This document shows positions 1 through 61,830 of a stretch of DNA of 61,830 bases, piece by piece (within the stretch, counting starts at the first letter, position 1; each line of letters begins with the position of its first letter). Position numbers and translations under genes: made by a program. The stretch comes from Chromatiales bacterium (GTDB taxonomy: Bacteria > Pseudomonadota > Gammaproteobacteria > SZUA-152), in contig JALSGT010000084.1 in NCBI GenBank assembly GCA_026982555.1, positions 1 through 61,830 on the forward strand, written 5' to 3'. The notes below the pieces were generated by a model, which had not been told where the DNA came from, ran no database searches, and was given only the letters and a program-made list of their open reading frames with translations.

Positions 1-170
1 AACAGTCAACACTTTGCGTTAGGTACGCAATAACTGATGTTACGCAGGCCTCAGTCGGTGATAAATTTGAATGAAAAGCTGGCATAACCATTGTGACTGA
101 CGTTAGCCGCTTACAAATGTAGTACTTGATTGATGTTTAAAGTCTTCAGGCAACGCAGTTGCTTTCTACA

Positions 171-207
171 CCTTCTCCCCTTGAGGGGAGAAGGTTGGGG
201 TGAGGGG
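171..207. repeat. REP-like palindrome (CCTTCTCCCC-ttga-GGGGAGAAGG plus TTGGGGTGAGGGG tail)
   Basis: Perfect 10-bp stem (171-180/185-194) followed by a GGGGTGAGGGG tail, as in the widespread CCCCTCACCCC-type intergenic repeats. Confidence 0.65.
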
Positions 208-278
208 TGCCCTCACACAACCAAACCGGGTCGTTACGAAAAACTTATTGCAGCATTTATTGAAGGTCAAGGCATACC

Positions 279-2114
279 ATGTTTCCAGTACGTGAAGATG
301 AACCTAAATACGCTTTTCTTGCCGATAAGGAAAGCCAGGAAAAAAACATCCACGGCAAGTTCATTGAACTGGTCGAAAAAAGCAGCTCGCTGTACGGGCA
401 AAGTCTGAATATCAACGGCGACAGCGCCGTGAGTGATAACCCCAACCGTTACAAACAACACGGCTTTCATTTTACCGCAGATAACTGCATCGCCTGCCAT
501 GCCTGTGAAGCCGCATGCAGTGAAAAAAATGACAACCCGGCACACCTGGCATTTCGCAGCGTGGGTTATGTTGAAGGGGGTACCTATCCTGCCTATCAGC
601 GTATGAATATTTCCATGGCCTGTAATCACTGCGATAACCCGGTTTGTCTGAAAGGTTGTCCTACCCGTGCCTATACCAAATTTGCAGAATATGGCGCGGT
701 ATTGCAGGATCCGGACATCTGTTTTGGCTGTGGTTATTGCACCTGGGTCTGTCCCTACAATGCGCCACAGCTGGACCCTGTTAAAGGGCAGGTATCAAAG
801 TGCAATATGTGTGTGGATCGACTTGAAGTCGGCCTTAAACCTGCCTGCGTATCCGCCTGCCTGGGCGGCGCACTGGAATTTGGTGTCATCGAAAACACAC
901 CGCTGAACCGGGATCAGGCAAAACTGGACATTCCCGGGTTTCCCACCACAGATATTACCCATCCCAATATTCGTTTTCAGCAAAAACGCAGCATGCCGCG
1001 TGAAATGAGCCGCCCGGATTCCATGCCACTGAAATATCATCGTGATGACCGGCAGGAAAAATATATTCCCGTGGTGGATGAGAAAAAAGGCAAACTGCAA
1101 CGTCAGTGGAATCTGCGTAAACTGCTGGGCTCACACGAAAATGCACACATCGCCTTTACCCTTTGTGCGCAAACCGTTATCGGTGCTTTTATGTTACTGA
1201 TATTTGCACCATGGCTGGGTTTGTCAGCTGTGGCCACGGCGACATCCGAAGCCTTTCTGCCATTATTTGCCACGCTGTTTGTCATACTGGCCATCGGCAT
1301 GTTCAAGCTCAACATGCACCTGGGCAAACCGTTACGTTTTTATCGCGGGTTTAATAACTGGCGACTGTCACCGGTCAGTCGTGAAATTGCCGGTGTATCA
1401 CTCTTTTTTGGTGGCATGGTGGGCTATGGTTTTTTTGCCAGCCTCATTCATTACAACCTGCTGGTACTGCCTGTTATACACTGGCTGGCAGTGGCCTCTG
1501 CCATCGCCGCAATCATCGGTGGACTGGTGGGCTTTTATTACATGTATAAACTCTACCGCATTCCTGCACGCCCGTACTGGAATCACTGGCAAACCGGCAG
1601 CAGCTTTGTTGGCACCGCCCTGGTATTGGGTTCTGTGCTGATTTTACTGGTCAGTGGCATCGCATCAGGTTTATCTGCCATACAGGCATTATTACCTTCC
1701 CTGGCATGGCTGATTTTTTGCGGCCTGCTTCTGGAAAGTATTGGACTGCTGGCTCATGCACGCGACCTCAAACGACAGGGAGGCGAGGGCGCTGCATCGC
1801 ACTTTGAACAGACGACCAAATTTGGTTATGCCTATGTGTTGCGAAATACCCTGTTAGGTGCCAATTTGTTATTAGTGTTTTTATTAACGCTGGACAGCGT
1901 AGCTCTGTCACCAATGGTGCTGGTGCTTGGCAGCATCACCCTGATATCACTACTGGCAATGAATGTGATTGGACGGGCCTTGTTCTATGTACTGGTGATC
2001 CCGACCACCATGCCGGGAGCCTTCTTCTGGAAAAATAAAGCCTTCGAAGAACATGCCAGAGAAACAGGGCTGGCCAACATGCCGCAGGTAGGGGTAGTGC
2101 CAGACGGGCATTAA
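279..2114 (+). CDS. Fused 4Fe-4S ferredoxin (DmsB/NrfC-like) and DmsC/YnfH-family membrane anchor of a molybdoenzyme complex
   Basis: Four Cys clusters (CIACHACEAAC, CNHCDNPVCLKGC, CFGCGYCTWVC, CNMCVDR...PAC). The multi-TM C-terminal half carries HLGKPLRFYRG...SPVSREI and GRALFY motifs typical of DmsC. Confidence 0.85.
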   Translation: MFPVREDEPKYAFLADKESQEKNIHGKFIELVEKSSSLYGQSLNINGDSAVSDNPNRYKQHGFHFTADNCIACHACEAACSEKNDNPAHLAFRSVGYVEGGTYPAYQRMNISMACNHCDNPVCLKGCPTRAYTKFAEYGAVLQDPDICFGCGYCTWVCPYNAPQLDPVKGQVSKCNMCVDRLEVGLKPACVSACLGGALEFGVIENTPLNRDQAKLDIPGFPTTDITHPNIRFQQKRSMPREMSRPDSMPLKYHRDDRQEKYIPVVDEKKGKLQRQWNLRKLLGSHENAHIAFTLCAQTVIGAFMLLIFAPWLGLSAVATATSEAFLPLFATLFVILAIGMFKLNMHLGKPLRFYRGFNNWRLSPVSREIAGVSLFFGGMVGYGFFASLIHYNLLVLPVIHWLAVASAIAAIIGGLVGFYYMYKLYRIPARPYWNHWQTGSSFVGTALVLGSVLILLVSGIASGLSAIQALLPSLAWLIFCGLLLESIGLLAHARDLKRQGGEGAASHFEQTTKFGYAYVLRNTLLGANLLLVFLLTLDSVALSPMVLVLGSITLISLLAMNVIGRALFYVLVIPTTMPGAFFWKNKAFEEHARETGLANMPQVGVVPDGH

Positions 2115-2261
2115 TGTTTCAGCATTGCTGTCCTGTTAGTACCTCATTGTTATGCCGGCACAGGCAGGTATCCGGTTTGTTGTCGTTATTGAAATTACTG
2201 GATGTCAGCCGAGACGGGAATAATGGAAAGACGTTAACGATATTGTTCGGGTTATAAAATA

Positions 2262-2687
2262 ATGAGAGGGCAGTGGGTTTTTGTTATTGTGGTGTTTTTA
2301 ACTGTTTCATGCTCCACATATACTGTTACCAACAAAAACCACGAGAGTGTCAGCTTCTCAAAAATAAAATCAGATTATCGATTAACCGATTTGAATAATT
2401 ATGGCTGCGAAAAAATTAATTCATCAGTAATAAAGCACATTTTACATACAGGTACACGGGTTACTGAAAAAGAAGTCCATGATTATTATTCTACAACCGG
2501 GTGTAGTGTTAAGGGAAGTGTACTCCTGAATGGTAGCAATGCTGATTTTACCTTTGATTACGGCGGTATTATGTACTTTAGTAACGGGATAATGCTAGGG
2601 TGTGGTGAAAATTGTTGCAGTGAAAATTATCCATATTGCTCGTTCGATATGCATAACCTTAAAGGATTTCAGCAGCCTTCCAGATAA
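2262..2687 (+). CDS. Hypothetical Cys-rich lipoprotein
   Basis: Hydrophobic leader ending LTVS-C (lipobox-like), several Cys (GCGENCC...YC), AT-rich. No family recognised. Confidence 0.55.
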   Translation: MRGQWVFVIVVFLTVSCSTYTVTNKNHESVSFSKIKSDYRLTDLNNYGCEKINSSVIKHILHTGTRVTEKEVHDYYSTTGCSVKGSVLLNGSNADFTFDYGGIMYFSNGIMLGCGENCCSENYPYCSFDMHNLKGFQQPSR

Positions 2688-2783
2688 GTGATTTATATAG
2701 AATGGAACATTTATGAAAAAATGGGCACTTGCATTGAGGCTCCTTTCCGTTGTGTGGTGTGTAGCCTTTGCTGAAATAACAAC

Positions 2784-4310
2784 ATGAAAACACGCATCCA
2801 ACAGCTACAGACCGCCTTGCAGTCGGGACTGATCGAACGTGAAACACCGGCTCGTCTGGCCCTGTTAGCTGCCCTCTCGGGAGAACACCTGCTATTGATT
2901 GGTGCGCCCGGCACTGCCAAAAGCGCACTGGCACGAAGACTCCACCTCGTCTTTGATCATGGTCAGTATTTTGAGCGACTGCTCACCCGGTTTTCTGTAC
3001 CGGAAGAATTGTTTGGCCCGTTGTCCATCAAGGCGCTGGAAGATGACCGTTATGAACGCCTGACACAAGCCTACCTTCCTGACGCATCCATTGCCTTTAT
3101 TGACGAGATATTCAAAGCCAACAGCGCCATCCTCAATGCACTGCTTACAATATTGAACGAACGTGAATTTGATAACGGCAGCCGACGCATCAAAATTCCG
3201 CTGGTTGCGGTCATTGCGGCCAGCAACGAACTGCCCGAAGGTGACGAACTGGATGCACTGTATGATCGTTTTTTACTGCGCTACCACGTTGAGCCCATCA
3301 GTCCTGAAGGTTTTAACCAACTATTAATGCTGGAAAACATCGAAATACCGGTTATTGATCCACAATGGAAGCTGACTCGCGACGACCTGCAACAAATACA
3401 AACGCAATCCGCACAAGTCCTGCTGGATGACGATGTTCACTATCTTCTGAGCCAGTTACGCGAGCATTTAACAGCACAAAACCATTATGTATCAGACCGG
3501 CGCTGGCGGAAGCTGGTGAAACTGCTCAAAGTGGCTGCCTGGACCGATGGACGTACTACCGTTGACGTATGGGACTGCTGGTTATTGCAACATTGCCTGT
3601 GGCATTTACCGGAGCAACGCGCCGACTTGTTGCAATGGTATGAAAAAAGCCTTGGTGCAGATGCCATTATTAATCCTGCACGCCTTACTCGTCTGGCCGA
3701 TGCCTGGGAAAATACCCTGAACAATGAACAGGGCAGTCATCGGCAATTACACGATGAAAACGGTCATCCGTTATATCTCGACACTGAAGGTGAGCTGACA
3801 CTGCGCTCAGGCCATCAGGAAGAACTGACGATAAACGGGGAGCCATTGTATCTGGCGCCCCCCGATCAGGCGGACCGCACCAATAACGGCAAAGGCTATC
3901 AGCAAAAAGAACTGGCATCACTTTTTTTTGATGACCATTACCAACAATGTCACATAGATGGAAAATGGGTCTCACTGGCGCAATACACAGCAGACCCGGA
4001 AAACCGTTTAACCCGCGATATTCACTACCCGCCACATGCTGAGCCTGTATACTTCAGTCAGACACATGTTGCCGAGCGGGTGCAGGAAGTACAGGTCATT
4101 CTGGATGCCATTAAACGCTACGAACAGGCCGTGAATGAAAAACTGTCAACATTAAAAGCCGACATATCACAACGCCTGTGGGTAGAAAAAGCCTTTGTTA
4201 CCCCGGCTCATGACAATTTGCAACAAAGTCTTCACGTCATTCAAACGCTGGCCGGGCGCATCGAAAAACTGCGTGTCGGCTTTAGCCAGCTACCGGTAAA
4301 ACAAGCCTGA
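2784..4310 (+). CDS. ravA: MoxR-family AAA+ ATPase RavA-like
   Basis: Walker A GAPGTAKS, FERLLTRFSVPEELFGP, Walker B FIDEIFKANSAILNALL, ALYDRFLLR, SDRRWRK. Confidence 0.88.
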   Translation: MKTRIQQLQTALQSGLIERETPARLALLAALSGEHLLLIGAPGTAKSALARRLHLVFDHGQYFERLLTRFSVPEELFGPLSIKALEDDRYERLTQAYLPDASIAFIDEIFKANSAILNALLTILNEREFDNGSRRIKIPLVAVIAASNELPEGDELDALYDRFLLRYHVEPISPEGFNQLLMLENIEIPVIDPQWKLTRDDLQQIQTQSAQVLLDDDVHYLLSQLREHLTAQNHYVSDRRWRKLVKLLKVAAWTDGRTTVDVWDCWLLQHCLWHLPEQRADLLQWYEKSLGADAIINPARLTRLADAWENTLNNEQGSHRQLHDENGHPLYLDTEGELTLRSGHQEELTINGEPLYLAPPDQADRTNNGKGYQQKELASLFFDDHYQQCHIDGKWVSLAQYTADPENRLTRDIHYPPHAEPVYFSQTHVAERVQEVQVILDAIKRYEQAVNEKLSTLKADISQRLWVEKAFVTPAHDNLQQSLHVIQTLAGRIEKLRVGFSQLPVKQA

Positions 4311-4328
4311 TCTCACCCCGGGTAATTT

Positions 4329-5828
4329 ATGAAAGCCTTATGCCTGGAAGAACAGTTTCAATTTCTGGATGCGCTTCCTGAAACCCTGTTTGACCGGGTA
4401 GTGACACTGGCATATGGCAACCTGCAAGAGCGGGTTCGCGGCATTCTCTTTTGGCGGGAGAATCTTTTACACGGTTTTCTGCCACCGGTTAATGATATTT
4501 TCTGGCCGGAGCCGGATATGGCAAAAATCATCCACCAACGTCTTCATGCGGTTGATTTATTACCCTTTTGTCGTGACGAAGAAAGCCTGGTTGACCAGAT
4601 ACTACAAGACATCTGTACAGCCATTGAAAGTATCTTGCAACAACGGCTACATAACACTGAAAGTTTGTTTGACGACATCCTCGCACAACAACCCTCCCAA
4701 AATGACCTCCATTCCCGGCAGCCGGAAAACGACACACTTAACGACAACCCGTCCACAAACACAGAAAATACACCGTCTGCAAACCCGTCTGCGAACAGTG
4801 AATTTAACAGCCTGACAGATATTGGTGAAAACCTCGAACAACAATGGATAAAATTATTGTTTCAATGGAAAGAAACCCGCGAAATTTTCAGCAGCATGGG
4901 AACTCGCCCAGGACGGGGCTGGGATCTTTCCAAAGGTATCCTGGCCACCGCAGGCTGGCGTGACTTTATCGCTTATCGAAAACTGATTCGCGACCATCCG
5001 CAACTTAAAAAAGTCATCAGTATCCTTGGACAAAAACAGCAAACCGTTTCAGCATACAAACGGTCCCGCATAACATCAGACAACACGTTAATAGCCGAAG
5101 AAAAACCGATAAAAATTAAATCGCCCTTATCAACGCAAGGCGTGACCCGGAGTGGCGATATTGCCCGCATGCTGCCACAAGAAGCCGCCTTTCTCGGTCA
5201 TCCAAAACTGCACATGCTATGGCACGTACGTCGTGCAGAAAATGCATTACTCAGCTATCAGGTAGAAGGGGTATTGTCAGATCATCAGCCAGACATACCG
5301 ACATCGGAAAAAAACCACCCGTATTCATCGTCCTCCGGCACAAGGAAAAAAGGCCCCATCATCCTCTGTATCGATACCTCAGGTTCCATGCACGGAGAGC
5401 CAGAACAACTCGCTAAAGCAATTTGCCTGGAAGTTATCCGCCAGGCCGCCCGTTTGGGACAACCTTGTTTATTATTTGCATTCAGTGGTCCCGGACAACT
5501 GCTGGAACAGTCTTTATCATTTGACCAAGATGGCCTGAGAGCCATTATTCGTTTTCTGCAACAAACATTCCATGGCGGGACAGATATTCGCGAACCCTTT
5601 GCCCGGGCTTTGGAAAAAATTACAGAACGCCATTGGCAGCATGCTGATATTTTATTGGTCAGTGATGGCCGGTTTCCCGTACCGGAACACCTGACCACAA
5701 AACTGGCTGATGCCCAAAAACGGGAAGGCCTGCGTGTTTTCGGAATAACCGTTGGCCACTGGTCCTCCTCCTCGATGGAGGCCGTTTGTCAAATGGTATA
5801 CCGTGTGAATACAAAGGTTTCGGTCTGA
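4329..5828 (+). CDS. viaA: VWA-domain protein ViaA-like
   Basis: MIDAS CIDTSGSM, FHGGTD, LVSDG and SGDIARMLPQE; lies directly downstream of the RavA-like ATPase. Confidence 0.85.
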   Translation: MKALCLEEQFQFLDALPETLFDRVVTLAYGNLQERVRGILFWRENLLHGFLPPVNDIFWPEPDMAKIIHQRLHAVDLLPFCRDEESLVDQILQDICTAIESILQQRLHNTESLFDDILAQQPSQNDLHSRQPENDTLNDNPSTNTENTPSANPSANSEFNSLTDIGENLEQQWIKLLFQWKETREIFSSMGTRPGRGWDLSKGILATAGWRDFIAYRKLIRDHPQLKKVISILGQKQQTVSAYKRSRITSDNTLIAEEKPIKIKSPLSTQGVTRSGDIARMLPQEAAFLGHPKLHMLWHVRRAENALLSYQVEGVLSDHQPDIPTSEKNHPYSSSSGTRKKGPIILCIDTSGSMHGEPEQLAKAICLEVIRQAARLGQPCLLFAFSGPGQLLEQSLSFDQDGLRAIIRFLQQTFHGGTDIREPFARALEKITERHWQHADILLVSDGRFPVPEHLTTKLADAQKREGLRVFGITVGHWSSSSMEAVCQMVYRVNTKVSV

Positions 5829-5848
5829 GCTGTGATATTCATGTCTAT

Positions 5849-5941
5849 TATCATGGAATGAGAAAGTCCGGTGCGGACAAGGAGGGTTCAGTCCTGAGCC
5901 GCAAGGCGAGGCTAAAGCCTCGCTTCCGCGCCCGGCTCAGG
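5849..5941. repeat. Non-autonomous copy of the RAYT left end with a GAGGCTAAAGCCTC REP hairpin
   Basis: 5849-5890 is identical to 46188-46229 (42 nt). 5890-5928 matches 46254-46292 with a few substitutions. An outer stem CCTGAGCCG/CGGCTCAGG lies at 5893-5901/5933-5941. Confidence 0.8.
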
Positions 5942-7901
5942 CTTTGCCTTGTAGCTGAAGTATGATGGCTTCATTTTCCAGGGTGGAGGTATCCTGAGTG
6001 ATTTCCTCACCGGCGGCGATGGTGCGTAACAGACGGCGCATGATTTTGCCGGAACGGGTTTTGGGCAGGTTGTCAGAAAAACGCATGTCATCAGGTTTGG
6101 CGATGGGGCCAATCTGTTTGGCAACCCAGTCGCGCAGTTCGGCGGTCAGTGCTTTGTCGATGCCGTCTGCCGGGCGTTCACCCCGCAGTACCACGAAGGC
6201 AAAAATGCTTTCACCTTTCACGTCATGGGGACGACCGACCACGGCCGCTTCGGCAACTTTAGGGTGGGCCACCAGTGCGGACTCTACTTCCATAGTGCCG
6301 AGACGATGACCGGAGACGTTGAGCACGTCGTCGATGCGGCCCATGATCCAGAAATAACCGTCTTCATCACGGCGGGCATTGTCACCGGCGACATAAAGTT
6401 TGCCATCGAACATTTTCCAGTAGGTGTCGTAATAGCGTTGCTCATCACCCCATACGGTGCGAATCATGGAGGGCCAGGGCTTACGGATGACCAGTATGCC
6501 TCCTTGATTGGGTTCAGTGATGGAGTTGCCTTCGGCATCCACAATGTCTGCGGCGATACCGGGCAGTGGCAGGGTGCAGGAGCCGGGTTTGGTGGCTACG
6601 GCACCGGGCACGGGCGCAAGCATATGTGAGCCGGTTTCAGTCTGCCACCAGGTATCAACGATGGGGCAGCGTTCACCGCCGATAATTTTGTGGTACCACA
6701 TCCAGGCTTCGGGGTTGATGGGTTCACCCACAGTGCCTAACAGGCGGATACTGCTTAGGTCATATTGATTTGGTAAATCATCGCCTGCCTTCATCAGGGC
6801 ACGGATGGCGGTGGGGGCCGTGTAAAAAATCGTGACGTGGTGATCTTCGCAGATTTTCCAGAAACGCCCGGCGTCTGGCACTGTGGGTGCGCCTTCATAC
6901 ATCAGCATGGTGGCACCTGCGGCCAGGGGGCCGAAGGCCACATAAGTATGGCCGGTGATCCAGCCCACATCGGCGGTACACCAGAAAATGTCAGTGTCGT
7001 TAATGTCGAATACCCATTTCATGCTGGTAATGGCATTCAGCAGGTAGCCGCCGGAGGAGTGCTGGACACCTTTGGGTTTGCCGGTGGAGCCCGAGGTGTA
7101 AAGCAGAAACAGGGGATGCTCACTGCCCACCCATTCCGGTTCGCAGGTGGATTCCTGGCCTTCAATCAATTCATGCCACCAGATATCACGGGAGTCAGTG
7201 AAGTTGATATCATGGCCGGTGCGTTTCAGTACGATGACTTTTTCAGTGCTGGCGCATCCGCTGTTGAGTGCTTCATCCGTTGCGGATTTCAGTTCGACAA
7301 TTTTGCCACCCCGGTGGGCGCCATCGGCGGTAATAACCACTTTTGCACCGGCGTTCTCGATACGGTCTTTCAATGATTCTGCCGAGAAGCCACCGAACAC
7401 CACAGAATGTGTGGCACCGATGCGTGCGCAGGCCTGCATGGCCACTACGGCTTCGGGGGTCATGGGCATGTACAGAATCACCCGGTCGCCAAGACCAACG
7501 CCCAGTGATTTCAGGCCATTGGCGAACTGGCAGACATCGCGGTGCAGCTCTGAGTAGCTGATGTGCCGGGCGTCACCTTTTTCACCCTCAAATACGATGG
7601 CCGTTTTGTCGCCACGCTCGGCCAGGTGGCGATCCAGGCAGTTGTACGACACATTGAGTTTGCCATCGCTGAACCATTGATAATGGGGTGCATTACTTTC
7701 ATCCAGCACGGAAGTGAACGGTGTTTGCCAGTCCAGTTCATTACGAGCCAGTTCGGCCCAGAAACCTTCGTGATCGGCTTCGGCTTTGGCGCGCAAGGCA
7801 TCCAGTTCAGCGCGGTTTTTAATGCGTGCCTTGCTGGAAAACTCAGCGGAGGGGGCAAACAGACGATTTTCTTGCAGGGTGGATTGGATATTTTCTTCCA
7901 T
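5937..7901 (-). CDS. acs: Acetyl-CoA synthetase
   Basis: [42 protein letters not shown]. Start placed at MEENIQ (7901) behind a GGAGA RBS. Confidence 0.97.
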
Positions 7902-8065
7902 GGTGTCTCCCAGGTTTTGCGGGCAAAAATCAGTCTGGGTACAGCGGATTTTTGCACAAAATGATACTAACGAGTTCTTGTCGCATATTAACAGGGCGGC
8001 GGTGGGTGTGCATCTGTATTGGGCATGCATGAGAGGTAGGGGACATAGCCGTCAGGCTAAGCCGG

Positions 8066-8192
8066 GTAGGGTGGAACAAGCGCAGCGGTTCCAGCAAGCG
8101 GGAAAAGAACATCAAGGTTTGCCGGTGGACATAGAGGCTATTGTTGTTTCTTATCGCCTATTGGTGGAACCGCTGCGCTTGTTCCACCCTAC
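8066..8192. repeat. GTAG-family REP doublet (REPIN)
   Basis: GTAGGGTGGAACAAGCGCAGCGGTTCCAGCAA (8066-8097) and its inverted copy (8161-8192), 31/32 identical. Confidence 0.85.
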
Positions 8193-8567
8193 CGTTTTAC
8201 TCTGTATTGAAGAAAGTCGAATAAAAAGCCGGTAATACTCCAGTCTCACCCTCTTTCCGGGTAGAGCTTAGCCTGACGGTTATGTGGGGGGATTCAGATG
8301 TCATTTTTTTTGCATTTTTTGTCTAACATAACTTCATTTGTATTTTTCGCGTCAATCTTTGTGTTCTGCATCAAGTATGAGCGACGGGTTGGCAATATCC
8401 GTATTTCTCATGGGTGAAAAAACGGGTATTGGAATCCGCACAAAGGCAGGTCGGCGTTTGGGGAGGTTAATTTTAGTATTTATGAAATGTGAGAAACTTC
8501 ACAGGTTCAGATTACGTTGAGGGGAGAGGGGGGAATATTATTGACGATATTACCCAGGAGATAAGAC

Positions 8568-9575
8568 ATGGCCGAAGATATCAAGTCCATTGGGAGAGTG
8601 CTTCAGCGTGTTTGTAATGATCTGCTAAAAAAACAAAATGTAGTGGCTACCGGCATCGGTTATAAAACCAGTGCGGGAGAGAGAAGCCTGAATCTTTCAA
8701 TCATCTGCTCGGTTGAGAAAAAGCTGCCCGGGATACAGCTCAACAGTAAAGACCTTATTCCGAAACAAATTGATGGAATCACAACAGACGTTGTTGAAAC
8801 TGGCCGCATACGGGCGCTTAATACGCATACCCAACGCCATCGACCGGCACCCGGCGGAGTCAGTATCGCCCACCGTGATGTTACGGCGGGTACACTCGGT
8901 TGTATTGTGAAAAAACAGGGTCAGCGGGTGATTCTTTCAAATAATCATGTGCTGGCCAACAGCAATGTTGCCGGGATTGGTGATGCTATTCTGCAGCCTG
9001 GTCCGGCTGATGGTGGTCAATTTCCGGGTGACCATATTGCGAACCTGCTTGAGTTTGTTCCCATTAATCTGAGCGGAGGTATTGGTTTACCGAGTGATTG
9101 CCCAATCGGCAATGGTTTCGCCGCGATACTGAATTTGCTTGCGGCCTCCACGGGGAGCCGTACCCGTCTGCAAGCGGTCAGGGTTCAGGCCGAAGATAAT
9201 CGGGTGGATGCCGCTATTGCCAAACCGCTTGATGACAATGATATTTCCGCTGACATTCTTGATATCGGAGCTATTGCCGGGATGACGCCAGGGGTATTGG
9301 GTATGGCGATCCAAAAAAGCGGTCGCACGACAGAATACACCACGGGGACTATCGAACAGATTGATGTCACTGTTAATGTGCAGTACGGCGGAGGACAGGT
9401 TGGCCGGTTCACTGATCAGATCATGGCCGGGGCTATGAGTCAGGGCGGTGACAGTGGTTCGGCGGTGCTGGACAATGACAGGAATCTGGTGGGGCTGCTG
9501 TTTGCCGGGAGCGATACAACGACAATTATCAATCGTATGGAAAATGTCTTTTCCGCCCTGGACCTGAGTCTTTGA
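8568..9575 (+). CDS. Trypsin-like (Nal1-type) serine protease with N-terminal pro-domain
   Basis: GTLGC, SNNHV (His), RVDAA (Asp), GDSGS (Ser). GGAGA RBS; no signal peptide. Confidence 0.8.
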   Translation: MAEDIKSIGRVLQRVCNDLLKKQNVVATGIGYKTSAGERSLNLSIICSVEKKLPGIQLNSKDLIPKQIDGITTDVVETGRIRALNTHTQRHRPAPGGVSIAHRDVTAGTLGCIVKKQGQRVILSNNHVLANSNVAGIGDAILQPGPADGGQFPGDHIANLLEFVPINLSGGIGLPSDCPIGNGFAAILNLLAASTGSRTRLQAVRVQAEDNRVDAAIAKPLDDNDISADILDIGAIAGMTPGVLGMAIQKSGRTTEYTTGTIEQIDVTVNVQYGGGQVGRFTDQIMAGAMSQGGDSGSAVLDNDRNLVGLLFAGSDTTTIINRMENVFSALDLSL

Positions 9576-9859
9576 ACCTGAAGCGGCTTGTCTTTTTTCT
9601 GTCATTGTTTTTTGCCATCACTTTGACTCTTGCGGAAACGGATATGCGAATGACTATTCAGCAGGTAAAGGAAAAATACCAGACAGAATTAATGGTTCTG
9701 CCGGGTGTGGTTTCGGTGGGTATTGGTCTGTCTGAAGGAGAAACGGTCATCAAGATTGGTTTGGATGGCAGGCATCCCGACACTGAAAAAGCATTGCCAA
9801 AAGCACTGGAAGGGTACAGGGTCGTCAGTCAGGATACAGGCACAATCAAAGCAAGATAA
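9572..9859 (+). CDS. Small exported protein resembling the pro-domain of the upstream protease
   Basis: TTG start overlaps the protease stop; signal-peptide-like N-terminus. ELMVLPGVVSVGIG and LPKALEG...DTGTIKA align with the protease's DLLKKQNVVATGIG and IPKQIDG...ETGRIRA. Confidence 0.65.
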   Translation: MNLKRLVFFLSLFFAITLTLAETDMRMTIQQVKEKYQTELMVLPGVVSVGIGLSEGETVIKIGLDGRHPDTEKALPKALEGYRVVSQDTGTIKAR

Positions 9860-10005
9860 GGAGCGTGTCAGGGAATGTGTTATTGCATTCTCTAAAGCGG
9901 TCAGTTGCGGAATTTAGGTATTGAAAACAGAGGGCCGACCAGTCTGTATAACTACAGGGGTTGATCGGCTGCATCAGTTGTAGACTTGCTTACACTGAGT
10001 CGAGC

Positions 10006-10302
10006 TTATGCGGCCACGCTTCCTATTTTCTGATACTCAGCACCGCGCTCGTTCTGCAATTCCCACAGCGCGAGTGCTTGTTGCATCCCTAGCCAGCTCT
10101 CGGGGGTGGTATTCAGCAGGCGAGCGAGACGCATGGCCATGTCGGGGGAAAGGGCGCGCTTCTCGTGGATCAATTCGGACACAGTAAGGCGCGAGACGCC
10201 TAGACGCCGGGCAAGCTCGGCTTGACTCATACCCAGCTCGGGCAGGATGTCTTCACGCAGGATCGCGCCGGGGTGGGTGGGTTTGCGGGTTCTGGTAGCC
10301 AT
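10006..10302 (-). CDS. higA: HigA/VapI-family antitoxin
   Basis: PTHPGAILREDIL, HTH region, ALSPDMAMRLARLLNTTPESWLGMQ. Confidence 0.9.
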   Translation of the reverse strand: MATRTRKPTHPGAILREDILPELGMSQAELARRLGVSRLTVSELIHEKRALSPDMAMRLARLLNTTPESWLGMQQALALWELQNERGAEYQKIGSVAA

Positions 10303-10580
10303 CAGTGATAATCCTCCAGGTTTACGTTGTGGGCGTCGCTCTGCCGGAAAGCGAAGGTGATGCGCCAGTTACCGGAGACCGCCACGCTGTAGGTGCCTTT
10401 ACGCTTTCCAGCGAGTTCGTGGAAACGATAGCCGGGTAAGTTCATATCGGCTACTTCCACCGATGCCTCTAGCCGATCCAAAAGACGGCCAATACGTGCG
10501 GCATGCTGTGTGGTAATGCCACGCTTGCTCCCGGTCAGAAAAAAGCGCTCAAGCCCCTTGTGAGCAAAGGTCTTTATCAT
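10302..10580 (-). CDS. higB: HigB (RelE/ParE superfamily) toxin
   Basis: MIKTFAHKGLERFF, PGYRFHELAG, YSVAVSGNWRITFAF; toxin-first order; 1-nt overlap with higA. Confidence 0.9.
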   Translation of the reverse strand: MIKTFAHKGLERFFLTGSKRGITTQHAARIGRLLDRLEASVEVADMNLPGYRFHELAGKRKGTYSVAVSGNWRITFAFRQSDAHNVNLEDYH

Positions 10581-10589
10581 TGTCCGAGT

Positions 10590-10606
10590 GTAATATGTGG
10601 CATTAC
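10590..10606. promoter_or_regulatory. Possible HigA operator
   Basis: Inverted repeat GTAAT-N7-ATTAC 10 nt upstream of the higB start. Confidence 0.4.
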
Positions 10607-10811
10607 GCCTTTCAACCCGAAGTCCGCAGTTGAATAACTGCTAGAGTGCGTTGAATTTTGTGGCTGGGAAGGTGCGATGAGGAGCAATGGCCCGCTATTG
10701 CGACGATGTGCAATGCGGCCAGACGCAAACAACTGTTGATATCTCTGTGGTTGAGCCGGGATCGACCAACAAACATCGGCGAACGCAGAATAATAATGTA
10801 AATCAAGGAGA

Positions 10812-10898
10812 TGGTACCGAGGGCCGGAATCGAACCGGCACTCCCGTGAAGGAACCGGATTTTGAATCCGGCGCGTCTACCAGTTCCGCCACCCCGGC
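10812..10898 (-). tRNA. tRNA-Leu (CAA)
   Basis: Reverse complement GCCGGGGTGGCGGAACTGGTAGACGCGCCGGATTCAAAATCCGG...GGTTCGATTCCGGCCCTCGGTACCA: CAA anticodon, long variable arm, encoded CCA. Confidence 0.95.
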
Positions 10899-11003
10899 AT
10901 TCTCACTTGTTGAGACGGCGCACATGATATGCGTTTAGCGCGTTACAGGCAAGTTGCAGGGGAAGGAGATTTTTTACAGGGTAGTTTGCTACACTCCCGC
11001 GCC

Positions 11004-12029
11004 ATGCGTCGTTGTGATTTCCATTTTGATTTACCCCCTGAGCTGATCGCCCAGCATCCGCTTGCCGAGCGGACGGCCAGCCGTTTGCTGGTGCTGCGGG
11101 GTAACACCGTTGAGGATGCCGTGTTTGCACAAGTGGGTGCGCTGTTGCAGCCGGGTGATTTACTGGTAATGAATAATACCCGGGTGATTCCGGCGCGTCT
11201 GTTTGGTCAGAAAGACACGGGTGGCAAAGTGGAGGTGTTGGTGGAGCGGGTGCTTGATGAGCATCGTATAGTGGCCCATGTGCGGGCCAGCAAATCCCCC
11301 AGGCCGGGCAGCCGCTTATTGCTGGAGGGCGAGGTGCGGGCCACAGTAACAGGACGTGAGGACGCACTTTTTTGTCTGAGTTTTGAAGGACCGGAATCGG
11401 TGGTGACGCTACTGGAGCGCCACGGCCATATGCCATTGCCTCCGTACATCGAGCGTGCTGATGAATCCGGGGACCGTGAGCGTTATCAAACAGTATTTGC
11501 CCAGCGACAGGGAGCGGTTGCTGCACCGACAGCGGGATTGCACTTCAATCAGAATTTGCTGGATGAGCTGGCGAAGCAGGGCATTGAATCGACTTTTATC
11601 ACACTGCATGTAGGGGCCGGTACGTTTCAGCCGGTACGTGTGGATAATATCGCGGAACACCACATGCATAAGGAAACCATCGAGGTGTCGGCGGACACGG
11701 TGGCGGCGGTGCAACAAACACAGGCCCGTGGTGGTCGTGTGGTGGCGGTGGGTACAACCAGCGTGCGTGCATTGGAAAGCGCAGCCCGTGGAGGGGAGCT
11801 GGTTCCTTTTCAGGGAGATACGGATATTTTTATCACTCCCGGTTACACGTTTCGTGTGGTGGATGCCCTGATCACTAATTTTCATTTGCCGGAATCCACG
11901 TTATTAATGTTGGTGAGTGCCTTTGCCGGTTTTGACGAAATAAAAACAGCCTACACACATGCCATTGCACAACGGTATCGTTTTTTCAGTTACGGTGATG
12001 CGATGTTTTTACACCGGAAAAACACCTGA
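11004..12029 (+). CDS. queA: S-adenosylmethionine:tRNA ribosyltransferase-isomerase
   Basis: [62 protein letters not shown]. Confidence 0.96.
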
Positions 12030-12035
12030 ACTCCC

Positions 12036-13112
12036 ATGGCGCATGATCAAAACACATCAGGGCGGCGTTGCACGCTAGTGCTGCCGGGCCTGCTGGATTT
12101 GCCACCTGCCGGGCGTGAATCTGTGTTTGCTCAGGCGGGACGTTTGCCTGAGCTGGAGTGTTTCTTTTCCCGTGCGCAAAAACAGCGTTTTTCAGGTGCC
12201 GGTTTTGAGGCGGTGCTGTTTGCACTTTTTGACGTGGTTACACCAGCGGATGTTGACTTGCCGGTGGCCGCTGTCGGTTATGTCGGTGACACAGGACGGT
12301 CAGCAGCGGGTTGGTGCTTGCGGGCTGATCCGGTGCAGCTGATCCCGGACCGTGATCATCTGGTGCTGGTGGGGCCGGAAAGTTTGTCCTTGTCCCAGGC
12401 CGAAGCTGATTTGTTAGTGGCTGACCTGAATACACAATTTGCGCAGGATGGCTGGCATATTGAAGCCGCGACGCCCACGCGCTGGTATTTACATCAGTCT
12501 GATGCACCGAGGTTGCGTACTTACGATTTGGCGCAAGTGCGCGGTCGGGCCATTGGTGAATACTTGCCGGGTGGCGTGGACGGTAAACAATGGCATCGTC
12601 TGATGAACGAAGTGCAAATGGTTTTGCATATCAGTGCAGTAAATCAGGGAAGACAAGCCGTAGGACAGCCGCCAGTGAGTAGTCTGTGGTTTTGGGGCGG
12701 GGGTGAAACGCCAGCGATACTCTCCGACAATAAACGCAGTCAATGGAGCCAGGTGTGGAGCAATGAACCTGTGAGTCAGGGGCTGGTTGCACTGTCAAAT
12801 ACAGCACACAAGCGGTTGCCGGAAAATGCTGCAACGTGGTTAAGCGCCGCCCTTTCATCCGGCGAGCATTTGCTGGTGCTGGATGATTTATTGTGTTGTT
12901 GGCAAAATGGGGAAATGGCGGGCTGGGCACAATGGGTGCGCGCATTCAATCGTGAATGGATGCTTCCTTTGTTGAACGCATTGCGTCGAAACGAGATTGA
13001 TGAGCTTGCCCTTTATGCCTGCAATGGTAGTCAATTTACCTTGTCGCGTACCGGATTAAGGCGTTGGTGGCGTCGAAAAAAATCACTATCGGTTATTGCT
13101 GCGCGGGTGTAA
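12036..13112 (+). CDS. Phosphoglycerate-mutase-like / RpfE-type conserved protein
   Basis: LRADPVQL, LMNEVQMVLH, SSLWFWGGG motifs of this family. Confidence 0.65.
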   Translation: MAHDQNTSGRRCTLVLPGLLDLPPAGRESVFAQAGRLPELECFFSRAQKQRFSGAGFEAVLFALFDVVTPADVDLPVAAVGYVGDTGRSAAGWCLRADPVQLIPDRDHLVLVGPESLSLSQAEADLLVADLNTQFAQDGWHIEAATPTRWYLHQSDAPRLRTYDLAQVRGRAIGEYLPGGVDGKQWHRLMNEVQMVLHISAVNQGRQAVGQPPVSSLWFWGGGETPAILSDNKRSQWSQVWSNEPVSQGLVALSNTAHKRLPENAATWLSAALSSGEHLLVLDDLLCCWQNGEMAGWAQWVRAFNREWMLPLLNALRRNEIDELALYACNGSQFTLSRTGLRRWWRRKKSLSVIAARV

Positions 13113-13646
13113 AAGGTCGCAATTTTTTGGTTACAGTAGAGGTGTTTATAGTTTTATTGTTCCTGTGTTGGCGGGAAACTGCATCACCGAATATCGAGCG
13201 TGATTTGCAGATTGCAAAAAAAATGTTAATTGGCAAATACGTAAATAAAAATTAAAGAATAAGAATATGTATTCGTTGTTATGTCTGTTATGCTTGTTTC
13301 AGGGGAATGTTGTTGATTTTAGAGTTTTGGAGAAGTAAGTAACATTTGCGTAAGCCTCATGGTGTGTCGTCATCGAAGCTCACAAATGATTGCTGGTTTC
13401 ATATAAAAACTATTTTATAAAACTATATAAAGCGTATGCAGGTGAATAGAATTAACCGTTAAATTTGTTATTTCTATTTCTTCTTAATGACCGCTCAGGG
13501 GTATATTCCCCGTAGTTTTCTGTATAAAAATCAAAATTTATGATTTCTGAACATTCTTTCTTGTTGATGTTTCGTCAGCTTGCTGCGTAGGCATTTGAGC
13601 TGATTAATGCAATACCCCGCTTCACGACGAGTGCGGCGAGAGTTAT

Positions 13647-15725
13647 TTGAATGGACTTTATAATATGAGTTGGCAGAACCCTGCTTGTTGTAAAATACAA
13701 TTTTTTAAATGTGCAGCTTCAATTTTATTTCTGTTTTTTGTTTTGCCATCTGTAGGGTTTGGCTCAGGTGTCAGTATAGCGACTGACAGTACCGGCATTG
13801 CCACATCAGGCGGGCAGGTATCGATTAGTCTGGAAGAGCTTGGGTATGAAGAGGGTATTCATTTTGCGAATACTGAAATCGGTCATGAAGCAAAGCTGGC
13901 TTACGCTATTCCACATGATACAAAAGTATCTTCTGCAAGTATTCATCTCCGTTACAACGTTTCATCGTTGCTGGGCCAGCGTTCAAATATCCTGCTGCTG
14001 GCGAATGGTCACCCGCTTAAGCAGGTGCAGTTGACGGACGAGCAATACCGCCGTGATCTCAAGGTCGATATTCCTGTCAATTTAATACAACCGGGTACTT
14101 TGAATATCACTGTCAAAGTAACCTTGCTCACCACAAATGATCGTTATCCGGATGCGCGTACCAGTGGTGCTTTACTGCATATTGAGGCGGATTCAACACT
14201 CACCATTGGCTATCAGGACACGATTGCCTCACTGCGCGATGCCTGGATACTGTTACCCGGGAAGGTCGTTTTGACAATACCGGACAGACCTTTTTCTGAA
14301 GACGAATTTAATGCTGTCTGGGGGATCATGGATCATCTGTATCGCCAGGGGAAAAATATTGTTATTACGCATTATCCTGAGATCGGTCATATCGTCATCG
14401 GGGATAGATCAAACCTGAAGAAGCGGTTGCTGCTGGAGTTGCAGTCAGCACAGCCGGAGCAGGAACCCCCGGACTTGTTGCAAACCCTTGATGATGACAA
14501 CACGATTATGTTGCTGAGCAGCCCGTTGCGCAGTGTTATTTCTATTACCCGGCCTGCTGAGACATCAGCTTCGGCATTGATGAACACCACCTGGCAAAAA
14601 CTGGTGGCAGGACGCCAGTATAAAATGCTGACAACCGGTTCCGGTGAAAAATTTACCGCTTCTGATGATGGCATGCATGAGATACGACTTGCCGATTTTG
14701 GTATGGACACATCAACCCGTTACGTCTGGGCCAACACGGAATGGAATCTGTTACTGGACCCTTTCAGAATGCCTGCGGGTACACGCCCGGCGGTATTGTT
14801 TTTGGATCTGATGGTGCCGCCGCCGTCCAATACGGCAGCATTCAGTTTATATACCTATTTGAATGATATCATGGTGTATGCACAACATCTGGATGGCCGT
14901 GATGGTGTGCAGCGCCTTCAAATTCCGCTACCTGCCAGATATCAGCAATTGTATAATAATTTGCGTATACAAATTATAAATACAGCGTCAGTCAATGGCA
15001 ATTCTGAACAGGGGCTTACCACATTCCCGGTGCAGCTATTGCCAGAAAGCACCTTGGTTCTTGAGCAAAATACCGCGAAACCTGAACGGTTTGTGGATCT
15101 TCCGGCCTATCTTGCCGAACAATTTGATATTTACCTGCCTTCGGCTTATCTCGACAGCCCGGAACAGTCATTGCGCTTTACCGCTGCTTTTACCGCAAAC
15201 TTCCCGGTACCTTTTGCTGAGCGTAAAGCCATTTTTGTCAAGCCAGGCAATACCCTTACTCCTGCACGCCCGTTTATTGCATTGGGCGATGTTGCATTTT
15301 CAGAACTGGATGCGCCCGTTGATTTTGAGCAGGGTGTTATTGAGGTCAAGGATAGAAAAGGCGAGTCTTTATTAAAGGTGAATGAGTTATCGGGCATTGC
15401 CATTGCACAGCTTGTGACCAGCCATGGTCAACACGGACTGTGGTTACGTTCCGGTGACAGTGACCCTTATCCAGATATACGCAGGTTGTTTCTCAATGAA
15501 GATGATGTTGCTTTTGCGGACCGCAATGGTTTGCTGTTCAGCCTGAACAGTACAGAGCCTACTTTGGCCAGAGTGCATTACCCGTCAACTCGTAACTGGC
15601 TGGCGGCCATTAGTGAATATCGTTTTTGGATTATGGTTTTTGTATGGCTGACTCTGGTGCTGGGTATTGTTTATCTGTTCAGACGCCAACGTCAACAGCA
15701 GAGCAATAACCGTCAGTCTGTGTGA
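13647..15725 (+). CDS. BcsB-like periplasmic polysaccharide copolymerase subunit
   Basis: N-terminal hydrophobic leader; ISLEELGY...IP...ASIHLRY...S.LL...SNILLLANG pattern repeated in a second domain (YLNDIMV); single C-terminal TM followed by basic residues. Confidence 0.7.
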   Translation: MNGLYNMSWQNPACCKIQFFKCAASILFLFFVLPSVGFGSGVSIATDSTGIATSGGQVSISLEELGYEEGIHFANTEIGHEAKLAYAIPHDTKVSSASIHLRYNVSSLLGQRSNILLLANGHPLKQVQLTDEQYRRDLKVDIPVNLIQPGTLNITVKVTLLTTNDRYPDARTSGALLHIEADSTLTIGYQDTIASLRDAWILLPGKVVLTIPDRPFSEDEFNAVWGIMDHLYRQGKNIVITHYPEIGHIVIGDRSNLKKRLLLELQSAQPEQEPPDLLQTLDDDNTIMLLSSPLRSVISITRPAETSASALMNTTWQKLVAGRQYKMLTTGSGEKFTASDDGMHEIRLADFGMDTSTRYVWANTEWNLLLDPFRMPAGTRPAVLFLDLMVPPPSNTAAFSLYTYLNDIMVYAQHLDGRDGVQRLQIPLPARYQQLYNNLRIQIINTASVNGNSEQGLTTFPVQLLPESTLVLEQNTAKPERFVDLPAYLAEQFDIYLPSAYLDSPEQSLRFTAAFTANFPVPFAERKAIFVKPGNTLTPARPFIALGDVAFSELDAPVDFEQGVIEVKDRKGESLLKVNELSGIAIAQLVTSHGQHGLWLRSGDSDPYPDIRRLFLNEDDVAFADRNGLLFSLNSTEPTLARVHYPSTRNWLAAISEYRFWIMVFVWLTLVLGIVYLFRRQRQQQSNNRQSV

Positions 15726-15771
15726 GGCGATAAGATCTATGGATGGCTCAACCATTTTTATGAAGGATACG

Positions 15772-17640
15772 ATGAGTGATTCTGCGCCACTTGGAGAGTT
15801 ACTGATTACCCGTGGATTACTTCAGCAAAAGCAGCTGGACACTGCGCTTGATTTGCAAAAAAAATGGGGTACACGTCTGGGCGATATTCTGCTCTCCAAG
15901 GGATGGGTGCGCGCTCAGGATTTTTATCTCACGCTTGCCATTCAGTATCAAAAACCATTTGTTGACCTTTTTAAAGAACGTCCGGATAAAGCGTTATGGC
16001 GAGATGACGAGCTTACCCGTTACACAGAACTGCTCGTGTTGCCTTTACGTAAAATGGACGGAGGGATTCTGTTTGCCGTGGCCGACCCGACACCAGCGGT
16101 GTTTGAGTATATGGATGAGCATAGTGATGGTTTGTATGATTATGTCATAACCTCCAAGTTTGACATTATATGGTCAGCGCAAAACGAGGCAGACCATCAT
16201 TTCAGTGACCGGGCCGTGAATGAGCTTGCCCGGCAGCAGCCAGTGAATTCCGCCGGACAGGTTTTTACCCGCGCACAACTGTTCTGGATATTTGGTGTGT
16301 TGTCGGTGCTTATTGTATCCGCCACATTCTGGCCCATTGCGACCCTGGTTCTGGCCAATGTTTTTATCAGCCTTTTTATGCTGTTGAATTTTGGTTTGCG
16401 TATGTTGTTCGCATGGGTCGGCAGCCATGCAAACATTGATGTCAAGGTCACGGATGAAGAAGTCCGTGCGATCAATGATCGTGACCTGCCTTTTTATACG
16501 GTGCTTGTCCCCATGTACAAAGAGCCCAGCGTATTGCCAATTATTACCGAATCATTGCGCAATATTGACTATCCACTTTCAAAGCTGGATATCAAGCTGA
16601 TCCTTGAAGAGGACGACGAGGAAACCATTGCTGCGGCCAAAAATCTTGACCTGGAAAGTATGTTCGAGATTATTCGTGTGCCGGTTTCGTTGCCTAAAAC
16701 CAAGCCCAAAGCCTGCAATTATGCACTGAGTTTCGCACGCGGCGAACTGGTGACGATTTATGATGCCGAGGACAAGCCGGAACGTGATCAGTTAAAGAAA
16801 GCGGTTATTGCTTTTCGCAAAGCGCCGGAGAATACGGCGGTCATCCAGGCGCGTCTTAACTATTTTAACGCCAATGAAAACTGGCTCACACGGATGTTCA
16901 CGCTGGAGTATTCCCTCTGGTTTGATTTTTATCTGCCTGCACTTGAGGCATTGAAAATACCGATACCTCTGGGAGGCACCTCGAACCATTTCAAGCTGCG
17001 GATTCTAAAAAAGGTTAATGCATGGGACCCTTATAATGTCACGGAAGATGCTGATCTGGGCGTCCGCCTGACGCAGCTGAATTACCATGTGGGTGTGGTT
17101 AACTCAACAACTTATGAAGAGGCCACGAACCGGTTTGGTAACTGGATCAGACAGCGTTCACGCTGGATCAAGGGTTATATGCAAACGTACCTGGTGCATA
17201 TGCGTCATCCTGTGCGCTTGTATCGGTCACTGGGGCATGTCGGCTTTTGGGGTTTCCAGTTTTTCATCGGTGGCGCTGTTCTCAGCTGTCTGTTGGCTCC
17301 GCTCCTTTATTTAACGTATTTCGGCTGGCTGTATACCCAGACCCATGTGCTGGATGTCATTTTCCCCTCTATTATTCTGTATGCCAGCCTGTTCAGCCTG
17401 TTGCTGGGTAACGGGTTATTAATCTACCTGTCAACATTATGCGTCTTCAAACGTCATTTGTATCACCTCATACCCTGGGCGCTGACAGTGCCTGTTTACT
17501 GGCTGATGATGTCAATTGCGGCCTATAAAGCGCTTTGGCAGCTTATTCATAAACCGTTCTACTGGGAAAAAACCACGCATGGCTTGACTAATTTTTTGCA
17601 TGTTGATCCGCGTGAGAAAAAAGACCAGGCCGACGTATGA
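15772..17640 (+). CDS. Processive GT2 glycosyltransferase with N-terminal MshEN (c-di-GMP-binding) domain
   Basis: PLGELLITRGLL...ALDLQKKWGTRLGDILLSKGWV (tandem MshEN motif), KPKACNYAL, IYDAED (DxD), TEDADLG, QRSRW; TM helices flank the catalytic domain. Confidence 0.85.
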   Translation: MSDSAPLGELLITRGLLQQKQLDTALDLQKKWGTRLGDILLSKGWVRAQDFYLTLAIQYQKPFVDLFKERPDKALWRDDELTRYTELLVLPLRKMDGGILFAVADPTPAVFEYMDEHSDGLYDYVITSKFDIIWSAQNEADHHFSDRAVNELARQQPVNSAGQVFTRAQLFWIFGVLSVLIVSATFWPIATLVLANVFISLFMLLNFGLRMLFAWVGSHANIDVKVTDEEVRAINDRDLPFYTVLVPMYKEPSVLPIITESLRNIDYPLSKLDIKLILEEDDEETIAAAKNLDLESMFEIIRVPVSLPKTKPKACNYALSFARGELVTIYDAEDKPERDQLKKAVIAFRKAPENTAVIQARLNYFNANENWLTRMFTLEYSLWFDFYLPALEALKIPIPLGGTSNHFKLRILKKVNAWDPYNVTEDADLGVRLTQLNYHVGVVNSTTYEEATNRFGNWIRQRSRWIKGYMQTYLVHMRHPVRLYRSLGHVGFWGFQFFIGGAVLSCLLAPLLYLTYFGWLYTQTHVLDVIFPSIILYASLFSLLLGNGLLIYLSTLCVFKRHLYHLIPWALTVPVYWLMMSIAAYKALWQLIHKPFYWEKTTHGLTNFLHVDPREKKDQADV

Positions 17641-19124
17641 AAGTGAATCGACAGAGAGCGGACTTTGCCTGGCTGTTGTTGTTCGGGGTTTTGTTGACCG
17701 GTTTTTGTGTCTGGTTGACAGGAAACAACTTCAGCCATGAAATGGCACTGCGGGACTGGGTAAAGGTGCTGGGTGTTCTGGATGCAGATCCATTCCGCCT
17801 TGAGAATCTTGGTCTGGATACACCGCATCTGCCTTTGTATTTATTGATGCCCTTTGCCTGGTTGTCGCCAGATGCGCAAGGTGTGGCACCGTATCTCTTG
17901 TCCAGTTTATTGATTGCACTATTGTTGACGGTCTGGAATCACCAATTGCGTCATCAGGAATTTGCATTGTGGCAACGTTTCCTGCTGCTCATGCTGGTGT
18001 TGTTTCAGGCGCCTCTGTTATGGGCCGCCACGACGGGTGGACATATTGCGCTTACCCTTCTGATTTTTTATTTCGTATATCTGGCCTGCTTGCGGATGAA
18101 TTTTCAGGCGGATCTACGTTCTTTTATTATGCTGGGTCTGTTATTGGGCCTGTTATTTTTTGTTGATGCTGTGGCGTTGTTTATTTTTATTGCCCTGTTT
18201 CCTTTTTTCGCATTAATTGCACCACGGCGTATTTTTCTGGAAGCGCCTTTGAGTGTTTATATTGTTATCTGTATTCCACTGGGTGTGGCTGTGTTGACAT
18301 GGGCGTATCTCGGTTGGGTTTTTGAAGGTGGGCCAGGTCATTTTATTCGTCAACCCGGTTCCACATTTCTCGGAGCCTGGCAGCATGCTGCGGATTCACC
18401 CTGGCTGATTCAGTATGGCGGCCAATGGTTTGCACCGCTGGCTGCGGCGTTTATGCTGCTGCTGGTTTATTTTCCCATTGTGTTTTTATTGCTGGCACTG
18501 GCCGCGAAACACAAGGATCACCTGAAAGTCAGTCTGGCATTGATGTCAGTTCCGCTGATTGCCATCGCCTTTGCGACCAGTAAATTTTATCTTGAACGTC
18601 CCGTTGAACTATTGGCACTGGTCATGGTGGCGGTTATGGCAGAACTGAGTATTATCCGGACTCGAAAAGGCTGGACGTTCCCGGCGGTTGTACTGCTGCT
18701 GATTGCGGGGGGCGCATCTGGCTGGCACAATTTTCTGCAAACGCCGGACCCCGTCGTACGTGATTGGCAAAATGCGCTTTTTGCCCGTTTAAATAATACG
18801 CATACAGCAGATGTTGCACTGGGACAGTTTCTGTTTCGTCAGCAGGGTGAGGTACTTATCGATGATTTTAGCGCCTATCGTGTTATTGCTGCTTATGGCA
18901 ATACAGAAAAAATGGCATTGCCCAAGTCAGACTTGTTCAAGTTACAGGTTCGCAGGCAGGTACCGGATATCGACTATATTGTCGTGCCGGATCCGCGTGT
19001 AGGCCAAGGTGACTGGGACCGTATCAATAAACATTTTCCTGACCTGTATCGCTCTGGAATGAAAGACTATCAGCAGGTTTATGATTATCAGGGCTGGCGG
19101 GTATTCAAACATGTTGATGGTTGA
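17637..19124 (+). CDS. Polytopic membrane protein, GT-C (ArnT/PMT-like) candidate
   Basis: About 11-12 hydrophobic segments, an acidic first periplasmic loop (DADP...DTPH), and a soluble C-terminal domain; overlaps the GT2 stop. Confidence 0.5.
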   Translation: MKVNRQRADFAWLLLFGVLLTGFCVWLTGNNFSHEMALRDWVKVLGVLDADPFRLENLGLDTPHLPLYLLMPFAWLSPDAQGVAPYLLSSLLIALLLTVWNHQLRHQEFALWQRFLLLMLVLFQAPLLWAATTGGHIALTLLIFYFVYLACLRMNFQADLRSFIMLGLLLGLLFFVDAVALFIFIALFPFFALIAPRRIFLEAPLSVYIVICIPLGVAVLTWAYLGWVFEGGPGHFIRQPGSTFLGAWQHAADSPWLIQYGGQWFAPLAAAFMLLLVYFPIVFLLLALAAKHKDHLKVSLALMSVPLIAIAFATSKFYLERPVELLALVMVAVMAELSIIRTRKGWTFPAVVLLLIAGGASGWHNFLQTPDPVVRDWQNALFARLNNTHTADVALGQFLFRQQGEVLIDDFSAYRVIAAYGNTEKMALPKSDLFKLQVRRQVPDIDYIVVPDPRVGQGDWDRINKHFPDLYRSGMKDYQQVYDYQGWRVFKHVDG

Positions 19125-20175
19125 TAAATTGCGCAATCTGCTGCCGTTATGGGCTTGTATGTTGCTGTTAATCACTCAGAGTGCTGATGCAAGCTGTTCG
19201 GCGCCCATCCTGCACGGATTCAATTTTCTACAGGACAGGCAGACTGCGCTGGACTCACCAAAGGTTTGCCAGTCGCTTCAGAAACTTCATCGAACCGGTG
19301 CCAACTCTGTTGCTTTTATCCCTTTTATGAAACAGGAGAGCCCGCAAACAACGAACCTGTTTTTGGCTGACAATGTATCTGATGAGGAACTGATTGCAGG
19401 AATACGTGAAGCAAAACGCCAGGGTCTGCATGTTGTTGTCAAGCCTCAATTGCTGGTCAGCGGCTCCTGGGCTGGCCGGATTAAACTGGCGACAGATGCG
19501 GATGAGCAAATCTGGTTCACACGGTATATTGCACATTTAGCCCACTATGCCAGGATCGCGGAAACCAACAAAGTGGATGCTTTTGTAGTGGGCACCGAGA
19601 TGAAGCGGTTGAGAAAGAGCAAATACTGGCCCGATGTTATTAAAGCCATACGCCGCCATTTCAGCGGGCACATTACCTATGCTGCGCATGGCGTAGACGG
19701 TGTTATTGCATTTCCATACTGGGATTTACTGGACAGTGTCGGCGTTACATTGTACCCGGTGTTCCCGGAAAAAGCCGATGCCGGTCAAGTGCGAGAGGTG
19801 ATTACGCAGCGCATTAACAAGCTGGGAGAAACCATCCGCAAGCAAAAGGGCAAAACCGCCTGGATACTTGAAATCGGTATACCATCGGCTGAAGGCTGGG
19901 AACGATATCCCTGGGACTGGCGGAAATTACGTGAGGAAAAACCACGGGCCGATAACCAAATGCAAGTTGTCATTATGCAGGAGTGGTTGATGTCCATGGA
20001 CAGACCATGGATTGAAGGTGTCTGGATATGGAAATGGAAAAGTTCACCGCAAGCCGGAGGCACAGAAGATCCGGGTTATACGGTACAAAATAAACCGGCG
20101 CAAGGGGTGATTCAGGCAGCCTGGCAGTGTGCCACGTCAATTCCGGATCATGGACAGGATTTATGCAAGGATTAG
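19111..20175 (+). CDS. Exported TIM-barrel glycoside hydrolase, GH113-like
   Basis: Signal peptide (...SADA), GANSVAF, VVVKPQL, FVVGTEM (putative acid/base Glu), TYAAH, ILEIG (putative nucleophile Glu), GVWIWKW. Confidence 0.7.
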   Translation: MLMVDKLRNLLPLWACMLLLITQSADASCSAPILHGFNFLQDRQTALDSPKVCQSLQKLHRTGANSVAFIPFMKQESPQTTNLFLADNVSDEELIAGIREAKRQGLHVVVKPQLLVSGSWAGRIKLATDADEQIWFTRYIAHLAHYARIAETNKVDAFVVGTEMKRLRKSKYWPDVIKAIRRHFSGHITYAAHGVDGVIAFPYWDLLDSVGVTLYPVFPEKADAGQVREVITQRINKLGETIRKQKGKTAWILEIGIPSAEGWERYPWDWRKLREEKPRADNQMQVVIMQEWLMSMDRPWIEGVWIWKWKSSPQAGGTEDPGYTVQNKPAQGVIQAAWQCATSIPDHGQDLCKD

Positions 20176-21008
20176 TTTGTTCAACCTATTTTAAACAGCT
20201 GCTGTTTGGTGTGGCCATGTTGACATGTGCAACCATTGTGCAGGCTGCCAGCCCCTGGATGCGCTCTGAAGCAGAGCGGTTTTACTGGGCGGGTGTTACG
20301 TATTCAACAGGGGATCAGCGCTGGGACGACAAGAGTAACCAGAAAAAGGTGGACTGTCGAAACAGTGACTGGTACATGCACCAAAAAATCGAATACGGGT
20401 ATAGCTATTATTACACCCTGATTGCAGGATTAAGTGCCGCCTCTGCCAATTGTGGTGATGACAGCCTGACCGGCGTGGGAGACCTGACTCTGGGTATTCG
20501 GGGGCGACTGGACAAGTATCGCAATGGTAAAAGCTGGGAGATTACCACCATTATCCCGACGGGCTATGAGCGCGATAATTCATCGCGTCCGGGTAACGGT
20601 CGGTTTGGTCTCGAAGCGGGTGTCGCCTGGTTATTCAAAGAGGAAGAGAGGGAACTGGTCAATTCCTGGTCCTGGCAGGGAGGGGTCGCCATTCGACTTT
20701 GGCAGGGACCCCCTGCGGATCAGTTTCTCAGCTACTTATCGGTACAGCATCGTATTGCTGCTGTTGGCAAAATTGGTATGCGCATCAGCGGTGATTTTTC
20801 CTTTCGCAATGAATCGCCTGAAAAAACAAAATTTGAAAATCGTACCCGCCTGACGGATTTCGATAAAGTAAGAGCCGCAGTCTCATGGTCCAGCCGCATT
20901 AATGCGCGCTGGTCCTGGCAGGCCAATGTTGGTCATGTTCTGTGGGGCAGAAACGTGACTGACAATCTGACTGTTGGTTTAAATATCAGCCATGACTGGA
21001 GCCAGTGA
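20163..21008 (+). CDS. Putative outer-membrane beta-barrel protein
   Basis: Signal peptide (...IVQA), alternating aromatic/hydrophobic strands, C-terminal TVGLNISHDW. Confidence 0.55.
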   Translation: MQGLVCSTYFKQLLFGVAMLTCATIVQAASPWMRSEAERFYWAGVTYSTGDQRWDDKSNQKKVDCRNSDWYMHQKIEYGYSYYYTLIAGLSAASANCGDDSLTGVGDLTLGIRGRLDKYRNGKSWEITTIIPTGYERDNSSRPGNGRFGLEAGVAWLFKEEERELVNSWSWQGGVAIRLWQGPPADQFLSYLSVQHRIAAVGKIGMRISGDFSFRNESPEKTKFENRTRLTDFDKVRAAVSWSSRINARWSWQANVGHVLWGRNVTDNLTVGLNISHDWSQ

Positions 21009-22846
21009 ATCCTGTGAAATTATCCATCGATTTTATTTGCCGCGCTGCCGGGATAGTGATGTTATCCAGAGTGCTTGTATTGTTTTTTCTGAGTATGGCC
21101 GTCCATGCGGATGAGCGCTGGACCACCGAAAAAGCGAGTATGGTTGACAGTATCGAAAAGCAAACCGGTTTATCCCGGACGAGTATTGGCACCTTGCATC
21201 TCAACATGCGACCTATTGATGCTGATGTTCTGTTTCGTAAAGATCCACACGATACATCCTCGTTCGCCGTCAGCATCGTGGATGATGCAGGAGAAATGCT
21301 AAAAGGGCGTATCAAGGTATCGGGCAGTTTCACCCGTCGTTTCCCCAAAAAAAGTATTTTTATAAAACTTGAAAATGGGCAGCAATGGAAAGGCCGGCAA
21401 AAAGTATCCCTCGATGCCATGGCAACCGATGGCTCGATGCAGCGTGAATGGCTTGCCTGGCAACTGGTGCATGCACTGGGGATGCCTGGCCCTGAACTGC
21501 AATACGTGCGCGTCTATATCAACAACCGCTACAGCGGGCTGTTTATGCATACCGAGTGGCTCGATACCGGCGTTCTGGCACGTTACGGACTGGGTGCTGA
21601 CGGACAGTTTTTTCATCCTTCAGACTCACGGTTTTGTGGTGATTTCCTGCCGCATCACAAAAAAACGCTGAAAGACTGCTGGTTTAAACTCTCGCCACGG
21701 GATAAAGACTTTTCACCTTTGCAGGCGCTTATGGATGACATTGCGCAAACACCGGTTAAAGAATTTCATGAATACCTCGAAATGCACTTTGACGTTGATT
21801 CGGTCATTAATTGGCTGGCACTCAATGTGCTCACCAGTAATGGTGATACCTATAATAAAAACTACTTTCTTTATCGGTCGGCGATTACCGGGAAGTGGGT
21901 GGTTATCCCTTGGGATTACGACCTGTCTTTCGGGCGTAACTGGGATGCTTATCTACCTTTTCCCGAAAATATTCTGAATGATAATTTTCAGTATTTTTAT
22001 CCTCCTGAGCTGGGCGCACCCAACCCATTAAAAGAAAAAACATTACGCAACCCGGTGCTCAATCAACTTTTCACTGAACGAATGTTGCACTTGCTTGGTG
22101 AGAAACGACATGGGGCAGCGGCAACTTTTGGCTGGTTCAGCCCGAAAGCCATGCGGGAACGCATTGACCGTACCGCGATCAGATTACAACCTGAACGCAT
22201 TGATGATCCCTATCTTAAAGACAGCGCGATTGATTTTTCGCAAGAAACGGAAAGCCTTTGGCATTACGTGCAGCGACGGCATGCGTATTTACGTGAAATT
22301 TTCACAGGTGCCGTTCCCTGGAACCCGGAGCTGGCAATCTGGAATCCGGCGGATGCACCACCACGCCCGGCATTGAGCGTCAGTTTGTTTGCCAGCCAGC
22401 AGGTCTCCGCTAACGGGCAGTATGCAACAATCGCAGCACCCGCTTATGGGTATCTACTGGCGGCGATAAAACTGAAAGATAATAACGGGGAGGCTGCTAA
22501 ATTCAACGTTGAGTCTGCAATAAATCATACGCCCACTGTTTTTCCACCCGGCTATGATCCGGCATCCTGCATTCAGCGCAGCTGGTTTATTACCTTGCGA
22601 ACACCCTTCAAATCACGCGTCATGGATTTGCAGCTGGATTATTTACAGGAAGACTCACAGCGACAGGAATTGGGAAGCGTTCGTAGTGAACAAAACTTTA
22701 CACTTTGGGTGTTGGATGGCCAGCGTTGGCATAAGCTCAAGACGCATGTCAATCCCTTATCAAATGTAATCAGCACTCAAAATATGACAATCCATCCATC
22801 ACAGATGCTGCGTTTTGTTGCCTGCCCGGAAAGTACAGAAAGTTAA
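21005..22846 (+). CDS. Exported CotH-family atypical kinase
   Basis: Leader ending AVHA; GSFTRRFPKKSIFIKL, REWLAWQL, NGDTYNKNYFLY, PWDYDLSFG; extra C-terminal domain. Confidence 0.85.
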   Translation: MNPVKLSIDFICRAAGIVMLSRVLVLFFLSMAVHADERWTTEKASMVDSIEKQTGLSRTSIGTLHLNMRPIDADVLFRKDPHDTSSFAVSIVDDAGEMLKGRIKVSGSFTRRFPKKSIFIKLENGQQWKGRQKVSLDAMATDGSMQREWLAWQLVHALGMPGPELQYVRVYINNRYSGLFMHTEWLDTGVLARYGLGADGQFFHPSDSRFCGDFLPHHKKTLKDCWFKLSPRDKDFSPLQALMDDIAQTPVKEFHEYLEMHFDVDSVINWLALNVLTSNGDTYNKNYFLYRSAITGKWVVIPWDYDLSFGRNWDAYLPFPENILNDNFQYFYPPELGAPNPLKEKTLRNPVLNQLFTERMLHLLGEKRHGAAATFGWFSPKAMRERIDRTAIRLQPERIDDPYLKDSAIDFSQETESLWHYVQRRHAYLREIFTGAVPWNPELAIWNPADAPPRPALSVSLFASQQVSANGQYATIAAPAYGYLLAAIKLKDNNGEAAKFNVESAINHTPTVFPPGYDPASCIQRSWFITLRTPFKSRVMDLQLDYLQEDSQRQELGSVRSEQNFTLWVLDGQRWHKLKTHVNPLSNVISTQNMTIHPSQMLRFVACPESTES

Positions 22847-24195
22847 TGAAGAATACGATAAAACGGCTGGCTGGCCGTGTGATGTCACTGTCTGCAACGA
22901 TACACAGTGACGAAATCGGCCCAACACTCAAACTGGCGCTGCGGATTTTTCTTATCCTGTTTGCTTATTACCTGCTCAAGCCTGCGCGTGAAGCTTTTAT
23001 CCTCACTGATGGCAGCGCAGAGCTGCGCAGTTATTCCGTGGCTTTGCAGGCATTAGTGCTTTTTATTGTTATTCCGTTATACAGTACGCTCTATAAACGT
23101 GTTACCGGTGAAAAACTTTATAACAGAATCACACTTTTTTTTGTTGTGACATTACTGGGTTTCTGGTTACTTGGTGTTAATGGTCTGGCGATCAGTGTGC
23201 CGTTTTTTATCTGGCTGGGCATCTTCAGTGTCACGCAAGTTGCCCAGTTCTGGGCACTGGTGACGGATTTGCATCATCCCAAATCGGGCAAGCGCCTGTT
23301 TGCAATTATCGGCTTTGGGGGCTCTTTGGGGGCCGTGCTAGGGTCCAGTTTTGCTTCAGAGTTGTTTGCCTACTTCGGCCCCTATAATCTGTTATTGCTG
23401 GCTGCTGCCATTCTTTTGCTCAGCAGTATTGCTGTGCGGGTTAAAGCGACGAATTCGAATGCCTCCACTCAGGCGGCAAAGGCGGTTGACTGGCATGCTA
23501 TGCTGGGTGGTCTGCATCTGGTGATAAAATTACCTTATCTGCGGATTCTGGCCATATTCGTTGTATTACTGAATTGTGTTAATTCAATTGGCGAGTATAT
23601 TTTGGCCAGCATGGTTGTTGATCATTTTTCGGCAATTACCTCCAGTAGTGAACGCGGTATTTTAATTGGTGAATTTTATTCGGACTTCTTTTTCTGGGTG
23701 AATCTGGCCAGTTTGTTATTGCAGTTTTTTATTGTCTCAAGAATTTACCGGTTGATTGGTGTGTCAGGGGCAATATTGTTACTGCCATTGATCACCACGA
23801 TAGGTTATACGCTGATTGCATTTTTTCCTATTTTTGCCGTTGTGCGTATTATCAAGATTATTGAAAACAGCACAGACTACTCGATAACGGCCACCAGTCG
23901 CCATGCACTTTTTCTTCCCGTGTGTACAGACTCAAAATACCTGGGAAAAACCACAATTGACACCTTCTTCTGGCGGCTTGGTGATTTGATTCAGGCCGGG
24001 GTCGTTTTTGCGGGTACTACTTTGCTTAAACTGGAGCTTGGTGCCTTTGCTATGCTCAATGTTTTACTTTCACTATTGTGGCTATGGGTCGGTATACGCA
24101 TAGGGCGGTATTATAAACATTACACACAGCAATCGGCACTCACGGGTCAAGTCGACATGAGCAGGCCCATACTCTCTAAAAAACAGAGCCCTTGA
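22846..24195 (+). CDS. Npt1/TLC-type NTP/NDP exchange transporter (MFS)
   Basis: YYLLKPAREA, KRLFAIIGFGGSLGA, NSTDYS, KTTIDTFFWRLGD; about 12 TM; start overlaps the CotH stop. Confidence 0.8.
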   Translation: MKNTIKRLAGRVMSLSATIHSDEIGPTLKLALRIFLILFAYYLLKPAREAFILTDGSAELRSYSVALQALVLFIVIPLYSTLYKRVTGEKLYNRITLFFVVTLLGFWLLGVNGLAISVPFFIWLGIFSVTQVAQFWALVTDLHHPKSGKRLFAIIGFGGSLGAVLGSSFASELFAYFGPYNLLLLAAAILLLSSIAVRVKATNSNASTQAAKAVDWHAMLGGLHLVIKLPYLRILAIFVVLLNCVNSIGEYILASMVVDHFSAITSSSERGILIGEFYSDFFFWVNLASLLLQFFIVSRIYRLIGVSGAILLLPLITTIGYTLIAFFPIFAVVRIIKIIENSTDYSITATSRHALFLPVCTDSKYLGKTTIDTFFWRLGDLIQAGVVFAGTTLLKLELGAFAMLNVLLSLLWLWVGIRIGRYYKHYTQQSALTGQVDMSRPILSKKQSP

Positions 24196-24419
24196 TAGCC
24201 CGCTTACTTTTATGCGACATGCCTGCAACAACAAGGTGGAATTCTGCATTATGAAGTGCAATGTGAAATTTTGATGATACAATGCGCAAATTCATGCCTT
24301 CAATGTGAATGACCGGCTAAACATGCTGTTCGTGCGTTTTACTGAAAACAGGTGTTTTTAGCACTTAATTCATGTTTCGGGTTAATTTAACCAACTCATA
24401 AATTTGCTGATTGATATCC

Positions 24420-24905
24420 ATGGAAAAAGTTAACGTTTTATTTGTTTGCATGGGCAATATATGTCGCTCGCCGACGGCTGAGGGGGTTTTTACCCGGCAT
24501 GTACAGGAAGCCAGTCTTGCCGATGTTATCAGGATTGATTCAGCGGGTACTCATGCCTACCATATCGGGGAAGCTCCTGATCCGCGTTCGCAGAAAACGG
24601 CGCTGAAGCGCGGTTATGATTTGTCTTCACAAAAGGCACGACGCGCGGTTGCTGAGGACTTTACTACCTTTGATTATATTCTGGCCATGGACAGAGACAA
24701 CCAGCAGGGTTTGCAGGCTATCTGCCCGGTGGGGGCAGAGTACAAATTACATTTGTTTTTAAGCTATGCACCCAACCTTGAATATGATGAGGTGCCGGAC
24801 CCGTACTACGGTGGCCCGATGGGGTTTGAGCGGGTATTAGATATGATTGAAGAGGCTTCAGCAGGTTTGCTTCAGGATATACAACTGCGCTATTTGCAGA
24901 ATTGA
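24420..24905 (+). CDS. ptpA: Low-molecular-weight protein-tyrosine phosphatase
   Basis: VCMGNICRSPTAE P-loop and DPYYG. Confidence 0.93.
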   Translation: MEKVNVLFVCMGNICRSPTAEGVFTRHVQEASLADVIRIDSAGTHAYHIGEAPDPRSQKTALKRGYDLSSQKARRAVAEDFTTFDYILAMDRDNQQGLQAICPVGAEYKLHLFLSYAPNLEYDEVPDPYYGGPMGFERVLDMIEEASAGLLQDIQLRYLQN

Positions 24906-24935
24906 CGGCGAGACATGCCGGGTCTGGCAGGCACT

Positions 24936-24970
24936 AAAAGCCCCAGCTACATGATGTAGCTGGGGCTTTT
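24936..24970. terminator. Bidirectional intrinsic terminator
   Basis: Perfect 17-bp inverted repeat AAAAGCCCCAGCTACAT-g-ATGTAGCTGGGGCTTTT between the convergent ptpA and rne genes. Confidence 0.8.
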
Positions 24971-25009
24971 TGCTAGTGTCAGTCAGTCAAGCCAATTTTT
25001 CGATTTTTT

Positions 25010-25083
25010 GCAGACTGGTGGTGGGCTTGCGAACCCCAGCCGCGTTGACCACGTTGGGGTTCGCAGGCTCACCACCAACCTGC
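25010..25083. repeat. REP doublet (GCAG/GTAG-type)
   Basis: GCAGACTGGTGGTGGGCTTGCGAACCCCAGC (25010-25040) is inverted against 25053-25083 with about 5 mismatches. Confidence 0.7.
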
Positions 25084-25131
25084 GGTACTAAAAATCCCCA
25101 GCGGTGACACTGACAAGTGCTGTGTTACAAA

Positions 25132-25204
25132 CACAGAGATCGCAGAGGGCGCGGAGTGTTGCGTGTTCTCTCCGCGTCCTTTGCATCTCTGTGATCTCTG
25201 CGTT
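25132..25204. repeat. CACAGAG/CGCAGAG-type imperfect inverted repeat
   Basis: CACAGAGATCGCAGAGGGCGCGGAG (25132-25156) pairs with 25170-25193; a further ATCTCTGCG unit follows. Confidence 0.6.
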
Positions 25205-25236
25205 AAATACCCGGTGCTTCTTAAAAATAATGTATT

Positions 25237-27975
25237 TTAGTCGCTATTTTCCGGTTTGCTGACGGGTTTTTCCACAGGCTTTGCGGCACGCGGTGCAGCA
25301 GGCGCGTCCACAACAGGTGGTGGTGATATGCCCGGCGGTTTTGTTTCAATGGGTACCGTTTTTTCACGTTCTACCGGTTTTGGTGCAGGGGCGGGCGTAG
25401 CAGCAGGGGGTTGCTTTACCGGACTTGTTGAGCCCACGTTGTTTGCTGTTTTTGCCAATGCCGGTTTTGTTTCGACCTGTACCAGCGCTGCTGATTTTGG
25501 TTTTTCCGGCGCTGGAGTAGCAGGTGCTGACGGTGTCTTTTTCACAGGGCTATGGGGTCGAGCCTCTGGCTTCTGCCTTGCTTCCTGCGCCGTCGTTGCA
25601 GATGGCGTTACGGCCTGCGGTGTTGCTGGTTTTTTCACCGGGTTACTGGTTGCCGGTTTCGGCTTGTCTTTGCGTTCAGTAGAGGGTTGAGTTACTGCCG
25701 CGTCTGGCACAGTTGCGGTTACAGCTTCCGTTTTTACCAGTGCTGTTGATTGTTTGGCTTCGCCAGTATTCCCATTACTTTTGTTTTCGGCCGCACCATT
25801 TTCATGAGTGCTGGCTTCGTTACCGTTGGCTTCCACATTTTGGGTGCGATTACCGCTATCGCGCCGACGGCGTCGCCCACCACGACGCCCACGACGTGAC
25901 CCCGTTTTTTGCTGGCCATCATTTTGTGCGTTTTGCTCGGTGTCCACCTGCTCATTGATCACCGTTTCGCCAGTGCTGGCATCCCGGTTTTTGGTTTGGT
26001 TTCGGTTTTGCGTACGAGCGGTTTGTTTATCGCCGGTTTTTGGTTTTTCGTTTCTATCCGCGGATGTTTTTGCTTGTACATTGCGGTTTTGTGTACTCTT
26101 TTTTTGCTCGTCCCGGTTTTGTGTGCCGTCCTGTTTATCACGGTTTTGATTGCGTCGGGCAGGGCGGCGGTTTGAGTTGCTGCGATTACCGGCGGTGTTG
26201 CGGTTACGCCCACGGTTCTGTGCCGGTTTTGTACTTTCGGTTTTTTCAATCGGTTTTGCAGGCGTGGCTTCGGAGTTTTCAACACCTCCCACCAGAGTGC
26301 TCCAAATGCGTTTGATGAAACCACCTTGTTGTGTGCTTTCATTTGCCGCTGCGGCTTGTGGTACGGGCGCTGTGGGCACCACACCTCTTACTGCAGGGGT
26401 TTCGGATGTCAGTTTGGGTTTGTCATCCAGTGATTCCGATGCGTCTTCGCGTTCCACTGCCAGGGAATAACTGGCTTGTGAATCTGCATCGTGTGCAAGG
26501 TCGCTGGCGCGTTCACGCTGCACTTCATAGTGAGGTGTGTCAAAAGAGGGGTTGGGAATCAGCACCACTTTGATACCTTGACGTTGCTCAATGTCCGAAA
26601 TGGCCTGACGTTTTTCGTTGAGCAGGAAGGTGGCTACGTTGACCGGTACCTGTACGACGATACGTGCTGTCTGCTCTTTCATGGCATCTTCTTCGATGAT
26701 GCGCAGGATGGACAGAGCCAGCGAGTCGGTGCCACGAATGGTACCGTGGCCTTCGCAGCGCGGGCAGACAATTTGCACCGATTCACCCAGCGACGGGCGC
26801 AGGCGCTGTCGTGACATTTCCAGCAGGCCAAAGCGTGAAATGCGTCCGATCTGCACGCGGGCACGATCCATCTTCAGTGCTTCACGCAGGGTGTTTTCCA
26901 CTTCACGCTGGTTGCGTGATGCCGACATGTCGATGAAGTCGATGACCACCAGTCCACCGAGATCCCGCAGGCGCAATTGCCGGGCGACTTCTTCAGCGGC
27001 TTCCCGGTTGGTGTTGAGCGCGGTTTCTTCGATATCACTGCCCTTGGTGGCACGGGCGGAGTTGATGTCAATGGAAATCAGCGCTTCGGTATGATCGATC
27101 ACAATGGCCCCACCGGAGGGCAGGCGCACTTCGCGTTTAAAGGCGGTCTCGATTTGTGATTCAATCTGATAGCGGGTAAACAGCGGTACGCTGTCATTAT
27201 AATGCTTGAGTTTGTTCAGGTTATGCGGCATCACCATCTGCATGAACTCAGTGGCTTTGTCGAAGATCACCTTGTCATCAATGAGAATTTCACTGATGTC
27301 CTTACGCAGGTTATCGCGTATTGCGCGGATGATGACATCACTTTCCTGGTAAATCAGGAAGGGGGCTGACCCTTCTTTGGAGGCCTTGTCGATGGCTTCC
27401 CATAACTGCAATAAGTAGTTAAGATCCCATTGCAGTTCTTCGGGATTTTTACCGACACCTGCGGTGCGTACAATCAGTCCCATGTCTTCGGGAATATCCA
27501 GTGCCGCCAGCGCATCACGAATTTCATTGCGTTCTTCACCGACGATACGCCGTGATACCCCTCCCGCACGCGGGTTGTTGGGCATTAAAACCAGATAACG
27601 TCCGGCGAGGCTGATAAAGGTCGTCAGTGCTGCACCTTTGTTGCCGCGTTCTTCCTTTTCAACCTGAACGATGATTTCCTGGCCTTCTTTCAATACCTGT
27701 TTGATATTGACGCGGCCACCGGTTTTTTCGGCATTGGGATCAAAGTAGGCGCGGGAAACTTCTTTCAAGGGGAGGAAGCCGTGGCGATCAGCACCGTAAT
27801 CAACAAACGCAGCTTCGAGGCTGGGTTCGACCCGGGTAATGCGGGCTTTGTAGATGTTGGCTTTTTTCTGTTCGCGGCCAGCGGTTTCGATATCCAGATC
27901 GTAAAGTCGTTGACCATCAACCATGGCAACGCGCAACTCTTCTGGCTGAGTTGCGTTAAACAGCATTCTTTTCAT
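25237..27975 (-). CDS. rne: Ribonuclease E
   Basis: [39 protein letters not shown], followed by an Arg-rich and Pro/Ala-rich disordered C-terminal half. Confidence 0.96.
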
Positions 27976-28365
27976 TTTTTCAGCCCATGCGCTCAACCAA
28001 TGTCCGCTTGTGGCTGCGGGCAAAAAATGGCTTCACAAACAATAGACAGTGTTACCGTTCGCCGACTGATCCGGCCATTTTAGTTTTGATCACTAAAAAC
28101 AGGGGCCAGCGTCGCGAGTCTGGTTTTGCTGCTATTGGTCAGCTCGTCATGAACACAAAATGGACATGGGAGCGCACTAAATATTGTAAATACACCCGTC
28201 ATGACACGGATGTTAAGAAAATTGTTTCGTTCTGCGCCCCATCCTGTCGCGTTTCAGCGTAGCTCCGTGCTGAGGGAAAATGGGCGGAGAGTCAATACTA
28301 TCCCGCAATAAGCCGGGCAAATATAGCAGCCTTATGGCATGGCAGCAAACCGGGCGTGATTTGTT

Positions 28366-29373
28366 ATGATGCACCCCATGACGCAGCGACCGCCACAAAC
28401 GCCCCCAAAAACCGCCCAGGGGGTCTCCACAAAGGCCCGCATTGTTGAAGTAGATGAGGAACGGGCGGGCCAAAGAATCGACAATTTTCTGCTGGCCAGT
28501 CTCAAAGGGGTGCCCAAAAGCCGGGTTTACCGCATGCTGCGCAAGGGTGAGGTGCGTGTCAACAAAGGGCGTATCAAGGCCAGTTACCGTTTGCAAAGTG
28601 GTGATGCTGTGCGTATTCCGCCCGTGCGGGTGGCCGACATTGAAGCCCCGGTCAATCCGGGACAGCGGGTGCTGAAGCGTATCGAAGCGGGCATCATCGC
28701 GGAGGAAAAGGGCTTTTTATTATTGAACAAACCCTCCGGCATTGCCGTGCATGGCGGCAGCGGGTTGAATTACGGGATCATCGAGGCGTTGCGCGTGCTG
28801 CGGCCGGAAGCACCGTATCTGGAGCTGGTGCATCGGCTGGACCGGGATACCTCGGGTTGTCTGCTCATCGCCAAACGCCGCAGCGTATTACGTGAGCTGC
28901 ACCGTTTGTTGCGTGAAGGCGGGATGGATAAACGCTATCTGGCGTTAGTGAAAGGACAATGGCGGGGCGGTGAGCGTCGTGTGGATGCGCCATTGCTGAA
29001 AAACACCTTGTGCTCCGGGGAACGGGTGGTCACTGTCAGTAGCGAAGGAAAATCTGCTGTGAGTGTTTTTCGTCCAGTGACAATTTTTGCGCAGGCCAGT
29101 TTGGTGGAGGTCAGCCTGCTTACCGGGCGCACTCACCAGATACGGGTACATGCCGCATCCATTGGTCATCCTATTGCCGGTGATGAAAAATACGGCGATG
29201 CAGAATTTGACCAGAAAATGAAGAAATATGGCGTGCGCCGACTTTTTTTACATGCGCGTTCACTGGGGTTTTCGCTGCGTGGCCTGGACGAACAAGCGCC
29301 AGTCCATCAATTTACCGCACCGCTGGGCGATGAGCTGGAAACCGTGCTGGGCAATCTGCGGACTGAGTGCTGA
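28366..29373 (+). CDS. rluC: 23S rRNA pseudouridine synthase C
   Basis: S4 domain GQRIDNFL, HGGSG, HRLDRDTSG, GRTHQIRVH, LFLHA; divergent from rne. Confidence 0.95.
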   Translation: MMHPMTQRPPQTPPKTAQGVSTKARIVEVDEERAGQRIDNFLLASLKGVPKSRVYRMLRKGEVRVNKGRIKASYRLQSGDAVRIPPVRVADIEAPVNPGQRVLKRIEAGIIAEEKGFLLLNKPSGIAVHGGSGLNYGIIEALRVLRPEAPYLELVHRLDRDTSGCLLIAKRRSVLRELHRLLREGGMDKRYLALVKGQWRGGERRVDAPLLKNTLCSGERVVTVSSEGKSAVSVFRPVTIFAQASLVEVSLLTGRTHQIRVHAASIGHPIAGDEKYGDAEFDQKMKKYGVRRLFLHARSLGFSLRGLDEQAPVHQFTAPLGDELETVLGNLRTEC

Positions 29374-29398
29374 CAAAATAGCAACGATAGAAATACTG

Positions 29399-30073
29399 AT
29401 GAAACAAAAAATGCAAAAAACCTATGAACTGGTGGTGTTTGACTGGGATGGCACACTGATGGATTCCGAAGCTCATATTGTGACCAGCATGCAACACGCA
29501 CTGAAAGACCTGGATTTGCCGGTACTGTCCCGGGAAAAAATCCGTGACATTATTGGCCTGGGGTTGCGTGAAGCCATTATGCGGTTGCTGCCGGGTTGCG
29601 GGGAGGGTGTGCTGTCGGCCATCATTGACCGCTATCGCTACCACTTTTTTACCGATGACCCTTGTGAGCCGTTTATGGGGGCAGAGCAGGTGTTGCAGGA
29701 TCTGCATGAGGCCGGGTATTTGCTGGCAGTCGCCACCGGCAAGGGGCGCCGGGGGTTGGATCGGGTTTTGCAAAGCACCGGGTTTTCGCAGTATTTTACG
29801 GAAACACGCTGTGCGGATGAAACTCACTCAAAGCCTCACCCACAAATGTTACTGGATATTATGGACATTCTCGATGTCGATGCAAAACGGACTCTGATGG
29901 TGGGGGATACCGAATATGATCTGGAAATGGCCAATGCCGCTCGTACCGCCGCTGTGGGTGTGGATTACGGAGTACACACCCGGGAGCGTTTAATGGCATG
30001 CTCACCGCTGGCCTGCCTGTCATCCATCACAGAATTACCGGAGTGGCTGGCTAACGAAATCAATACGGCGTAA
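29399..30073 (+). CDS. HAD-family phosphatase (Gph-like)
   Basis: FDWDGTLMDS, ATGK, SKPHP, MVGDTEYD. Confidence 0.9.
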   Translation: MKQKMQKTYELVVFDWDGTLMDSEAHIVTSMQHALKDLDLPVLSREKIRDIIGLGLREAIMRLLPGCGEGVLSAIIDRYRYHFFTDDPCEPFMGAEQVLQDLHEAGYLLAVATGKGRRGLDRVLQSTGFSQYFTETRCADETHSKPHPQMLLDIMDILDVDAKRTLMVGDTEYDLEMANAARTAAVGVDYGVHTRERLMACSPLACLSSITELPEWLANEINTA

Positions 30074-30134
30074 TAATCTGCGGTAAGAAGCAGAGCGTAA
30101 AATCTAAAATAATGAAACACAAAAGGTACATTTC

Positions 30135-31223
30135 ATGAGTGATCACGACAAAATGGATGCACAAAAACCACCCGTGTCATCCGAACCCCATGCAACGAAT
30201 GACGTTGATGTCTGGACTCATGGTGAAGCAGTGGGTGACCCGGTGGGCGCGACCGATAAAAAAGACCAAAAAACAACGACAGTTGAATGGGAAAAAGAAA
30301 CGCTTAACCGGTTGGCATTTGCAGCCATCAATGAACAGCGGCGTGCCCGCCGTTGGAGTATCTTTTTCAAATCCCTGTTTTTTGTTTATTTGTTTGCGAT
30401 TATTTTGTATATCCCCACAGACTGGGGTGAAGGCAGCATCTCGCATGATGAACATACGGCATTGATTGATCTCGAAGGAGTGATTGCATCAAATGCTCAA
30501 GCCAGTGCCGATAATCTTGTGGGTGGATTGCGCGCAGCTTTTAAAGATAAAAAAACAGCCGCAGTGATTATGCGCATTAACAGCCCGGGTGGCAGCCCGG
30601 TACAGGCAGGTTACGTTTATGATGAAATCAAACGCTTGCGTGAAAAATATCCAGAGATTAAATTATATGCGGTTATTGCAGATATCTGTGCCTCCGGTGG
30701 TTATTATATCGCCGCTGCAGCGGATGAAATCTATGCCAACAAAGCCAGTATCGTAGGCTCCATTGGTGTGCTCATGGACGGTTTTGGGTTTGTGGATACG
30801 CTGGAAAAAGTCGGCGTAGAACGTCGTCTGATGACGGCGGGTAAACACAAAGGTGTGCTTGATCCTTTTTCACCGTTAAAAAAACCAGAAGTACAACATG
30901 TACAGAATCTGCTGGATGCAGTGCATCGCCAGTTCATCGATCAGGTAAAAGCCGGACGTGGAGACAGGCTGTCTGATAACCCAGATTTATTCACCGGATT
31001 GTTCTGGAATGGTGAAGAGAGTGTTAAATTAGGTCTGGTAGATGGGTTGGGTAGCGCCAGTTATGTTGCACGGGAGATTATTGGCGTGGAAAATATTGTC
31101 GATTTTACACCCCGGCCCAATTATCTGGACCGTTTTGCTGATAGCATCGGCGTGACACTGGCTAATGTTATAACCAACAGTGTTGGTTTGCCAAATACCA
31201 CGCAACAAACACCGATGCGTTAA
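30135..31223 (+). CDS. sppA: S49 signal peptide peptidase
   Basis: RINSPGGSP, ASGGYYIA, IVGSIGV, AGKHK; conserved rluC-HAD-sppA order. Confidence 0.9.
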   Translation: MSDHDKMDAQKPPVSSEPHATNDVDVWTHGEAVGDPVGATDKKDQKTTTVEWEKETLNRLAFAAINEQRRARRWSIFFKSLFFVYLFAIILYIPTDWGEGSISHDEHTALIDLEGVIASNAQASADNLVGGLRAAFKDKKTAAVIMRINSPGGSPVQAGYVYDEIKRLREKYPEIKLYAVIADICASGGYYIAAAADEIYANKASIVGSIGVLMDGFGFVDTLEKVGVERRLMTAGKHKGVLDPFSPLKKPEVQHVQNLLDAVHRQFIDQVKAGRGDRLSDNPDLFTGLFWNGEESVKLGLVDGLGSASYVAREIIGVENIVDFTPRPNYLDRFADSIGVTLANVITNSVGLPNTTQQTPMR

Positions 31224-31261
31224 TAACGTATAACTCGCCGTATATAACAACAGGCACAGAT

Positions 31262-32197
31262 ATGTCACAAAAACACCCTATTGTCGCCGTTACTGGCGCT
31301 TCCGGTGCAGGCACGACGGTGGTAAAAAAAGCCTTTGCACGTATTTTCCGGCGCGAAAGTATTAATGCTGCTTTTGTGGATGGCGAATGTTTTCGTCGTT
31401 ATGACCGCAGCGAAATGCAAGCAGTGCTGGCAAAAGCAGAAGCTGATGGTGATATCGTCACCCCCTATGGCCCGGAAGTGAACCGTTTCGATTTACTGGA
31501 ATCACTTTTCCAGTCGTATGGGAAATGTGGCACCGGGAAATTCCGGCGTTACATCAGTGAAGAAGTCGCGAGCGATGCAGACACCCCCAGCGGCACATTC
31601 ACCGATTGGCAACAAATATCCCCGCAATCTGATTTATTGTTCTTTGAGGGACTGCATGGTGGTGTCGTAGCCCAGCGCTGGACACGCCGAAAAATGAGCG
31701 CCTCGCATAATCCGCGCGTCGTCAATGAGCGCCGCAACACACAAAAAAATACCGGCGTGGATGTTGCGCAGCATGTAGATCTGCTACTTGGTGTTGTGCC
31801 CGTGGTCAATCTGGAATGGATGCAAAAAATTACCCGTGACATGCGCACCAAAGGCTATTCTCACGAAGCAACGTCTGCCCGTATTGTTGAACGCATGCAG
31901 GAATATATCCACTTTATCGTGCCACAATTTTCTGTGACTGATATCAATTTTCAGCGTGTGCCGGTGGTGGATACCTCCAATCCCTTTATTGCCACAGAAA
32001 TTCCTGAAAGCCATGAATGCATGGTCGTGATTCGTTTTCGTGATCCGTCACGTTATGATTTCCCCAAATTACAGGAGTTGATTGATGGCGCGTTTATGTC
32101 GCGCCCGAATACCATGGTGATTTCCGGCAGTCAGATGCAGCAGGCACTGGATGTTATATGTACACCGCTGATTCATGAGTTGACCGCCAGAGGTTGA
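31262..32197 (+). CDS. prkB: Phosphoribulokinase-family protein, divergent
   Basis: MSQKHPIVAVTGASGAGTT, EGLHGGVV, GVVPVVNLEWMQK, NFQRVPVVDTSNPF. Confidence 0.8.
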   Translation: MSQKHPIVAVTGASGAGTTVVKKAFARIFRRESINAAFVDGECFRRYDRSEMQAVLAKAEADGDIVTPYGPEVNRFDLLESLFQSYGKCGTGKFRRYISEEVASDADTPSGTFTDWQQISPQSDLLFFEGLHGGVVAQRWTRRKMSASHNPRVVNERRNTQKNTGVDVAQHVDLLLGVVPVVNLEWMQKITRDMRTKGYSHEATSARIVERMQEYIHFIVPQFSVTDINFQRVPVVDTSNPFIATEIPESHECMVVIRFRDPSRYDFPKLQELIDGAFMSRPNTMVISGSQMQQALDVICTPLIHELTARG

Positions 32198-32325
32198 GTT
32201 GCCATGGAAACTTATTTTAGCCCCTGTAACATAAATAAGGGTTGATGCTATTGAGGCACAGAAGGGAGGGCCTGGAAAAGAATCTGCCCATTACCAGTAA
32301 TATATTTTGATTAAAATGGATAATA

Positions 32326-34215
32326 ATGCTTAGTGTCATAACGAAAAGAATCAACGTTTTCATATTTATTGTGGTGAGTATTCAAACTTCAGCAGCCATG
32401 GCAGATTTTTTGGAAATGCCGGAAGTTGAACAACTCAGGGATGCAGAAGAAAAAACCTTGCTGCGGGATCTGGACGTACCCGCAGTACGTGATCGTTCCC
32501 CTGATCCTGCTGCCGGGCCCAGGCTGGCGGTTTCGGAGTTCAGGATTCAGGGGCTGGTTGAATTTCCTGAACTGGGTATTACCCGCGAGGCATTGACTCA
32601 GCTGGTTGAAAATATTCGTTTTATTATCATGGGAGAAGGTAAACTTCTCGAATCAGGCTATACCATTGATGAGTTAGGTGAAATATCTGATCTTCTCGTT
32701 GAAATCGAGGAAGAGACTTTAGAGCGACATGTCTCTCCACTTGAAGTGCAAAAACTGGTTTGGCTGATCAGGGAGCAGCGCGGCAAACGCGGTGTTACTC
32801 TGGGCCAGATTGAAGCTGTCGCCAATAAAATCACTGATTTTTATCGAGAGCGTGGTTTTATTCTTGCCAAAGCGTTTATACCCAAACAACGAGTGCGGGA
32901 TGGTGTGGTCAGCCTTACGTTATTGCTGGGAATATTGGGAGAGGTCTCGATAAAAAACAACGACATGTACAATGCAGAAACGCTACGCTCCGTTTTTGAT
33001 GATCTTTTAACGAAACCTGTTACCAACAAAACAGTAGAAGAGAATTTGTTTGTTATCAATAGTTTTCCTGGCATTACCGTGGATGGTTATTTTGAGCCGG
33101 GTTTCCAGGTGGGTGATACCCGCCTGAACATTAACGTTAAAAATGAAGCGCGTTATAATGCCAATCTCAGAGCCGATAATCATGGTACAGATGAATCGGG
33201 TTTATACCGATTTTATGCAGACTTTCAGGTTAATAACCTGTTGGGTATCGCTGATTACATGAAAATGAGTTTATTGCAGGCAAAATCACCCGACAACACA
33301 ACATATTGGCAATTGGCCTTTGAAAGTAATTTTTTGAGTCCGCGCTTTCGTGGGGGGATTGAGTCATCGCGAAATCAATTTGTTGTGGATCAAACGGCCG
33401 CCGAAAACCTGGATTTGAGTGGCGGGGTTGATGTCTTTAGCGTATACGGTAAATATATACAAGAACGTGGGCGCACGAAAAATAGTCACTATGAGCTTCG
33501 ATTTGAAACAATAAAATCTGATACGGAAACTAGAAGCGGTACCACAGTTTTTGCCGGAAATAATAACGAGTTACGACACACTTCCATAAAATATAAGCTG
33601 GATTATCTGGATGATGCCAACAAACGTTTGCACGAGGGGAGTGTTAAATACACCCGGGGTAAGTTCGAGGTCGGAAAGTCGGCAAAGCAGGATGAGGATT
33701 ACAATATTCTATCTGCCGATTACACGCTGTTAACGTTTTTACGGATTCCATTTACAGAAAGCACCTCACGGCTCATTTTTCGTTCCAGTCTCCAGTATTC
33801 CGGGACCAATCTGTCAGCAATCGCGCGATTTTCTTTGGCAGGCTCAACGCGGGTACGCGGATTTTCACCCAGTTTTTTTACGGCGGATGATGCAGTGTAT
33901 CTTGGAACAGACTGGGTGTTTAACAGCCCCGATATGTTCGATGTTCAAATCGGCTCAGTTAATTTTAAAACGTTTGCCAAACCCTTTGTGTTTTTCGATT
34001 ATGCTTATGGTAAACAGTATGAGCTTCGCTCCGGGCAAAAAGACCCCACAGGACAATTAGCTGATATAGGTATCGGGTTGCAGTTTTCACATAGCCATAA
34101 TTTTAACGGGAATTTGCAGTTAGCCCATAAAATACTTGATCAGCTGACGGATATTGACGCGCAGTTAAAAGCAGATGATATAAGGTTGTTATTTGATATG
34201 CAGTACAGTTTTTAA
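32326..34215 (+). CDS. ShlB/FhaC/HecB-family (TpsB) outer-membrane transporter
   Basis: Signal peptide, POTRA motifs (YRERGFILAKAFIPKQ, INSFPGI), DNHG...G.YR, RVRGF in loop 6, terminal Phe. Confidence 0.85.
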   Translation: MLSVITKRINVFIFIVVSIQTSAAMADFLEMPEVEQLRDAEEKTLLRDLDVPAVRDRSPDPAAGPRLAVSEFRIQGLVEFPELGITREALTQLVENIRFIIMGEGKLLESGYTIDELGEISDLLVEIEEETLERHVSPLEVQKLVWLIREQRGKRGVTLGQIEAVANKITDFYRERGFILAKAFIPKQRVRDGVVSLTLLLGILGEVSIKNNDMYNAETLRSVFDDLLTKPVTNKTVEENLFVINSFPGITVDGYFEPGFQVGDTRLNINVKNEARYNANLRADNHGTDESGLYRFYADFQVNNLLGIADYMKMSLLQAKSPDNTTYWQLAFESNFLSPRFRGGIESSRNQFVVDQTAAENLDLSGGVDVFSVYGKYIQERGRTKNSHYELRFETIKSDTETRSGTTVFAGNNNELRHTSIKYKLDYLDDANKRLHEGSVKYTRGKFEVGKSAKQDEDYNILSADYTLLTFLRIPFTESTSRLIFRSSLQYSGTNLSAIARFSLAGSTRVRGFSPSFFTADDAVYLGTDWVFNSPDMFDVQIGSVNFKTFAKPFVFFDYAYGKQYELRSGQKDPTGQLADIGIGLQFSHSHNFNGNLQLAHKILDQLTDIDAQLKADDIRLLFDMQYSF

Positions 34216-34775
34216 TTGAGTCTAAAGCCCTGAAAGCATCTGCGCTTGCGTCCGCAAAGTGAAATTTTTTGGCTATTGATTGCAATAAAGATAACGCGCA
34301 AAGTTGTCAGTCTCTCTAACCAGGCAATATTCTGCACCGGGGCAAGTGCGCTTATTTGCGCTAACCCCGGTTAAATATTTTTGCAATCATCCACTTCTTG
34401 TTAGTTTTTAGGGTTAACCTATTGTTTTTAAAGTAAAATAATGAATAAATCGGCTTTGTGTGAATATGTCACATAAATATGTGGGAATTTCAGTACAATG
34501 GGCCGCTATCGTTGGTGCTGTTGATAGCACAGCCTCAAAGACCCCTTCAAAGCAGCGAGACCGGCCCGAAAGTCAGGCCTTGCTGGGTGCCAGAGTTGGC
34601 GGGACGGGATCATGGGGCGCAATGATAGGCTATGTTAAACGACCCGATAGAAAATGTTTGGAATCATAGAGGTTACAAAGGAATGCTGGTTGTTCATCGC
34701 TAACAATTACCCTATTATTGCAAGTCGATTTACGGGTATTTTTTTGTTTAAACGGGAAGGAGAGAGGAAAGTAAA

Positions 34776-35258
34776 ATGGCAATATATCTTGAATATGATG
34801 GAATACCGGGAAATGTAACGGCTGAAGGTTTTGAGAAGTGCATCAAAATCAGCTCAGTGAGTTTTGGTACGTCACGCCCGATTACCATGGAAGCGGGTAA
34901 AATGGCTAACCGTGAAGTCGGCAAGCCCACTGTTTCTGAAGTAAATCTCACGAAAATAGCCGATAATTCTGTTGCTGCACTGTTTAAAGAGTCTGTTTCC
35001 GGTTCGTCAGGCAAAAATGCAGTTCTTAAATTTACTCGCACTGGCAGTGACGGTGTTGAAGAATTTATGGAATATTCGCTGGAAAATTGCCTGGTCAGCA
35101 GCTACCACATTGCTGCCAACGGCGATGCCGAGCCAGAAGAAACGATCACGTTGAGTTTTTCCAAGTGTGAAATCAACTACAAAGATCACGATGCAACCAA
35201 TAAGACGGGTAGTCCGCAACGCGCAGGTTACGATCTGACAAAAGCTGTACCGTTATAA
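34776..35258 (+). CDS. hcp: T6SS tube protein Hcp
   Basis: MAIYLEYDGIPG, NLTK..D, L.N..VSSY, E.ITLSF..CEINY. Confidence 0.9.
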   Translation: MAIYLEYDGIPGNVTAEGFEKCIKISSVSFGTSRPITMEAGKMANREVGKPTVSEVNLTKIADNSVAALFKESVSGSSGKNAVLKFTRTGSDGVEEFMEYSLENCLVSSYHIAANGDAEPEETITLSFSKCEINYKDHDATNKTGSPQRAGYDLTKAVPL

Positions 35259-35278
35259 AGAAAAAGAAAGCCCAATGA

Positions 35279-35322
35279 CATTGGTGCTGCCTGTTTAAGG
35301 GTGGCACCAATGTTTGTTTTGT
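35279..35322 (+). terminator. Intrinsic terminator/attenuator after hcp
   Basis: CATTGGTGC...GCACCAATG stem followed by TTTGTTTT. Confidence 0.6.
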
Positions 35323-35396
35323 TATTGCATGTATGACTGCATACCTGAGAACCGGGGTGTGCCTGCCGCAAATATTTGAGTTAGGGAGTTCAGTAA

Positions 35397-37328
35397 ATGA
35401 GTGATTTTACTCAGGACAGCCGTCTTATCGCTGTTGACACACCTTTGGGGAAGGATGTGCTTTTGCTGGCCTCATTTGATGGCGCTGAATTTGTCTCTTC
35501 TCCATTTGAGTTTCATCTGACCGCGCTGTCTCTCAATCTTGAAATCAAACCGGAAGACCTCGTCGGTAAACCGATTACGGTTAAAATTCAAAATGAACAT
35601 GGCCGGGTTTTTCATGGTCTTGTCAGCAAGTTTGCGTTTGGCGAAATAACCTCCAGTAGTTTCCGCAAGTATCATCTGGTGATGGTGCCATGGCTTCAGT
35701 TCCTTTCTCATACCGAAAATCGTCGTATTTTTCAAAACAAAAACTCAAAGGATATCATCAGCCAGGTATTTGCTGATCTGGGGTTTGGTGATTTTGATTT
35801 CAGGGCAAGTGGTGGTGTGCCAAGGGAGTATTGCGTTCAATATGGTGAAAGCGATCTGGATTTTGTTTCCCGGCTACTGGAAGAGGAAGGCTATGCCTAT
35901 TACTTCACCCATGGGGAAGACAAGCACACGCTGATCATTGTTGACAAAGCGAATGCTTATGATGAATGTACTGAAACGAATTTAACTTGCTCAAAGGGCT
36001 CGACACCGGACTCTGAAATACAGAGCTGGGAACATCATTATGAGTTCAGGAAAGGTGGCTGGATTGTAAATGACTTTAATTTTAAAGAGCCGAAAAAAAG
36101 CCAGGAAGTAGAAACAAAATCAAAAAGCAAATTTGCCAATAACAGCAAATTCAAACATTATGAATACCCTGATTTATATGATGTCGGCTCGGGGGCTGAT
36201 CTGGTTAAGGTCCGTATGGAAGCAGAAGAAGCGCCGATGGATACCATTACCGGCTCCAGCAATTGCAGTACGTTTTATGCCGGTGGTTTTTTTAAGCTGG
36301 ACAAACACGATGCCAAGAGTGAGCAGGGTAGCTATACTTTGCTGCGAGTCGAACATCATGCCTCTGATTCCAGTTATTACACAGGCGAAAAAGGCGAGAC
36401 AGGTTACAGTAATAAATTTGATTGCATTTCATCGGACGTACATTTTCGGCCAGCCCGGGAGCATCCGCGTCCTGTAATGAAGGGGCCGCAGTCTGCAATA
36501 GTCACAGGCCCGGCAGGCGAAGAAATTTATATTGATGAGTTTGGCCGAATCAAGGCCCAGTTTATCTGGGATCGGGAAGGGAAAAATGACGAGAACAGCT
36601 CCTGTTTTCTGCGTGTCATGCAGGCCTGGGCAGGTAATGGCTGGGGTACTTCATTTATTCCTCGTATTGGCCACGAAGTAATTGTCACGTTTCTTGATGG
36701 TGACCCGGACCGGCCGATTGTGACCGGAACTGTTTATAACGGGGTTAACAAACCACCTTATGGCTCAAAAACACAAAGTGGTATCAAAACGCACTCAACC
36801 AAAAGTGGCACCGCAGCAAACTTTAATGAACTGCGCTTTGAAGATAAAAAGGGCTCGGAACAGGTTTATATCCATGCCGAAAAAAACCTGGATACAATGG
36901 TCGAGAACAACGAAACCTTAACCGTTGATAATGACCGTACAAAAACCATCAAAAATGATGAAAATTCAACAATAGAAAATGACCGTAACAAAACGGTCAA
37001 TAACAACCAGACGGAAACCATAAAAAAGAATAAAACCATTGATGTTGGCAAGGACCACAAAGAAACCATTGGGTCAAATATGACGATTATGGTTGATAAG
37101 GATCTGAAAGAATCCGTTAAGGGTAACTATACAGAGAGCGTCACAAAAGATTATGCATTGCAGGCCAAGACAATTACTTTACAGGCAAATGATAAAATTA
37201 CCATCCGAACAGGTGCTGCCCAGATAGTGATGAAAAGTAATGGCGATATCACCATGAGCGGAAAGACGATCAATATCAAAGGCTCCGGTAATGTGGTGAT
37301 TAATGGCAGTAAGGTGATTACCAATTAG
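35397..37328 (+). CDS. vgrG: T6SS spike protein VgrG
   Basis: REYCVQYGESDLDFVSRLLEEEG, GPQSAIVTGPAGEEIY, IPRIGHEVIVTFLDGDPDRP, NELRFEDKKG; about 8-aa gp5-type C-terminal repeats; no effector extension. Confidence 0.93.
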   Translation: MSDFTQDSRLIAVDTPLGKDVLLLASFDGAEFVSSPFEFHLTALSLNLEIKPEDLVGKPITVKIQNEHGRVFHGLVSKFAFGEITSSSFRKYHLVMVPWLQFLSHTENRRIFQNKNSKDIISQVFADLGFGDFDFRASGGVPREYCVQYGESDLDFVSRLLEEEGYAYYFTHGEDKHTLIIVDKANAYDECTETNLTCSKGSTPDSEIQSWEHHYEFRKGGWIVNDFNFKEPKKSQEVETKSKSKFANNSKFKHYEYPDLYDVGSGADLVKVRMEAEEAPMDTITGSSNCSTFYAGGFFKLDKHDAKSEQGSYTLLRVEHHASDSSYYTGEKGETGYSNKFDCISSDVHFRPAREHPRPVMKGPQSAIVTGPAGEEIYIDEFGRIKAQFIWDREGKNDENSSCFLRVMQAWAGNGWGTSFIPRIGHEVIVTFLDGDPDRPIVTGTVYNGVNKPPYGSKTQSGIKTHSTKSGTAANFNELRFEDKKGSEQVYIHAEKNLDTMVENNETLTVDNDRTKTIKNDENSTIENDRNKTVNNNQTETIKKNKTIDVGKDHKETIGSNMTIMVDKDLKESVKGNYTESVTKDYALQAKTITLQANDKITIRTGAAQIVMKSNGDITMSGKTINIKGSGNVVINGSKVITN

Positions 37329-37346
37329 TGCTAATGGTGATTAGCC

Positions 37347-37904
37347 GTGAAATATAACGAGCCTGATATAACTCAAGCGCAAGAAGAAACCCTGTCATTG
37401 CCCTCCGGTATAGCGCCTGGTGAGATTGTCATCGGCACTCTGGTGGACACTGACAAACAGGGGCAGCCGCTTGTGGACTTTTCGGAAAACCCGGCCAATA
37501 AGCCATTAAAAGCAATAGCAACGCTTGTCCTTACCCAAAGGCATGTCGGCAGGCAGGTTGCCCTCCTGTTTACAAACGGAAATCTGCAAAACCCGGTGAT
37601 CATGGGTATGATCCACAGCCCTTTGCAAGACATGCTGGAAAATTTTGGGCAATTTCAGACCAAAGATGAACCTGATAATGAGACCCGGAACGATGCAGGG
37701 CAAGAGGGTGATCTGAAAGTAGATGATGTCCTGGTTGATGGTCAGAAAATTATTTTTGAAGCCAAGGATAAAATCGTCCTGAAATGTGGTAAATCAAGCA
37801 TTATCCTGACCAAAGATGGAAAAGTGTCAATACGCGGAAAAAACGTATTGAGCCGCGCAACGGGTACCCATCAAATCAAGGGCAGTGCGTTTCAGGTGAA
37901 CTGA
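37347..37904 (+). CDS. DUF6484-like protein (gp5 OB-fold plus short needle-like tail)
   Basis: VALLF.NG...PVIMG followed by VLKCGKSSIILTKDGKVSIRG; position between vgrG and DUF2169. Confidence 0.65.
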   Translation: MKYNEPDITQAQEETLSLPSGIAPGEIVIGTLVDTDKQGQPLVDFSENPANKPLKAIATLVLTQRHVGRQVALLFTNGNLQNPVIMGMIHSPLQDMLENFGQFQTKDEPDNETRNDAGQEGDLKVDDVLVDGQKIIFEAKDKIVLKCGKSSIILTKDGKVSIRGKNVLSRATGTHQIKGSAFQVN

Positions 37905-37924
37905 CACTGGCGTCGGTATCGACT

Positions 37925-38917
37925 ATGTTACAACTTCGCAACAGCAGTCCCTTTGCAGCCGGCCTTGCCCTGTTTCCGAATGAAGAGGGTATTGATACAT
38001 TCTACTTGCTGGTTCGGGCCACGTTCAATATTGGCGAACAATGGACTCTGGCCGATGAACAACTTCCCCCCGCAGAGGGTGATGAGTATTGGGGAGACCC
38101 TGAGAAATCCAGTATTAAACAAGTATCGGATTATCATACCGGCAAACCGGGCAGCGATATTATCATGCTCGGTAATGCTTTTGCCCCCGATGGAAAAGAA
38201 GTTCAGCAACTGGACGTCAGCCTGACGGTTGGCCAGATACATAAAACTGTCCGTGTCTTTGGTGATCGTTATTGGCAGAATGGACGTATATCCGCCCCGA
38301 AGCCATTTCATACCATGGCGATGATTTATGAAAATGCTTACGGTGGAACACATCTTGTCGATGACGTCGCCATTGCGACGGAAGAACGAAACCCTGTCGG
38401 CTGTGGTTTTGCAGGGCAGCGCACGGCAGAAGAAATGAATGGTCTGCCTCTGCCTAATCTGGAAGACCCCAGTGACCTGATTACCCGTATTTCCCAACAA
38501 CCTGTTCCCGCCTGTTTTGGCGCAAGCGCTCCGCACTGGCAGCCACGCGCCGCTTATGCCGGTACATATGATGCTGCATGGCAAACAGGCCGGGCACCTT
38601 TCCTGCCGGAAGACTTTGACAAGCGTTTTTGTAATATGGCGCACCCTGATCTGGTGTATGCCGGGTTTCTCAAAGGAGGGGAACCTGTCACCATTACTCA
38701 CATGCATCCACACGGCACCATTAACTTTGAAATACCCCACGTCCGGCTGCATGCAGATGTGACCGTTGCGGGAACTTCTGTGCAGCCCCCGTTTAACCTG
38801 GAAACAGTAATCATAGAGCCGAACCGGTTAAAACTTGGCATGGTCTGGCGTGCCGCAATGCTGTGTGACAAACAGGCACAGCTGATCAGTGACGTGGCAC
38901 TCAAATTGTCAAAATGA
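37925..38917 (+). CDS. DUF2169 T6SS adaptor/chaperone
   Basis: KPGSDIIMLG, KTVRVFGDR, YENAYGG, NPVGCG, RAAYAGTYD..W, P.LPEDFD.RF.N.A, LETVIIEP. Confidence 0.88.
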   Translation: MLQLRNSSPFAAGLALFPNEEGIDTFYLLVRATFNIGEQWTLADEQLPPAEGDEYWGDPEKSSIKQVSDYHTGKPGSDIIMLGNAFAPDGKEVQQLDVSLTVGQIHKTVRVFGDRYWQNGRISAPKPFHTMAMIYENAYGGTHLVDDVAIATEERNPVGCGFAGQRTAEEMNGLPLPNLEDPSDLITRISQQPVPACFGASAPHWQPRAAYAGTYDAAWQTGRAPFLPEDFDKRFCNMAHPDLVYAGFLKGGEPVTITHMHPHGTINFEIPHVRLHADVTVAGTSVQPPFNLETVIIEPNRLKLGMVWRAAMLCDKQAQLISDVALKLSK

Positions 38918-40076
38918 GCCATCTGATGATCACAGACATATTCAATCAGACTCAATCATGACTGCAAATGGACAAAGCAAAAAAATGCCGGATTCAGATA
39001 CATTTCAGCCTCCGACGCGACCTGTTATTGTGCATGATGTCACCATGCTGTCACCACTGGGGGATGATGTTATGCAGGTGGCGGCGGCGGTACGTGCAAA
39101 CATTAGCCGGTTTAACGAAAGTGTTTTTTACAATCAAAAATTATTGCCCCTCAAAATGGCACTGGTGCCCGATGGGATTTTACCCCCTCTTGATGATGAA
39201 CTGCTTAAAAAAGGGGGTATTTCCCCCTGGCAAAAACGTTTATTAAGGCTGGCAACCCGCCCACTGACAACACTGTTTAAGATGCGGGGCAGAGGCGCAT
39301 TACCCCTTTTCCTCGCCTGTCCGGAAACACTGCCTGGGCGTCGTTATCGCATCACCGACCGTTTTCTTTCATTGCTGAAAATACAGACAAAGCAAGCGAT
39401 TGATATGGAGAACAGTTATCTGTTTCCTTTTGGGCGTGCGGCAGGATTGTGTGCGTTGGAAGCTGCCATGCTCCATATTGAAAAACACCCGGGCAGTCAG
39501 GCGATAGTAGGCGGTATTGATAGTTATATTGATCCCTACCTGCTGAGCACTTTGGCACAAAAGAACCGCATCGCGGGACATGGCGTTATGGATGGCTTTA
39601 TCCCGGGAGAGGGAGCCGCTTTTTTATTAATAGGTGCGGCGTCTCAGTTATCTGCTGAAGCCTCAATAGACACTGGATCTCGCTTTATATTATACCCGCC
39701 CGGTATTGCTTCAGAACCGGGGCACCGCTACTCCCCTGAACCGTATCGCGGGGAAGGGCTGGCTAACGCCGTCACCGATGCACTGGATGTTAACCTAAAT
39801 TCAAAAGTTGATACGGTGATGATCAGTTTCAACGGCGAAAACTTTTTTGCGAAAGAGTGGGGTGTGGCGGCAATACGCAATGCCGCTGCATTTACCGCAG
39901 AACCGGCATTTTTACACCCCGCAGATTGTTTTGGTGATGTCGGTGCCGCGTTTGGACCCATGGCCATAGGGGTCAGTATCATGGGAATGCATAAAAAATA
40001 TTTAACATCACCGGCATTGATCTGCTGTTCTTCCGAAATGGAACAGCGTTCAGCCGTTTGTTTAACCGTTATTTAA
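38889..40076 (+). CDS. Thiolase/ketoacyl-synthase-like T6SS accessory protein (PRK06147-like)
   Basis: GGIDSY, FIPGEGAAFLL, NGE.F.AKEW, HPADCFGDVGAA; typical partner of DUF2169. Confidence 0.8.
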   Translation: MTWHSNCQNEPSDDHRHIQSDSIMTANGQSKKMPDSDTFQPPTRPVIVHDVTMLSPLGDDVMQVAAAVRANISRFNESVFYNQKLLPLKMALVPDGILPPLDDELLKKGGISPWQKRLLRLATRPLTTLFKMRGRGALPLFLACPETLPGRRYRITDRFLSLLKIQTKQAIDMENSYLFPFGRAAGLCALEAAMLHIEKHPGSQAIVGGIDSYIDPYLLSTLAQKNRIAGHGVMDGFIPGEGAAFLLIGAASQLSAEASIDTGSRFILYPPGIASEPGHRYSPEPYRGEGLANAVTDALDVNLNSKVDTVMISFNGENFFAKEWGVAAIRNAAAFTAEPAFLHPADCFGDVGAAFGPMAIGVSIMGMHKKYLTSPALICCSSEMEQRSAVCLTVI

Positions 40077-40091
40077 GGAGGTATCCGCGTT

Positions 40092-40472
40092 ATGGCTTGC
40101 AGCGTATTTGTTAATGGAAGAGGGATTGCCCATAAAGGCAGTGGCGGGAAATCAATTGTTTTTCCAGATGTCTGTAAAACACCGGTTGGCCCTTCCGTTG
40201 TGCCGATTCCTTACCCTAATCTGGGCCAGTCGGCGGATACCTCAAAAGGGCCAAAATCCATCACCATCAATGGCCAGATGCCCATGGTCAAAGGGGCAAA
40301 ATACGCAATGAGCAGTGGCGATGAAGCGGGCGTTGCCAAAGGTATTATCAGTGGCAAAATCAAAGGTGAATGTGAATTTCTCATGTACTCCTTTGACGTG
40401 AAATTTGAAGGAAAAAACGTCTGTCGCATGGGTGACCCGTTATGGCACAACAAAAAGAATATTTTAGGGTAG
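40092..40472 (+). CDS. Stand-alone PAAR-like DUF4150 (PIPY) spike-tip protein
   Basis: FPDVCKTP...PIPYPN, SSGDEAG, SFDVKFEGKNV.R.GD; stops after 126 aa with no toxin fusion. Confidence 0.88.
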   Translation: MACSVFVNGRGIAHKGSGGKSIVFPDVCKTPVGPSVVPIPYPNLGQSADTSKGPKSITINGQMPMVKGAKYAMSSGDEAGVAKGIISGKIKGECEFLMYSFDVKFEGKNVCRMGDPLWHNKKNILG

Positions 40473-40514
40473 CGAATACCGTTACGGTGTGGATAACAAC
40501 CACGGAGAAAAACA

Positions 40515-41360
40515 ATGACAGAGATGATTGAACCCGTATCGGTGGCCACCATTGATCACGAAGACCATGAAGAAGAAACCTGTGCATTTTGTACCGCACC
40601 GACCAAACCCACCGATGAAAAAAACACGCTTCAGGATGATTTTGATGAAGACAAACATGAAATTCCGGGCCTGAATGATGATGGTATGGCACTTAAAAAC
40701 AGCGCCGGGCAGCTCGGCAAAAACCTCGCCAAAAAAGGAGCGGCGCAGATCACTGCCGAGGTGAAACTGGCCGGACTTGCCAAAATACTGCCGGTGACCA
40801 GTGCTGCCCATCATGTGATTCCCGGCAATGCAGCGTTAAAGAGAAGTGAAATCATGCAATACCTGCATACCGACGGCATGGCCACGGGCAATATCGGTTA
40901 TAACGTCAACAACGATGAAAATGGTATCTGGCTGGTGGGTAATTATGCCTTGCGTGGCAAAAAAGGGTTGCCCGCCTGGGGGCCTGAAGGTGCTCATTTC
41001 ACTGTCGGTAAACCGGGTGTGCCGGGCACTAAAAAAGACCCTTATGAATATGCCAAAGCAGCGATAGAAGCAACCGGTTACCAGTTCCACGATGGCCATG
41101 ATAAATACAGTATATTTGTGAAAAAAACATTGGATTTGATCGCCAAAAAAATGGAGCTGACGCAGGATGTCTGGTGTATCGAGGCAGCCAATAAGCCGAA
41201 TAAACCTGAAGAGCAGCAACTGTTCATGTTGGTCAACCGGCTCAACACGGTCTCACGACGCATGAAAACCCTGTTGCAAAACCCGGGTAAAAACTGGAAA
41301 AAAAATGTTTTTACCTCCCGTTTCAGTGAAAAATATATCGAAGATGAAATCTATAAATAA
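40515..41360 (+). CDS. AHH-family (HNH/EndoVII fold) nuclease effector, copy 1
   Basis: SAAHHVIPG, GYNVNNDENGIWL, QFHDGHDKY; own GGAGA RBS. Confidence 0.8.
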   Translation: MTEMIEPVSVATIDHEDHEEETCAFCTAPTKPTDEKNTLQDDFDEDKHEIPGLNDDGMALKNSAGQLGKNLAKKGAAQITAEVKLAGLAKILPVTSAAHHVIPGNAALKRSEIMQYLHTDGMATGNIGYNVNNDENGIWLVGNYALRGKKGLPAWGPEGAHFTVGKPGVPGTKKDPYEYAKAAIEATGYQFHDGHDKYSIFVKKTLDLIAKKMELTQDVWCIEAANKPNKPEEQQLFMLVNRLNTVSRRMKTLLQNPGKNWKKNVFTSRFSEKYIEDEIYK

Positions 41361-41376
41361 ATAGAGAGAGGCAAGT

Positions 41377-41979
41377 ATGTTTTATATGCTGGATGATACC
41401 ACCGCAAAAAAGCGCTGGCTGGATATTGATGACTATCTGGATCATTATGGTTTTCGCTCACAATATGGAACAACGTTCAGGTGGTTTAATGGGTCGATAT
41501 TCGTTGACGCCCCCCCTGAACCCTTTGAAATAAAGTTGCGACCGCTTGAGGTTGACCATCCTGATCACGGCCCACTGATTCCATCATACTATGATGACAC
41601 AATTGTTTTGATGCGCGATGATCTGATCGAGGCGATGGTGACCTTTGGTGTGGATAACCTGGACACCTATGCGGTGAACCTCACCGACCCGGATGATGGC
41701 ACGGTTTACACTAACTACAAGGCGGTCAATATCATCGGCGTAGTGGCTGCCGCCGACATGAAAAAATCCACCGCAACGGTGCATAACAACATCCCGCTGG
41801 TGGATGTCTCCTTCGACAAGCTCGTGATCAATGAAGAAAAGGTGCAGGATTTACTGCTCTTTCGTCTGGCAGAAAACCTGATGACCATCCTGATGAACGA
41901 GCACCTGCGCAACTATCTGCTGGAAAAAGGGTTTGATGATATTAAGTATTACCCGCTGGATGAAGTGGCGACACCATAA
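41377..41979 (+). CDS. Imm11/DUF1629-like immunity protein, copy 1
   Basis: Immediately downstream of the toxin; V.LMRDDL.EAM..FGVDN, Y..VNIIG, LFRLAEN. Confidence 0.72.
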   Translation: MFYMLDDTTAKKRWLDIDDYLDHYGFRSQYGTTFRWFNGSIFVDAPPEPFEIKLRPLEVDHPDHGPLIPSYYDDTIVLMRDDLIEAMVTFGVDNLDTYAVNLTDPDDGTVYTNYKAVNIIGVVAAADMKKSTATVHNNIPLVDVSFDKLVINEEKVQDLLLFRLAENLMTILMNEHLRNYLLEKGFDDIKYYPLDEVATP

Positions 41980-42013
41980 CGGTGATGATGATGGTAATCA
42001 CGGAGAACAGACA

Positions 42014-42859
42014 ATGACAGAGATGATTGAACCCGTATCGGTGGCCACCATTGATCACGAAGACCATGAAGAAGAAACCTGTGCATTTTGTACCGCACCG
42101 ACCAAACCAACCGATGAAAAAAACACGCTTCAGGATGATTTTGATGAAGATAAAAATGAAATCCCGGGCCTGAATGATGATGGCATGGCACTTAAAAACA
42201 GCGCCGGGCAGCTCGGCAAAAACCTCGCCGAAAAAGGAGCGGCGCAGATCACTGCCGAGGTGAAACTGGCCGGACTTGCCAAAATACTGCCGGTGACCAG
42301 TGCTGCCCATCATGTGATTCCCGGCAATGCAGCGTTAAAGAGAAGTAAAATCATGAAATACCTGCATACCGACGGCATGGCCACGGGCAATATCGGTTAT
42401 AACGTCAACAACGATGAAAATGGTATCTGGCTGGTGGGTAATTATGCTTTGCGTGGCAAAAAAGGGCTGCCCGCCTGGGGGCCTGAAGGTGCTCATTTTA
42501 CCGTCGGCAAACCCGAAGTGCCCGGCACGGGCAAAGACCCTTATGAATATGCCAAAGCGGCGATAGAATCAACCGGTTGCCAGTTCCACGATGGTCACGG
42601 GAAGTACAGTACATTTGTGGAAAAAACACTGGATTTGATTGCCAAAAAAATGGGGCTGACGCAGGATGTCTGGTGTATCGAGGCAGCCAATAAACCGGCG
42701 AAACCTGAAGAGCAGCAACTGTTCATGCTGGTCAACCGGCTCAACACAGTCTCTCGACGCATGAAAACTATGTTGCAAAACCCGGGTAAAAACTGGAAAA
42801 AGAATGTTTTTACCTCCCGTTTCAGTGAAAAATATATCGAAGATGAAATCTATAAATAA
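42014..42859 (+). CDS. AHH nuclease effector, copy 2
   Basis: Same 281-aa length as copy 1, intact AHH motifs, about 15 substitutions; 1499-bp offset from copy 1. Confidence 0.8.
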   Translation: MTEMIEPVSVATIDHEDHEEETCAFCTAPTKPTDEKNTLQDDFDEDKNEIPGLNDDGMALKNSAGQLGKNLAEKGAAQITAEVKLAGLAKILPVTSAAHHVIPGNAALKRSKIMKYLHTDGMATGNIGYNVNNDENGIWLVGNYALRGKKGLPAWGPEGAHFTVGKPEVPGTGKDPYEYAKAAIESTGCQFHDGHGKYSTFVEKTLDLIAKKMGLTQDVWCIEAANKPAKPEEQQLFMLVNRLNTVSRRMKTMLQNPGKNWKKNVFTSRFSEKYIEDEIYK

Positions 42860-42873
42860 ATAGAGAGGCAAGT

Positions 42874-43476
42874 ATGTTTTATATGTTAGATGATACCAGC
42901 GCAAAAAAACGCTGGCTGGATATCGATGATTATATAGATCGTTATGACTTTCGCTCACCGTATGACGATAAATTCACCTGGTTTAATGGGTCGATATTCG
43001 TTGACGCCCCCCCTGAACCCTTTGAAATAAAACTGCTGCCCTATGTTGCCGAAGACCCTGATCACGGCCCATTGATTCCATCATATTATGATCACAAAAT
43101 TGTCTTGATGCGCGATGACCTGGTCGAGGCGATGGAGGCTTTTGGTGTGGATAACCTGGACACCTATGCGGTGAACCTCACCGACCCGGATGATGGCACG
43201 GTTTACACTAACTACAAGGCGGTCAATATCATCGGCGTAGTGGCTGCCGCCGACATGAAAAAATCCACCGCAACAGTGCATAACAACATCCCGCTGGTGG
43301 ATGTCTCCTTCGACAAGCTGGTGATCAATGAAGAAAAGGTGCAGGATTTGCTGCTCTTTCGTCTGGCAGAAAACCTGATGACCATCCTGATGAACGAGCA
43401 CCTGCGCAACTATCTGCTGGAAAAAGGGTTTGATGATATTAAGTATTACCCGCTGGATGAAGTGGCGACACCATGA
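42874..43476 (+). CDS. Imm11/DUF1629-like immunity protein, copy 2
   Basis: 200 aa; identical to copy 1 after residue ~90, divergent before it. Confidence 0.72.
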   Translation: MFYMLDDTSAKKRWLDIDDYIDRYDFRSPYDDKFTWFNGSIFVDAPPEPFEIKLLPYVAEDPDHGPLIPSYYDHKIVLMRDDLVEAMEAFGVDNLDTYAVNLTDPDDGTVYTNYKAVNIIGVVAAADMKKSTATVHNNIPLVDVSFDKLVINEEKVQDLLLFRLAENLMTILMNEHLRNYLLEKGFDDIKYYPLDEVATP

Positions 43477-43582
43477 CTTTTAATCCCGGCAGGTTTACGT
43501 TCCCGCTGCTTGCCGTGTTGTTGGGGGAGTGGATTTAGCCGTAAAGATCGAAAAGGAAATCTATAAATAACGAGAGGCAAGT

Positions 43583-44149
43583 ATGTTTTATATGCTGGAT
43601 GATACCACCGCAAAAAAACGCTGGCTGGATATTAGTAATTATAATGACTGTTATGGTTTTCGCTCACAATATGGAACCAGGTTCAGGTGGTTTAATGGGT
43701 CGATATTCGTTGATGCCCCCCCTGAACCCTTTGAAATAAAACTGCTGCCCTATGTTGCCGAAGACCCTGATCACGGCCCATTGATTCCATCATATTATGA
43801 TCACAAAATTGTCTTGATGCGCGATGACCTGATCGAGGCGATGGTGACCTTTGGTGTGGATAACCTGGACACCTATGCGGTGAACCTTACCGACCCGGAT
43901 GATGGCACGGTTTACACTAACTACAAGGCGGTCAATATCATCGGCGTAGTGGCTGCCGCCGACATGAAAAAATCCACCGCAACAGTGCATAACAACATCC
44001 CGCTGGTGGATGTCTCCTTCGACAAGCTGGTGATCAATGAAGAGAAGGTGCAGGATTTGCTGCTGTTTCGTCTGGCGGAAAACCTGATGACCATCCTGAT
44101 GAATGAGCACCTGCGAAACTACCTGCTGGATGAAGTGGCGACGCCGTAG
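43583..44149 (+). CDS. Orphan Imm11-like immunity protein, copy 3 (mosaic, 12-aa deletion)
   Basis: 188 aa; lacks EKGFDDIKYYPL; preceded only by a 24-nt toxin 3'-end scar (43547-43570). Confidence 0.7.
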   Translation: MFYMLDDTTAKKRWLDISNYNDCYGFRSQYGTRFRWFNGSIFVDAPPEPFEIKLLPYVAEDPDHGPLIPSYYDHKIVLMRDDLIEAMVTFGVDNLDTYAVNLTDPDDGTVYTNYKAVNIIGVVAAADMKKSTATVHNNIPLVDVSFDKLVINEEKVQDLLLFRLAENLMTILMNEHLRNYLLDEVATP

Positions 44150-44185
44150 TTTTTGATGATGCCTGGGTTTGGTGTTTTGAATAAA

Positions 44186-45421
44186 ATGAATACACAACAT
44201 TTTTTTAAAGATATTCATGAGCAATATGTTGATGATGCCGCTTTTCTGTGGATATTACGCTCAGTTGCGACAGAAAAACCTCACTATAAGGCTAGTGATA
44301 TACAGGGGCTGGAACAACGCATCGAGGCACCTCTCGATGGGCTTATGACCTCGTTGGAGTCTGGCTGGGCGGCTTGTGAGTCAGCCCTGGAGATGCAAGA
44401 GCCGGGTGAGGTGTTTACCGCGATGACCATCGCCATGCGCAGCCATGAAGCCCGTAAAATCCAGCAGGCTGTTGAAGCTGGATTGGCCAATGATCTCGCC
44501 ACGCCCGGTTTGATCTCTGCCATGGGCTGGCTGCCCGCTGAAATCGCAACCCCCTGGATGGAACGGTTTCTCAATGGCAAAGAGATGAATCACAAGTATT
44601 TAGGCTTGGCGACCTGTAGTGTCCGCCGCCAGGACCCGGGCGAAATACTGACTAATATTTTACGACGAGACGACTGTCTGCAACATGAAAAGCTCTATGC
44701 ACGCGCTTTGCGTTTGATTGGAGAATTACGCCGTCAGGATTGTATGCCAGCAATCAATACCTCCCTGCATGACGACAATGAAAATATCCGCTTCTGGGCA
44801 AACTGGTCTGCGGTGTTATTAGGCCAGCGAGCCAGTGTTAAAAATCTCGAATCCCTTGTTTTTAAAGCCGGCCCCCATCAAGACCAGGCTATCCAGCTGG
44901 CTTTCCGGGTTTTGCCCGTCGAGCAGGCCCGGGAATGGATCTCCAGATTATCAGAAGATGGAAGCCAGATCCGGGCGGTAATCAAGGCCACGGGCGTACT
45001 CGGCGATCCTCACGCTATTAACTGGCTGATCAGCAAAATGCAAAACCCAATATTAGCAAAACTCGCTGGTGAGTCATTTTCATTAATCACGGGCATCGAT
45101 TTAGAAAGACACCATTTGCAAATTGATGTGCCTGACAATACGTCTCCCGTCGAAAATGTTGACGATGACAATATCGAGCTGGATCAGGATGAAAATTTGC
45201 CATTCCCGGATGTCACGAAAGTGGAAGCCATTTGGCGTAATCATGGACAGAACTTTATTATTGGCCGTCGCTATTTTATGGGCCGCCCTGTTACATCAGA
45301 AATTCTTAAAGAAAAATTGGCCGACGGTACACAACGTCAACGTCATGCAGCAGCAATGGAGCTGGCATTGAGTGAAAATGATGTGCAGCTTCCCAACACG
45401 CGCGCACGGATATTGGCCTGA
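44186..45421 (+). CDS. TIGR02270-family HEAT-repeat T6SS accessory protein
   Basis: DDAAFLW..R...P.Y...L..RIEA.LDGL, GDPHAINWLI, AGESFSLITG, LPFPD. Confidence 0.82.
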   Translation: MNTQHFFKDIHEQYVDDAAFLWILRSVATEKPHYKASDIQGLEQRIEAPLDGLMTSLESGWAACESALEMQEPGEVFTAMTIAMRSHEARKIQQAVEAGLANDLATPGLISAMGWLPAEIATPWMERFLNGKEMNHKYLGLATCSVRRQDPGEILTNILRRDDCLQHEKLYARALRLIGELRRQDCMPAINTSLHDDNENIRFWANWSAVLLGQRASVKNLESLVFKAGPHQDQAIQLAFRVLPVEQAREWISRLSEDGSQIRAVIKATGVLGDPHAINWLISKMQNPILAKLAGESFSLITGIDLERHHLQIDVPDNTSPVENVDDDNIELDQDENLPFPDVTKVEAIWRNHGQNFIIGRRYFMGRPVTSEILKEKLADGTQRQRHAAAMELALSENDVQLPNTRARILA

Positions 45422-45537
45422 GGGCAAAACAGTGCTTTCACCATCCAGGTAAAACAGGCAGTAAGAATGATTCAACCATCTACGGCAGTTAGTAACAAGA
45501 ATTCTGGAAGCTGCCGTGCGGGTGAGACTTGCTCAAA

Positions 45538-45570
45538 TAAAAAAGGCCACCGTATTAGGGCGACCCTTTC
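45538..45570 (-). terminator. Terminator of ssrA
   Basis: Minus strand AGGGTCGCC...GGTGGCCTT followed by a T run, just downstream of the tmRNA CCA. Confidence 0.6.
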
Positions 45571-45584
45571 ATTTTGAACAAAGA

Positions 45585-45947
45585 TGGTGGAGCTGGCGGG
45601 AGTCGAACCCGCGTCCGCAAATCCTCCGCCTTCGGATCTACATGCTTAGCCAAGTCTTTAAATTTAACCGCACGCTACCCGACTGGCAGGGAAGACGTAC
45701 GACGAGCTCAGTCAGGTTTTAGCGAATTGGCCCTGAACATACCTCATCGCGATCTTGTGAGAGTCGACCCCGGTGATCTCCATGCACAAGCACATGTAAG
45801 GCCGAGGGCACTAAGACAGGTTATTAAGCTGCTAGTGCGTAGTTGTCGTCGTTGGCAACTATAAAGTTTGCAGTTGGATTTACGAGGTAATTGCTCCTCG
45901 GCATGCACCTCAGGTTTTGTGACCCACGTCGAAGCCAGGTCAGCCCC
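45585..45947 (-). ncRNA. ssrA: tmRNA
   Basis: 5' GGGGCTGACCTGGCTTCGAC, tag ANDDNYALAA, 3' TCGACTCCCGCCAGCTCCACCA. Confidence 0.96.
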
Positions 45948-46232
45948 ATTGGTTCTCTTTCTGAGACCTGCATTGTAACGGAAAGTTTCGCGCTTTTGAC
46001 AGGAATATTTTGATTGTGTCGAAGGAAAGGGGGGTGCCGAGCTTTCATGATGCGTTGCTTGCCTTTGGTAAAGCCGGTTTCGGGCTTTGGCCCGAATTGA
46101 ACCAACGATGCCCCACCCACAGACAAAGGATCTGGCTGAACGTTATGAATGCACCGCTATCACCGCAAGCTTGAACCGAGGTTAAAATATCATGGAATGA
46201 GAAAGTCCGGTGCGGACAAGGAGGGTTCAATA

Positions 46233-46820
46233 GTGAAAAAGAATAGGGGGTTTAGTCCTGGCCTACAAGGCGAGGCTAAAGCCTCACTTCCGAGACATCG
46301 TCATCTTCCTCATCTGGATATGGAAAATCATCACCAGTTTATCACGTTTCGCACCCGGGATAGCGTTGATGGCTACTTGAAAAAACGGGCACAACAAAAC
46401 CTGCCCAATGGTAAACGGCAGCTCGCGATAGACAAATATCTGGATCAATCAAAAAATGGTGCTTACCTTAATGATGATGTTTTGGTTTTATTCAGTGAGT
46501 TTATTAAAACGAAAGACACGGTGTTATATGAACTCATTGCTTTTTGTATCATGCCAAACCATGTTCATCTGTTGATAAAACCATTGGATAAGCTGGCTAA
46601 GGTGATGCAAAAACTAAAAGGGGGCAGTGCAAAATTAATTAATGAAATGCTGGGGAGAAAGGGGAGTTTTTGGGCGGTAGATTATTACGACAAATTAATC
46701 AGAGACGAAAAACATTTTTCTGTTGTGTATGAGTACATCAAAAATAACCCGGCTGTTTTGGGCGAGGCTAAAGCCTCACCTCCAAGGTTTTACGGTATTT
46801 ACGAGGAACCGGGACTTTAG
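46233..46820 (+). mobile_element. REP-associated tyrosine transposase (RAYT, HUH Y1)
   Basis: RHLPH...QFITFRT, CIMPNHVHLL (HUH), FW...YYD..IRD, YI.NNP. Start uncertain (46149 ATG, 46233 GTG behind AAGGAGGG, or 46320). Confidence 0.85.
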
Positions 46821-46890
46821 CCTCGGACAGATCACAAGGCAAGATTTACGGTATTTACGAGGAACCGGGGCTTTAGCCCCGGACAGATCA
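46789..46890. repeat. Tandem 46-bp duplication, each copy holding a GGGCTAAAGCCC-type REP
   Basis: 46789-46834 and 46845-46890 differ at 2 positions; the second copy has a perfect CCGGGGCT-TT-AGCCCCGG hairpin. Confidence 0.8.
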
Positions 46891-46936
46891 ACAGGGCGCA
46901 ACCGGCAGCCAATAACCACGGTCAGGCAGCAAAGGG

Positions 46937-47410
46937 TTACCGGCCTTTCATGATGCGCTGTTTGTCCCGTTTCCAGTCGCGGTCTTTCTCGGCGGCGCGT
47001 TTGTCGTGTTGCTGTTTACCTTTGGCGAGGCCGATTTCGGCTTTGACCCGTCCGTGTTTCCAGTACAGGGCCGTCGGCACCATGGTGTAGCCTTTGCGTT
47101 CTACGGCTCCGATGAGTTTGTTGATTTCCGAGCGATGCAGCAGCAGTTTGCGTACCCGTGTGGGTTCGGGATGAATGTGGGTGGAGGCGGTGAGCAGAGG
47201 GGTGATCAGCAGGTTGCTGATGTAGGCCTCGTTGTTTTTGAGAAATACGTGGGCATCGACAATCTGGATGCGCCCGGCGCGCAGGGCTTTGACTTCCCAG
47301 CCTTGCAGGACGATACCGGCCTCGAAGCGATCTTCGATGAAAAAATTATGACGGGCCTGTTTGTTCAGCGCGATGGTATTGCTGTTGCCGGGTTTTTTCT
47401 TCTTTGACAT
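46937..47410 (-). CDS. smpB: SsrA-binding protein
   Basis: [10 protein letters not shown]...[30 protein letters not shown]. Confidence 0.96.
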
Positions 47411-47527
47411 GGCGGGGGATTATACCGGAAGGATACGGCTTTGAGGGGGAGTTGGGCCGGGGAGTTGAGCCAATGCGTTAATTCACCGACAATGCTGCCA
47501 ATAAAATCTGCGGGAGGGCAGGTCGGT

Positions 47528-48892
47528 ATGTCAACAAAACGTGAATCCATTCACGGTCAATGGTCTAATCGCTGGATTTTTATTCTGGCAGCTACGGGCT
47601 CGGCGGTGGGTCTGGGCAATATCTGGAAATTTCCGTACATCACGGGTGAGAATGGCGGCGGCGCGTTTGTGCTGGTGTATTTGCTGTGTATTGCGGCCAT
47701 TGGTATTCCGATTATGATGGCTGAGGTATTGCTGGGGCGGCGTGGTCGGCAAAGCCCGATTAACACCATGAAAACGCTGGCCAGAGAGGAAGGCCGTTCA
47801 GGTGCCTGGGCGTTATTGGGCTGGAGCGGGGTGATCGCGGGTTTTTTGATCCTCTCTTATTACAGTGTCATTGCAGGCTGGGCACTGGCGTATGTGTTGA
47901 ATGCCGGGTCGGGTGTATTCACTAATGCACCGGCGGCAGAGATTCAAAATATATTTGCAGCATTGACCGCCAGCCCGGGGCAGCTGATTTTCTGGCACAG
48001 CCTGTTTATGCTGATGACCATGCTGGTGGTGGCGCGGGGTGTGAAAAAAGGGTTGGAGGTGGCTATCCGGTTTTTGATGCCCGCGTTGTTTGTGTTGTTG
48101 TTGATTATGGTGGGTTATGCCATTAGCAGCGGTGATTTTGTCCGTGGCTTGCGTTTTTTGTTTACGCCGGACTTCAGTAAAATCACTGGGGAGGGGGTGC
48201 TGATTGCTATGGGTCATGCCTTTTTCACGCTGAGCCTGGGTATGGGGGCGATTATGATCTATGGCTCGTACATGCCTCAAAATGCCTCTATTGCGAAAAC
48301 GTCGATTATTGTGGCGCTGGCGGATACTGCTGTTGCATTGCTGGCCGGTATGGCCATTTTTCCCATTGTGTTTGCCAATGCCCTGGAGCCGGGTGCAGGC
48401 CCGGGGTTAATTTTCCAGACGTTGCCCATTGCTTTTGGCAGTATGCCCGGCGGCAGTTTTTTTGGGACGGTATTTTTTGTGCTGCTGGTACTGGCAGCAT
48501 GGTCTTCGGCCATTTCGCTGATTGAACCGGCGGTGGCCTGGCTGGTGGAAAACAAGGGCTGGACGCGCATCAAGGCCAGTGCCTGGTGTGGTTTCGCAAC
48601 GTGGCTGATGGGGCTGGGTACGGTGTTGTCGTTTAATGAATGGTCTGCCTATACCCTGTGGGGCAAAAACTTTTTTGATTTATTGGACTTTCTGACATCT
48701 AACATTATGTTGCCGCTGGGCGGGTTGTTTATCGCGCTGTTTGCAGCCTGGGTGATGAAGTCGTCGTCCACCGCTGATGAGCTGAAATTGCCCGAAAACG
48801 GCATGGCGCATACCGGCTGGCGGTTTTTGGTGCGCTTTGTCACGCCAGTGGCGGTGATTATTGTTTTCCTTAATGCCATTGGGGTGGTGTGA
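47528..48892 (+). CDS. Sodium-dependent transporter, NSS/SNF family
   Basis: GSAVGLGNIWKFPY, GGGAF, HAFFTLSLGMG, GPGLIF, SAISLIEP. Confidence 0.92.
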   Translation: MSTKRESIHGQWSNRWIFILAATGSAVGLGNIWKFPYITGENGGGAFVLVYLLCIAAIGIPIMMAEVLLGRRGRQSPINTMKTLAREEGRSGAWALLGWSGVIAGFLILSYYSVIAGWALAYVLNAGSGVFTNAPAAEIQNIFAALTASPGQLIFWHSLFMLMTMLVVARGVKKGLEVAIRFLMPALFVLLLIMVGYAISSGDFVRGLRFLFTPDFSKITGEGVLIAMGHAFFTLSLGMGAIMIYGSYMPQNASIAKTSIIVALADTAVALLAGMAIFPIVFANALEPGAGPGLIFQTLPIAFGSMPGGSFFGTVFFVLLVLAAWSSAISLIEPAVAWLVENKGWTRIKASAWCGFATWLMGLGTVLSFNEWSAYTLWGKNFFDLLDFLTSNIMLPLGGLFIALFAAWVMKSSSTADELKLPENGMAHTGWRFLVRFVTPVAVIIVFLNAIGVV

Positions 48893-48894
48893 TA

Positions 48895-49329
48895 ATGCCG
48901 ACAATTGCAAAAAGTGCATTGGTACACCACAGTGCGGCTGATATGTTTGCCCTGGTGGATAACGTGCCTGCTTATGTGGACTTTCTCCCCTGGTGTGGGG
49001 GTTCCGAGGAATTGTCGCGCAGCGAGGACGAGGTGCGGGCGACGGTGGTGATTGCTTATGGTGGCTTGAATAAAGCGTTTACCACGCTAAATCGTTTACA
49101 GCCTGACAAGATGATTGAGATTAATTTGATTGACGGCCCCTTTAAACACCTGCATGGCTTTTGGCGTTTTGATGCGCTGTCGGAAAATGCCTGTAAGATA
49201 TCGTTTGATATGGAGTATGAGTTTTCCAGTAAACTGGTGGGTATGGCCCTGGGGCCGGTGTTCAGCCAGATTGCCAATGCTTTGCTGGATTCTTTTTGTC
49301 AACGTGCGGAGGTGGTGTATGGAAACTAG
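48895..49329 (+). CDS. ratA: RatA/PasT (Coq10 START-domain) protein
   Basis: MFALVDNVPAYVDFLPWC, FTTLN, GPFKHLHGFWRF. Confidence 0.9.
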   Translation: MPTIAKSALVHHSAADMFALVDNVPAYVDFLPWCGGSEELSRSEDEVRATVVIAYGGLNKAFTTLNRLQPDKMIEINLIDGPFKHLHGFWRFDALSENACKISFDMEYEFSSKLVGMALGPVFSQIANALLDSFCQRAEVVYGN

Positions 49330-49369
49330 TGTTGCAAGTCACCGGGATCAAAGCGAAATAAAGGGTGAA

Positions 49370-49720
49370 ATGAACAATGGAATAACGGATGACGTGAAGA
49401 GCGTGCCGAAAAAAATAACGGTTGAAGTTGCCTATGCGGAACCGGATACGCAAGTGATTATTCCGCTGACTGTGGATGAAGGTACGACTCTGGAGCAGGC
49501 GATTCAACAGTCCGGCGTGCTGGAAACCTTTCCCGATATTGATCTTGCGGTTAACAAAGTGGGGGTCTTTGGCAAGCTGGGCAAGCTGAATCAGGTTTTG
49601 CGGGAAAGGGACCGAGTGGAAATTTACCGCAAACTGATTGCTGATCCCAAAGCGGTGCGTAAACAACGGGCGGCAGAAGGCAAAAAAATGCGTAAGGGCG
49701 GCAGCACCACTGATCAGTGA
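49370..49720 (+). CDS. rnfH: RnfH/RatB ubiquitin-like protein
   Basis: VEVAYA, VGVFGK, DRVEIYR.LIADPK..R..RA; start approximate. Confidence 0.88.
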   Translation: MNNGITDDVKSVPKKITVEVAYAEPDTQVIIPLTVDEGTTLEQAIQQSGVLETFPDIDLAVNKVGVFGKLGKLNQVLRERDRVEIYRKLIADPKAVRKQRAAEGKKMRKGGSTTDQ

Positions 49721-50142
49721 GCATGGCCTCCTGCGGGGCCGGGGGAAGACGAGCTGCGGCGCAGAGGTGAGTCCGGTTTTTTCACCTCGTGTTCTTTAGG
49801 TAATGCCGACTGCACATCAATTTTGGTAAGCTGATTATTTTCAAAGTACACGACAAGATGGGCAGACTGGTGTTCGTTCGTATTGCCTGCCTCATAAATG
49901 TACACATAATCCCAGCGATCTCGACGGAAGGGATCGACGATTAACGGGGTACCCAGGGTCATTTTGACGCGTGTTTTATCCATGCCAATTTTAAGTTTTT
50001 CAAACATTTCCTGAGTGATAACATTACCCTGCTGAATGTCGATCTTGTGTACAGAACAGGCCGACAGCAGTAACAGGAAAAACACGATTGACAGGCAGCG
50101 TCCGGTTTTTGTTAAAAAGGATCTGGCGAAAAAATCAGTCAT
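49714..50142 (-). CDS. bamE: Outer-membrane assembly lipoprotein BamE
   Basis: Lipobox LSAC, IQQGN, GM.K..V...LGTP, RWDYVY; divergent from fur. Confidence 0.92.
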   Translation of the reverse strand: MTDFFARSFLTKTGRCLSIVFFLLLLSACSVHKIDIQQGNVITQEMFEKLKIGMDKTRVKMTLGTPLIVDPFRRDRWDYVYIYEAGNTNEHQSAHLVVYFENNQLTKIDVQSALPKEHEVKKPDSPLRRSSSSPGPAGGHAH

Positions 50143-50255
50143 AATACTTTGAGGCTCAGAGTTTACACAGTGTTAACGCGATGAAGTTGCGCAGCATCTT
50201 AACCGATAACGTGGCAGGATTGTAGCAATCCGCACGTTTGGCAGGCAGAGAAACC

Positions 50256-50687
50256 ATGACCATTTCCAGTAATGAATTACGGGCCGCAGGGCTCAAGTCC
50301 ACACTTCCGCGTCGCAAGATACTGGAGGTAATGGAGTCCCGTGGCACGCGCCACATGAGCGCAGAGGATATTTACCGCAGCCTGCTGGAGTCTGAGGAGG
50401 ATGTGGGGCTGGCGACGGTATACCGGGTATTGACCCAGTTTGAAGCAGCGGGTCTGGTGGCAAAACACAATTTTGAAGGTGGTCACTCGGTGTACGAGCT
50501 TAACCAGGGTGAGCACCATGATCATATCTTGTGCGTGAAATGCGGCAAGGTGGAAGAGTTTGTGGATGAGATTATCGAACAACGCCAGCATGATATCGCC
50601 GACAAGGCGGGGTATGCCATGACTGACCACTGCCTGTACATCTACGGTATCTGCGCCGATTGCCAGAAGGAAGAGGCGGCTTCATGA
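50256..50687 (+). CDS. fur: Ferric uptake regulator
   Basis: GLKSTLPR, HMSAEDIY, GLATVYRVL, HHDH, CVKC, CADC. Confidence 0.95.
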   Translation: MTISSNELRAAGLKSTLPRRKILEVMESRGTRHMSAEDIYRSLLESEEDVGLATVYRVLTQFEAAGLVAKHNFEGGHSVYELNQGEHHDHILCVKCGKVEEFVDEIIEQRQHDIADKAGYAMTDHCLYIYGICADCQKEEAAS

Positions 50688-50969
50688 CTTGCACCCGCTT
50701 ATGCCCCATACTCCGCGACTCCCGGCCGACGGTGCAGGGCAAGGGCAGATAGCCCCGTTTTAGCTTGAGTCAGCACATGGATAGCAATAATCCTTGTTGC
50801 TCAGGGGGAGCCTGATCGAGGCGAAAACAGTGCCTTCCTTACAGCGTATAAGGAACTTCTGATGCAGGCCGGAGTCCCCATAAATCAGTGGTTCCTGACA
50901 TGAAGCAAACCCCAGGAGGTGGAAACGCCCACTTGCGCCGCCGGGCACAAAAATCAAGGAGAACAATAA

Positions 50970-51698
50970 ATGAACCCTGACTCGGCATTTTTCAGTGAAA
51001 GTACCGGATGTCTGGAACAGTCACCACTTTTCTCCGCGCTGGGACCAGGTGCTATTGATGATATCGTTACGCGCTGTCGGCGGGAAACCTGGAAGCGTCG
51101 TCGCCAGCTGCCGATGGAGGAAACCTGGCAGCGTTTTCATATTCTGCTTTCCGGGCGGGTACGTCTCAGCCGCAGTAACCCGGAAAGTGGCCGTATGATT
51201 ACCCTGTTTTTGCTTGGCCCTGGCGAACCCTTTTGTATTTTCAGTCTACTGGATGGTAAAGCTCATGACGTGATGCTGGAAACCCTGGATGACGTTACTC
51301 TGTTGAGCCTGCCCATGGGTGAGGCTCGCCAATGGCTTGATGAACACCCGGAATTCAATCGTAATCTCCTGCCGTATCTGGGGGAGCAAATGTGCAGTCT
51401 GGCCGGTCTGGCGAGTGATCTTGCGTTGCATGATACAGAGACTCGTCTGGCGCGCCTGATCCTGCGTCATGTGGATTCGGATACAGAAAAGCAACACGTT
51501 ACGCCGCGCCTGATCAACGATCTTTCCCACGAATCCCTGGCTGAGATGATTGGCAGCGTGCGGGTAGTGGTCAATCGACAACTGCAACACTGGAAACAGG
51601 AAGGTATCGTCGATGCCCGTCGTGGTCATCTGGAAGTGGAGGCTTTGCAGGAGCTGGTGAGACGGGCAGAAAACCTTTCCCACAAAGTACCTGTGTAA
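50970..51698 (+). CDS. Crp/Fnr-family transcriptional regulator
   Basis: cNMP-like domain (LLSGRVRL, GPGEPF), RLARLIL, HTH SHESLAEMIGSVRVVVNRQL; no FNR Cys cluster. Confidence 0.88.
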   Translation: MNPDSAFFSESTGCLEQSPLFSALGPGAIDDIVTRCRRETWKRRRQLPMEETWQRFHILLSGRVRLSRSNPESGRMITLFLLGPGEPFCIFSLLDGKAHDVMLETLDDVTLLSLPMGEARQWLDEHPEFNRNLLPYLGEQMCSLAGLASDLALHDTETRLARLILRHVDSDTEKQHVTPRLINDLSHESLAEMIGSVRVVVNRQLQHWKQEGIVDARRGHLEVEALQELVRRAENLSHKVPV

Positions 51699-51922
51699 CT
51701 CTGGTAGCAGAACCCTTCGGTCTTCCGGGTGACAATCAGGTATGGGGACATTGTCCGTCCCTGATTGTTTCATGTCTATGAAGGAGCGGAAGCATGGCCT
51801 GGTTATTCCTGAAGACAGTATCATTCGCATGCTTGCTTGCGGTGACTTTACGTATTGCATGAGGAAAAAGTTATCGAGACATGAAATAACTTTACGAAGT
51901 CTGATCAACATTTTGCCACTGT

Positions 51923-52990
51923 ATGAATATCGACTTGTCACGTATTCGGGAAACAGCATATGAAAAGACCTTTTTTATTTTTTTGCTCGTTGTCATCTTC
52001 GCTGGAACAGGTGGTTATTTCTGGCTACAGCAATCCAGGAATGATAATGACAGCAATCAACTGAGCCTGTACGGCAATATTGATATCCGCGAAGCCCAGC
52101 TGGCCTTCAATGGCAGTGAACATATTGCGGAAATTCTGGTGCAAGAAGGCGACCGTGTCAGCAAAGGGCAGTTATTGGCCCGTCTGCACACAGCGTTACT
52201 GGATGCGCAATTAGCCGAGGCCGAAGCAGCCATGGAAGTGCAGCGACAGGTGTTAATCAAACTGGAAGCGGGCAGTCGACCAGAGGAAATCCATAAAGCC
52301 GAAGCGGAGTTGCAAGCTGCTGAAGCGCAGGCCAAAGCAGCATATGACAGTCATCGCCGTGTGGCTCATTTATTGGAAAAGAAACTCGTTTCGCCAGAGG
52401 ATGAAGAGCAGGCACGTTCCCAGGCTGATGCCGCTGCTGCTCAGCTGAAAGCGGTGCAAGCCACTGTGGCTTTGATCAAAGCAGGGGCTCGTAAAGAAGA
52501 TATTGCGGCGGCCCGTGCCCTGTTAGCCGCGCGCGAGGCAGCGCTAAAACAGGCACGACAACGCTTCGCTGATGCCAGCCTCTATGCGCCCGCTGATGGT
52601 ATTATTCGTAATCGTATCCTTGAGCCGGGTGACATGGCCTTTCCACAATCGCCAGTGCTGACCCTGGCTTTTCTTGATCCTGTCTGGGTGCGTGCCTATT
52701 TGCCGGAGCCTATGCTGGGTCGTGTGCGTCCTGGTATCACCGCCTGGATCACGACAGACAGTTATCCCGAAAAACGCTATCAAGGCTGGGTGGGCTATAT
52801 TTCACCCACTGCCGAGTTCACCCCGAAGACGGTGCAAACGTCGGAATTGCGTACCCGGCTGGTTTATTCCGTACGCATTATTACCTGTAACCCTGATAAT
52901 GAATTGCGCCTGGGTATGCCAGTGAGTGTGGATATAGTGCTGGATCAAAATGTTATCGAAAATCAGTCCCGGCCGTGTGGCCCTCATTGA
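51923..52990 (+). CDS. HlyD-family periplasmic adaptor (YbhG-like); start region possibly frameshifted
   Basis: LYGNIDIR, VQEGD.V.KGQLLA.L, GYISPTAEFTPKTVQT..LR..LVY, LRLGMPV. Confidence 0.85.
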   Translation: MNIDLSRIRETAYEKTFFIFLLVVIFAGTGGYFWLQQSRNDNDSNQLSLYGNIDIREAQLAFNGSEHIAEILVQEGDRVSKGQLLARLHTALLDAQLAEAEAAMEVQRQVLIKLEAGSRPEEIHKAEAELQAAEAQAKAAYDSHRRVAHLLEKKLVSPEDEEQARSQADAAAAQLKAVQATVALIKAGARKEDIAAARALLAAREAALKQARQRFADASLYAPADGIIRNRILEPGDMAFPQSPVLTLAFLDPVWVRAYLPEPMLGRVRPGITAWITTDSYPEKRYQGWVGYISPTAEFTPKTVQTSELRTRLVYSVRIITCNPDNELRLGMPVSVDIVLDQNVIENQSRPCGPH

Positions 52991-53037
52991 TTATTTCTGT
53001 TTTCCCACTCACCATATACTGTAAATAGCCATCCATA

Positions 53038-53329
53038 ATGGATAACCCGGTTCTCAGCTTTCGCAATGTACGCCAGGTTTTCTCCCAAGAAGAGCGCACA
53101 CTGTGTGCCCTTGATAATCTCAACTTTAAACATCGCCTCCGGTCAGGTAACCGGTCTCATTGGTCCTGATGGCGCAGGAAAAACCACGCTTATGCGTCTG
53201 GCCTGTGGATTGTTGCGTCCCGAGTCGGGAGAGATTCATGTACTGGGTTTGAATGCCATAACCGAGCCACAAGCCGTACAATCCGCAGTGGGTTACATGC
53301 CCCAGAATTCCCTTGAGAACGCCGGATAG
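53038..53329 (+). pseudogene. Frameshifted, truncated ABC ATPase (YbhF/RbbA-like)
   Basis: MDNPVLSFRNV...ALDNLNF in one frame, then NIASGQVTGLIGPDGAGKTTLMR...GYMPQ in another (extra A at 53128-53130); stops 7 codons after GYMPQ. Confidence 0.85.
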
Positions 53330-53356
53330 CCCCCTATTTAATTCACTTGAATGTAT

Positions 53357-56300
53357 TTACAGTACACCTTCCAGAACCCGACGTATTTTTTCCCGGTTGG
53401 AATTTTTTTCCAGCGCTGCCTGAAAACCGTAATGTTCGTAATGGGTCATTTCCGGGCCTTCTGTGTGGCCGCTGGCAACAATGATTTTGATGTGCGGGTC
53501 GATGATTCTCAACTTACTGGCAATTTCAACACCACCCATGCTGCCGGGGAGGGTGAGGTCCAGGATCACGATATCAATGGGTTGTTTGTTGTGCTGTGAT
53601 TGTTGGAAGAGGTGGATAGCCTTGTCTGCATTACTCGCGAGGACAGTGGTGCAACCCAGTTTTTGCAGATTGAATTGAAACAGTTTTTGCATGTCCTGAT
53701 CATCATCAACGACCAGAATATTGCGGCCGGCAAGTGTGTCCGACGGGTTGTTTATGGGGTTCTGGTATGCGGTGTCTTCGTTTTTTGCATCTTTTTCACC
53801 TTTTTCATCCAGTATCAGCCGGATGCGTTGGGCAAGATCGTGCTTACGATAGGGTTTGCTGAGCAAGTGGGCGGAGAATCGAGCGAGACCGTTGTGTGCC
53901 ATTGTTTTGGAGGTAAAGCCCGACGTCAGTAGCACTTTGGGCTCGGGGCGGTGACGTACGTGTGCCAGTTGAATGGCTTGTTGTGCCAGTTCGTAGCCGT
54001 TCATGCCACCCGGCATGACCACGTCACTGAATAACAGGTCGATACTGTCGTCGGCGTTGAGTATGTCCAGCGCTTGTGCGGCATTTTCGGCCAGCCGGGT
54101 GCGATAGCCCAGTGAACGCAGATATTGGTCAGCCAGTTGCAGCAGGCCGGCTTCGTCGTCAACGATGAGGATGGATTCATTGCCGGTGGCCAGTGGTGCA
54201 GGGAGGGACTCCTGATGACTGACATCGGGTTTGGGAGTGCGGGTGCGTGGCAGATACAGGCGGATGGTCGTGCCGACACCGGGTTCTGAATAGAGCTTGA
54301 TATGGCCACAGTAACGTTTGGCAAAGCCGTAGACCATGGACATGCCCAGGCCCGTGCCTTTACTTTCGGGCTTGGTGGTGAAGAAGGGCTCAAAAACATG
54401 CTCCAGGGTTTCCTTGTCCATGCCGGTACCGGTATCGCTCAGTGTCAGTTGTACATATTCGCCGGCTTCAAGCCAGGGGTTGAGGGTGACATAGTCGTTA
54501 TCCAGGTATTTATTACTGGTTTCGATGAGCAGTTTGCCGCCTTCCGGCATGGCATCGCGGGCATTGATGACCATATTCAGCAAAGCATCCTGGAATTCGT
54601 TAGGGTCGATTTCGCTCAGCCAGGGGGAGTCGGTAAGAAAATACTGTACGTCCACTTCCGGGGTGAGCGAACGTTCGATCATGGTTTCCATTTCTTTAAT
54701 CGTGGTATTGAGATTAACCACGGTTTTTTCTCTGGGCTGATGGCGGGAAAAGGCCAGTAATTGCCGGGTCAGGTTAATGCAACGCAGGCTGGAGCGGGTG
54801 GCAATTTCCACCCACTGTTGTGGCTGCCCTGTATCCTTCAAATGTTCACGCAGAAAATCCAGGTAACCGATGACGACGCTGAGCTGGTTGTTGAAATCGT
54901 GCGCAATGCCGCCGGAGAGCTGGCCAATGGCCTCCATTTTTTGCGCTTGCTGTAGTTGTTTTTGCAACAGCTCGCGCTCTTCGTGTGAGCGTAGTGTGTT
55001 GATGCCGTAGGCGAGGTTACTGGCCAGTTCCTGTAAAAATTTTACTTCATCATCATCGAAGGCATCAGCTTCGCGGGCATAAATATTCAGTGCGCCAAAG
55101 GTCTGGTTTTTTTCCTTGAGGGGCAGCGCGATAGATGAACGGTAGCCGTATTCCATGGCGGCATCATGCCAGGGGGCAAGGTGCGGGTCTTTGGTGATAT
55201 TGCGAATAATGTTAGCTTCACCATTGCGGATGGTTGTGCCTGTGGGCCCTTTTCCTTGTACGTTATTGCGCCAGGTGAGGTTCAGGGTATCGAGGTAATT
55301 TTGTTCAAAACCGGCTTGTGCCATAGGACGGATTGTTTTTTCCTTGTCATTCCCGGCATAGCCCACCCAGGCAAGGTGGTAACCGGCATCTTTTACAATA
55401 ACGTCGCAAATGCTGTGCAGTAATGTCGCTTCGTCTGTGGCTTTTACCAGGTTTTCATTGCAGGCACTGAGGGCTTGCAGGGAACGGTTCAGGCGTTGCA
55501 GGGATCGTTCAGCTTGTTTGCTGGCGCTGATGTCGGTGCGAATGGCAACGTATTGATAGGGTTTGTCGTGGTTATCCATAAACGGGACGATGGTGGTATC
55601 CGTCCAGTAGCGGCTGCCGTCGCTGGCCTGATTTTGTATTTGTCCGCGCCAGACGTTGCCTTGGGCGATGGTGCCCCACAATTGTTTGAAAAATGCGGGA
55701 GAGTGGGAGTCTGATTTTACAATGCGATGATTTTGACCAATGAGTTCCGCTGCTGAGCGCTGGCTAATGTCGCAAAATTTCTGGTTGGCGTAGGTGATGA
55801 TGCCATTTTGATCAGTAATGCTGACAATGGCGTGCTGATCCAACGCGAACTTCTGATAGTTCAGGTCGGTGACGGTTTGACGCAGAATGGCCGCAGTTCG
55901 GTTGAGCTGAAACAGAATGCCTGCGATATAAGCCAGCAAAAGGATAGAAAGCCCATACAAGGCCAGACGCCAGGTGCCGGTACTCTGAATTATTTTGTCA
56001 TATTCAATACCATAGGCAGTGAGCAGCGCCTCCATGTTTTGCGCCGTGGGCAGGTTGAGCAATTGCCGCACCTGTTGGTCGGTTTGTTTTTTATTGTCGA
56101 GCACAATGCGCACATGGGCGAGCAGTGCATCCAGCTCCTGTTGACGCTCAGGAGCGTGGCGGGCCAGCATGGTTTTCAGTGCCGTGCTGCGTGCCATCAG
56201 CGTTGGATTGAATGACACATCATTATTGAGGTTGCTGACCAATGTATCGCGTAACAAGATGCTCAGGGTTTGTTTCAGTTTGTCAACACGGGAACCCGAA

Positions 56301-56734
56301 GGGAGGCGGGCATTGAATTGGGTGATAGCAATGGGGAGATAGCGTAATGAATTATGCAATACCGCATTGCTGGATTTGAAACCTTCAAGCAGCTCCCGTT
56401 TTTGTGTCAGTGCCTGGGTGGTTGCTTGCAGGTGTTGTGCGATTCTAGTGGGGAGTACGGGATACAATTGCATTGCGATCAACGCCGTGGCATCCAGGTG
56501 CTCTTCAAGTTCGACCATATTGTTTACGGTGGAGTCATAATAGGGCAGCAGCCCCTGGCGTATTTCCAGGATGTGTTGGTTAAGAATGGCATCCACTCGC
56601 TTGAACTGGTTAGCGTGGCTGACAACCTGATTGTGTTTGTCGAGGTCAGTGGCCTGGGTCTTGATGTAAAGGAAAGACATGAGGAGCAGGGCGCCCACGC
56701 CAAGCACGAGAAACTTGACCCAGTTTCGGCTCAT
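53357..56734 (-). CDS. Hybrid sensor kinase: DAHL-PAS-GAF-HisKA-HATPase-REC-REC
   Basis: DAHL-like FKSSNAVLHNSLRYLP between two TMs, PAS (ITYANQKF), GAF, GIAHDFNN, GTGLG, two receiver domains with Asp retained. Confidence 0.88.
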   Translation of the reverse strand: MSRNWVKFLVLGVGALLLMSFLYIKTQATDLDKHNQVVSHANQFKRVDAILNQHILEIRQGLLPYYDSTVNNMVELEEHLDATALIAMQLYPVLPTRIAQHLQATTQALTQKRELLEGFKSSNAVLHNSLRYLPIAITQFNARLPSGSRVDKLKQTLSILLRDTLVSNLNNDVSFNPTLMARSTALKTMLARHAPERQQELDALLAHVRIVLDNKKQTDQQVRQLLNLPTAQNMEALLTAYGIEYDKIIQSTGTWRLALYGLSILLLAYIAGILFQLNRTAAILRQTVTDLNYQKFALDQHAIVSITDQNGIITYANQKFCDISQRSAAELIGQNHRIVKSDSHSPAFFKQLWGTIAQGNVWRGQIQNQASDGSRYWTDTTIVPFMDNHDKPYQYVAIRTDISASKQAERSLQRLNRSLQALSACNENLVKATDEATLLHSICDVIVKDAGYHLAWVGYAGNDKEKTIRPMAQAGFEQNYLDTLNLTWRNNVQGKGPTGTTIRNGEANIIRNITKDPHLAPWHDAAMEYGYRSSIALPLKEKNQTFGALNIYAREADAFDDDEVKFLQELASNLAYGINTLRSHEERELLQKQLQQAQKMEAIGQLSGGIAHDFNNQLSVVIGYLDFLREHLKDTGQPQQWVEIATRSSLRCINLTRQLLAFSRHQPREKTVVNLNTTIKEMETMIERSLTPEVDVQYFLTDSPWLSEIDPNEFQDALLNMVINARDAMPEGGKLLIETSNKYLDNDYVTLNPWLEAGEYVQLTLSDTGTGMDKETLEHVFEPFFTTKPESKGTGLGMSMVYGFAKRYCGHIKLYSEPGVGTTIRLYLPRTRTPKPDVSHQESLPAPLATGNESILIVDDEAGLLQLADQYLRSLGYRTRLAENAAQALDILNADDSIDLLFSDVVMPGGMNGYELAQQAIQLAHVRHRPEPKVLLTSGFTSKTMAHNGLARFSAHLLSKPYRKHDLAQRIRLILDEKGEKDAKNEDTAYQNPINNPSDTLAGRNILVVDDDQDMQKLFQFNLQKLGCTTVLASNADKAIHLFQQSQHNKQPIDIVILDLTLPGSMGGVEIASKLRIIDPHIKIIVASGHTEGPEMTHYEHYGFQAALEKNSNREKIRRVLEGVL

Positions 56735-57789
56735 GGTTTGTGCCCCAGCGGCTGCCCGCGATATTCACCCGGAAGACTTTCCAGAAAGGTAACGATGTGC
56801 TGGATATCCTGCCCTGGAATTGTGCGTCCCAGTTGATGCTCGGCCATGATACTCACGGCTTCTGCCAGTGTGGTGACACGGCCATCGTGAAAATAGGGGG
56901 GTGTAAGTGCGACGAGCCGCAGGCTGGGTACACGGAACACATGACGGTCACGCGCTTTGCCGGTGACATTGAAGCGCCCCAGATCTGCACGAGTGGGATT
57001 ACCACGCACAGCAAAGTAGTCTTTGAATACACCGAGCTTTACGAACAGGTTGCCACCCACATTGCTGCCCTGGTGACAGGCGACGCAGCCATAAGCTTTG
57101 AACAGGCGGTAACCTGCTTTTGCCTGTGGACTGATGGCGTCACTATCACCCAGTAAAAAACGATCAAAGGGGGAGTTGACGGTTATCAGGCTGCGCACAA
57201 AGGTGGCAATGGCATTGCGAATATTGTTTGCGGTAATGCCTTTCGGATAAATTTCCGGGAAAGTGCGGGCGTAGTCCGTATCCTGTTCCAGTTTGCCAAT
57301 GATGCTCGGCCAGGTCGTGGCAAATTCTTTGGGGTTGGTGACTACAGTATCAATCTGTTCTTCCAGGTTGCGGGCGCGGCCATCCCAGAACTGTCGATGA
57401 TTGCGGCTGCTGTTGAAGACAGTCAGGGTATTAACATCCAGGGTAGTACCATCCCGGCCAGGAGCCCGGGTATAGTGGTCGGCACCGTTGTCGTTGATGT
57501 TATGGCAACTGCTGCAAGCCATGTCGTTGTCGCGTCCCAGGCGGAGGTCGTGAAACAGGCGTTCACCCAGACTGATTTTATGCGGGTTTAATCCCTCTGT
57601 CTGTCTCAGTGGCTGGATGGGTTCATGGTACAGGTCAGATTGTAATAGCGGGGCAGCGCTTTTGGGTGACACCTCATCTGAAAAGACAGCAGGTGACAGC
57701 GATAACGATAATAATAAGGTCAGCAAGCAGAGAGTTACTGGGTAAATACTCGGTGACTTTTTGTTTTTAGTGAAAACAATAGGGTTCAT
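56731..57789 (-). CDS. Di-heme cytochrome c peroxidase/MauG-family protein
   Basis: Signal peptide, CSSCH, QFWDGRA, CVACH, FRVPSLR...TPPYFHDG; 4-nt overlap with the kinase start. Confidence 0.88.
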   Translation of the reverse strand: MNPIVFTKNKKSPSIYPVTLCLLTLLLSLSLSPAVFSDEVSPKSAAPLLQSDLYHEPIQPLRQTEGLNPHKISLGERLFHDLRLGRDNDMACSSCHNINDNGADHYTRAPGRDGTTLDVNTLTVFNSSRNHRQFWDGRARNLEEQIDTVVTNPKEFATTWPSIIGKLEQDTDYARTFPEIYPKGITANNIRNAIATFVRSLITVNSPFDRFLLGDSDAISPQAKAGYRLFKAYGCVACHQGSNVGGNLFVKLGVFKDYFAVRGNPTRADLGRFNVTGKARDRHVFRVPSLRLVALTPPYFHDGRVTTLAEAVSIMAEHQLGRTIPGQDIQHIVTFLESLPGEYRGQPLGHKP

Positions 57790-58136
57790 ATTTATATTTT
57801 TTTATGCCTCAAAACAATTCCCGGAGGCCGAACAAGAATATAGCGGGTTAGTAATTTTCACTCCATGTTTAACCTGAATTCCGCAGTTGACCGCCTGGAA
57901 GGCTTAATAACACATTGATCAACATTATGTTTTGAGTTTTTGTTGGGCTCACTTGCCAGGTGAGCCACTATGACCGGTATAGCACGTTGCCTTTATGCGT
58001 CTGGCCGCGCGACGATATTCCCAGTAAAAAATGCTAACGGGTTAATTTAGCCCTTAATGCACATTTAAGGAAATATGTTTTTATAAAGCACGCAGAGTGA
58101 AATCGCTGGTTTTCCGTATGGGTGTCGCTGGTTTTG

Positions 58137-58970
58137 TCAGGCGGTCAATAATTTTACAATTTCTGCAATTTCATCACGCGCTTCCTCCAGTGCGGCAATG
58201 CTGTCTTCCGGGCCGAGGTCGAGTTTATTGAAGGCGGGTATTTCGGCCCAGTTTGTTTGGGTGTTATGGCGTTGTTTGCCGACATAGCTGAGCAGGTTGG
58301 CGACGGTGACGATGTCGGCGAGATCGATATTTTCTGAGTTGCGTGCGAGGTTTTCATGTTCGGCGACGGCGGTCACCATACCGGGTGCAAAGCCCCAGGT
58401 TTGCACAATCACTTTTCCCAGTGCCGGATGCAGTTTTTCGTCCAGGGTATCCATGCATGCAGAATCATTCGCCAGCGCTGCATGGTCTTCGGCTTTCAGA
58501 ATCAGTGGCAGTTTTCCAATGTCATGTATCAGTCCCGCAAGCATGGCTTCATCCGGCTTTAACGGGCTAAACCGGTTGGCGAGTACATGGCTGATGGCGG
58601 CCACATGGGCACTGTGATTCCACACTCGCATAAGGCGTTTTTTGAGCACATCATGTTTTGTGTGAAAAAGCTGGCTGACCAAAAAGGAAGTCACAATGTT
58701 GCGTACGGTTCCCATACCCATGCGGGTAACGGCGGTTTGCACATTTTCTGCCGTGGCACCGACACGAAACATCGGGCTGTTGGCTACCTGGATCATGCGC
58801 GCGGAGAGTGCGGTATCGGTATTGATGACCTGAGCGATTTTTTTGGCGGTGGCATCGGGGCCATCGATGATACTGTTTATTTTTAAGGCGACCTGCGGTA
58901 GCGCGGGAAGTTTGAGGCGGTTTGCTTTCAGGTCTGTCAGGATTTCTGTAATCAGCTTTACGACATCCAT
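58137..58970 (-). CDS. Stand-alone HDOD-domain protein
   Basis: LPALPQVA, D..LSARMIQVANS, AMLAGLIHDIG. Confidence 0.88.
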   Translation of the reverse strand: MDVVKLITEILTDLKANRLKLPALPQVALKINSIIDGPDATAKKIAQVINTDTALSARMIQVANSPMFRVGATAENVQTAVTRMGMGTVRNIVTSFLVSQLFHTKHDVLKKRLMRVWNHSAHVAAISHVLANRFSPLKPDEAMLAGLIHDIGKLPLILKAEDHAALANDSACMDTLDEKLHPALGKVIVQTWGFAPGMVTAVAEHENLARNSENIDLADIVTVANLLSYVGKQRHNTQTNWAEIPAFNKLDLGPEDSIAALEEARDEIAEIVKLLTA

Positions 58971-59029
58971 TTTTCTGCGTCCTATTGGTATGTTCTTCAG
59001 GGAGCATGCACTGTTTATTGTGCTTTCTC

Positions 59030-60139
59030 TTATTGCGCCTCCTCTATCACATAGGGCAAGGTCAGCAGCTTTAACAATGGGCCATTGGTATCGTGCAAGC
59101 GCAACGGTCGTTTTTCGGCACTGCTGATTTCGATCACAGCCAGCAGGTCGCTCCCACCTTCCGGACTGGCCTGTGTGCGTACTACTTTACCGACACCCTG
59201 ACCGGATTCGGAGCCTTCGGCATACAGTGTGTCTCCCGCCTGAACCGGTGAGTCGTTGTCCGTGTGTGCGATAAACATACGTCGTTTGAGTTTGCCCAGG
59301 TAATGCATGCGCGCGACAATTTCCTGTCCGGGGTAACAGCCTTTTTTGAAACTCAGGGCATCAATGGCTTGCAGGTTGAGCATTTGCGGCACGAAGGCTT
59401 CCTGTGTTTGCGCATAAACATCGGGCAGGGCAGCATGAATATCGAGCAGTTCCCAGGCACCGGCACCCACGGGTGTGGCATTGTCGGACAGTTGCTGCCA
59501 GAGGTTTTGCAATGCGGTTTCATTGCCGTAAATCTCAAAACGAATATCGGACTGAACACAGATGATCGTCAGGCCAGCGGTGTGTGTAACTGCATCGGTG
59601 GTGGTGGGTACGGCGTCAAACAATGCGCGAAGGTGCTGACCGGCTTGTGGGCCTGCGTAGCCCATACGTGCCAAAGTGTCGCTGGCATCACTTAATGTGG
59701 TCTTTGTCATCATTACATACATGCGCAGGCGGCTGAGTGTGGGTTCGATAATTTCCTGGGGTAACCGCAGGTAATAACTCTCTTCACGTTGAAACAAACG
59801 GAAGAAGGCGAGCACACGGCCTTTGGGGGTGCAGTAAGCACTCAGCTGGCTTTGTAATGTTGAGACTTTATGCACGTCGTTGCAAAACTGGTTTTGTAAA
59901 AAGCTTTCGCTTTCCGGGCCAATGGCCTGAATCAGGCTATAGTGGGAGAGGTCGCATAAAATGGTTTGCTTTCCCGCCAGTGCCATGCGTTTTTCCGCGG
60001 TGGTATTGTCAGGGTCATCGCCGAAATACTGTACCTGATTGTAGTGTGTATCACTATTTCCGGTGTCATCCCAATGGGCACCCTGCGTTGTCAGAAATTG
60101 TTGCCAGTTAGTGTGTGTCATGTTTTTAAGTTTGCTCAT
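59030..60139 (-). CDS. ygfZ: Folate-binding Fe-S repair/tRNA-modifying protein YgfZ
   Basis: FLQNQFCND, CTPKGR, KGCYPGQEIVAR; start approximate. Confidence 0.92.
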   Translation of the reverse strand: MSKLKNMTHTNWQQFLTTQGAHWDDTGNSDTHYNQVQYFGDDPDNTTAEKRMALAGKQTILCDLSHYSLIQAIGPESESFLQNQFCNDVHKVSTLQSQLSAYCTPKGRVLAFFRLFQREESYYLRLPQEIIEPTLSRLRMYVMMTKTTLSDASDTLARMGYAGPQAGQHLRALFDAVPTTTDAVTHTAGLTIICVQSDIRFEIYGNETALQNLWQQLSDNATPVGAGAWELLDIHAALPDVYAQTQEAFVPQMLNLQAIDALSFKKGCYPGQEIVARMHYLGKLKRRMFIAHTDNDSPVQAGDTLYAEGSESGQGVGKVVRTQASPEGGSDLLAVIEISSAEKRPLRLHDTNGPLLKLLTLPYVIEEAQ

Positions 60140-60269
60140 TGACCTTGTGTAGCGTTCGGTTGATGATAGCGGATAATGATTCGGCCCGTCATATCGATTT
60201 ATGAATATGTTGAATAAACACAATAAAACAGAATTTCACCCTGCACAGATAATCAATCACAGATAATCA

Positions 60270-60662
60270 ATGAGCGCGACGGATAACAGACCGGTTTTTC
60301 TCAATCTACTCCGGATACGCCAGCCGGTTATGGCGGTGGTGTCCATTTTTCACCGTATCAGCGGCGTGCTGATGATTCTGTCATTGCCCGGGCTGGTTTA
60401 TCTGCTCAACTTATCCCTTAGCAATCAGGCGGGCTTTGCCCAGGTGTCCGGTTTGCTCACCAGTCCCGTATTTAAAGTCCTTGCAGTGCTGTTGGGCTGG
60501 GCGCTGGCGCATCATATTTTAGCAGGCATTCGTTTCATGCTGCTGGACTTTGACCTGGCCATTGAACGGGGCGCTGCACGAAAAACCGCATGGCTGGTGC
60601 ATGCCGGTGCGCTGGGTATTACATTGTGGTTTGCCGGTCTTGTTTTCGGAGTGTGGCCGTGA
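60270..60662 (+). CDS. sdhC: Succinate dehydrogenase cytochrome b556 subunit
   Basis: RPVFLNL, SIFHRISG, HHILAGIR. Confidence 0.92.
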   Translation: MSATDNRPVFLNLLRIRQPVMAVVSIFHRISGVLMILSLPGLVYLLNLSLSNQAGFAQVSGLLTSPVFKVLAVLLGWALAHHILAGIRFMLLDFDLAIERGAARKTAWLVHAGALGITLWFAGLVFGVWP

Positions 60663-61000
60663 GCTGGCGGGCATCCTCCGGCCTGCGCTCCTGGCTGATG
60701 CAACGGCTGACAGCACTTTACATTGTCATTTTTCTGGCGGTGTTCGCCTTTGTATGGGGTGGGCAGAGCATTACCTTTGAATCCTGGCGCGCCTGGGTGG
60801 CTCATCCGGCAGCAAATATTGCACTGTTGTTGTTTGTTTTTGCATTGCTGATGCATGCCTGGATCGGCGGGCGGGATGTGGTCATCGACTATGTTAAATC
60901 TGCCTCTACACGTTATGTGTTGCTAATTGTCTTCGCTCTGGGCTTAGGCATCATGGGGTTGTGGACGTTGCGTATATTACTGCTGGCTGGAACGGGATGA
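60659..61000 (+). CDS. sdhD: Succinate dehydrogenase hydrophobic anchor
   Basis: [29 protein letters not shown] start overlaps the sdhC stop. Confidence 0.9.
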
Positions 61001-61830
61001 GTGCCTTGAATATTGAACGACGTCAGTTTGACACGCTGGTGATCGGTGCGGGTGGGGGCGGGTTGCGTGCAGCCTTGCAGATGTCCGAGGCCGAAGCCAA
61101 TGTGGCGGTGGTGTCCAAGGTTTTTCCTACCCGTTCACACACCGTTGCGGCGCAGGGCGGCATGAATGCAGCACTGGGTAATGTGATGCCGGACAACTGG
61201 CACTGGCATATGTATGACACCGTGAAAGGCAGTGACTATCTCGGCGATCAGGATGCCATCGAATACATGTGTCGTGCGGCATCGCATCTGGTGGTCGAAC
61301 TGGAGCATGCCGGGGTGCCTTTTTCCCGTTTGGCCAATGGCAAAATTTATCAACGGGCCTTTGGCGGACAAAGCCGGAATTTCGGTGGTGAGCAGGCCGC
61401 ACGCACCTGTGCGGCGGCAGACCGTACCGGTCATGCCATTTTGCATTCCCTCTATCAGCAGAATATCCGCGCCAAAACCCATTTTTTTGATGAATATTTT
61501 GCCATTGATTTGTTGAAAGACGATGACGGTTACATTCTTGGCGTAGTGGTGTTGTGCATCGAAACCGGCGAACCGCTGATTATCGAAGCGAAAACAACCT
61601 TGCTGGCGACGGGCGGGGTAGGGCAGTTATTTCGCACCAATACCAATGCGCGTATCAATACCGGTGACGGTATCGCCATGGCCTTGCGCGCAGGCATTCC
61701 CGTACAGGACATGGAATTTTTTCAGTTTCATCCCACCGGTATTGCTGGCAAGGGCATGCTGATTACCGAAGGCGTGCGTGGCGAGGGCGGATATCTGGTG
61801 AACAAAAATGGCGAACGCTTCATGGAACGC
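60997..61830 (+). CDS. sdhA: Succinate dehydrogenase flavoprotein subunit (partial, runs off the window)
   Basis: [53 protein letters not shown]. Confidence 0.93.

Follow-up and report, generated by a model that had tools for sequence, protein, structure and literature searches.

The window, by which we mean the whole stretch of 61,830 nucleotides that was analysed, contains a pair of overlapping genes, the first encoding a serine protease and the second a much smaller protein. Their features, all on the forward strand, are as follows.

8556–8560 (+): AGGAG, read from the sequence as the Shine–Dalgarno site 7 nt 5′ of the protease ATG
8568–9575 (+): signal-less S1 serine protease of the NAL1 type, 335 aa (Pfam, PDB sequence search, Foldseek)
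8568–8822 (+): N-terminal domain, protease residues 1–85, homologue of the NAL1 ATP-binding/trimerisation domain (profile against the PDB)
8946–8948 (+): catalytic His127 (SNNHVLAN), invariant in 39 homologues
9207–9209 (+): catalytic Asp214 (VDAAIA), invariant in 39 homologues
9453–9455 (+): catalytic Ser296 (GGDSGS), invariant in 39 homologues
9572–9859 (+): small partner gene, long proteoform of 95 aa with a TTG start (ORF listing)
9572–9634 (+): predicted Sec signal peptide MNLKRLVFFLSLFFAITLTLA, residues 1–21, cleavage TLA|ETD (family-wide leader features)
9644–9652 (+): two in-frame internal ATGs, 9644–9646 (M25) and 9650–9652 (M27), candidate leaderless starts
9635–9856 (+): mature domain of the small protein, minimal NAL1_N-like fold (hhalign alignments, AlphaFold2 model)

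Both reading frames lie where a preliminary description of this DNA had placed them, with a 4-nt overlap, TTGA, in which the TTG of the small gene (9572–9574) runs over the TGA stop of the protease gene (9573–9575). A scan for promoters and terminators gave nothing beyond shuffled expectation.

The assignment of the larger protein to the NAL1 type was borne out by a Foldseek search of the PDB, in which rice NAL1 filled all of the top 34 matches, full-length and with E about 1e-10. Sequence search of the PDB returned S1E proteases (1hpg, 6e-6) together with NAL1. The Pfam family Trypsin_2 was matched at 4e-7 (31.2 bits against a cut-off of 27.6), and NAL1_N at 0.008 (16.3 bits, under the cut-off of 27); a PF25608 match is precomputed for many close homologues. 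The catalytic triad H127–D214–S296 is complete, stands in S1 order and is invariant in 39 homologues, and the window protease is predicted from its sequence to be catalytically intact. More than 7990 protein clusters were matched as homologues of the protease, and identity between phyla is 57–65%. A signal peptide is impossible in the window protein and in 118 of 119 relatives, so the enzyme does lack a leader, as had been claimed. AlphaFold2 models of the protease and of the small protein were both of moderate confidence (pLDDT 59 and 69, respectively); the N-domain part of the protease model reached 72–89.

When a profile of the N-domain (A5) was compared with the PDB it matched NAL1 only (1.4e-3, NAL1 residues 113–157). 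The invariant K33 and K52 of the protease align with the NAL1 ATP ligands R120 and K139, and the ATP-phosphate ligand positions thus appear to be kept in the bacterial N-domain. In NAL1 the ATP-binding domain docks on the catalytic domain of the neighbouring subunit, an interface that builds the trimer, and an N-terminal extension (aa 1–88, beta-strand 1) joins two trimers into the active hexamer (PMC12012508). No such extension is present in the bacterial protease, which begins at the N-domain and leaves no room for one upstream; its quaternary structure may therefore differ.

The small protein had been described as a free-standing paralogue of this N-domain, and three lines of comparison agree with that. 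Pairwise BLASTP aligned residues 28–94 of the small protein with 7–83 of the protease (26% identity over 77 residues, E = 5e-4), a match that is marginal when taken alone. Comparison of deep profiles with hhalign gave a probability of 97.2% and E = 2.8e-11 over 69 of 70 columns, and the A4 profile against A5 gave 98.9% and E = 3.3e-17. When the whole 2.43-Mb genome was searched in six frames with the small-protein profile, only the small gene (4.6e-30) and the protease at 8580–8816 (1.1e-8) were found. By these comparisons the small protein is to be regarded as a true homologue of protease residues 6–84. Structure predictions of the two domains, which the preliminary description had proposed as a check, have their secondary-structure elements in a common order, namely helix, strand, strand, short helix, strand.

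The mature domain is reduced as well as detached. Deletions of 6 and 4 aa remove two loops that in NAL1 hold ATP, the C-terminus coincides exactly with the end of the N-domain, and a nearly invariant PGVVSVGIG motif is the small protein's own. The window protein has no Pfam, NCBIfam, PADLOC or PHROG family and no PDB sequence match; 96 diverse relatives gave no Pfam family, NAL1_N included, and the protein and 95 relatives matched none of the Pfam inhibitor families ecotin (I11), serralysin inhibitor (I38) and chagasin (I42). Direct sequence search found 17 close relatives only, and profile search matched 916 representative clusters. The link to NAL1_N was established through profile–profile comparison and through the free-standing partners of a sister clade, which exceed the Pfam threshold for that family (33.5 and 28.2 bits, cut-off 27). 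Foldseek gave the small model no significant match; those it returned, such as ribosomal S3 and S7 and EscJ, were dismissed as generic alpha/beta. We also looked for fusion of the two ORFs by −1 frameshift, and found no protein of protease length among the best 150 of the 916 representative matches.

The two-gene unit is conserved. Searches that started from the small protein yielded 80 loci, three of them interrupted by contig ends; in all 77 testable loci, from at least eight phyla, the protease lay directly upstream of the small gene, although truncated in two (L011 and L066). Among close homologues of the protease with room for a second gene, a partner was found at 42 of 68 loci, and at most of the remaining 26 a leaderless copy, on one side or the other of the protease, had been overlooked in the first count. 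Proteases with no partner do exist (L085, L122, L130, L133, L155 and L159), and the partner is therefore not obligatory for the protease. Long tblastn matches in proteases of about 50% identity had the appearance of tandem N-domain fusions; ORF listing gave separate small ORFs up- or downstream instead.

The cassette occurs in many bacterial phyla and in some archaea, one cultured carrier being Methylobacter psychrophilus Z-0021 (L062), and it is unevenly distributed, being present in 5 of 13 genomes of the genus, 16 of 31 of the family and none of 30 from other families of the class. Phyla are intermixed in the protease tree, indicating horizontal transfer. All 82 leader-bearing partners fall within one clade of 108 rows (support 98), and in the other clade, of 31 rows, partners are leaderless or absent. 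Archaeal and sister-clade copies have leaderless partners only; diderm bacteria retain the leader, which archaea have lost.

The leader that had been noticed on the small protein is coding and is conserved in relatives. Differences within it are distributed over the three codon positions as 44:27:69 (p = 7e-5), as expected of coding sequence, and it is kept in 66 of 77 loci. In 59 of 62 loci it is 20–24 aa long; a lysine or arginine lies within residues 2–5 in 61 of the 62, and acidic residues occur within residues 2–13 in only one. These features identify it as a genuine Sec-type signal peptide, by prediction. A cysteine stands in the c-region in 35 of 62 loci, and many versions of the leader (L035 and L080 are examples with a cysteine) have a lipobox cysteine and are predicted to be lipoprotein signals. 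Hitch-hiking of the protease on its partner through the Tat route was rejected, as the leaders have short n-regions and the twin-arginine motif is inconsistent.

Two starts are preserved in the small gene. The overlapping start is kept in 63 of 77 loci (34 GTGA, 22 ATGA, 7 TTGA) and has no Shine–Dalgarno site, which fits translational coupling to the protease. Since 65% of these starts are GTG or TTG and lack such a site, the partner is expected at or below the level of the protease. The second start sits exactly at the junction of leader and mature domain. Over 78 loci its column contains 52 ATG and 15 GTG codons, while other valine codons, isoleucine and leucine are absent, and the start is kept in 75. 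The upstream Shine–Dalgarno duplex averages −6.8 kcal/mol, compared with −3.1 kcal/mol in controls (p = 2e-21) and −4.1 kcal/mol in synonymous recodings (p = 2e-10). Both the codon and the site thus appear to be under selection at the nucleotide level, and they suggest that a leaderless cytoplasmic form is probably made too; in the window this second product, of 69–71 aa, would begin at M25 or M27. The subclade to which the window belongs has a weak internal site (−3.5 kcal/mol), and in the window the short form may therefore be minor.

The preliminary description had allowed that the true start might instead be the ATG near 9645–9651, with no leader. Half of that alternative stands, in that an internal start with its own Shine–Dalgarno site is conserved; the other half does not, the leader being real and coding. 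Deletion of the leader, which 66 of 77 loci retain, has occurred repeatedly, and the internal start, retained in 75 of 78, has seldom been lost. Gene callers disagree on the start: the database call for the window uses 9644 and gives a 71-aa product (P0005), and among the best 150 of 916 relatives 46 are called at 76 aa or less and 69 at 85–110 aa, so annotations of the partner family are inconsistent.

Surveys of the neighbourhood gave no support to a link with defence islands or secretion systems. Across the 80 loci no neighbours are conserved beyond the two cassette genes, and in about 150 loci no secretion, adaptor, vgrG, hcp, PAAR or toxin-delivery gene was linked to the cassette. The window does contain a type VI secretion (T6SS) island, Hcp-VgrG-PAAR, at a distance of 25 kb. 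The sheath gene TssC was detected in one of five carrier genomes, which as MAGs do not prove its absence from the others, and was not found in the window's genome, which is 73% complete. PADLOC gave no match for the protease or the small protein and only scattered single matches among 133 flanking proteins. Chagasin (I42) Pfam matches were seen in 4 of 133 neighbour proteins, and a 156-aa protein without a Pfam family recurs at 8 related Desulfobacterales loci; neither seems to belong to the module.

The gene structure, homology, conservation, coding leader and internal start signal described above are the observations from which we propose, tentatively and with a little less confidence than would make it an even call, that the small protein mimics the N-domain in trans, binding to the protease at its catalytic domain, and exists as cytoplasmic and exported proteoforms. 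The module would be a self-contained, horizontally mobile two-gene unit. Its first gene would encode a cytoplasmic S1 protease in which a docking/nucleotide-binding N-domain precedes a chymotrypsin-fold domain, and its second a minimal paralogue of that N-domain, made as two proteoforms from two in-frame starts. The precursor from the overlapping start, bearing a Sec or lipoprotein signal, would be exported; the leaderless form, from the internal ATG or GTG with its own Shine–Dalgarno site, would stay in the cytoplasm. By occupying the NAL1-like docking surface in trans, the small protein might control assembly or activity of the protease. Binding could in principle inhibit or activate; most likely the small protein would cap or restrain the enzyme, though it may instead serve as a subunit in its assembly. 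The cytoplasmic form may be the core partner, as it seems to be in sister clades and archaea, where leaderless-only partners point to cytoplasmic partnership as the core function. Through the exported form this binding domain would be present in the periplasm too, where it would most plausibly serve as a safeguard or a binder. The export signal itself, present in about 80% of clade-II loci, is unexplained by a cytoplasmic partnership and counts against this proposal.

The reading first offered for the locus was a toxin–immunity-like pair acting across compartments. Here the protease would leave the cell by secretion or lysis, the exported small protein would shield the periplasm of the producing cell and of its kin, and the leaderless form would neutralise the enzyme before release. 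A signal-less enzyme followed by an overlapping Sec or lipoprotein small gene is the layout typical of effector/immunity pairs aimed at the periplasm, the cassette is patchy, accessory and horizontally spread (5/13 of the genus, 16/31 of the family), its leader persists in diderms and is lost in archaea, and an Hcp-VgrG-PAAR island lies in the same window. That island is 25 kb away, however, delivery genes are unlinked in about 150 loci, TssC is in one of five carrier genomes and PADLOC has no matches. For a toxin the protease is also unusually well conserved, the amounts implied for the partner, no higher than those of the protease, reverse what is usual for an immunity protein, and a sister clade has cytoplasmic partners only. 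The export signal survives from the earlier proposal and the unit is conserved, a secretion or defence connection was not found, and we consider the cross-compartment pair unlikely. A more novel reading, which we regard as quite improbable, is a new self-contained protease system in which one gene with two starts would supply a single protease-binding domain to cytoplasm and periplasm alike. Through the coupled start, every exported copy would be tied to a single round of translation of the protease, and the internal start would supply the cytoplasmic copy; the protease would belong to a new family of antibacterial cage proteases that are released or delivered, and its partner would be an antidote for both compartments, derived from the docking domain.

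If the exported protein were instead the sole real product, with a new periplasmic job unrelated to the protease, the pairing would be historical. Divergence of the domain, with its deleted loops, its own PGVVSVGIG motif and the loss of the Pfam NAL1_N match, would be explained, as would the strong conservation of the signal peptide. We think this very improbable, because a protease gene or its remnant adjoins the small gene in 77 of 77 loci, the 4-nt coupling is present in 63 of 77, the internal start and Shine–Dalgarno site are selected at the nucleotide level, and leaderless versions persist beside intact proteases. We give less credence again to a pro-domain-like foldase, a free domain that would catalyse folding of the protease in trans and then be discarded by export. 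In sequence the catalytic domain lies nearest to the pro-region-dependent S1E enzymes, and among low-RMSD fold matches of the small model the best is 2pro_A, the pro region of alpha-lytic protease (Foldseek; TM 0.53, 3.1 Å), but at a non-significant E of 0.15; this fold match is the sole hint of a pro-region. The same domain is already present in cis on the protease, partner-less proteases exist, Pfam Pro_Al_protease was unmatched, and a Sec substrate exported within seconds would have little time to fold a protease. The label "pro-domain" that had been given to the N-domain was not supported: the domain aligns with the ATP-binding domain that NAL1 keeps permanently (PMC12012508).

The trans-acting mimic thus remains our preferred reading, and the two-gene unit of protease and partner is previously undescribed. 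Prokaryotic NAL1-like proteases are very common, neither they nor their partners have been studied, and the kind of partner found in the window is without a Pfam family. These proteases are almost always accompanied by a detached copy of their own docking domain, and one large clade has added an export signal to that partner and kept the internal start for a cytoplasmic form. What was an anonymous pair of hypothetical genes becomes a testable system. NAL1 is a rice yield gene, and the family offers a bacterial model for control of NAL1 cage-protease assembly by the N-domain. The dual start would be a rare, phylum-spanning switch of one protein between cytoplasm and periplasm.

Among known systems, rice NAL1 (PDB 7Y77, 8PMM, 8HAU; PMC12012508) has the same two-part plan, with an N-domain of the ATP-binding type ahead of an S1 catalytic domain. 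Identity to the bacterial protease is only 16–19%, and NAL1 has an N-terminal extension (aa 1–88) and a C-terminal tail, both of which the bacterial enzyme lacks. Conversely, the bacterial system has a free-standing copy of the N-domain and rice NAL1 does not. We know of no plant counterpart of the bacterial partner gene.

Alpha-lytic protease and streptogrisin (S1E), to which the window catalytic domain is nearest in sequence, share the idea of a catalytic domain bound by an N-terminal one, and S1E pro-regions both fold and inhibit their protease in trans. These enzymes are secreted as prepro-proteins, whereas the window protease has no signal peptide, and their pro-regions have no Pfam match here, a fold match that is non-significant and no sign of cleavage. 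In the serralysin type (Pseudomonas AprA–AprI, Serratia SmaPI, Erwinia Inh), a signal-less protease is encoded in the same operon as a small Sec-exported inhibitor that guards the periplasm, and this would be the closest precedent for the earlier cross-compartment idea. Serralysins, however, are RTX metalloproteases with an adjacent type I secretion system, and the window locus has neither a secretion system nor RTX; their inhibitor is unrelated in sequence to its protease, whereas the window partner is paralogous to a domain of the protease itself. Bacillus Rap–Phr resembles the locus in layout, with a gene for a cytoplasmic enzyme followed by an overlapping small gene whose Sec-signal product acts on the enzyme. 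Phr products are short, re-imported peptides of monoderm bacteria, unlike the folded 70-aa domain made by the present family in diderms, which has no homology to them.

The closest parallels for the two proteoforms are genes with two products that differ N-terminally, such as the long and short forms of CheA and the short form of SctQ/SpaO; in SctQ the short form duplicates a domain of the partner to which it binds, and differences in proteoform localisation are predicted for several Salmonella proteins (PMC13515050). In the family described here, the predicted forms differ by a whole signal peptide, which would place one in the cytoplasm and the other in the periplasm, across many phyla.

The two co-directional ORFs of the preliminary description, which overlap by 4 nt, were confirmed at the same coordinates and are listed here with the other features of the window.

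8568-9575, + strand: protease gene, 335 aa; ORF read from the sequence, ATG start
9572-9859, + strand: small partner gene, 95 aa; ORF read from the sequence, TTG start
10006-10580, - strand: HigB-like toxin (PF05015, 2e-17) and HTH_3/Xre antitoxin, adjoining the pair on its downstream side but opposite in strand
32326-43476, + strand: ShlB/FhaC-type transporter, then a T6SS auxiliary island (family matches)

An AGGAG Shine-Dalgarno (SD) site lies 7 nt 5′ of the protease ATG, and the TTG of the small gene (9572-9574) overlaps the protease TGA stop (9573-9575). The database gene call in the window (P0005) is 71 aa long and starts at the ATG at 9644; among the best 150 representatives of the family, calls are split over two starts (46 calls are at most 76 aa long, 69 are 85-110 aa long).

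Pfam matched the protease to Trypsin_2 (4e-7) and, below threshold, to NAL1_N (0.008), and a PDB sequence search returned S1E enzymes (Glu-specific protease 1hpg, 6e-6; alpha-lytic protease) together with the rice cage protease NARROW LEAF 1 (NAL1). When a full-length model of mediocre quality was submitted to Foldseek, the top 34 matches were all rice NAL1 (~340-360 columns, E about 1e-10), and the S1E enzymes ranked after them at about 1e-3. H127, D214 and S296 are invariant among the homologues compared, so the protease should be catalytically active. A profile of residues 1-85 only (the N-domain) had NAL1 as its sole PDB match (1.4e-3), at NAL1 residues 113-157, which fall inside the ATP-binding domain as named by the NAL1 authors; the invariant protease residues K33 and K52 align with the NAL1 ATP ligands R120 and K139. 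Within NAL1 the domain is a permanent part of the protein, with ATP as a structural cofactor. By docking onto the neighbouring subunit's catalytic domain, over a buried area of 1,991 square angstroms, it builds the trimer, and an N-terminal extension helps two trimers to form the active cage (PMC12012508). The bacterial protease differs in lacking this extension. The label 'Nal1-type' used in the preliminary description is thus right and the label 'pro-domain' unsupported, because the N-domain matches a domain that is permanent in NAL1. The sole hint of a link to pro regions was a non-significant fold match between the model of the small protein and the pro region of alpha-lytic protease (2pro_A; TM 0.53, rmsd 3.1 Å, E 0.15).

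The small protein had also been aligned with the protease N-terminus. In one pairwise BLASTP comparison, the sole alignment was collinear and paired residues 28-94 of the small protein with residues 7-83 of the protease (26% identity, E = 5e-4), which is suggestive but not decisive, and a profile comparison based on just 17 near relatives of the small protein was marginal (probability 30%). Once the set comprised 229 domain sequences, drawn from 80 loci in genomes and from 150 representative proteins, the hhalign probability was 97.2% (E = 2.8e-11, 69/70 columns); between two alignments, A4 and the N-domain profile A5, it was 98.9% (E = 3.3e-17). A six-frame search of the genome (2.43 Mb, 73% complete) with the small-protein profile yielded two matches only, its own gene (4.6e-30) and the protease at 8580-8816 (1.1e-8), and the small-protein HMM matched protease N-domains on unrelated metagenome contigs, down to 1e-13. 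In AlphaFold2 models (pLDDT 72-89 over the N-domain, 69 for the mature small protein) both share the element order helix, strand, strand, short helix, strand; in the hhalign alignments the small protein is missing two loops, through deletions of 6 and 4 aa. Four lines of evidence concur, and the similarity is real.

With the small-protein alignment as query against one genome per species, 94 loci were found. The 80 that were kept belong to Gammaproteobacteria, Desulfobacterota, Myxococcota, Chlorobiota, Nitrospirota, Gemmatimonadota, Rokubacteria, Planctomycetota and Methanomicrobiales archaea. The two-gene unit is conserved: the protease gene is directly upstream of the small gene in all 77 testable loci, the remaining three ending at a contig end, and the start of the small gene overlaps the protease stop in 63 of the 77 (34 GTGA, 22 ATGA, 7 TTGA). 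The protease is truncated in two (loci L011, 5713-6261, and L066, 5579-6207), which have a protease remnant of residues 294-335 or 1-115 and an intact, leaderless small ORF. Clustering of flanking ORFs over the kept loci found no gene besides the pair conserved in more than 10 loci, and the HigB-like/Xre genes are not conserved beside the cassette elsewhere. The 133 nearest neighbour proteins, surveyed with Pfam and PADLOC, are ordinary and diverse. PADLOC gave only scattered defence matches among them, its models matched neither the protease nor the small protein, and no link to defence islands emerged. Peptidase inhibitor family I42 (chagasin) was matched by four of the 133, at best with 8.6e-17. 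In one Desulfobacterales lineage (loci L014, L022, L026, L037, L039, L054, L072 and L011) a 156-aa protein is encoded on the same strand, some 70-350 nt beyond the small gene; it has a duplicated internal motif (...EPSQEEIA.ALKSYFILNEIGNQI..QRK...) and matched no Pfam family.

The cassette is accessory: 5 of the 13 genomes from the window's genus and 16 of the 31 from its family were found to have it, and it was found in none of 30 other families of the class; the cassette-free genomes of the genus include several that are 99-100% complete. Identity drops to about 60% already inside the family with no further fall across phyla, and phyla are intermixed in the protease tree, which together indicate horizontal spread. 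The protease family extends to viruses, with matches to PHROG phrog_20754 'protease' (2.4e-72), a putative serine protease of Aeropyrum coil-shaped virus (HE681887/NC_043427, 10511-11467; 30% identity) and a match in an uncultured 484-kb phage (LR756508, 90217-91158; 32% identity).

A start at the internal ATG, with no leader, had been named at the outset as the case against an exported partner, and since the 71-aa gene call fits that case, the leader was tested directly. In 62 loci a hydrophobic leader is combined with an overlapping start. Of these leaders, 59 are 20-24 aa long, 61 carry K/R within residues 2-5 and one has acidic residues within residues 2-13; a c-region Cys, often in a lipobox (e.g. 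LAAC, AVAC), is found in 35. Nucleotide differences between related pairs are distributed 44:27:69 over codon positions 1, 2 and 3 (p = 7e-5). By its length, charge and codon-position pattern across the family, the leader is thus, as the preliminary description had supposed, a Sec signal peptide, and it is translated; many lineages have the lipoprotein kind. Cleavage in the window is predicted at TLA|ETD. The counterpart claim, that the protease has no leader, also held, as 118 of 119 proteases offer no conceivable upstream hydrophobic extension. At locus L119 (2813-3217) a lipoprotein-type partner has a ~45-residue linker rich in Pro, Gly and Thr between leader and domain.

The ATG chosen by the gene caller lies four codons before the conserved Ile that opens helix 1. 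Over 78 loci this column is ATG in 52 and GTG in 15. All 15 Val codons are GTG, against a GTG share of 37.5% of Val codons in the same genes, and they are spread over about 11 distinct lineages; the readiest conservative swaps for Met, Ile and Leu, were never seen. The column is therefore conserved, on codon usage, as a start codon rather than a residue. ATG, GTG or TTG occurs within positions -6 to -2 in 75 of the 78. Anti-SD pairing in the 15 nt 5′ of the internal start averages -6.8 kcal/mol, compared with -3.1 in control segments of the same genes (Mann-Whitney p = 2e-21) and -4.1 in synonymous recodings of the same peptide (Wilcoxon p = 2e-10). The overlapping start shows no SD enrichment (-2.75), matching expectation for termination-reinitiation. 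Archaeal and other leaderless versions start exactly at the internal Met. Because this column behaves as a start codon, has its own SD and is where leaderless versions begin, the family probably has two proteoforms: a precursor that is exported and whose translation is coupled to that of the protease, and a cytoplasmic form that lacks the leader and uses a ribosome-binding site of its own. The window's subclade has ATGs at 9644 and 9650 and a weak SD (-3.5 kcal/mol), so the short form may be the lesser product there. That alternative starts can alter localisation is a recognised idea, seldom demonstrated (review PMC13515050).

A metagenome scan starting from the protease added 80 loci. A downstream partner accompanies nearly every close homologue (about 60% identity), and distant ones (48-56% identity) have a leaderless free-standing N-domain ORF upstream or downstream, or in few cases none; the upstream arrangement was found in 15 loci (e.g. 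L141, 2995-3246; L136, 2968-3246). These sister-clade partners retain both loops absent from the window-type protein and exceed the Pfam NAL1_N threshold (33.5 and 28.2 bits; cut-off 27). The protease tree (139 sequences) places every one of the 82 partners with a leader in one clade of 108 rows (support 98), within which leaderless partners are dispersed, one being a nested archaeal group; in the other clade (31 rows) partners are leaderless or absent. Taken together, these data make the detached N-domain an old and general companion of these proteases, to which an export signal was added later in one large clade.

Strict adjacency, translational coupling and descent from a NAL1-type docking domain argue that the small protein acts on the neighbouring protease rather than having an unrelated job. 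That the core relation is cytoplasmic is argued by the exclusively leaderless partners of the sister clade and archaea, by an internal start better conserved than the leader, and by a protease that never bears a signal peptide. We tentatively propose, as a model plausible but a little short of probable, that the small protein would be a trans-acting mimic of the N-domain that binds the protease catalytic domain, controlling its assembly or activity, and that the exported proteoform would carry this binding domain into the periplasm; which way the small protein would act on the protease, and what its periplasmic form would do, are matters of inference here.

The cross-compartment, toxin-immunity-like pairing of the preliminary description is a less likely but possible alternative, consistent with the layout of the pair, with its patchy occurrence and with leader loss in archaea. 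However, the flanking-gene surveys linked no delivery system to the cassette. The T6SS auxiliary island (Hcp, VgrG, DUF6484, DUF2169, Tox-PAAR-like, two AHH nucleases, Imm11) is 25 kb from the pair; TssC was not found in the window's genome (73% complete) and was detected in just 1 of 5 carrier genomes. Conservation of the protease is high and the sister-clade partners are cytoplasmic; moreover, the coupled start is weak and in most cases not ATG, which implies little exported form.

A search of the full-text literature on NAL1 found no description of this two-gene prokaryotic cassette. None of the nearest precedents unites a conserved internal start with a Sec/lipoprotein leader and a paralogous detached domain. 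Among characterised proteins the plant NAL1 is nearest, with no detached partner known. The functional precedents are alpha-lytic protease, whose pro-region acts in trans, AprA-AprI, where a periplasmic inhibitor is encoded beside a signal-less secreted protease, and SctQ, in which a short proteoform binds its own long form.

Follow-up and report, generated by a model that had tools for sequence, protein, structure and literature searches.

A seven-gene operon, likely of the xag/sfz exopolysaccharide family, in an uncultured gammaproteobacterium

Background

Does a compact seven-gene locus in an uncultured gammaproteobacterium encode a synthase-dependent exopolysaccharide system of an undescribed kind, or a version of one already on record? 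The locus (g1-g7; Table 1) lies in a 61,830-nt stretch of DNA (GCA_026982555.1, JALSGT010000084.1; the whole stretch is referred to as the window), and a first-pass annotation, made from the sequence, took it for a complete machine that polymerises, modifies, trims and exports a glycan. We report that the locus has close counterparts in the xag/sfz systems, which are among the most widespread synthase-dependent exopolysaccharide systems and yet among the least understood; the literature assigns no function to their polymer, their c-di-GMP receptor or four of the seven proteins. The Xanthomonas operon xagABCD was reportedly described by Tao and co-workers in 2010. It is up-regulated in an rpfG mutant with high c-di-GMP, and deletion of xagA and xagB removes the extra biofilm of this mutant (Zhang et al. 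2013, PMC3609779), while the nature of the xag polymer is still to be established (PMC8042644). The sfz1-sfz6 cluster, with a neighbouring ATP-ADP antiporter gene, was found in Zetaproteobacteria that form stalks (Koeksoy et al. 2021, PMC8250860) and equals the cluster that Kato et al. described in 2015 as 'bcsB-like + xagBCD' or "xag-like" (PMC4643136).

For this family the published evidence consists of biofilm phenotypes of mutants, and the product proposed here is read from sequence. Our readings of an MshEN sensor, a GT-C fold for XagC/Sfz3, a GH113 enzyme, a 12-stranded barrel and a linked CotH-carrier pair make questions about the Xanthomonas xag polymer and the stalk matrix of iron oxidisers assayable. 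Moreover, the window holds all seven genes in a compact form, without SH3 repeats, which would be convenient for heterologous expression. What we put forward as new are the mannan/glucomannan proposal, the GT-C assignment of Sfz3/XagC and the view of barrel, CotH and carrier as an accessory module.

Results and discussion

Organization of the operon and its flanks

Seven plus-strand ORFs were confirmed at 13647-24195, with the same coordinates as in the first-pass annotation, and the junctions, read directly from the sequence, agree with its description of seven co-oriented and tightly packed genes. Specifically, g1 and g2 are spaced by 13-35 nt, g2 and g3 overlap by 4 nt (ATGA), and, counted from the likely ATG starts at 19111 and 20163, the g3/g4 and g4/g5 overlaps are ~13-14 nt; the g5/g6 junction is GTGA, and at the g6/g7 junction (TAATG, 1-nt overlap) the start of g7 lies over the stop of g6.

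Table 1 Features of the locus, with positions in the window
Feature	Assignment	Position	Strand	Basis	Likely start
Leader	Leader/promoter region, AT-rich	13113..13646	+	534 bp, 35% GC	
g1 (= Sfz1)	BcsB-like periplasmic synthase partner	13647..15725	+	Pfam BcsB 1e-16	ATG 13665
g2 (= Sfz2 / XagB)	Processive GT2 with N-terminal MshEN	15667..17640	+	NF053729, GT2 Pfam	ATG 15739 or 15760
g3 (= Sfz3 / XagC)	Polytopic inner-membrane protein, predicted GT-C fold, C-terminal periplasmic domain	17637..19124	+	AlphaFold2, Foldseek	
g4 (= Sfz4 / XagD)	Exported GH113, predicted endo-beta-1,4-mannanase	19081..20175	+	Pfam GH113 8.9e-44	ATG 19111
g5 (= Sfz5)	12-stranded outer-membrane beta-barrel with signal peptide	20127..21008	+	AlphaFold2, fold search	ATG 20163
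g6 (short form of Sfz6)	Exported CotH-family atypical kinase	21005..22846	+	Pfam CotH 1.3e-56	ATG 21059
g7	Predicted inner-membrane TLC/NTT-family nucleotide (ATP/ADP-type) carrier	22846..24195	+	Pfam TLC 3.6e-9	

The AT-rich leader, previously put at 530 bp, is present at nearly that length (Table 1) and includes the palindrome GGGGTATATTCCCC (13498-13511). An Rfam search of 12900-13900 returned nothing at E<=1 and a c-di-GMP riboswitch is therefore ruled out, while promoter and terminator scans gave no improvement over shuffled sequence. The leader aligns with that of the near-identical relative L001 alone, and not with those of L002-L004, so that no conserved regulatory element can be called. 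Likewise, the synteny of the flanks (queA, a 358-aa ORF, an LMW phosphotyrosine phosphatase gene and rne) is kept in L001 only; hence the seven genes travel as a unit, and for the same reason the phosphatase (24411-24905) is placed outside the system. With a GC content of 48% (0.479) for the operon and 50% (0.499) elsewhere in the window there is no signal of a compositional island (horizontal acquisition). A profile search of the seven genes found neither a TPR gene nor a nucleotide-sugar gene, as had been noted before.

Gene-for-gene correspondence with sfz

The seven genes show one-to-one synteny with sfz1-sfz6 and the ATP/ADP antiporter gene of Mariprofundus ferrooxydans PV-1, in identical order and with identities of 30, 60, 38, 37, 26, 37 and 42% for g1 to g7, and the gene lengths agree with the published sfz table (PMC8250860). 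As in the xag-like clusters, the BcsB-like gene is located immediately 5' of an XagB-like GT2 gene with an N-terminal T2SSE_N/MshEN domain, and homologues of XagC/Sfz3 and then XagD/Sfz4 follow 3' of it. The homologues of Sfz5, Sfz6 (CotH) and the ATP-ADP antiporter keep the sfz order, the CotH and TLC carrier genes stand at the 3' end, and the GT2 belongs to the same clade.

On this basis the operon likely belongs to the published xag/sfz family, and since it maps gene for gene onto sfz1-sfz6 and the antiporter it is not an undescribed system. The first-pass annotation had called it a candidate undescribed system, with a part list matching none of the known ones. Such a categorically new synthase-type system would fit with the lack of a match to Bcs, Nfr, Pel, Pga or Alg, and with the fact that neither NCBIfam nor Pfam has a curated family specific to three of the seven proteins. 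However, it is refuted by synteny and by the literature, given the correspondence to sfz1-6 plus antiporter and, for the core, to xagBCD (PMC8250860, PMC4643136, PMC3609779), and the >8000 close GT2 homologues in the databases, some of which are labelled XagB; we give it next to no chance.

There are also differences from sfz. The sfz hosts are stalk-forming Zetaproteobacteria, in which the cluster is associated with twisted stalks or Fe(II) oxidation, whereas the host of the window is an uncultured gammaproteobacterium known from a MAG alone (73% complete). The CotH protein of the window has 613 aa and no SH3 repeats, and its translation is coupled to that of the carrier, while its sfz counterparts (such as PV-1 Sfz6) have ~1500-2200 aa including SH3 repeats. 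Moreover, the published annotation has an EpsE-like N-domain for Sfz2 and GH10 for Sfz4, with Sfz3 and Sfz5 as unknown (PMC8250860), where we find MshEN, GH113, a predicted GT-C fold and a 12-stranded barrel. All seven part calls of the first-pass annotation were right, as judged by profile searches and, for g3 and g5, by structure prediction and fold search.

Conservation was counted among 50 related loci with sufficient flank, and the set is kept across genomes: all seven genes are present in order in 22 of them, g1-g6 in six and the g1-g4 core in 13. The order is repeated in dozens of genomes and the arrangement is thus non-random. The loci derive from Pseudomonadota, Acidobacteriota, Gemmatimonadota and Thermodesulfobacteriota, together with one contig binned as Lentisphaerota. 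In the GT2 tree a core-only clade (Xanthomonas and others) is separated with 97% support from a clade that carries the g5-g7 module, and g2 of the window falls in the latter.

The synthase and its predicted c-di-GMP sensor

The g2 protein matches the NF053729 c-di-GMP motif over the full length of the motif (9.5e-16; 57 bits, cut-off 38) at residues ~40-145, which precede the GT2 domain (~277-565; GT2 Pfam families, 4e-22), and is 57% identical to Xanthomonas XagB. Its family profile matches the N-domains of PilF/PilB/MshE (1e-30 to 1e-14) as well as BcsA (3e-12), and 77-79 of 79 relatives keep the DAED, TED and QRSRW motifs unchanged. The hallmark of an MshEN c-di-GMP receptor is a tandem of 24-residue RLGxx(L/I)(L/V)xxG...Q motifs. 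The second half-site of g2 is canonical (R in 74/79 relatives), but the first one reads PLG and not RLG, a position occupied in the family by R in 35 of 79, by P in 26 and otherwise by other residues. Because of this PLG the affinity of g2 for c-di-GMP may be altered or lost, while the domain as a whole suggests that the operon is probably c-di-GMP-gated.

A GT2 enzyme regulated via MshEN is known from E. coli, where NfrB/NfrA is the N4 glycan receptor synthase (PMC8669469), and residues 39-142 of g2 align with the NfrB model. However, NfrB carries its MshEN at the C-terminus, is partnered by NfrA and WecB and makes a ManNAc-based polymer (PMC8669469), whereas in the window MshEN is N-terminal and these partners are absent; no NfrA-like gene was found in the operon.

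The partner protein g1 scores 60.9 bits against Pfam BcsB (cut-off 21). Hydrophobic stretches at aa 20-38 and 654-672 mark a signal peptide at its N-terminus and a membrane anchor at its C-terminus. The relationship to BcsB is confined to the N-terminal 135 residues, and the match of the family profile to solved BcsB (PDB 4HG6_B) is marginal (E 0.01). In xagABCD, XagB, XagC and XagD are homologous to g2, g3 and g4, and the tie to c-di-GMP, DSF signalling and biofilm is a further likeness (PMC3609779), but XagA is not BcsB-like, barrel, CotH and carrier are absent, and the GT2 belongs to the sister clade. The idea that XagA is a hidden BcsB homologue was rejected (hhalign probability 0.1%).

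A predicted GT-C enzyme

The AlphaFold2 model of g3 (pLDDT 92.3, pTM 0.91) has GT-C proteins as its only top matches in Foldseek, i.e. AftA, DPY19, ArnT (TMq 0.60), STT3/PglB, ALG9 and PMT. GT-C enzymes use a lipid-phosphate sugar donor and conserve an acidic residue in their first periplasmic loop; across the g3 relatives the position of E56 is acidic in 87%, that of D159 in 96% and that of D177 in 93%. The protein is homologous to Xanthomonas XagC (hhalign probability 99.3%), and we assign Sfz3/XagC as a predicted GT-C enzyme. A polyprenyl-phosphate sugar synthase that would serve it is absent from the operon.

The GH113 enzyme and the nature of the polymer

The fourth protein, with a signal peptide ending in SADA, scores 150 bits against the GH113 profile (cut-off 27) and matches the beta-mannanase structures 4CD6, 3CIV, 5YLH and 7DV7 at 1e-24 to 1e-18. 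Catalysis in GH113 depends on two glutamates in a clan GH-A TIM barrel, and both catalytic-Glu motifs of g4 (vgtEM, ileiG) align with those of AaManA (4CD6/3CIV). Three Xanthomonas genomes have a single GH113 gene each, inside the xag locus. Every characterised GH113 cuts beta-mannosidic bonds, and the clade-2 enzymes of Xanthomonas are measured endo-beta-1,4-mannanases that prefer glucomannan (PMC9032380). We infer from the single-copy status in other Xanthomonas species that the assayed enzymes (AAM39996.1, AJZ27962.1) are XagD. Since xagD is the sole GH113 gene in the three genomes and Xanthomonas GH113 enzymes are measured mannanases, we lean slightly towards a backbone of beta-1,4-mannan or glucomannan, with GDP-mannose and possibly also UDP-glucose as donor; the specificity of g4 is extrapolated from enzymes to which it is ~32% identical (XagD). 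Furthermore, Xanthomonas biofilm is broken up by the mannanase ManA (PMC8042644), and a phosphomannose isomerase gene adjoins sfz in Zetaproteobacteria (PMC8250860). None adjoins the cluster in the window, but the genome it comes from encodes a GMP/PMI enzyme (700 bits), in addition to 25 GGDEF proteins.

The same enzyme bears on a second reading, a divergent synthase of cellulose or another beta-glucan whose GH113 has drifted to a glucan substrate. BcsABZC and the window share a processive GT2 with TED/QxxRW, a C-terminally anchored BcsB-type partner, a periplasmic hydrolase and c-di-GMP control (for the window, probable). The Pfam BcsB match of g1, the fact that BcsA is the closest solved structure to the GT2 core, the label 'cellulose synthase/PGA synthase-like' given to relatives by JGI annotators and the glucose in the preferred glucomannan (PMC9032380) all accord with it. 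Yet BcsABZC has a C-terminal PilZ domain, GH8 (BcsZ) and the TPR-containing, 16-strand BcsC, where the window has N-terminal MshEN, GH113 and nothing of BcsC; in the profile search none of the seven proteins matched PilZ, GH8 or TPR. The GT-C enzyme and the CotH/carrier module are extra in the window, g2 has low identity to BcsA (no better than E 1e-12 across the GT core), and the mannosidic specificity of the characterised GH113 (PMC9032380) speaks against a glucan substrate. Moreover, Ferriphaselus has a separate, complete bcsABCZ next to its xag-like cluster (PMC4643136). A Bcs variant is therefore very unlikely, and the domain content bears out the earlier statement that the system is not Bcs, Nfr, Pel or Pga.

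Barrel, CotH and carrier as a proposed accessory module

The AlphaFold2 model of g5 (pLDDT 83.9) has 12 strands, and the best folds are the COG4313 outer-membrane channel 4RL8 (TM 0.70-0.76, E 1.6e-10) and FapF, with BcsC ranked only 45-46 (TM 0.36-0.38); Cys77 and Cys109 are invariant. All exopolysaccharide porins known to us have 16-18 strands and are thus larger than a 12-stranded barrel. A role of g5 as polymer pore is doubtful, both because its barrel is smaller than these and because it is missing from the polymer-making Xanthomonas clade.

From its likely start g6 has the signal peptide MLSRVLVLFFLSMAVHA. It scores 193 bits against the CotH profile (cut-off 23.8) and aligns with CotH of B. 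cereus (5JD9; 4e-22). The active-site segments NxDxxxxNY (NGDxxxxNY) and IPWDYDxxxGR (IPWDYDxxFGR), with catalytic residues reportedly identified by Nguyen et al. 2016, are conserved. A Pfam search of its C-terminal region (aa 431-613, ~180 aa) gave no match. Pfam TLC is passed by 26/26 members of the g7 family (best 5e-19), and a profile built from this family finds the ADP,ATP carrier structures 9J3N (1e-30, covering 12-428 of its 433 positions) and 9J3J. The TLC/NTT nucleotide transporters constitute TC 2.A.12.

Among the 50 loci g5 and g6 occur together in 28 of 28 and are both missing from the remaining 22, and g7 is never found without g6. A carrier of the g7 family is encoded in 9/9 CotH-bearing genomes compared with 2/6 without CotH, and in a sample of 301 genomes it adjoins CotH in 17 of ~21 CotH genomes (four genera). 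In carrier-less CotH loci no substitute phosphoryl-donor gene (polyP polymerase etc.) was found beside CotH, and the carrier is encoded elsewhere in the same genomes. Barrel, CotH and carrier are thus an accessory module that is inherited as a block. Its absence from the sister clade, where Xanthomonas nonetheless forms xag-dependent biofilm, modifies the earlier picture of a complete polymerise-modify-trim-export machine: a synthase-dependent operon of that type it is, with the three 3' genes as accessories.

This module also matters for a third reading, in which the product is a glycoconjugate fixed to the cell, for instance a holdfast or stalk matrix. Here the GT-C protein would be the ligase that joins the chain to its anchor, a lipid or a protein, and g5 would secrete CotH rather than glycan. 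Ligases and oligosaccharyltransferases are among the GT-C folds, the polypeptide exporter FapF is among the best g5 matches, the partner of g5 is always g6 and not the synthase core, and Sfz6 carries wall-binding SH3 repeats; the cluster also follows the attached-stalk phenotype in Zetaproteobacteria (PMC8250860). On the other hand, no acceptor can be identified from the sequences, xag mutants alter the biofilm matrix generally (PMC3609779), and the cluster is frequent in groups not known as stalk formers (Thiobacillus, Desulfobulbaceae, Azoarcus, Ectothiorhodospiraceae). We consider an anchored glycoconjugate unlikely.

Proposed mechanism

Together with the family assignment we propose that the operon probably makes and exports a mannan-like biofilm polymer under c-di-GMP control. 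By analogy with NfrB and BcsA, binding of c-di-GMP to the MshEN domain of g2 would switch the synthase on. With its BcsA-type motifs, g2 would polymerise a beta-linked chain from nucleotide sugar and thread it through the inner membrane, and the membrane-anchored g1 would take it up in the periplasm. Judging from its fold, g3 may modify or anchor the chain at the periplasmic face using a polyprenyl-phosphate-linked donor, and the exported g4 may trim or release chains as BcsZ, PslG and AlgL do elsewhere.

Finally, g5-g7 could possibly act on the product outside the cytoplasm, most plausibly by phosphorylation that draws on ATP exchanged at the inner membrane, with passage of the polymer or CotH through the barrel. 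A more specific and rather doubtful version is an extracytoplasmic phosphorylation device in which g7 swaps ATP from the cytoplasm for ADP from the periplasm, CotH spends this ATP on phosphorylating the nascent mannan-type polymer or a protein of the apparatus and the barrel passes the product. The Golgi glycan kinases Fam20B and POMK are analogues for a CotH that phosphorylates a glycan. The Gram-negative periplasm is, to our knowledge, generally held to be ATP-free, and if true such a device would represent ATP-dependent chemistry in this compartment. In Gram-positive Pel loci cotH, a poly-phosphate polymerase gene and DUF4956 occur as accessory genes (Whitfield et al. 2020, PMC7112168), and the device would also account for the pairing of CotH with the polymerase there. 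Judged by gene content, both these loci and the window have a CotH kinase gene beside that of a membrane protein, a putative supplier of phosphoryl donor outside the cytoplasm; in the Pel loci the synthase is PelF/G and the supplier would be the polyP polymerase, whereas in the window it would be the NTT carrier.

The operon is a member of the xag/sfz family

The seven plus-strand genes g1-g7 add a compact gammaproteobacterial member to the xag/sfz family, which has been described but is biochemically uncharacterised. A homologue search with g2 gave at least 8000 scored candidates (all with E≤1e-10), and among the best 120 of these, with 59-96% identity, one was labelled "glycosyltransferase XagB", which led us to three lines of literature. 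First, in Xanthomonas, rpfG mutants (high c-di-GMP) show raised expression of the xagABCD operon and need it for their excess biofilm (Tao et al. 2010; Zhang et al. 2013, PMC3609779). Second, a cluster of "bcsB-like + xagB, xagC, xagD" is common to stalk-forming iron oxidisers (Kato et al. 2015, PMC4643136). Third, this "stalk-formation" cluster was named sfz1-sfz6, with CotH on Sfz6, and is directly adjoined by genes for an ATP-ADP antiporter and a phosphomannose isomerase (Koeksoy et al. 2021, PMC8250860).

To compare gene content, 80 related loci were taken from GTDB genomes and every ORF was compared with the seven proteins. Mariprofundus ferrooxydans PV-1 has seven homologues in the same order as g1-g7 (30, 60, 38, 37, 26, 37 and 42% identity, respectively), and its gene lengths agree with the published sfz table, including the 1592-aa Sfz6 with SH3 repeats and CotH. 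Of the Xanthomonas proteins, XagB shows an unambiguous MshEN domain (1.5e-13), XagC and g3 are homologues (hhalign 99.3%) and XagD belongs, like g4, to GH113; XagA is unrelated to g1. The genes therefore map one-to-one onto a described operon, sfz plus the antiporter. The first-pass annotation had proposed an undescribed system: its view of an exopolysaccharide machine that is synthase-dependent, linked to c-di-GMP and distinct from Bcs, Nfr, Pel and Pga stands, while the term "undescribed" does not. What the xag polymer is "remains to be established" according to a 2019 review (PMC8042644), and our literature search found no later paper settling it. We also note a DDE transposase gene immediately upstream of sfz1 in PV-1, which fits transfer of the whole cluster from lineage to lineage.

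Functional assignment of the seven proteins

The part list proposed from the sequence proved correct for all seven genes, five of them (g1, g2, g4, g6 and g7) outright by profile searches. The g1 protein, with its signal peptide and C-terminal anchor, matches Pfam BcsB (1e-16). Residues 41-93 of g2 pass the NCBI curated model for the MshE-type c-di-GMP motif (57 bits, cut-off 38) and are followed by GT2 families; the g2 family profile matches the c-di-GMP-binding N-domains of PilF, PilB and MshE (1e-30 to 1e-14) as well as the BcsA catalytic core (3e-12), and 77-79 of 79 relatives keep the DAED, TED and QRSRW motifs unchanged. For g4 (GH113 profile, 9e-44), alignment with the solved GH113 endo-beta-1,4-mannanases 4CD6, 3CIV, 5YLH and 7DV7 (1e-24 to 1e-18) showed that both Glu-bearing motifs are kept. 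The g6 protein matches the CotH profile (1e-56) and Bacillus cereus CotH (5JD9; 4e-22) with the active-site segments kept, and g7 matches the TLC profile, as do all 26 members of its family (Pfam TLC), the family profile aligning almost from end to end with the ADP,ATP carrier structure 9J3N (1e-30). Sec-type signal peptides could be read on g4, g5 and g6.

The two proteins without any family, g3 and g5, were folded using alignments built from the related loci. The top structural neighbours of g3 (pLDDT 92.3) are exclusively GT-C glycosyltransferases: AftA, DPY19, ArnT (TMq 0.60), STT3/PglB, ALG9 and PMT. The g5 model (pLDDT 83.9) has twelve strands and resembles the COG4313 outer-membrane channel 4RL8 (TM 0.70-0.76) and FapF. 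These matches uphold the calls of a GT-C protein and an outer-membrane barrel.

Two observations concern individual genes. Within the BcsB-like family C161 and C447 (numbered from ATG 13665) are near-invariant, being present in 31/32 and 30/32 members, and in g1 they are replaced by Y and S, respectively, which looks like joint disulfide loss. In Xanthomonas arboricola, a small 279-aa GT2 gene is located ~1.2 kb upstream of xagB and could be a polyprenyl-phosphate sugar synthase feeding the GT-C protein XagC.

Gene content variation and the g5-g7 module

Among the 50 related loci with enough flanking DNA, the full set g1-g7 is present in order in 22, in agreement with a set conserved across genomes, while six have g1-g6, 13 have g1-g4 only, six are of the Xanthomonas type and three show other partial patterns. 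The genes g5 and g6 are jointly present in 28 and jointly absent in 22 loci, and g7 is found only where g6 is present (22 of those 28); the three genes g5-g7 are passed on together as one block. In a maximum-likelihood tree the GT2 proteins fall into two clades (97% support), one core-only (Xanthomonas, Pseudomonas profundi, Azospirillaceae, Gemmatimonadota and Bryobacteraceae) and one with the g5-g7 module (Zetaproteobacteria, many gammaproteobacterial MAGs, Thiobacillus, Azoarcus and Desulfobulbaceae), which includes the operon studied here.

The carrier also accompanies CotH at the genome level. All seven genomes with CotH clusters lacking an adjacent carrier encode a same-family carrier elsewhere, and in a set of 15 genomes the carrier is present in 9/9 with CotH versus 2/6 without. 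Of 301 evenly sampled Pseudomonadota genomes, 24 have CotH; the carrier is within ~2 kb in 17 of ~21 strong CotH cases from four genera, a count that overstates independence since most are from one genus. In G062, G222, G026 and G042 (sampled genomes, probably Mariprofundus) several CotH-adjacent carrier matches contain a single in-frame TGA, likely due to the profile reaching upstream of the true start. Stalk-forming Betaproteobacteria are said in the literature to be without an sfz6 homologue; yet in Ferriphaselus sp. R-1 genes for two CotH proteins (one of them in a 1493-aa frame) and for a strong homologue of the carrier (491 bits) are present, each at a distance from the sfb cluster.

As the most economical reading, we infer that the carrier g7 would supply ATP to the exported kinase g6, which would modify the polymer or the apparatus. 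A parallel case is seen in Gram-positive Pel loci, where cotH is paired with a polyphosphate polymerase (PMC7112168): there too an exported CotH neighbours a membrane protein with the potential to provide a phosphoryl donor. Since polymer production in the Xanthomonas clade proceeds without g5, the barrel may not be the general glycan pore and may instead act for CotH or for the modified polymer; the resemblance of the g5 model to FapF would fit either role. The value of this operon lies in sharper functional assignments and in possible ATP-fed phosphorylation outside the cytoplasm.

Predicted polymer and regulation

Three Xanthomonas genomes were compared, and each has exactly one GH113 gene, in the xag locus. 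Expressed GH113 enzymes of X. campestris ATCC 33913 and X. citri are endo-beta-1,4-mannanases that release M3/M4, with glucomannan as the best substrate (Couturier et al. 2022, PMC9032380), and we infer these to be XagD. The DSF-induced mannanase ManA disperses Xanthomonas biofilm (PMC8042644), and a GMP/PMI enzyme is encoded elsewhere in the host genome. Together with the sfz-adjacent phosphomannose isomerase, these data lead us to favour, by a small degree, a backbone of beta-1,4-mannan or glucomannan, an assignment carried over from enzymes with 32% identity.

Sfz1 was proposed as c-di-GMP receptor (Koeksoy et al. 2021, PMC8250860); given its MshEN domain, g2 is the likely receptor rather than Sfz1. 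Its first MshEN half-site starts with PLG, at a position that is R in 35 and P in 26 of 79 family members and other residues in the remainder, and the second is RLG in 74 of 79 relatives, which makes c-di-GMP binding plausible. The host genome encodes 25 GGDEF proteins.

Organisation of the locus

All seven co-oriented ORFs were recovered, and their tight packing is borne out by shared or overlapping stops and starts: the g2/g3, g5/g6 and g6/g7 junctions read ATGA, GTGA and TAATG, the overlap at g3/g4 and g4/g5 is ~13-14 nt (taking 19111 and 20163 as likely ATG starts), and g1 and g2 are 13-35 nt apart. The AT-rich leader, noted as 530 bp, is 534 bp with 35% GC (48% in the operon). A riboswitch search of the leader and its comparison with related loci revealed neither a riboswitch nor a conserved element. 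The leader has a perfect palindrome, GGGGTATATTCCCC, a possible operator kept with one change in the near-identical relative L001.

The flanks (queA, a 358-aa ORF, a low molecular weight (LMW) phosphotyrosine phosphatase and RNase E) have their counterpart only in L001; therefore the seven genes constitute the unit and the phosphatase, considered as a part of the system, lies outside it and is probably unrelated.

Coordinates of the operon and of features in the window and in related loci (L-numbers) or sampled genomes (G-numbers)
Feature	Position	Remark
358-aa ORF	window 12036-13112	between queA and leader; no Pfam family; among 80 loci only in L001
Palindrome, 14 bp	window 13498-13511	~150 bp upstream of g1
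Operon g1-g7	window 13647-24195	plus strand
g1	window 13647-15725	BcsB-like
LMW phosphotyrosine phosphatase	window 24411-24905	Pfam LMWPc 9e-41; 215-bp gap after operon; syntenic only in L001
DDE transposase gene	L036:5575-7335	M. ferrooxydans PV-1
279-aa GT2 gene	L066:7944-8783	X. arboricola
CotH/carrier genes	G011:C8:13300-14286, C3:207933-208955, C4:151585-152916	Ferriphaselus sp. R-1 (genome of L037)

Follow-up and report, generated by a model that had tools for sequence, protein, structure and literature searches.

The window, i.e., the whole 61,830-nt stretch of DNA analyzed here, comes from an uncultured Chromatiales bacterium represented by a 73% complete metagenome-assembled genome (MAG) (GCA_026982555.1 JALSGT010000084.1:1-61830). 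It contains a seven-gene exopolysaccharide operon of the c-di-GMP type, the last two genes of which encode a CotH protein and a membrane carrier; open reading frames were confirmed where the initial annotation had placed both. The operon is tightly packed, with neighboring genes overlapping by 1-59 nt and a 215-nt gap 3' of the carrier gene. Its features are as follows:

13647..15725, + strand: BcsB-like periplasmic synthase subunit (Sfz1-like), operon gene 1; Pfam BcsB 1e-16, N-terminal part only
15667..17640, + strand: GT2 glycan synthase (Sfz2-like) with an N-terminal MshEN-type c-di-GMP motif; Pfam Glyco_trans_2_3 4e-22, NCBIfam NF053729 9.5e-16
17637..19124, + strand: 495-aa protein at the Sfz3 position, which is conserved among related clusters
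19081..20175, + strand: GH113-family glycoside hydrolase at the Sfz4 position; Pfam GH113 8.9e-44
20127..21008, + strand: 293-aa conserved exported protein at the Sfz5 position; signal peptide in the orthologue of locus L084
21005..21115, + strand: CotH residues 1-37, a signal-peptide-like leader predicted to be cleaved after VHA; from the sequence and from orthologue leaders and lipoboxes
21311..22291, + strand: CotH kinase domain, residues 103-429; catalytic D281, N286, D304, and D306
22382..22828, + strand: CotH residues 460-608, an all-beta C-terminal domain from AF2 secondary structure; invariant C522 and C607
22844..22848, + strand: TAATG stop/start overlap of CotH and carrier (TAA 22844-22846, ATG 22846-22848)
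22846..24195, + strand: 12-helix NTT/TLC-like carrier, 449 aa; from Pfam TLC, family profile, and fold

The BcsB-like first gene is kept in all related clusters. Searches of Pfam and NCBIfam returned no matches for the proteins at the Sfz3 and Sfz5 positions. The TGA of the Sfz5-position gene shares bases with the GTG of CotH (GTGA), and the overlap of the CotH TAA with the carrier ATG, as originally described, was borne out. Promoter and terminator scans gave background-level results. A low-molecular-weight phosphotyrosine phosphatase gene (24411-24905) was considered as a further member of the unit and rejected, since it lies beyond the 215-nt gap and is missing from all related clusters.

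CotH (21005-22846, + strand; 613 aa) is a member of the PF08757 family. The Pfam profile matches residues 103-429 over its whole length (positions 1-322; E 1.3e-56), Bacillus cereus CotH (5jd9) matches with E 4e-22, and the AF2 model resembles the solved CotH fold (5jda/5jd9) with a TM of 0.81. When compared with the catalytic residues of B. subtilis CotH (PMC7821199), D281 (NGDTYNKNY) is equivalent to the catalytic D228, and D304/D306 in the WDYD motif to D251, which binds metal. D281 and D304 are invariant in 11 orthologues, N286 and D306 are invariant as well, and the catalytic residues are unchanged across Gammaproteobacteria, Desulfobacterota, and a distant Sfz6-like lineage. The C-terminal all-beta domain is also kept in the long Sfz6-like proteins, and profile A4 matches positions 39-593 in distant genomes. 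The leader of CotH ends in ...MLSRVLVLFFLSMAVHA, followed by DE, and each of the ten orthologues examined has a type-I signal peptide or, failing that, a lipobox. In addition, cysteines C211, C225, C522, and C607 are invariant, which fits with the disulfides of an exported protein. These sequence features and their conservation indicate that CotH is probably exported. The signal-peptide-like leader and intact kinase motifs claimed at the outset have held up across the orthologues, none of which looks cytoplasmic by sequence.

The carrier is only a distant relative of TLC/Npt proteins. Pfam TLC (PF03219) matches residues 18-106 alone (36.4 bits, cut-off 21) and the NCBIfam search gave no matches. 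The carrier family profile, however, gives near full-length matches to NTT1 from C. pneumoniae (E 1e-19) and from Arabidopsis (E 3e-13). The AF2 model (pLDDT 85.7, pTM 0.85) has 6+6 helices, and NTT1 structures occupied ranks 1-4 of the Foldseek results (TM 0.61-0.76, 16-19% identity), with generic MFS proteins next. By profile and by fold, the nearest solved relatives are thus the NTT1 ATP/ADP translocators, and sequence similarity together with a 12-helix MFS-type fold nearest NTT1 places the carrier in the NTT/TLC family (PF03219, TC 2.A.12). The initial naming of an Npt/TLC-family gene stands with respect to these matches, but not as a close assignment.

We examined how consistently the two genes occur together. 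In a contig scan, every complete related cluster had the carrier gene next after CotH. The full order (BcsB-like, GT2, Sfz3 position, GH113, Sfz5 position, CotH, carrier) is present in all nine loci with a carrier at least 49% identical, which come from Gammaproteobacteria and Desulfobacterota MAGs. Six of these nine have an ATGA stop/start overlap, and in the remainder the two genes are 3, 8, and 39 nt apart; overall, the overlap is kept in 7/10 loci checked. Among 400 species genomes of the host's class, CotH of the sfz type and the carrier clade were adjacent in five genomes from five different families, one genome had CotH only, and one had the carrier only (on a 3.5-kb contig), giving a Fisher p of 4e-10 for co-occurrence; CotH was followed by the carrier in 5/6 clusters of this sample. 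Of 25 genomes with an Sfz6-like CotH, 24 have the carrier as the next gene downstream and the 25th has CotH at a contig edge; these are not independent counts, because 23 belong to one genus. Throughout, the carrier comes after CotH and not after the glycosyltransferase. Neither CotH nor carrier was present in the same-genus and same-family genomes examined. The co-occurrence check suggested with the original proposal thus found the pair conserved together in Gammaproteobacteria, Desulfobacterota, and the Sfz6-like lineage.

Some genomes depart from this pattern. In a close relative (G279, locus L084), the cluster ends at an intact exported CotH with the carrier absent, and only a distant TLC-like gene occurs elsewhere in the genome; a second cluster without a carrier is present in G418. 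Four further genomes (G194, G073, G297, and G022) encode exported CotH lipoproteins and have no TLC-like gene anywhere. Such carrier-less clusters and genomes would fit a reading in which CotH were a structural or glycan-binding envelope protein, or were active only outside the cell, and lay beside the carrier through operon co-inheritance with no common reaction. Some members of the CotH family, in Mucorales, are indeed surface adhesins. Against such an arrangement stand the invariance of the catalytic residues over Gammaproteobacteria, Desulfobacterota, and the distant Sfz6-like lineage, the retained stop/start overlap, and the independent joining of the carrier clade to two further families of exported ATP-binding enzymes, and we regard it as very improbable.

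These further partners emerged from a phylogenetic tree of the carriers. The CotH-linked carriers fall inside a 55-member clade (SH-aLRT 100), and their monophyly was not rejected (AU p = 0.96). Within this clade, 48/55 members adjoin an exported enzyme that uses ATP, which is CotH, a PPDK-type protein, or a fusion of a FAM20-like kinase with a phosphatase. The fusion of an exported metallophosphatase with a FAM20-like kinase adjoins 32 members, with profile matches to FAM20B (2e-8) and FAM20A (3e-6), whereas five adjoin an exported PPDK_N ATP-binding protein (PF01326, 5e-23). In a separate, more distant carrier clade, an aldo/keto reductase with a Tat signal is the next gene in 20/40 loci, at a median gap of 4 nt. 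The sole property common to these partners is an extracytoplasmic location combined with a nucleotide cosubstrate. In the class sample, the FAM20-fusion profile was uninformative, finding the kinase part in one genome only, on a fragmented assembly. Two candidates were set aside: a 549-aa exported protein beside acidobacterial carriers (A3), which looks kinase-like by eye (HxD...N...DFG) and gained no Pfam, PDB, or profile-profile support, and the He_PIG Ig-like extension of many FAM20-linked carriers as a periplasmic docking domain, which no extra hydrophobic helix precedes.

We also compared the carrier with NTT1 at individual residues, using mutagenesis data rather than structural ligand contacts. 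A derived offset of 84 relates AtNTT1 numbering to chain 9j3j, such that all four mutagenized charged residues match in letter, and the equivalent of AtNTT1 K527 in this structure is chain K443. Mutagenesis by Trentmann and colleagues in 2000 reportedly identified the charged transmembrane residues K155, E245, and E385 of AtNTT1. Of these, E385 is retained as the invariant E250 of the carrier, E245 aligns with G125, and K155 aligns with V65, with a conserved R61 one helical turn off; ENSTDY stands at the position of SKSTKY in NTT1. AtNTT1 K527 corresponds to PamNTT1 K446, a lysine conserved in all characterized ATP/ADP translocators (PMC2606016). It is aligned with, or deleted beside, the invariant D380 of the carrier, and RLGDLIQAG contains no lysine; the carrier therefore lacks the lysine typical of the ATP/ADP translocator subgroup (NTT1/Tlc1 type).

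The reconstituted PamNTT1 variant K446E is informative in this respect. With this substitution, ATP was imported with a Km of 552 instead of 8.6 uM, and ADP, exchanged for internal ATP, with a Km of 29 instead of 1401 uM; Pi was no longer co-transported, and ATP export persisted (PMC2606016). A carrier for ADP uptake and ATP release would be expected to behave in this way. Together with the partners of the sister carriers, the replacement of the NTT1 lysine by aspartate gives the outward-antiporter idea support that it did not have when first proposed. The residue changes could equally signal a different substrate. All characterized NTTs are described as importers, and a carrier working in this classical direction would scavenge or recapture nucleotides or their breakdown products, with CotH obtaining its donor otherwise or being loaded before export; the metallophosphatase domain of the FAM20-like partners could free phosphate from substrates in such a scheme. 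Yet a free-living bacterium produces ATP itself and finds no pool of it outside the cell, the lysine needed for ATP-import preference is absent, and import leaves unexplained why the carriers are coupled to a kinase exported by Sec or a reductase exported by Tat. Recapture is, moreover, already covered by an ATP/ADP antiporter that returns ADP, and import seems to us quite improbable.

A carrier tied to the exported enzyme may alternatively move something other than ATP/ADP, i.e., another nucleotide, a metal-nucleotide complex, a nucleotide sugar, or some other anionic donor, which CotH would use unless the carrier is needed elsewhere in polymer assembly. The losses at AtNTT1 K527, E245, and K155 and the charge inversion of SKSTKY are in keeping with this, and characterized NTTs do vary in substrate, some performing NTP/H+ symport and others NAD+/ADP exchange. 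Substrate has evidently diverged within the family, because the related clade pairs with aldo/keto reductases that use NAD(P)H and not ATP. Gram-positive pel loci, in which cotH accompanies a polyphosphate polymerase, hint at other donors as well (PMC7112168). Conversely, characterized CotH uses ATP as its donor (PMC7821199), the partners in the immediate clade (CotH, FAM20-like, and PPDK_N proteins) are all ATP enzymes, and the carrier always follows CotH rather than the glycosyltransferase. On this evidence, we think a different cargo unlikely.

Instead, gene context, fold, and partner enzymes make it somewhat probable that CotH and the carrier form a functional pair, in which the carrier acts as an NTT-type antiporter working outward (ATP out, ADP in). 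In such a model, the GT2/BcsB-like synthase would make the polymer and exported CotH would act in the periplasm. The inner-membrane carrier would supply its nucleotide by carrying ATP out of the cytoplasm into the periplasm, and the ADP that CotH produces would return to the cytoplasm by the same route. CotH might phosphorylate the nascent polymer, or an envelope assembly protein, en route to the outer membrane. ATP/ADP as substrate, the net direction of flux, and the phosphorylated target are inferred, and whether a glycan or a protein is modified is pure inference. Because porins could let periplasmic ATP escape, such a system would have to be tightly coupled to keep its cost down. The conserved pairing suggests, without proving, that some bacteria export ATP to the periplasm and power enzymes there.

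No proposal of a carrier-kinase link turned up in our survey of the literature on ATP/ADP antiporters, secreted bacterial kinases, and ATP in the periplasm. The textbook view of an ATP-free periplasm shapes understanding of envelope chaperones, proteases, ligases, and transport; exported kinases fed with ATP would, if real, overturn it for a wide set of environmental bacteria and account for the activity of secreted CotH and FAM20-like kinases in them. They would also supply a route by which exopolysaccharides or matrix proteins, the iron-binding stalks of Zetaproteobacteria among them, could be phosphorylated, and the carrier would be the first NTT-type ATP exporter and a natural counterpart to PamNTT1 K446E. 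A broader and more tentative possibility, to which we give less than even credence, is that bacterial NTT/TLC-like carriers generally export nucleotide cosubstrates. CotH, FAM20-like, and PPDK-type enzymes would receive ATP in this way, and aldo/keto reductases exported by the Tat route might receive NAD(P)H. On such a view, the chlamydial, rickettsial, and plastid importers would be derived, their direction reversed partly by one gained lysine, and the Gram-negative periplasm would host an energized, kinase-based enzymology comparable to that of the ER/Golgi lumen.

One of the closest known systems is the sfz stalk cluster of Zetaproteobacteria, of which the operon is the gammaproteobacterial counterpart. 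That cluster comprises BcsB-like Sfz1, MshEN/'EpsE-like'-GT2 Sfz2, Sfz3, the glycoside hydrolase Sfz4, Sfz5, and CotH Sfz6, and the next neighbor 3' of Sfz6 is an 'ATP-ADP antiporter' (Koeksoy et al. 2021, PMC8250860). Loci L135, L136, and L139 match the window in all seven genes and in their order, the contig-end locus L137 shows the last five, and the sfz-type order was confirmed in genomes with a CotH of 660-2270 aa. By comparison, the window CotH has 613 aa and no long SH3-containing N-terminal part, and its host is a gammaproteobacterial MAG. Koeksoy et al. listed the antiporter as a neighbor only, proposing no link to CotH, and they report that stalk-forming Betaproteobacteria have neither sfz6 (CotH) nor the antiporter cassette (PMC8250860). 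Gram-positive pel loci likewise carry, at a synthase-dependent exopolysaccharide locus, a cassette of cotH, polyphosphate polymerase, and DUF4956 (Whitfield et al. 2020, PMC7112168), and so combine a CotH homologue with a membrane system possibly delivering a phosphoryl donor across the membrane. The partner there, however, is a VTC-like polyphosphate polymerase and not an NTT-like carrier, and there is no outer membrane.

The NTT1/Tlc translocators of Chlamydiales, Rickettsiales, and plastids (9j3n, 9j3o, 9j3l, 9j3m) share with the carrier the 12-helix MFS-type fold and several motifs, i.e., the TM1 basic pair, FW..A, GK..ID...R.G, and E250 (AtNTT1 E385). In vitro, NTT1-type antiport can be run in either direction (PMC2606016). 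They differ in sequence (16-19% identity), in the conserved lysine that is an invariant Asp in the carrier, and in other charged residues. Whereas their hosts are energy parasites or organelles, the carrier belongs to a free-living bacterium and its gene is coupled to that of an exported kinase; its proposed net direction is ATP out. In eukaryotes, the Fam20 kinases of the secretory pathway (ER/Golgi) are relatives of CotH that act in a topologically extracytosolic compartment dependent on a membrane ATP carrier, which belongs to a transporter family other than NTT/TLC. FAM20B phosphorylates a glycan and bacterial FAM20-like proteins adjoin the sister carriers, although in bacteria the compartment lies inside an outer membrane that contains porins. 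Finally, the mitochondrial ADP/ATP carrier (SLC25), described as the sole known ATP exporter, has an unrelated six-helix fold but exports ATP for ADP from an energy-producing compartment, as we propose for the carrier encoded beside CotH.

The CotH-family kinase gene and the carrier gene are the last two of a packed operon of seven genes on the plus strand (13647-24195):

13647-15725, +, BcsB-like protein (Pfam BcsB)
15667-17640, +, GT2 synthase with an N-terminal MshEN-type c-di-GMP motif (NF053729, 9.5e-16)
17637-19124, +, 495-aa protein without known family (no family match)
19081-20175, +, GH113 hydrolase (Pfam GH113)
20127-21008, +, 293-aa protein without known family (no family match)
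21005-22846, +, CotH (PF08757, 1.3e-56)
22846-24195, +, 449-aa carrier, predicted NTT/TLC relative (Pfam TLC in part, profile, AF2 fold)

Neighbouring genes overlap by 1-59 nt throughout the operon, and a 215-nt gap follows the 3' end of the carrier gene. The overlap of the CotH stop with the carrier start, reported in the initial annotation, is borne out by TAATG at 22844-22848, in which one base is common to the CotH TAA and the carrier ATG. [quoted passage not shown] Downstream of the operon is a gene for a low-molecular-weight phosphotyrosine phosphatase (Wzb-like; 24411-24905), which is not kept with the cluster in other genomes.

By all tests applied, CotH is predicted to be an intact, exported kinase. 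It could be aligned to Bacillus cereus CotH (5jd9, E 4e-22) and its model matched 5jda with a TM score of 0.81. Residue matching paired D281 and D304 with B. subtilis D228 and D251, which are catalytic and metal-binding, respectively (PMC7821199). The positions D281, N286, D304, and D306 are invariant in 11 orthologues, confirming the kinase motifs originally described as intact. The signal-peptide-like leader claimed alongside them is also borne out: the N-terminal sequence has the character of a signal peptide, and the orthologues carry either a signal peptide or a lipobox (LLGGC, LLASC, FLAC). Four cysteines are invariant in the orthologues, as expected for disulfides in an extracytoplasmic protein. 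Residues 460-608 form a C-terminal all-beta domain that is kept even in distant long forms.

The carrier is predicted, from profile and fold comparisons, to be a distant NTT/TLC relative, in keeping with its earlier Npt/TLC label. A profile of 29 homologues matched NTT1 of C. pneumoniae (1e-19) and Arabidopsis (3e-13), and the best PDB fold matches of the AF2 model (pLDDT 85.7, 6+6 helices) were four NTT1 structures, followed by generic MFS proteins. On the other hand, the Pfam TLC match is limited to residues 18-106 and an NCBIfam search returned no name for the protein. Public data contain more than 870 homologues, almost all from free-living bacteria, and an orthologue occurs in the cultured Thiohalorhabdus methylotrophus. 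In the model proposed, the carrier would exchange cytoplasmic ATP for periplasmic ADP, and CotH would transfer phosphate from the exported ATP to the polymer or to a protein involved in its assembly. The distance of the carrier from the characterised NTTs counts against this outward exchange.

A scan of genome contigs with the carrier profile yielded 80 loci. The seven genes occur in identical order at all nine loci where the carrier is at least 49% identical, in Gammaproteobacteria and Desulfobacterota; CotH and carrier share an ATGA overlap in six of these orthologous loci and are separated by 3, 8, and 39 nt in the other three. In a class sample of 400 species genomes, six contained an sfz-type CotH, and the carrier directly followed in five, each of a different family (co-occurrence by Fisher p = 4e-10, without phylogeny correction). 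At one of these five, locus L089 (G257:C10, 11425-12401), the carrier gene after CotH is split between two frames and interrupted by a stop at a contig end, which points to a pseudogene or to faulty assembly. A phylum-level sample caught 25 genomes, 23 of them of one genus, so that many concordant genomes share a genus. Their CotH frames, of 660-2270 aa, match the published Sfz6; in 24 the next gene downstream, in the same orientation, is the carrier, and in the 25th CotH lies at a contig edge. Across these samples the gene pair is strongly conserved.

There were exceptions, which weigh against the outward ATP/ADP model. Genome G279 (locus L084) has six genes with a predicted intact, exported CotH and no carrier, a second cluster in G418 likewise lacks it, and predicted exported CotH lipoproteins are also present where the genome contains no TLC-like gene. 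At L084 (G279:C35, 9716-11467), the cluster of a close relative ends with CotH, after which comes a suf operon in convergent orientation; CotH occurs here naturally with no carrier dedicated to it, which makes the locus a useful comparison.

The conserved seven-gene clusters, together with the Sfz6-like genomes with the carrier downstream, identify the operon as the equivalent of the sfz cluster found in Zetaproteobacteria that form stalks. An "ATP-ADP antiporter" was given as a neighbour of that cluster without comment, and the betaproteobacterial version has neither CotH nor antiporter (PMC8250860). The GH113 gene and a phosphomannose isomerase near the zetaproteobacterial cluster suggest that the exopolysaccharide possibly contains mannose.

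The most informative test came from the neighbours of related carriers. At 32 of the 71 other scan loci, the neighbour is a predicted exported fusion protein of ~610-660 aa that in most cases abuts the carrier. It combines a metallophosphatase domain (2z72, 3e-49) with a FAM20-like kinase domain (profile matches to FAM20B, 2e-8, and FAM20A, 3e-6). Five more loci encode a predicted exported ~990-aa protein that contains a PPDK_N ATP-binding domain and a PEP-utiliser (mobile) domain. When 127 carriers were placed in a maximum-likelihood tree, those linked to CotH grouped together within a clade of 55 members (support 100), 48 of which adjoin a predicted exported ATP enzyme, i.e., CotH, the FAM20-like fusion, or the PPDK_N type. 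Distant Sfz6-linked carriers stay in this clade once added, and monophyly of all CotH-linked carriers was not rejected (AU p = 0.96). Among 40 more distant gammaproteobacterial loci, 20 have an aldo/keto reductase gene after the carrier on the same strand (median gap 4 nt; ~320 aa; PF00248, 2.4e-33), and 18 or more of these 20 reductases bear a twin-arginine signal; all 20 carriers fall within one separate, more distant clade of 36. We read the reductase as a putative exported partner enzyme of the carrier, of NAD(P)H type. As judged from sequence, what the partners have in common is export and dependence on a nucleotide cosubstrate.

Several further features were observed at these loci. The FAM20-like fusions (e.g., L017:11613-13475, minus strand; L076:11699-13525, plus strand; about 30 more) have a Shewanella-type metallophosphatase, and many of the adjoining carriers a C-terminal He_PIG Ig-like extension. 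The PPDK_N-type protein (L013:6871-9843, minus strand; also L021, L061, L062, and L075) is followed by two exported beta-lactamase-like serine hydrolases. The reductase loci are found among L095-L130; in L107, for example, the gene (7286-8254) comes straight after the carrier (5734-7260). Acidobacterial carriers lie near an Omp85-like protein and a conserved, exported protein of 549 aa that bears an HxD..N..DFG-like motif (L020:5584-7230, minus strand; L077:8242-9888, plus strand; four others), for which family and structure searches gave no match. Second TLC-like paralogues with C-terminal HEAT repeats adjoin the main acidobacterial carrier (L030:11291-13477, minus strand; also L022, L044, L049, L058, and L077).

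We also compared residues with NTT1. Reconstituted PamNTT1 exchanges in both directions (Trentmann et al., PMC2606016), and its K446 corresponds to the conserved lysine K527 of AtNTT1; the K446E variant imports ATP with a Km of 552 instead of 8.6 uM and ADP, against internal ATP, with a Km of 29 instead of 1401 uM, and still exports ATP (PMC2606016). When chain 9j3j is numbered with an offset of 84 relative to AtNTT1, the alignment shows the correct letters at K155, E245, E385, and K527, the last being the lysine of NPLGKSGG. At this position the carrier family has RLGD-LIQAG, with an invariant D380 and no lysine. E385 is retained as E250, while E245 and K155 are replaced by G125 and V65, and SKSTKY of NTT1 reads ENSTDY in the kinase-linked clade, with RR there in the reductase-linked clade. 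Such changes would be consistent with a carrier that favours uptake of ADP and release of ATP, and equally with an altered substrate.

An inside-negative membrane potential would favour exit of ATP4- against entry of ADP3-, provided that Pi is not carried along. Against such export, ATP could leak out via porins, which would be costly. Overall, the ATP-export reading of the pair is strengthened here and partly supported. In the literature searched, no paper proposed that NTT-type carriers export ATP for periplasmic kinases, and a 2026 preprint describes the mitochondrial carrier as the sole known ATP exporter.

Follow-up and report, generated by a model that had tools for sequence, protein, structure and literature searches.

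A stand-alone PIPY tip protein and two separately encoded AHH nucleases in a T6SS auxiliary island of a Chromatiales bacterium

Known AHH and PIPY systems and the gene content of the island

In Myxococcus xanthus, AHH/Imm11 pairs that adjoin single-domain PAAR genes have been characterised genetically as T6SS toxins, and DNase activity has been demonstrated for these members of the AHH family (PMC12077131). Deletion of PAAR1-4, or loss of the N-terminal 40-70 residues of the toxins, phenocopies the deletion of the toxins, and each toxin needs its own adjoining PAAR gene (PMC12077131). Such loci are located far from the single T6SS cluster and are still functional (PMC12077131), and additional imm11 genes are present at some of them (PMC12077181).

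The second group of related systems comprises the VgrG1b cluster PA0095-PA0101 of Pseudomonas aeruginosa, which encodes the GHH2 toxin Tse7 (Tvp class II; Pissaridou 2018, as cited in PMC11883445 and PMC13373197), and the PefE cluster of Proteus mirabilis. In both Tse7 and PefE, the PIPY domain is fused to the toxin. DUF4150 also exists as single-domain proteins (Sachar 2025, PMC11883445). One such stand-alone DUF4150-type PAAR protein is Paar1 of Serratia marcescens, which occurs with TvpAB, TvpB and TvpC and depends on DUF2169-family chaperones and on a pre-complex with a VgrG mimic (Tvp class III; PMC13373197). A separate effector of Paar1 was not identified and VgrG1 itself is suspected to take this role (PMC13373197).

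The DNA analysed here, in the following called the window, is a stretch of 61,830 nucleotides from a Chromatiales bacterium (contig JALSGT010000084.1). Pfam and NCBIfam profiles revealed a module with the order Hcp, VgrG, DUF6484, DUF2169, PRK06147-like, PIPY, two AHH/Imm11 pairs, an orphan Imm11 and TIGR02270 (Table 1). DUF6484 proteins have been named TvpC (PMC13373197) and DUF2169 proteins are chaperones for PIPY (PMC11883445). All six marker genes of the Tvp class II / DUF2169 synteny type A set are found in the expected order, with the PRK06147 match of 166 bits lying under the NCBIfam equivalog cut-off of 342. The start codon of this PRK06147-like gene is uncertain, because the homology starts only around residue 45, and PRK06147 is conserved immediately 5' of PIPY in most related loci. 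Its gene content places the module among the hcp-vgrG auxiliary islands of Tvp class II / DUF2169 synteny type A. Domain profiles of Pfam and NCBIfam detected neither a toxin nor an adaptor as a C-terminal extension of VgrG.

Table 1 Features of the auxiliary island, with positions in the window
Feature	Coordinates	Strand	Evidence
Hcp (TssD) tube protein, 160 aa	34776..35258	+	Pfam T6SS_HCP PF05638, E 6e-32
VgrG (TssI) spike, 643 aa	35397..37328	+	TIGR03361 596 bits (cut-off 186); Phage_GPD, Gp5_trimer_C
DUF6484 protein, TvpC-type VgrG mimic of class II Tvp systems, 185 aa	37347..37904	+	Pfam DUF6484, E 5e-20
DUF2169 chaperone (TvpA), 330 aa	37925..38917	+	Pfam DUF2169, E 5.6e-95
PRK06147-like/thiolase-like protein (TvpD)	38889..40076	+	NCBIfam PRK06147, E 1.1e-48
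Stand-alone PIPY/DUF4150 spike-tip protein, 126 aa	40092..40472	+	PF13665, E 3.4e-43
AHH nuclease toxin 1, 281 aa	40515..41360	+	PF14412; family alignments; AlphaFold2 model
Imm11 immunity protein 1, 200 aa	41377..41979	+	Pfam Imm11 PF07791, 27 bits (cut-off 22.1)
AHH nuclease toxin 2, 281 aa	42014..42859	+	Family alignments; tandem repeat
Imm11 immunity protein 2, 200 aa	42874..43476	+	Comparison with Imm11-1
3'-end remnant of third AHH gene (...IEKEIYK-stop)	43547..43570	+	Direct comparison with 3' end of AHH toxin 1 gene
Orphan Imm11 immunity protein 3, 188 aa	43583..44149	+	Pfam Imm11, E 3.9e-5
TIGR02270/HEAT-repeat accessory protein, ~400-422 aa	44153..45421	+	TIGR02270 344 bits (cut-off 207)

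The island resembles the M. xanthus loci in possessing free AHH proteins with an N-terminal extension, Imm11 directly 3' of the toxin, a separate 126-aa PIPY-type gene directly 5', and DUF6484 and TIGR02270 thereafter. One M. xanthus locus has the order PIPY (126 aa), AHH, Imm11, DUF6484, TIGR02270, which matches the window. However, two intact toxin cassettes are present per tip in the window, unlike in the one M. xanthus locus examined, a locus other than MXAN_0050, where VgrG, DUF2169 and PRK06147 are absent within approximately 7 kb. With the Tse7 and PefE clusters, the window shares the accessory set and its order, namely VgrG, DUF6484, DUF2169, PRK06147, PIPY, an HNH-superfamily nuclease, immunity and a TIGR02270/ARM-like protein. 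In contrast to Tse7 and PefE, the PIPY protein of the window stops after residue 126, and the AHH proteins possess a leader of their own. The stand-alone DUF4150-type PAAR protein, the DUF2169-family chaperones and, presumably, the pre-complex with a VgrG mimic are common to the window and the Paar1 system of S. marcescens, but the accessory proteins of the latter are those of class III (DUF3540 and pentapeptide-repeat proteins), whereas those of the window belong to class II and are accompanied by clear cargo toxins.

Separation of the PIPY tip from the AHH nucleases

The PIPY gene is preceded by the ribosome-binding site AAGGAGG and ends with a TAG stop at 40470-40472. The protein covers positions 3-107 of the 108 positions of the PF13665 (Tox-PAAR-like) model with 146.6 bits (cut-off 31), and the PIPY domain is therefore complete. 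Within the motif V-P-I-P-Y-P-N at residues 37-43, P38 and P40 are invariant in the family alignment and I39 and Y41 are conserved in at least 90% of the sequences. In total, 31 columns of this alignment are invariant, and relatives from different phyla are 62-87% identical to the copy in the window and likewise end in the conserved ...HNKKNI(M/L)G-stop. No second PIPY gene was found in the assembly. In 401 genomes of the same class, at least 30 of 49 PIPY copies lie in open frames of no more than 200 aa. A search restricted to proteins 0.55-1.75 times as long as the query yielded at least 6,786 PIPY-like proteins; of the 120 listed, nearly all have 124-127 aa.

The comparison of 77 AHH-bearing loci from Gammaproteobacteria, Myxococcota, Acidobacteriota, Gemmatimonadota, Planctomycetota, Verrucomicrobiota, Fibrobacterota and other groups did not reveal a single PIPY-AHH fusion. 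[quoted passage not shown] A separate PIPY gene is present at 63 of the 77 loci, immediately 5' of AHH at 49 and elsewhere in the cluster at 14; at the remaining 14 loci, there is none within the fetched DNA. In 60 of the 63 cases, PIPY ends at the residue equivalent to residue 126 of the protein in the window. The intergenic gaps are mostly 3-30 nt long, and Imm11 directly follows AHH at 72 of 76 loci. According to these comparisons, the split layout is the normal and widespread form for the AHH toxin family. Members of this family are also carried by culturable Teredinibacter and Hahella strains.

These results also bear on whether the stop at 40470-40472 might be an assembly error, as considered in the preliminary description, or else stem from faulty sequencing or from a recent mutation that pseudogenised a fused, Tse7-like PIPY-AHH effector. 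PIPY and AHH toxin 1 do share one reading frame and fused PIPY toxins are known (Tse7, PefE, PDB 8qjc). However, two in-frame stops part the two genes, TAG being followed by TAA six codons on, AHH toxin 1 has its own GGAGA and ATG, and AHH toxin 2 comes after an immunity gene and not after PIPY. The frame relations between PIPY and AHH are distributed 14:22:11 over 47 adjacent pairs and thus lack an in-frame bias. Together with the common end of PIPY and the lack of fusions among the relatives, the comparative data effectively refute an error or a fresh mutation, and we give this explanation next to no credence. Fusion by recoding or readthrough was considered as well and is ruled out by the two stops and the lack of in-frame bias among the relatives.

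The description of the locus given earlier, with a PIPY protein stopping at 126 aa and two AHH nucleases each having its own GGAGA and ATG, is confirmed by open reading frames and profiles: the two GGAGA sites precede the ATGs by 6 nt and 7 nt, AHH PF14412 (HNH/EndoVII superfamily; 33.5 bits, cut-off 22.3) is the only Pfam domain in the nucleases, and PAAR, Rhs or VgrG domains were detected in neither of them with the Pfam and NCBIfam profiles. The survey of fused and split homologues likewise agrees with the proposal that the nucleases are separate genes, and their products are most likely non-covalent cargo of the PIPY-tipped spike. The split was also regarded as a departure from fused DUF4150 toxins; it is real, but it is not unusual. 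Neither is it new, since the arrangement of AHH/Imm11 pairs with single-domain PAAR genes was already characterised in M. xanthus (PMC12077131), including the genetic demonstration that the AHH family depends on a separate PAAR-type tip. The preliminary description had itself named such a prior characterisation as a refutation of its reading. The split layout itself changes nothing: for this T6SS nuclease family, which is widespread, it is the standard arrangement.

The N-terminal leader and the proposed loading of the nucleases

AHH toxin 1 consists of an N-terminal leader (approximately residues 1-59) and a folded core from about residue 61. The leader is characterised by the motifs MxExGExVxV ... 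CxF, often as H-x4-CxFC, followed by an acidic tract. In an alignment of 57 sequences, C23 is invariant and E6, L67 and G68 are conserved in at least 90%. No Pfam model matched the leader, and a search of 1.84 billion representatives with a leader profile yielded 167 matches, in which nearly all leaders begin at residue 1. Of 102 long matches, 86 are Pfam AHH proteins and not one belongs to any other toxin family. Neither the leader profile nor the full AHH profile had a match in a sample around a Corallococcus genome, which probably does not represent a taxonomic family and was therefore disregarded. In the AlphaFold2 model, residues 1-59 have pLDDT values below 50 and the core from residue 61 reaches 82-88, so that the leader is predicted to be disordered on its own.

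Conserved N-terminal markers with a presumed role in loading are known from T6SS cargo effectors as MIX, FIX and RIX, and these occur on many toxin families. The leader described here is similar in being a conserved segment ahead of the toxin domain, but it was found on AHH nucleases only, is predicted to be disordered and lacks a Pfam match. A shared leader of this kind, disordered by prediction, starting at residue 1 and found on AHH toxins only, appears to be new. The idea that the module can load interchangeable effectors thus finds support only among AHH variants.

The island encodes a complete stand-alone PIPY tip and separately translated AHH nucleases, and we consider it probable that the latter are cargo effectors with a leader-based attachment; the island would represent the cargo version of an effector in place of the fused one. 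By analogy to described Tvp systems, DUF2169 (TvpA) together with PRK06147 (TvpD) would keep PIPY soluble, and PIPY would first assemble on the DUF6484 protein (TvpC), which mimics VgrG, before it is passed to VgrG itself. The two AHH nucleases would be delivered by the T6SS as cargo effectors of the PIPY-tipped spike, each attached non-covalently via its leader of about 60 residues, and the Imm11 protein encoded directly 3' of each AHH gene would neutralise this toxin in the producer. The likely target of the leader would be the PIPY-VgrG tip or accessory proteins on the tip. With nearly identical leaders, the two toxins would either share the single tip or compete for it.

[quoted passage not shown] The loading route, which had been called uncharacterised, is so with regard to the physical docking site, but the requirement for PAAR and the toxin N-terminus was already known from M. 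xanthus genetics. In a more specific reading, the leader may serve as a loading signal that has so far escaped description and is particular to stand-alone PIPY tips; it would fold only on the PIPY/VgrG/Tvp complex and mark out a class of PIPY-dependent cargo nucleases that spans phyla. We put this forward tentatively, with slightly less than even confidence.

It is also conceivable, albeit unlikely, that the nucleases are cargo but that the leader docks away from PIPY, either on PRK06147/TvpD or a TIGR02270 adaptor, on the VgrG shaft or in the Hcp lumen. In a second count of the direct 5' neighbours of AHH at 76 loci, PRK06147 was found 10 times, VgrG five times and TIGR02270 twice; PIPY, however, was found 50 times. 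In Mantel mirror-tree tests, the leader gave rho values of 0.17-0.24 with the module proteins, whereas those of the toxin domain were -0.09 to 0.12, which is weak evidence that the leader co-evolves with the module more closely than the toxin domain does. The value for PIPY (0.17) does not exceed those for PRK06147 (0.20) and DUF2169 (0.24), and the correlations are too weak to pick out a partner of the leader. An AHH protein of 31 kDa is large for typical cargo of the Hcp lumen. PRK06147 has been proposed as an effector adaptor, and AHH proteins make up 23.6% of the PRK06147-associated toxins (Liu 2020, PMC7714669). Against docking away from PIPY also speak the requirement of each M. xanthus toxin for its own adjacent PAAR (PMC12077131) and the M. 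xanthus locus without PRK06147, DUF2169 and VgrG nearby. An AlphaFold2 model of a PIPY-AHH fusion (two stops read as Gln; alignment of PIPY-only rows and of 13 rows paired naturally in frame) showed no docking, but its confidence, also in the PIPY part, was too low (mean pLDDT 48.6, pTM 0.46, leader around 30) for it to be informative in this respect.

The recruitment of free-standing effectors by small PIPY tips is not known to be covered by any structure or binding study. A conserved leader that is disordered alone, the constant separation from PIPY and the highly conserved tip offer a clean system for work on cargo loading. If the leader is indeed a loading signal, the family would be a tractable model of non-covalent effector recruitment by a PAAR-like tip, as well as of two toxins sharing one tip.

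Toxin duplication and integrity of the island

Within the core of AHH toxin 1, the motifs AAHH and QFHDGH are located at residues 97-100 and 190-195, respectively. Residues H99, H100, N136, H192, D193 and H195 are shared by all 68 aligned AHH sequences, and both copies in the window have them intact. No meaningful match emerged when the AHH model was compared by fold with the PDB or when PDB sequences were searched with a profile. Based on family membership, the AHH proteins are predicted DNA-cutting toxins and the Imm11 proteins their predicted antidotes; the latter assignment is supported by the position directly 3' of the toxin and by scores of 27.0 and 23.5 bits (PF07791, cut-off 22.1).

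The two AHH toxins are 95% identical, and none of the 14 substitutions affects an invariant column. Their dN/dS ratio of 0.18 led us to reject positive selection between the copies; both are under purifying selection and look functional.

This is of importance for the question of whether the island is a non-functional remnant in this organism, left as an orphan vgrG/effector module that no T6SS can fire. The sheath gene TssC has no match in the assembly and is present in only five of 13 genomes of the same genus, being absent from the other eight. However, the assembly is a MAG of merely 73% completeness, all 13 module genes are intact, Hcp and VgrG are encoded within the island, and selection on both toxin copies is purifying. 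Furthermore, distance from the T6SS cluster does not prevent the M. xanthus loci from working (PMC12077131). We therefore regard a remnant as quite improbable.

The toxin/immunity cassettes form a tandem repeat with a spacing of 1497-1499 bp, and the second pair and the orphan Imm11 are the result of a recent, lineage-specific tandem duplication. The ATG of AHH toxin 2 is located at 42014, and the list of open reading frames also gives a TTG-extended frame from 41933. All 20 substitutions between the first two Imm11 proteins fall within residues 9-89.

The spike tip and its free-standing nucleases

The T6SS island genes of the window form a single block, in which all genes are co-directional.

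Features of the T6SS island in the window
Feature	Position	Strand	Remarks
Hcp	34776-35258	+	
VgrG	35397-37328	+	643 aa; TIGR03361, 596 bits
DUF6484 protein	37347-37904	+	
DUF2169	37925-38917	+	E 5.6e-95
PRK06147-like thiolase-fold protein	38889-40076	+	E 1.1e-48, under equivalog cut-off
Tox-PAAR-like/DUF4150 (PIPY)	40092-40472	+	126 aa
AHH nuclease 1 (AHH#1)	40515-41360	+	
Leader region of AHH#1	40515-40700	+	MxExGExVxV, HxxxxCxFC, acidic tract
Imm11-1	41377-41979	+	
AHH nuclease 2 (AHH#2)	42014-42859	+	
Imm11-2	42874-43476	+	
Remnant, 3' end of third toxin	43547-43570	+	24 nt
Orphan Imm11-3	43583-44149	+	
TIGR02270/HEAT-repeat protein	44153-45421	+	344 bits

The DUF4150 domain of the tip protein is complete, as it aligns to positions 3-107 of the 108 in the model (E 3.4e-43), and its name-giving PIPY motif reads VPIPYPN. 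PF14412 is the sole domain match in both AHH nucleases (residues 96-215), the domain search found no PAAR, Rhs or VgrG domain in them, and GGAGA lies 6-7 nt 5' of the ATG in both genes. Toxin and immunity gene are repeated in tandem as one unit, at a spacing of 1497-1499 bp. Open frames, domain matches and GGAGA sites therefore confirm the split tip and the two nucleases of the preliminary description at their positions; one start needs adjusting, that of AHH#2, which is the ATG at 42014. Just 3' of the island, an ORF (46149-46820) resembles a REP-associated tyrosine transposase, as judged by eye from its translation.

Comparison with other genomes indicates that the stop of the window PIPY is the normal end of the protein. 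Genomes, one for each prokaryotic species, were pattern-scanned with an alignment of AHH homologues, which yielded 78 loci from Gammaproteobacteria, Betaproteobacteria, Alphaproteobacteria, Myxococcota, Acidobacteriota, Gemmatimonadota, Planctomycetota, Verrucomicrobiota, Fibrobacterota and others. All stop-to-stop frames were translated and searched with the nine module proteins of the window, and AHH was matched in 77 loci. This survey of fused versus split homologues, which had been proposed as a check, revealed no fused layout, with PIPY and AHH sharing a frame in none of the 77. A separate PIPY frame lies immediately 5' of AHH in 49 loci and elsewhere within the same cluster in 14; no PIPY was found in the fetched DNA of the other 14 (short contigs or orphan cassettes). 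Of the 63 PIPY-bearing loci, 60 have a frame whose end aligns exactly with window residue 126. These PIPY proteins are 62-87% identical to the window copy across phyla; 31 columns of their alignment are invariant, and the C-terminus is conserved as HNKKNI(M/L)G followed by the stop. The window PIPY and AHH#1 are in the same reading frame with two stops between them (TAG, then TAA six codons on), and adjacent PIPY-AHH pairs show frame relations of 14:22:11 (n=47). Neither the two stops nor this spread of frames points to readthrough or to a fusion that broke recently.

The residues H14, C28, C111 and H119 are invariant or at least 90% conserved in the PIPY subfamily of the window and might possibly form a metal site; according to the literature, PIPY domains are without the PAAR zinc site. 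Among solved structures, only PDB 8qjc_A resembles the window PIPY (40092-40469) in sequence (E 1.6e-14); its matching part, residues 19-123, is the N-terminus of a 1530-aa T6SS-associated Rhs toxin and thus an example of the fused form.

Distribution and precedents of the split layout

A stand-alone PIPY is not unusual. In 401 same-class genomes PF13665 occurs at 49 places, 30 of them in open frames of at most 200 aa; because a protein can be shorter than its stop-to-stop frame, 39% is an upper limit for the fused share. A PIPY from Archangium as query retrieved at least 6,786 related proteins from candidates that are 0.55-1.75 times as long as the query; among the 120 matches listed, which include Myxococcus xanthus and M. 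virescens, nearly all have 124-127 aa. According to Zhang 2021 (PMC8651086), about 60% of the toxins associated with PAAR are encoded by separate genes, and no PAAR-related toxin is more common than AHH. Of the toxins beside PRK06147 genes, 54.5% are GHH2, 23.6% are AHH, and 54% are fused (Liu 2020, PMC7714669). In the present survey, moreover, the AHH portion of such modules is essentially always the unfused one.

The accessory set of the window matches "synteny type A" (Sachar 2025) and "Tvp class II" (Monlezun 2026, PMC13373197). According to this scheme, DUF2169 (TvpA) covers a hydrophobic patch of PIPY, PRK06147 (TvpD) is a predicted co-chaperone, and DUF6484 (TvpC), a short mimic of VgrG, acts as the template of a pre-complex and is later replaced by VgrG (Sachar 2025; Monlezun 2026, PMC13373197). 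In the reference examples, PA0095-PA0101 (Tse7) of P. aeruginosa and PefE of P. mirabilis, the toxin is fused to PIPY; the window combines the same machinery with an unfused toxin.

The AHH-Imm11 cassette of the window lies within the module, with PIPY on one side and TIGR02270 on the other; in many relatives the cassette is flanked by PIPY and a DUF6484-TIGR02270 pair. A second count found PIPY directly 5' of AHH in 50 of 76 loci, PRK06147 in 10 and VgrG in 5, and Imm11 directly 3' in 72; intergenic gaps are typically 3-30 nt. This conserved order and the short gaps argue that the nuclease is an integral, probably co-transcribed part of the module. In the AHH loci L007, L010, L013, L016 and L055-L070, a short DUF6484-like gene is located 3' of Imm11 and just 5' of TIGR02270, not directly after VgrG, which places the toxin cassette amid accessory genes. 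Two Corallococcus cassettes (L003:5169-6589 and L004:1358-2778) are 54% identical to those of the window, leader included; no PIPY, VgrG or Tvp genes were detected in the fetched DNA (14.0 and 7.7 kb, respectively), and they look like orphans far from any tip gene.

The dependence of AHH toxins on a separate PAAR-type tip is already characterised at the genetic level. M. xanthus has four homologous toxin-immunity pairs, each tied to a single-domain PAAR gene (Wang 2025, PMC12077131), and deletion of each PAAR gene phenocopies that of its own toxin (Wang 2025; commentary PMC12077181). Loss of the N-terminal 40-70 residues alone gives the toxin-deletion phenotype, the truncated toxins are still active nucleases, and the authors describe the N-terminal regions as "highly varied" (Wang 2025, PMC12077131). 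Our comparison, which covered the M. xanthus loci L084-L086 (CP017170, CP017169, CP017174; 7390-13350), identified a tip of the PIPY type, the 126-aa Tox-PAAR-like protein P0408. An AHH toxin gene lies 8 nt 3' of it, and genes for Imm11, DUF6484 and TIGR02270 (272 bits) come next. Inserted opposite-strand genes interrupt the toxin in these strains, with an extra IS66-family element in L086; immunity gene, DUF6484 and TIGR02270 are still intact.

The preliminary description had interpreted the nucleases as non-covalent cargo loaded by an uncharacterised route. Its observation holds and its interpretation is supported in part; an earlier characterisation of split arrangements with this toxin type, which it had itself named as a refutation, exists for M. 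xanthus (PMC12077131). PIPY-tipped spikes with free-standing AHH/Imm11 cargo are a widespread class with published genetics, of which the window module is an ordinary and well-preserved example.

The two toxin cassettes and their host

AHH#1 and AHH#2 differ at 14 of 281 residues, none of them in invariant columns, and the dN/dS of 0.18 argues that both copies are maintained. Their synonymous divergence (40515-43476) is 0.067 in the leader versus 0.21 in the toxin part, and that of the Imm11 copies 0.045 in the C-terminal versus 0.45 in the N-terminal half, a mosaic that suggests gene conversion between the cassettes. In L001, the nearest relative (AHH 79% identical by tblastn, PIPY 87%), the cassette is single, and just 4 of 76 loci carry a pair; the duplication is therefore recent and local. 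The leader regions show 2 differences in 95 residues, so that both toxins should use the same tip.

The host MAG (2.43 Mb, 162 contigs, 73% complete) contains one PIPY gene. TssC was not detected in this incomplete assembly and is present in 5 of 13 same-genus genomes; a functional T6SS in the host is plausible.

The AHH leader and its probable docking site

The remaining interest lies in a conserved AHH-specific leader, which appears to be what is new here, and in the mechanism of docking. Three elements are common to all AHH toxins of the surveyed loci, the most distant included: an N-terminal M-x-[EQ]-[LI]-G-E-x-[VI]-x-[VI]; around residue 20, a C-x-F whose Cys is invariant and which often reads H-x4-C-x-F-C, as in the window; and, C-terminal to an acidic tract that varies in length, N-[DN]-x-[GS]-x-L-G-x-N-L. 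[quoted passage not shown] When 1.84 billion representative proteins were searched with a profile built from 57 leaders, only 167 matched (E ≤1e-3). Nearly all of the 150 matches listed begin at residue 1 of proteins of at most about 375 aa. Of the 102 long matches, 86 contain Pfam AHH, none contains another toxin family, and at least 90% have the AHH histidines. The leader is confined to one toxin family, AHH, and is no general marker like MIX, FIX and RIX, which head T6SS cargo effectors of many toxin families. In the AlphaFold2 model of the toxin alone, residues 1-59 have a pLDDT <50 and element 3 (helix 64-73) is part of the confident nuclease core (pLDDT 82-88); the true leader would therefore comprise about 60 residues and is predicted to be disordered on its own.

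Leader distances correlate with those of PIPY, PRK06147 and DUF2169 (rho 0.17-0.24, p ≤0.01), correlations that have no power to tell these candidate partners apart, and toxin-domain distances are uncorrelated with those of the module proteins (rho -0.09 to 0.12). Because only the leader distances correlate, the leader, but not the shuffled toxin domain, seems to co-evolve with the delivery module. An AlphaFold2 model of a PIPY-AHH readthrough fusion was too poor in quality for a docking readout. Gene order favours PIPY as the partner, being the most frequent 5' neighbour of AHH, a place also taken by PRK06147 and VgrG in fewer loci, and docking at a site other than the PIPY-capped tip is rather improbable. 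Our favoured candidate dock for the leader is the PIPY-capped tip, possibly with the help of TvpD or TIGR02270.
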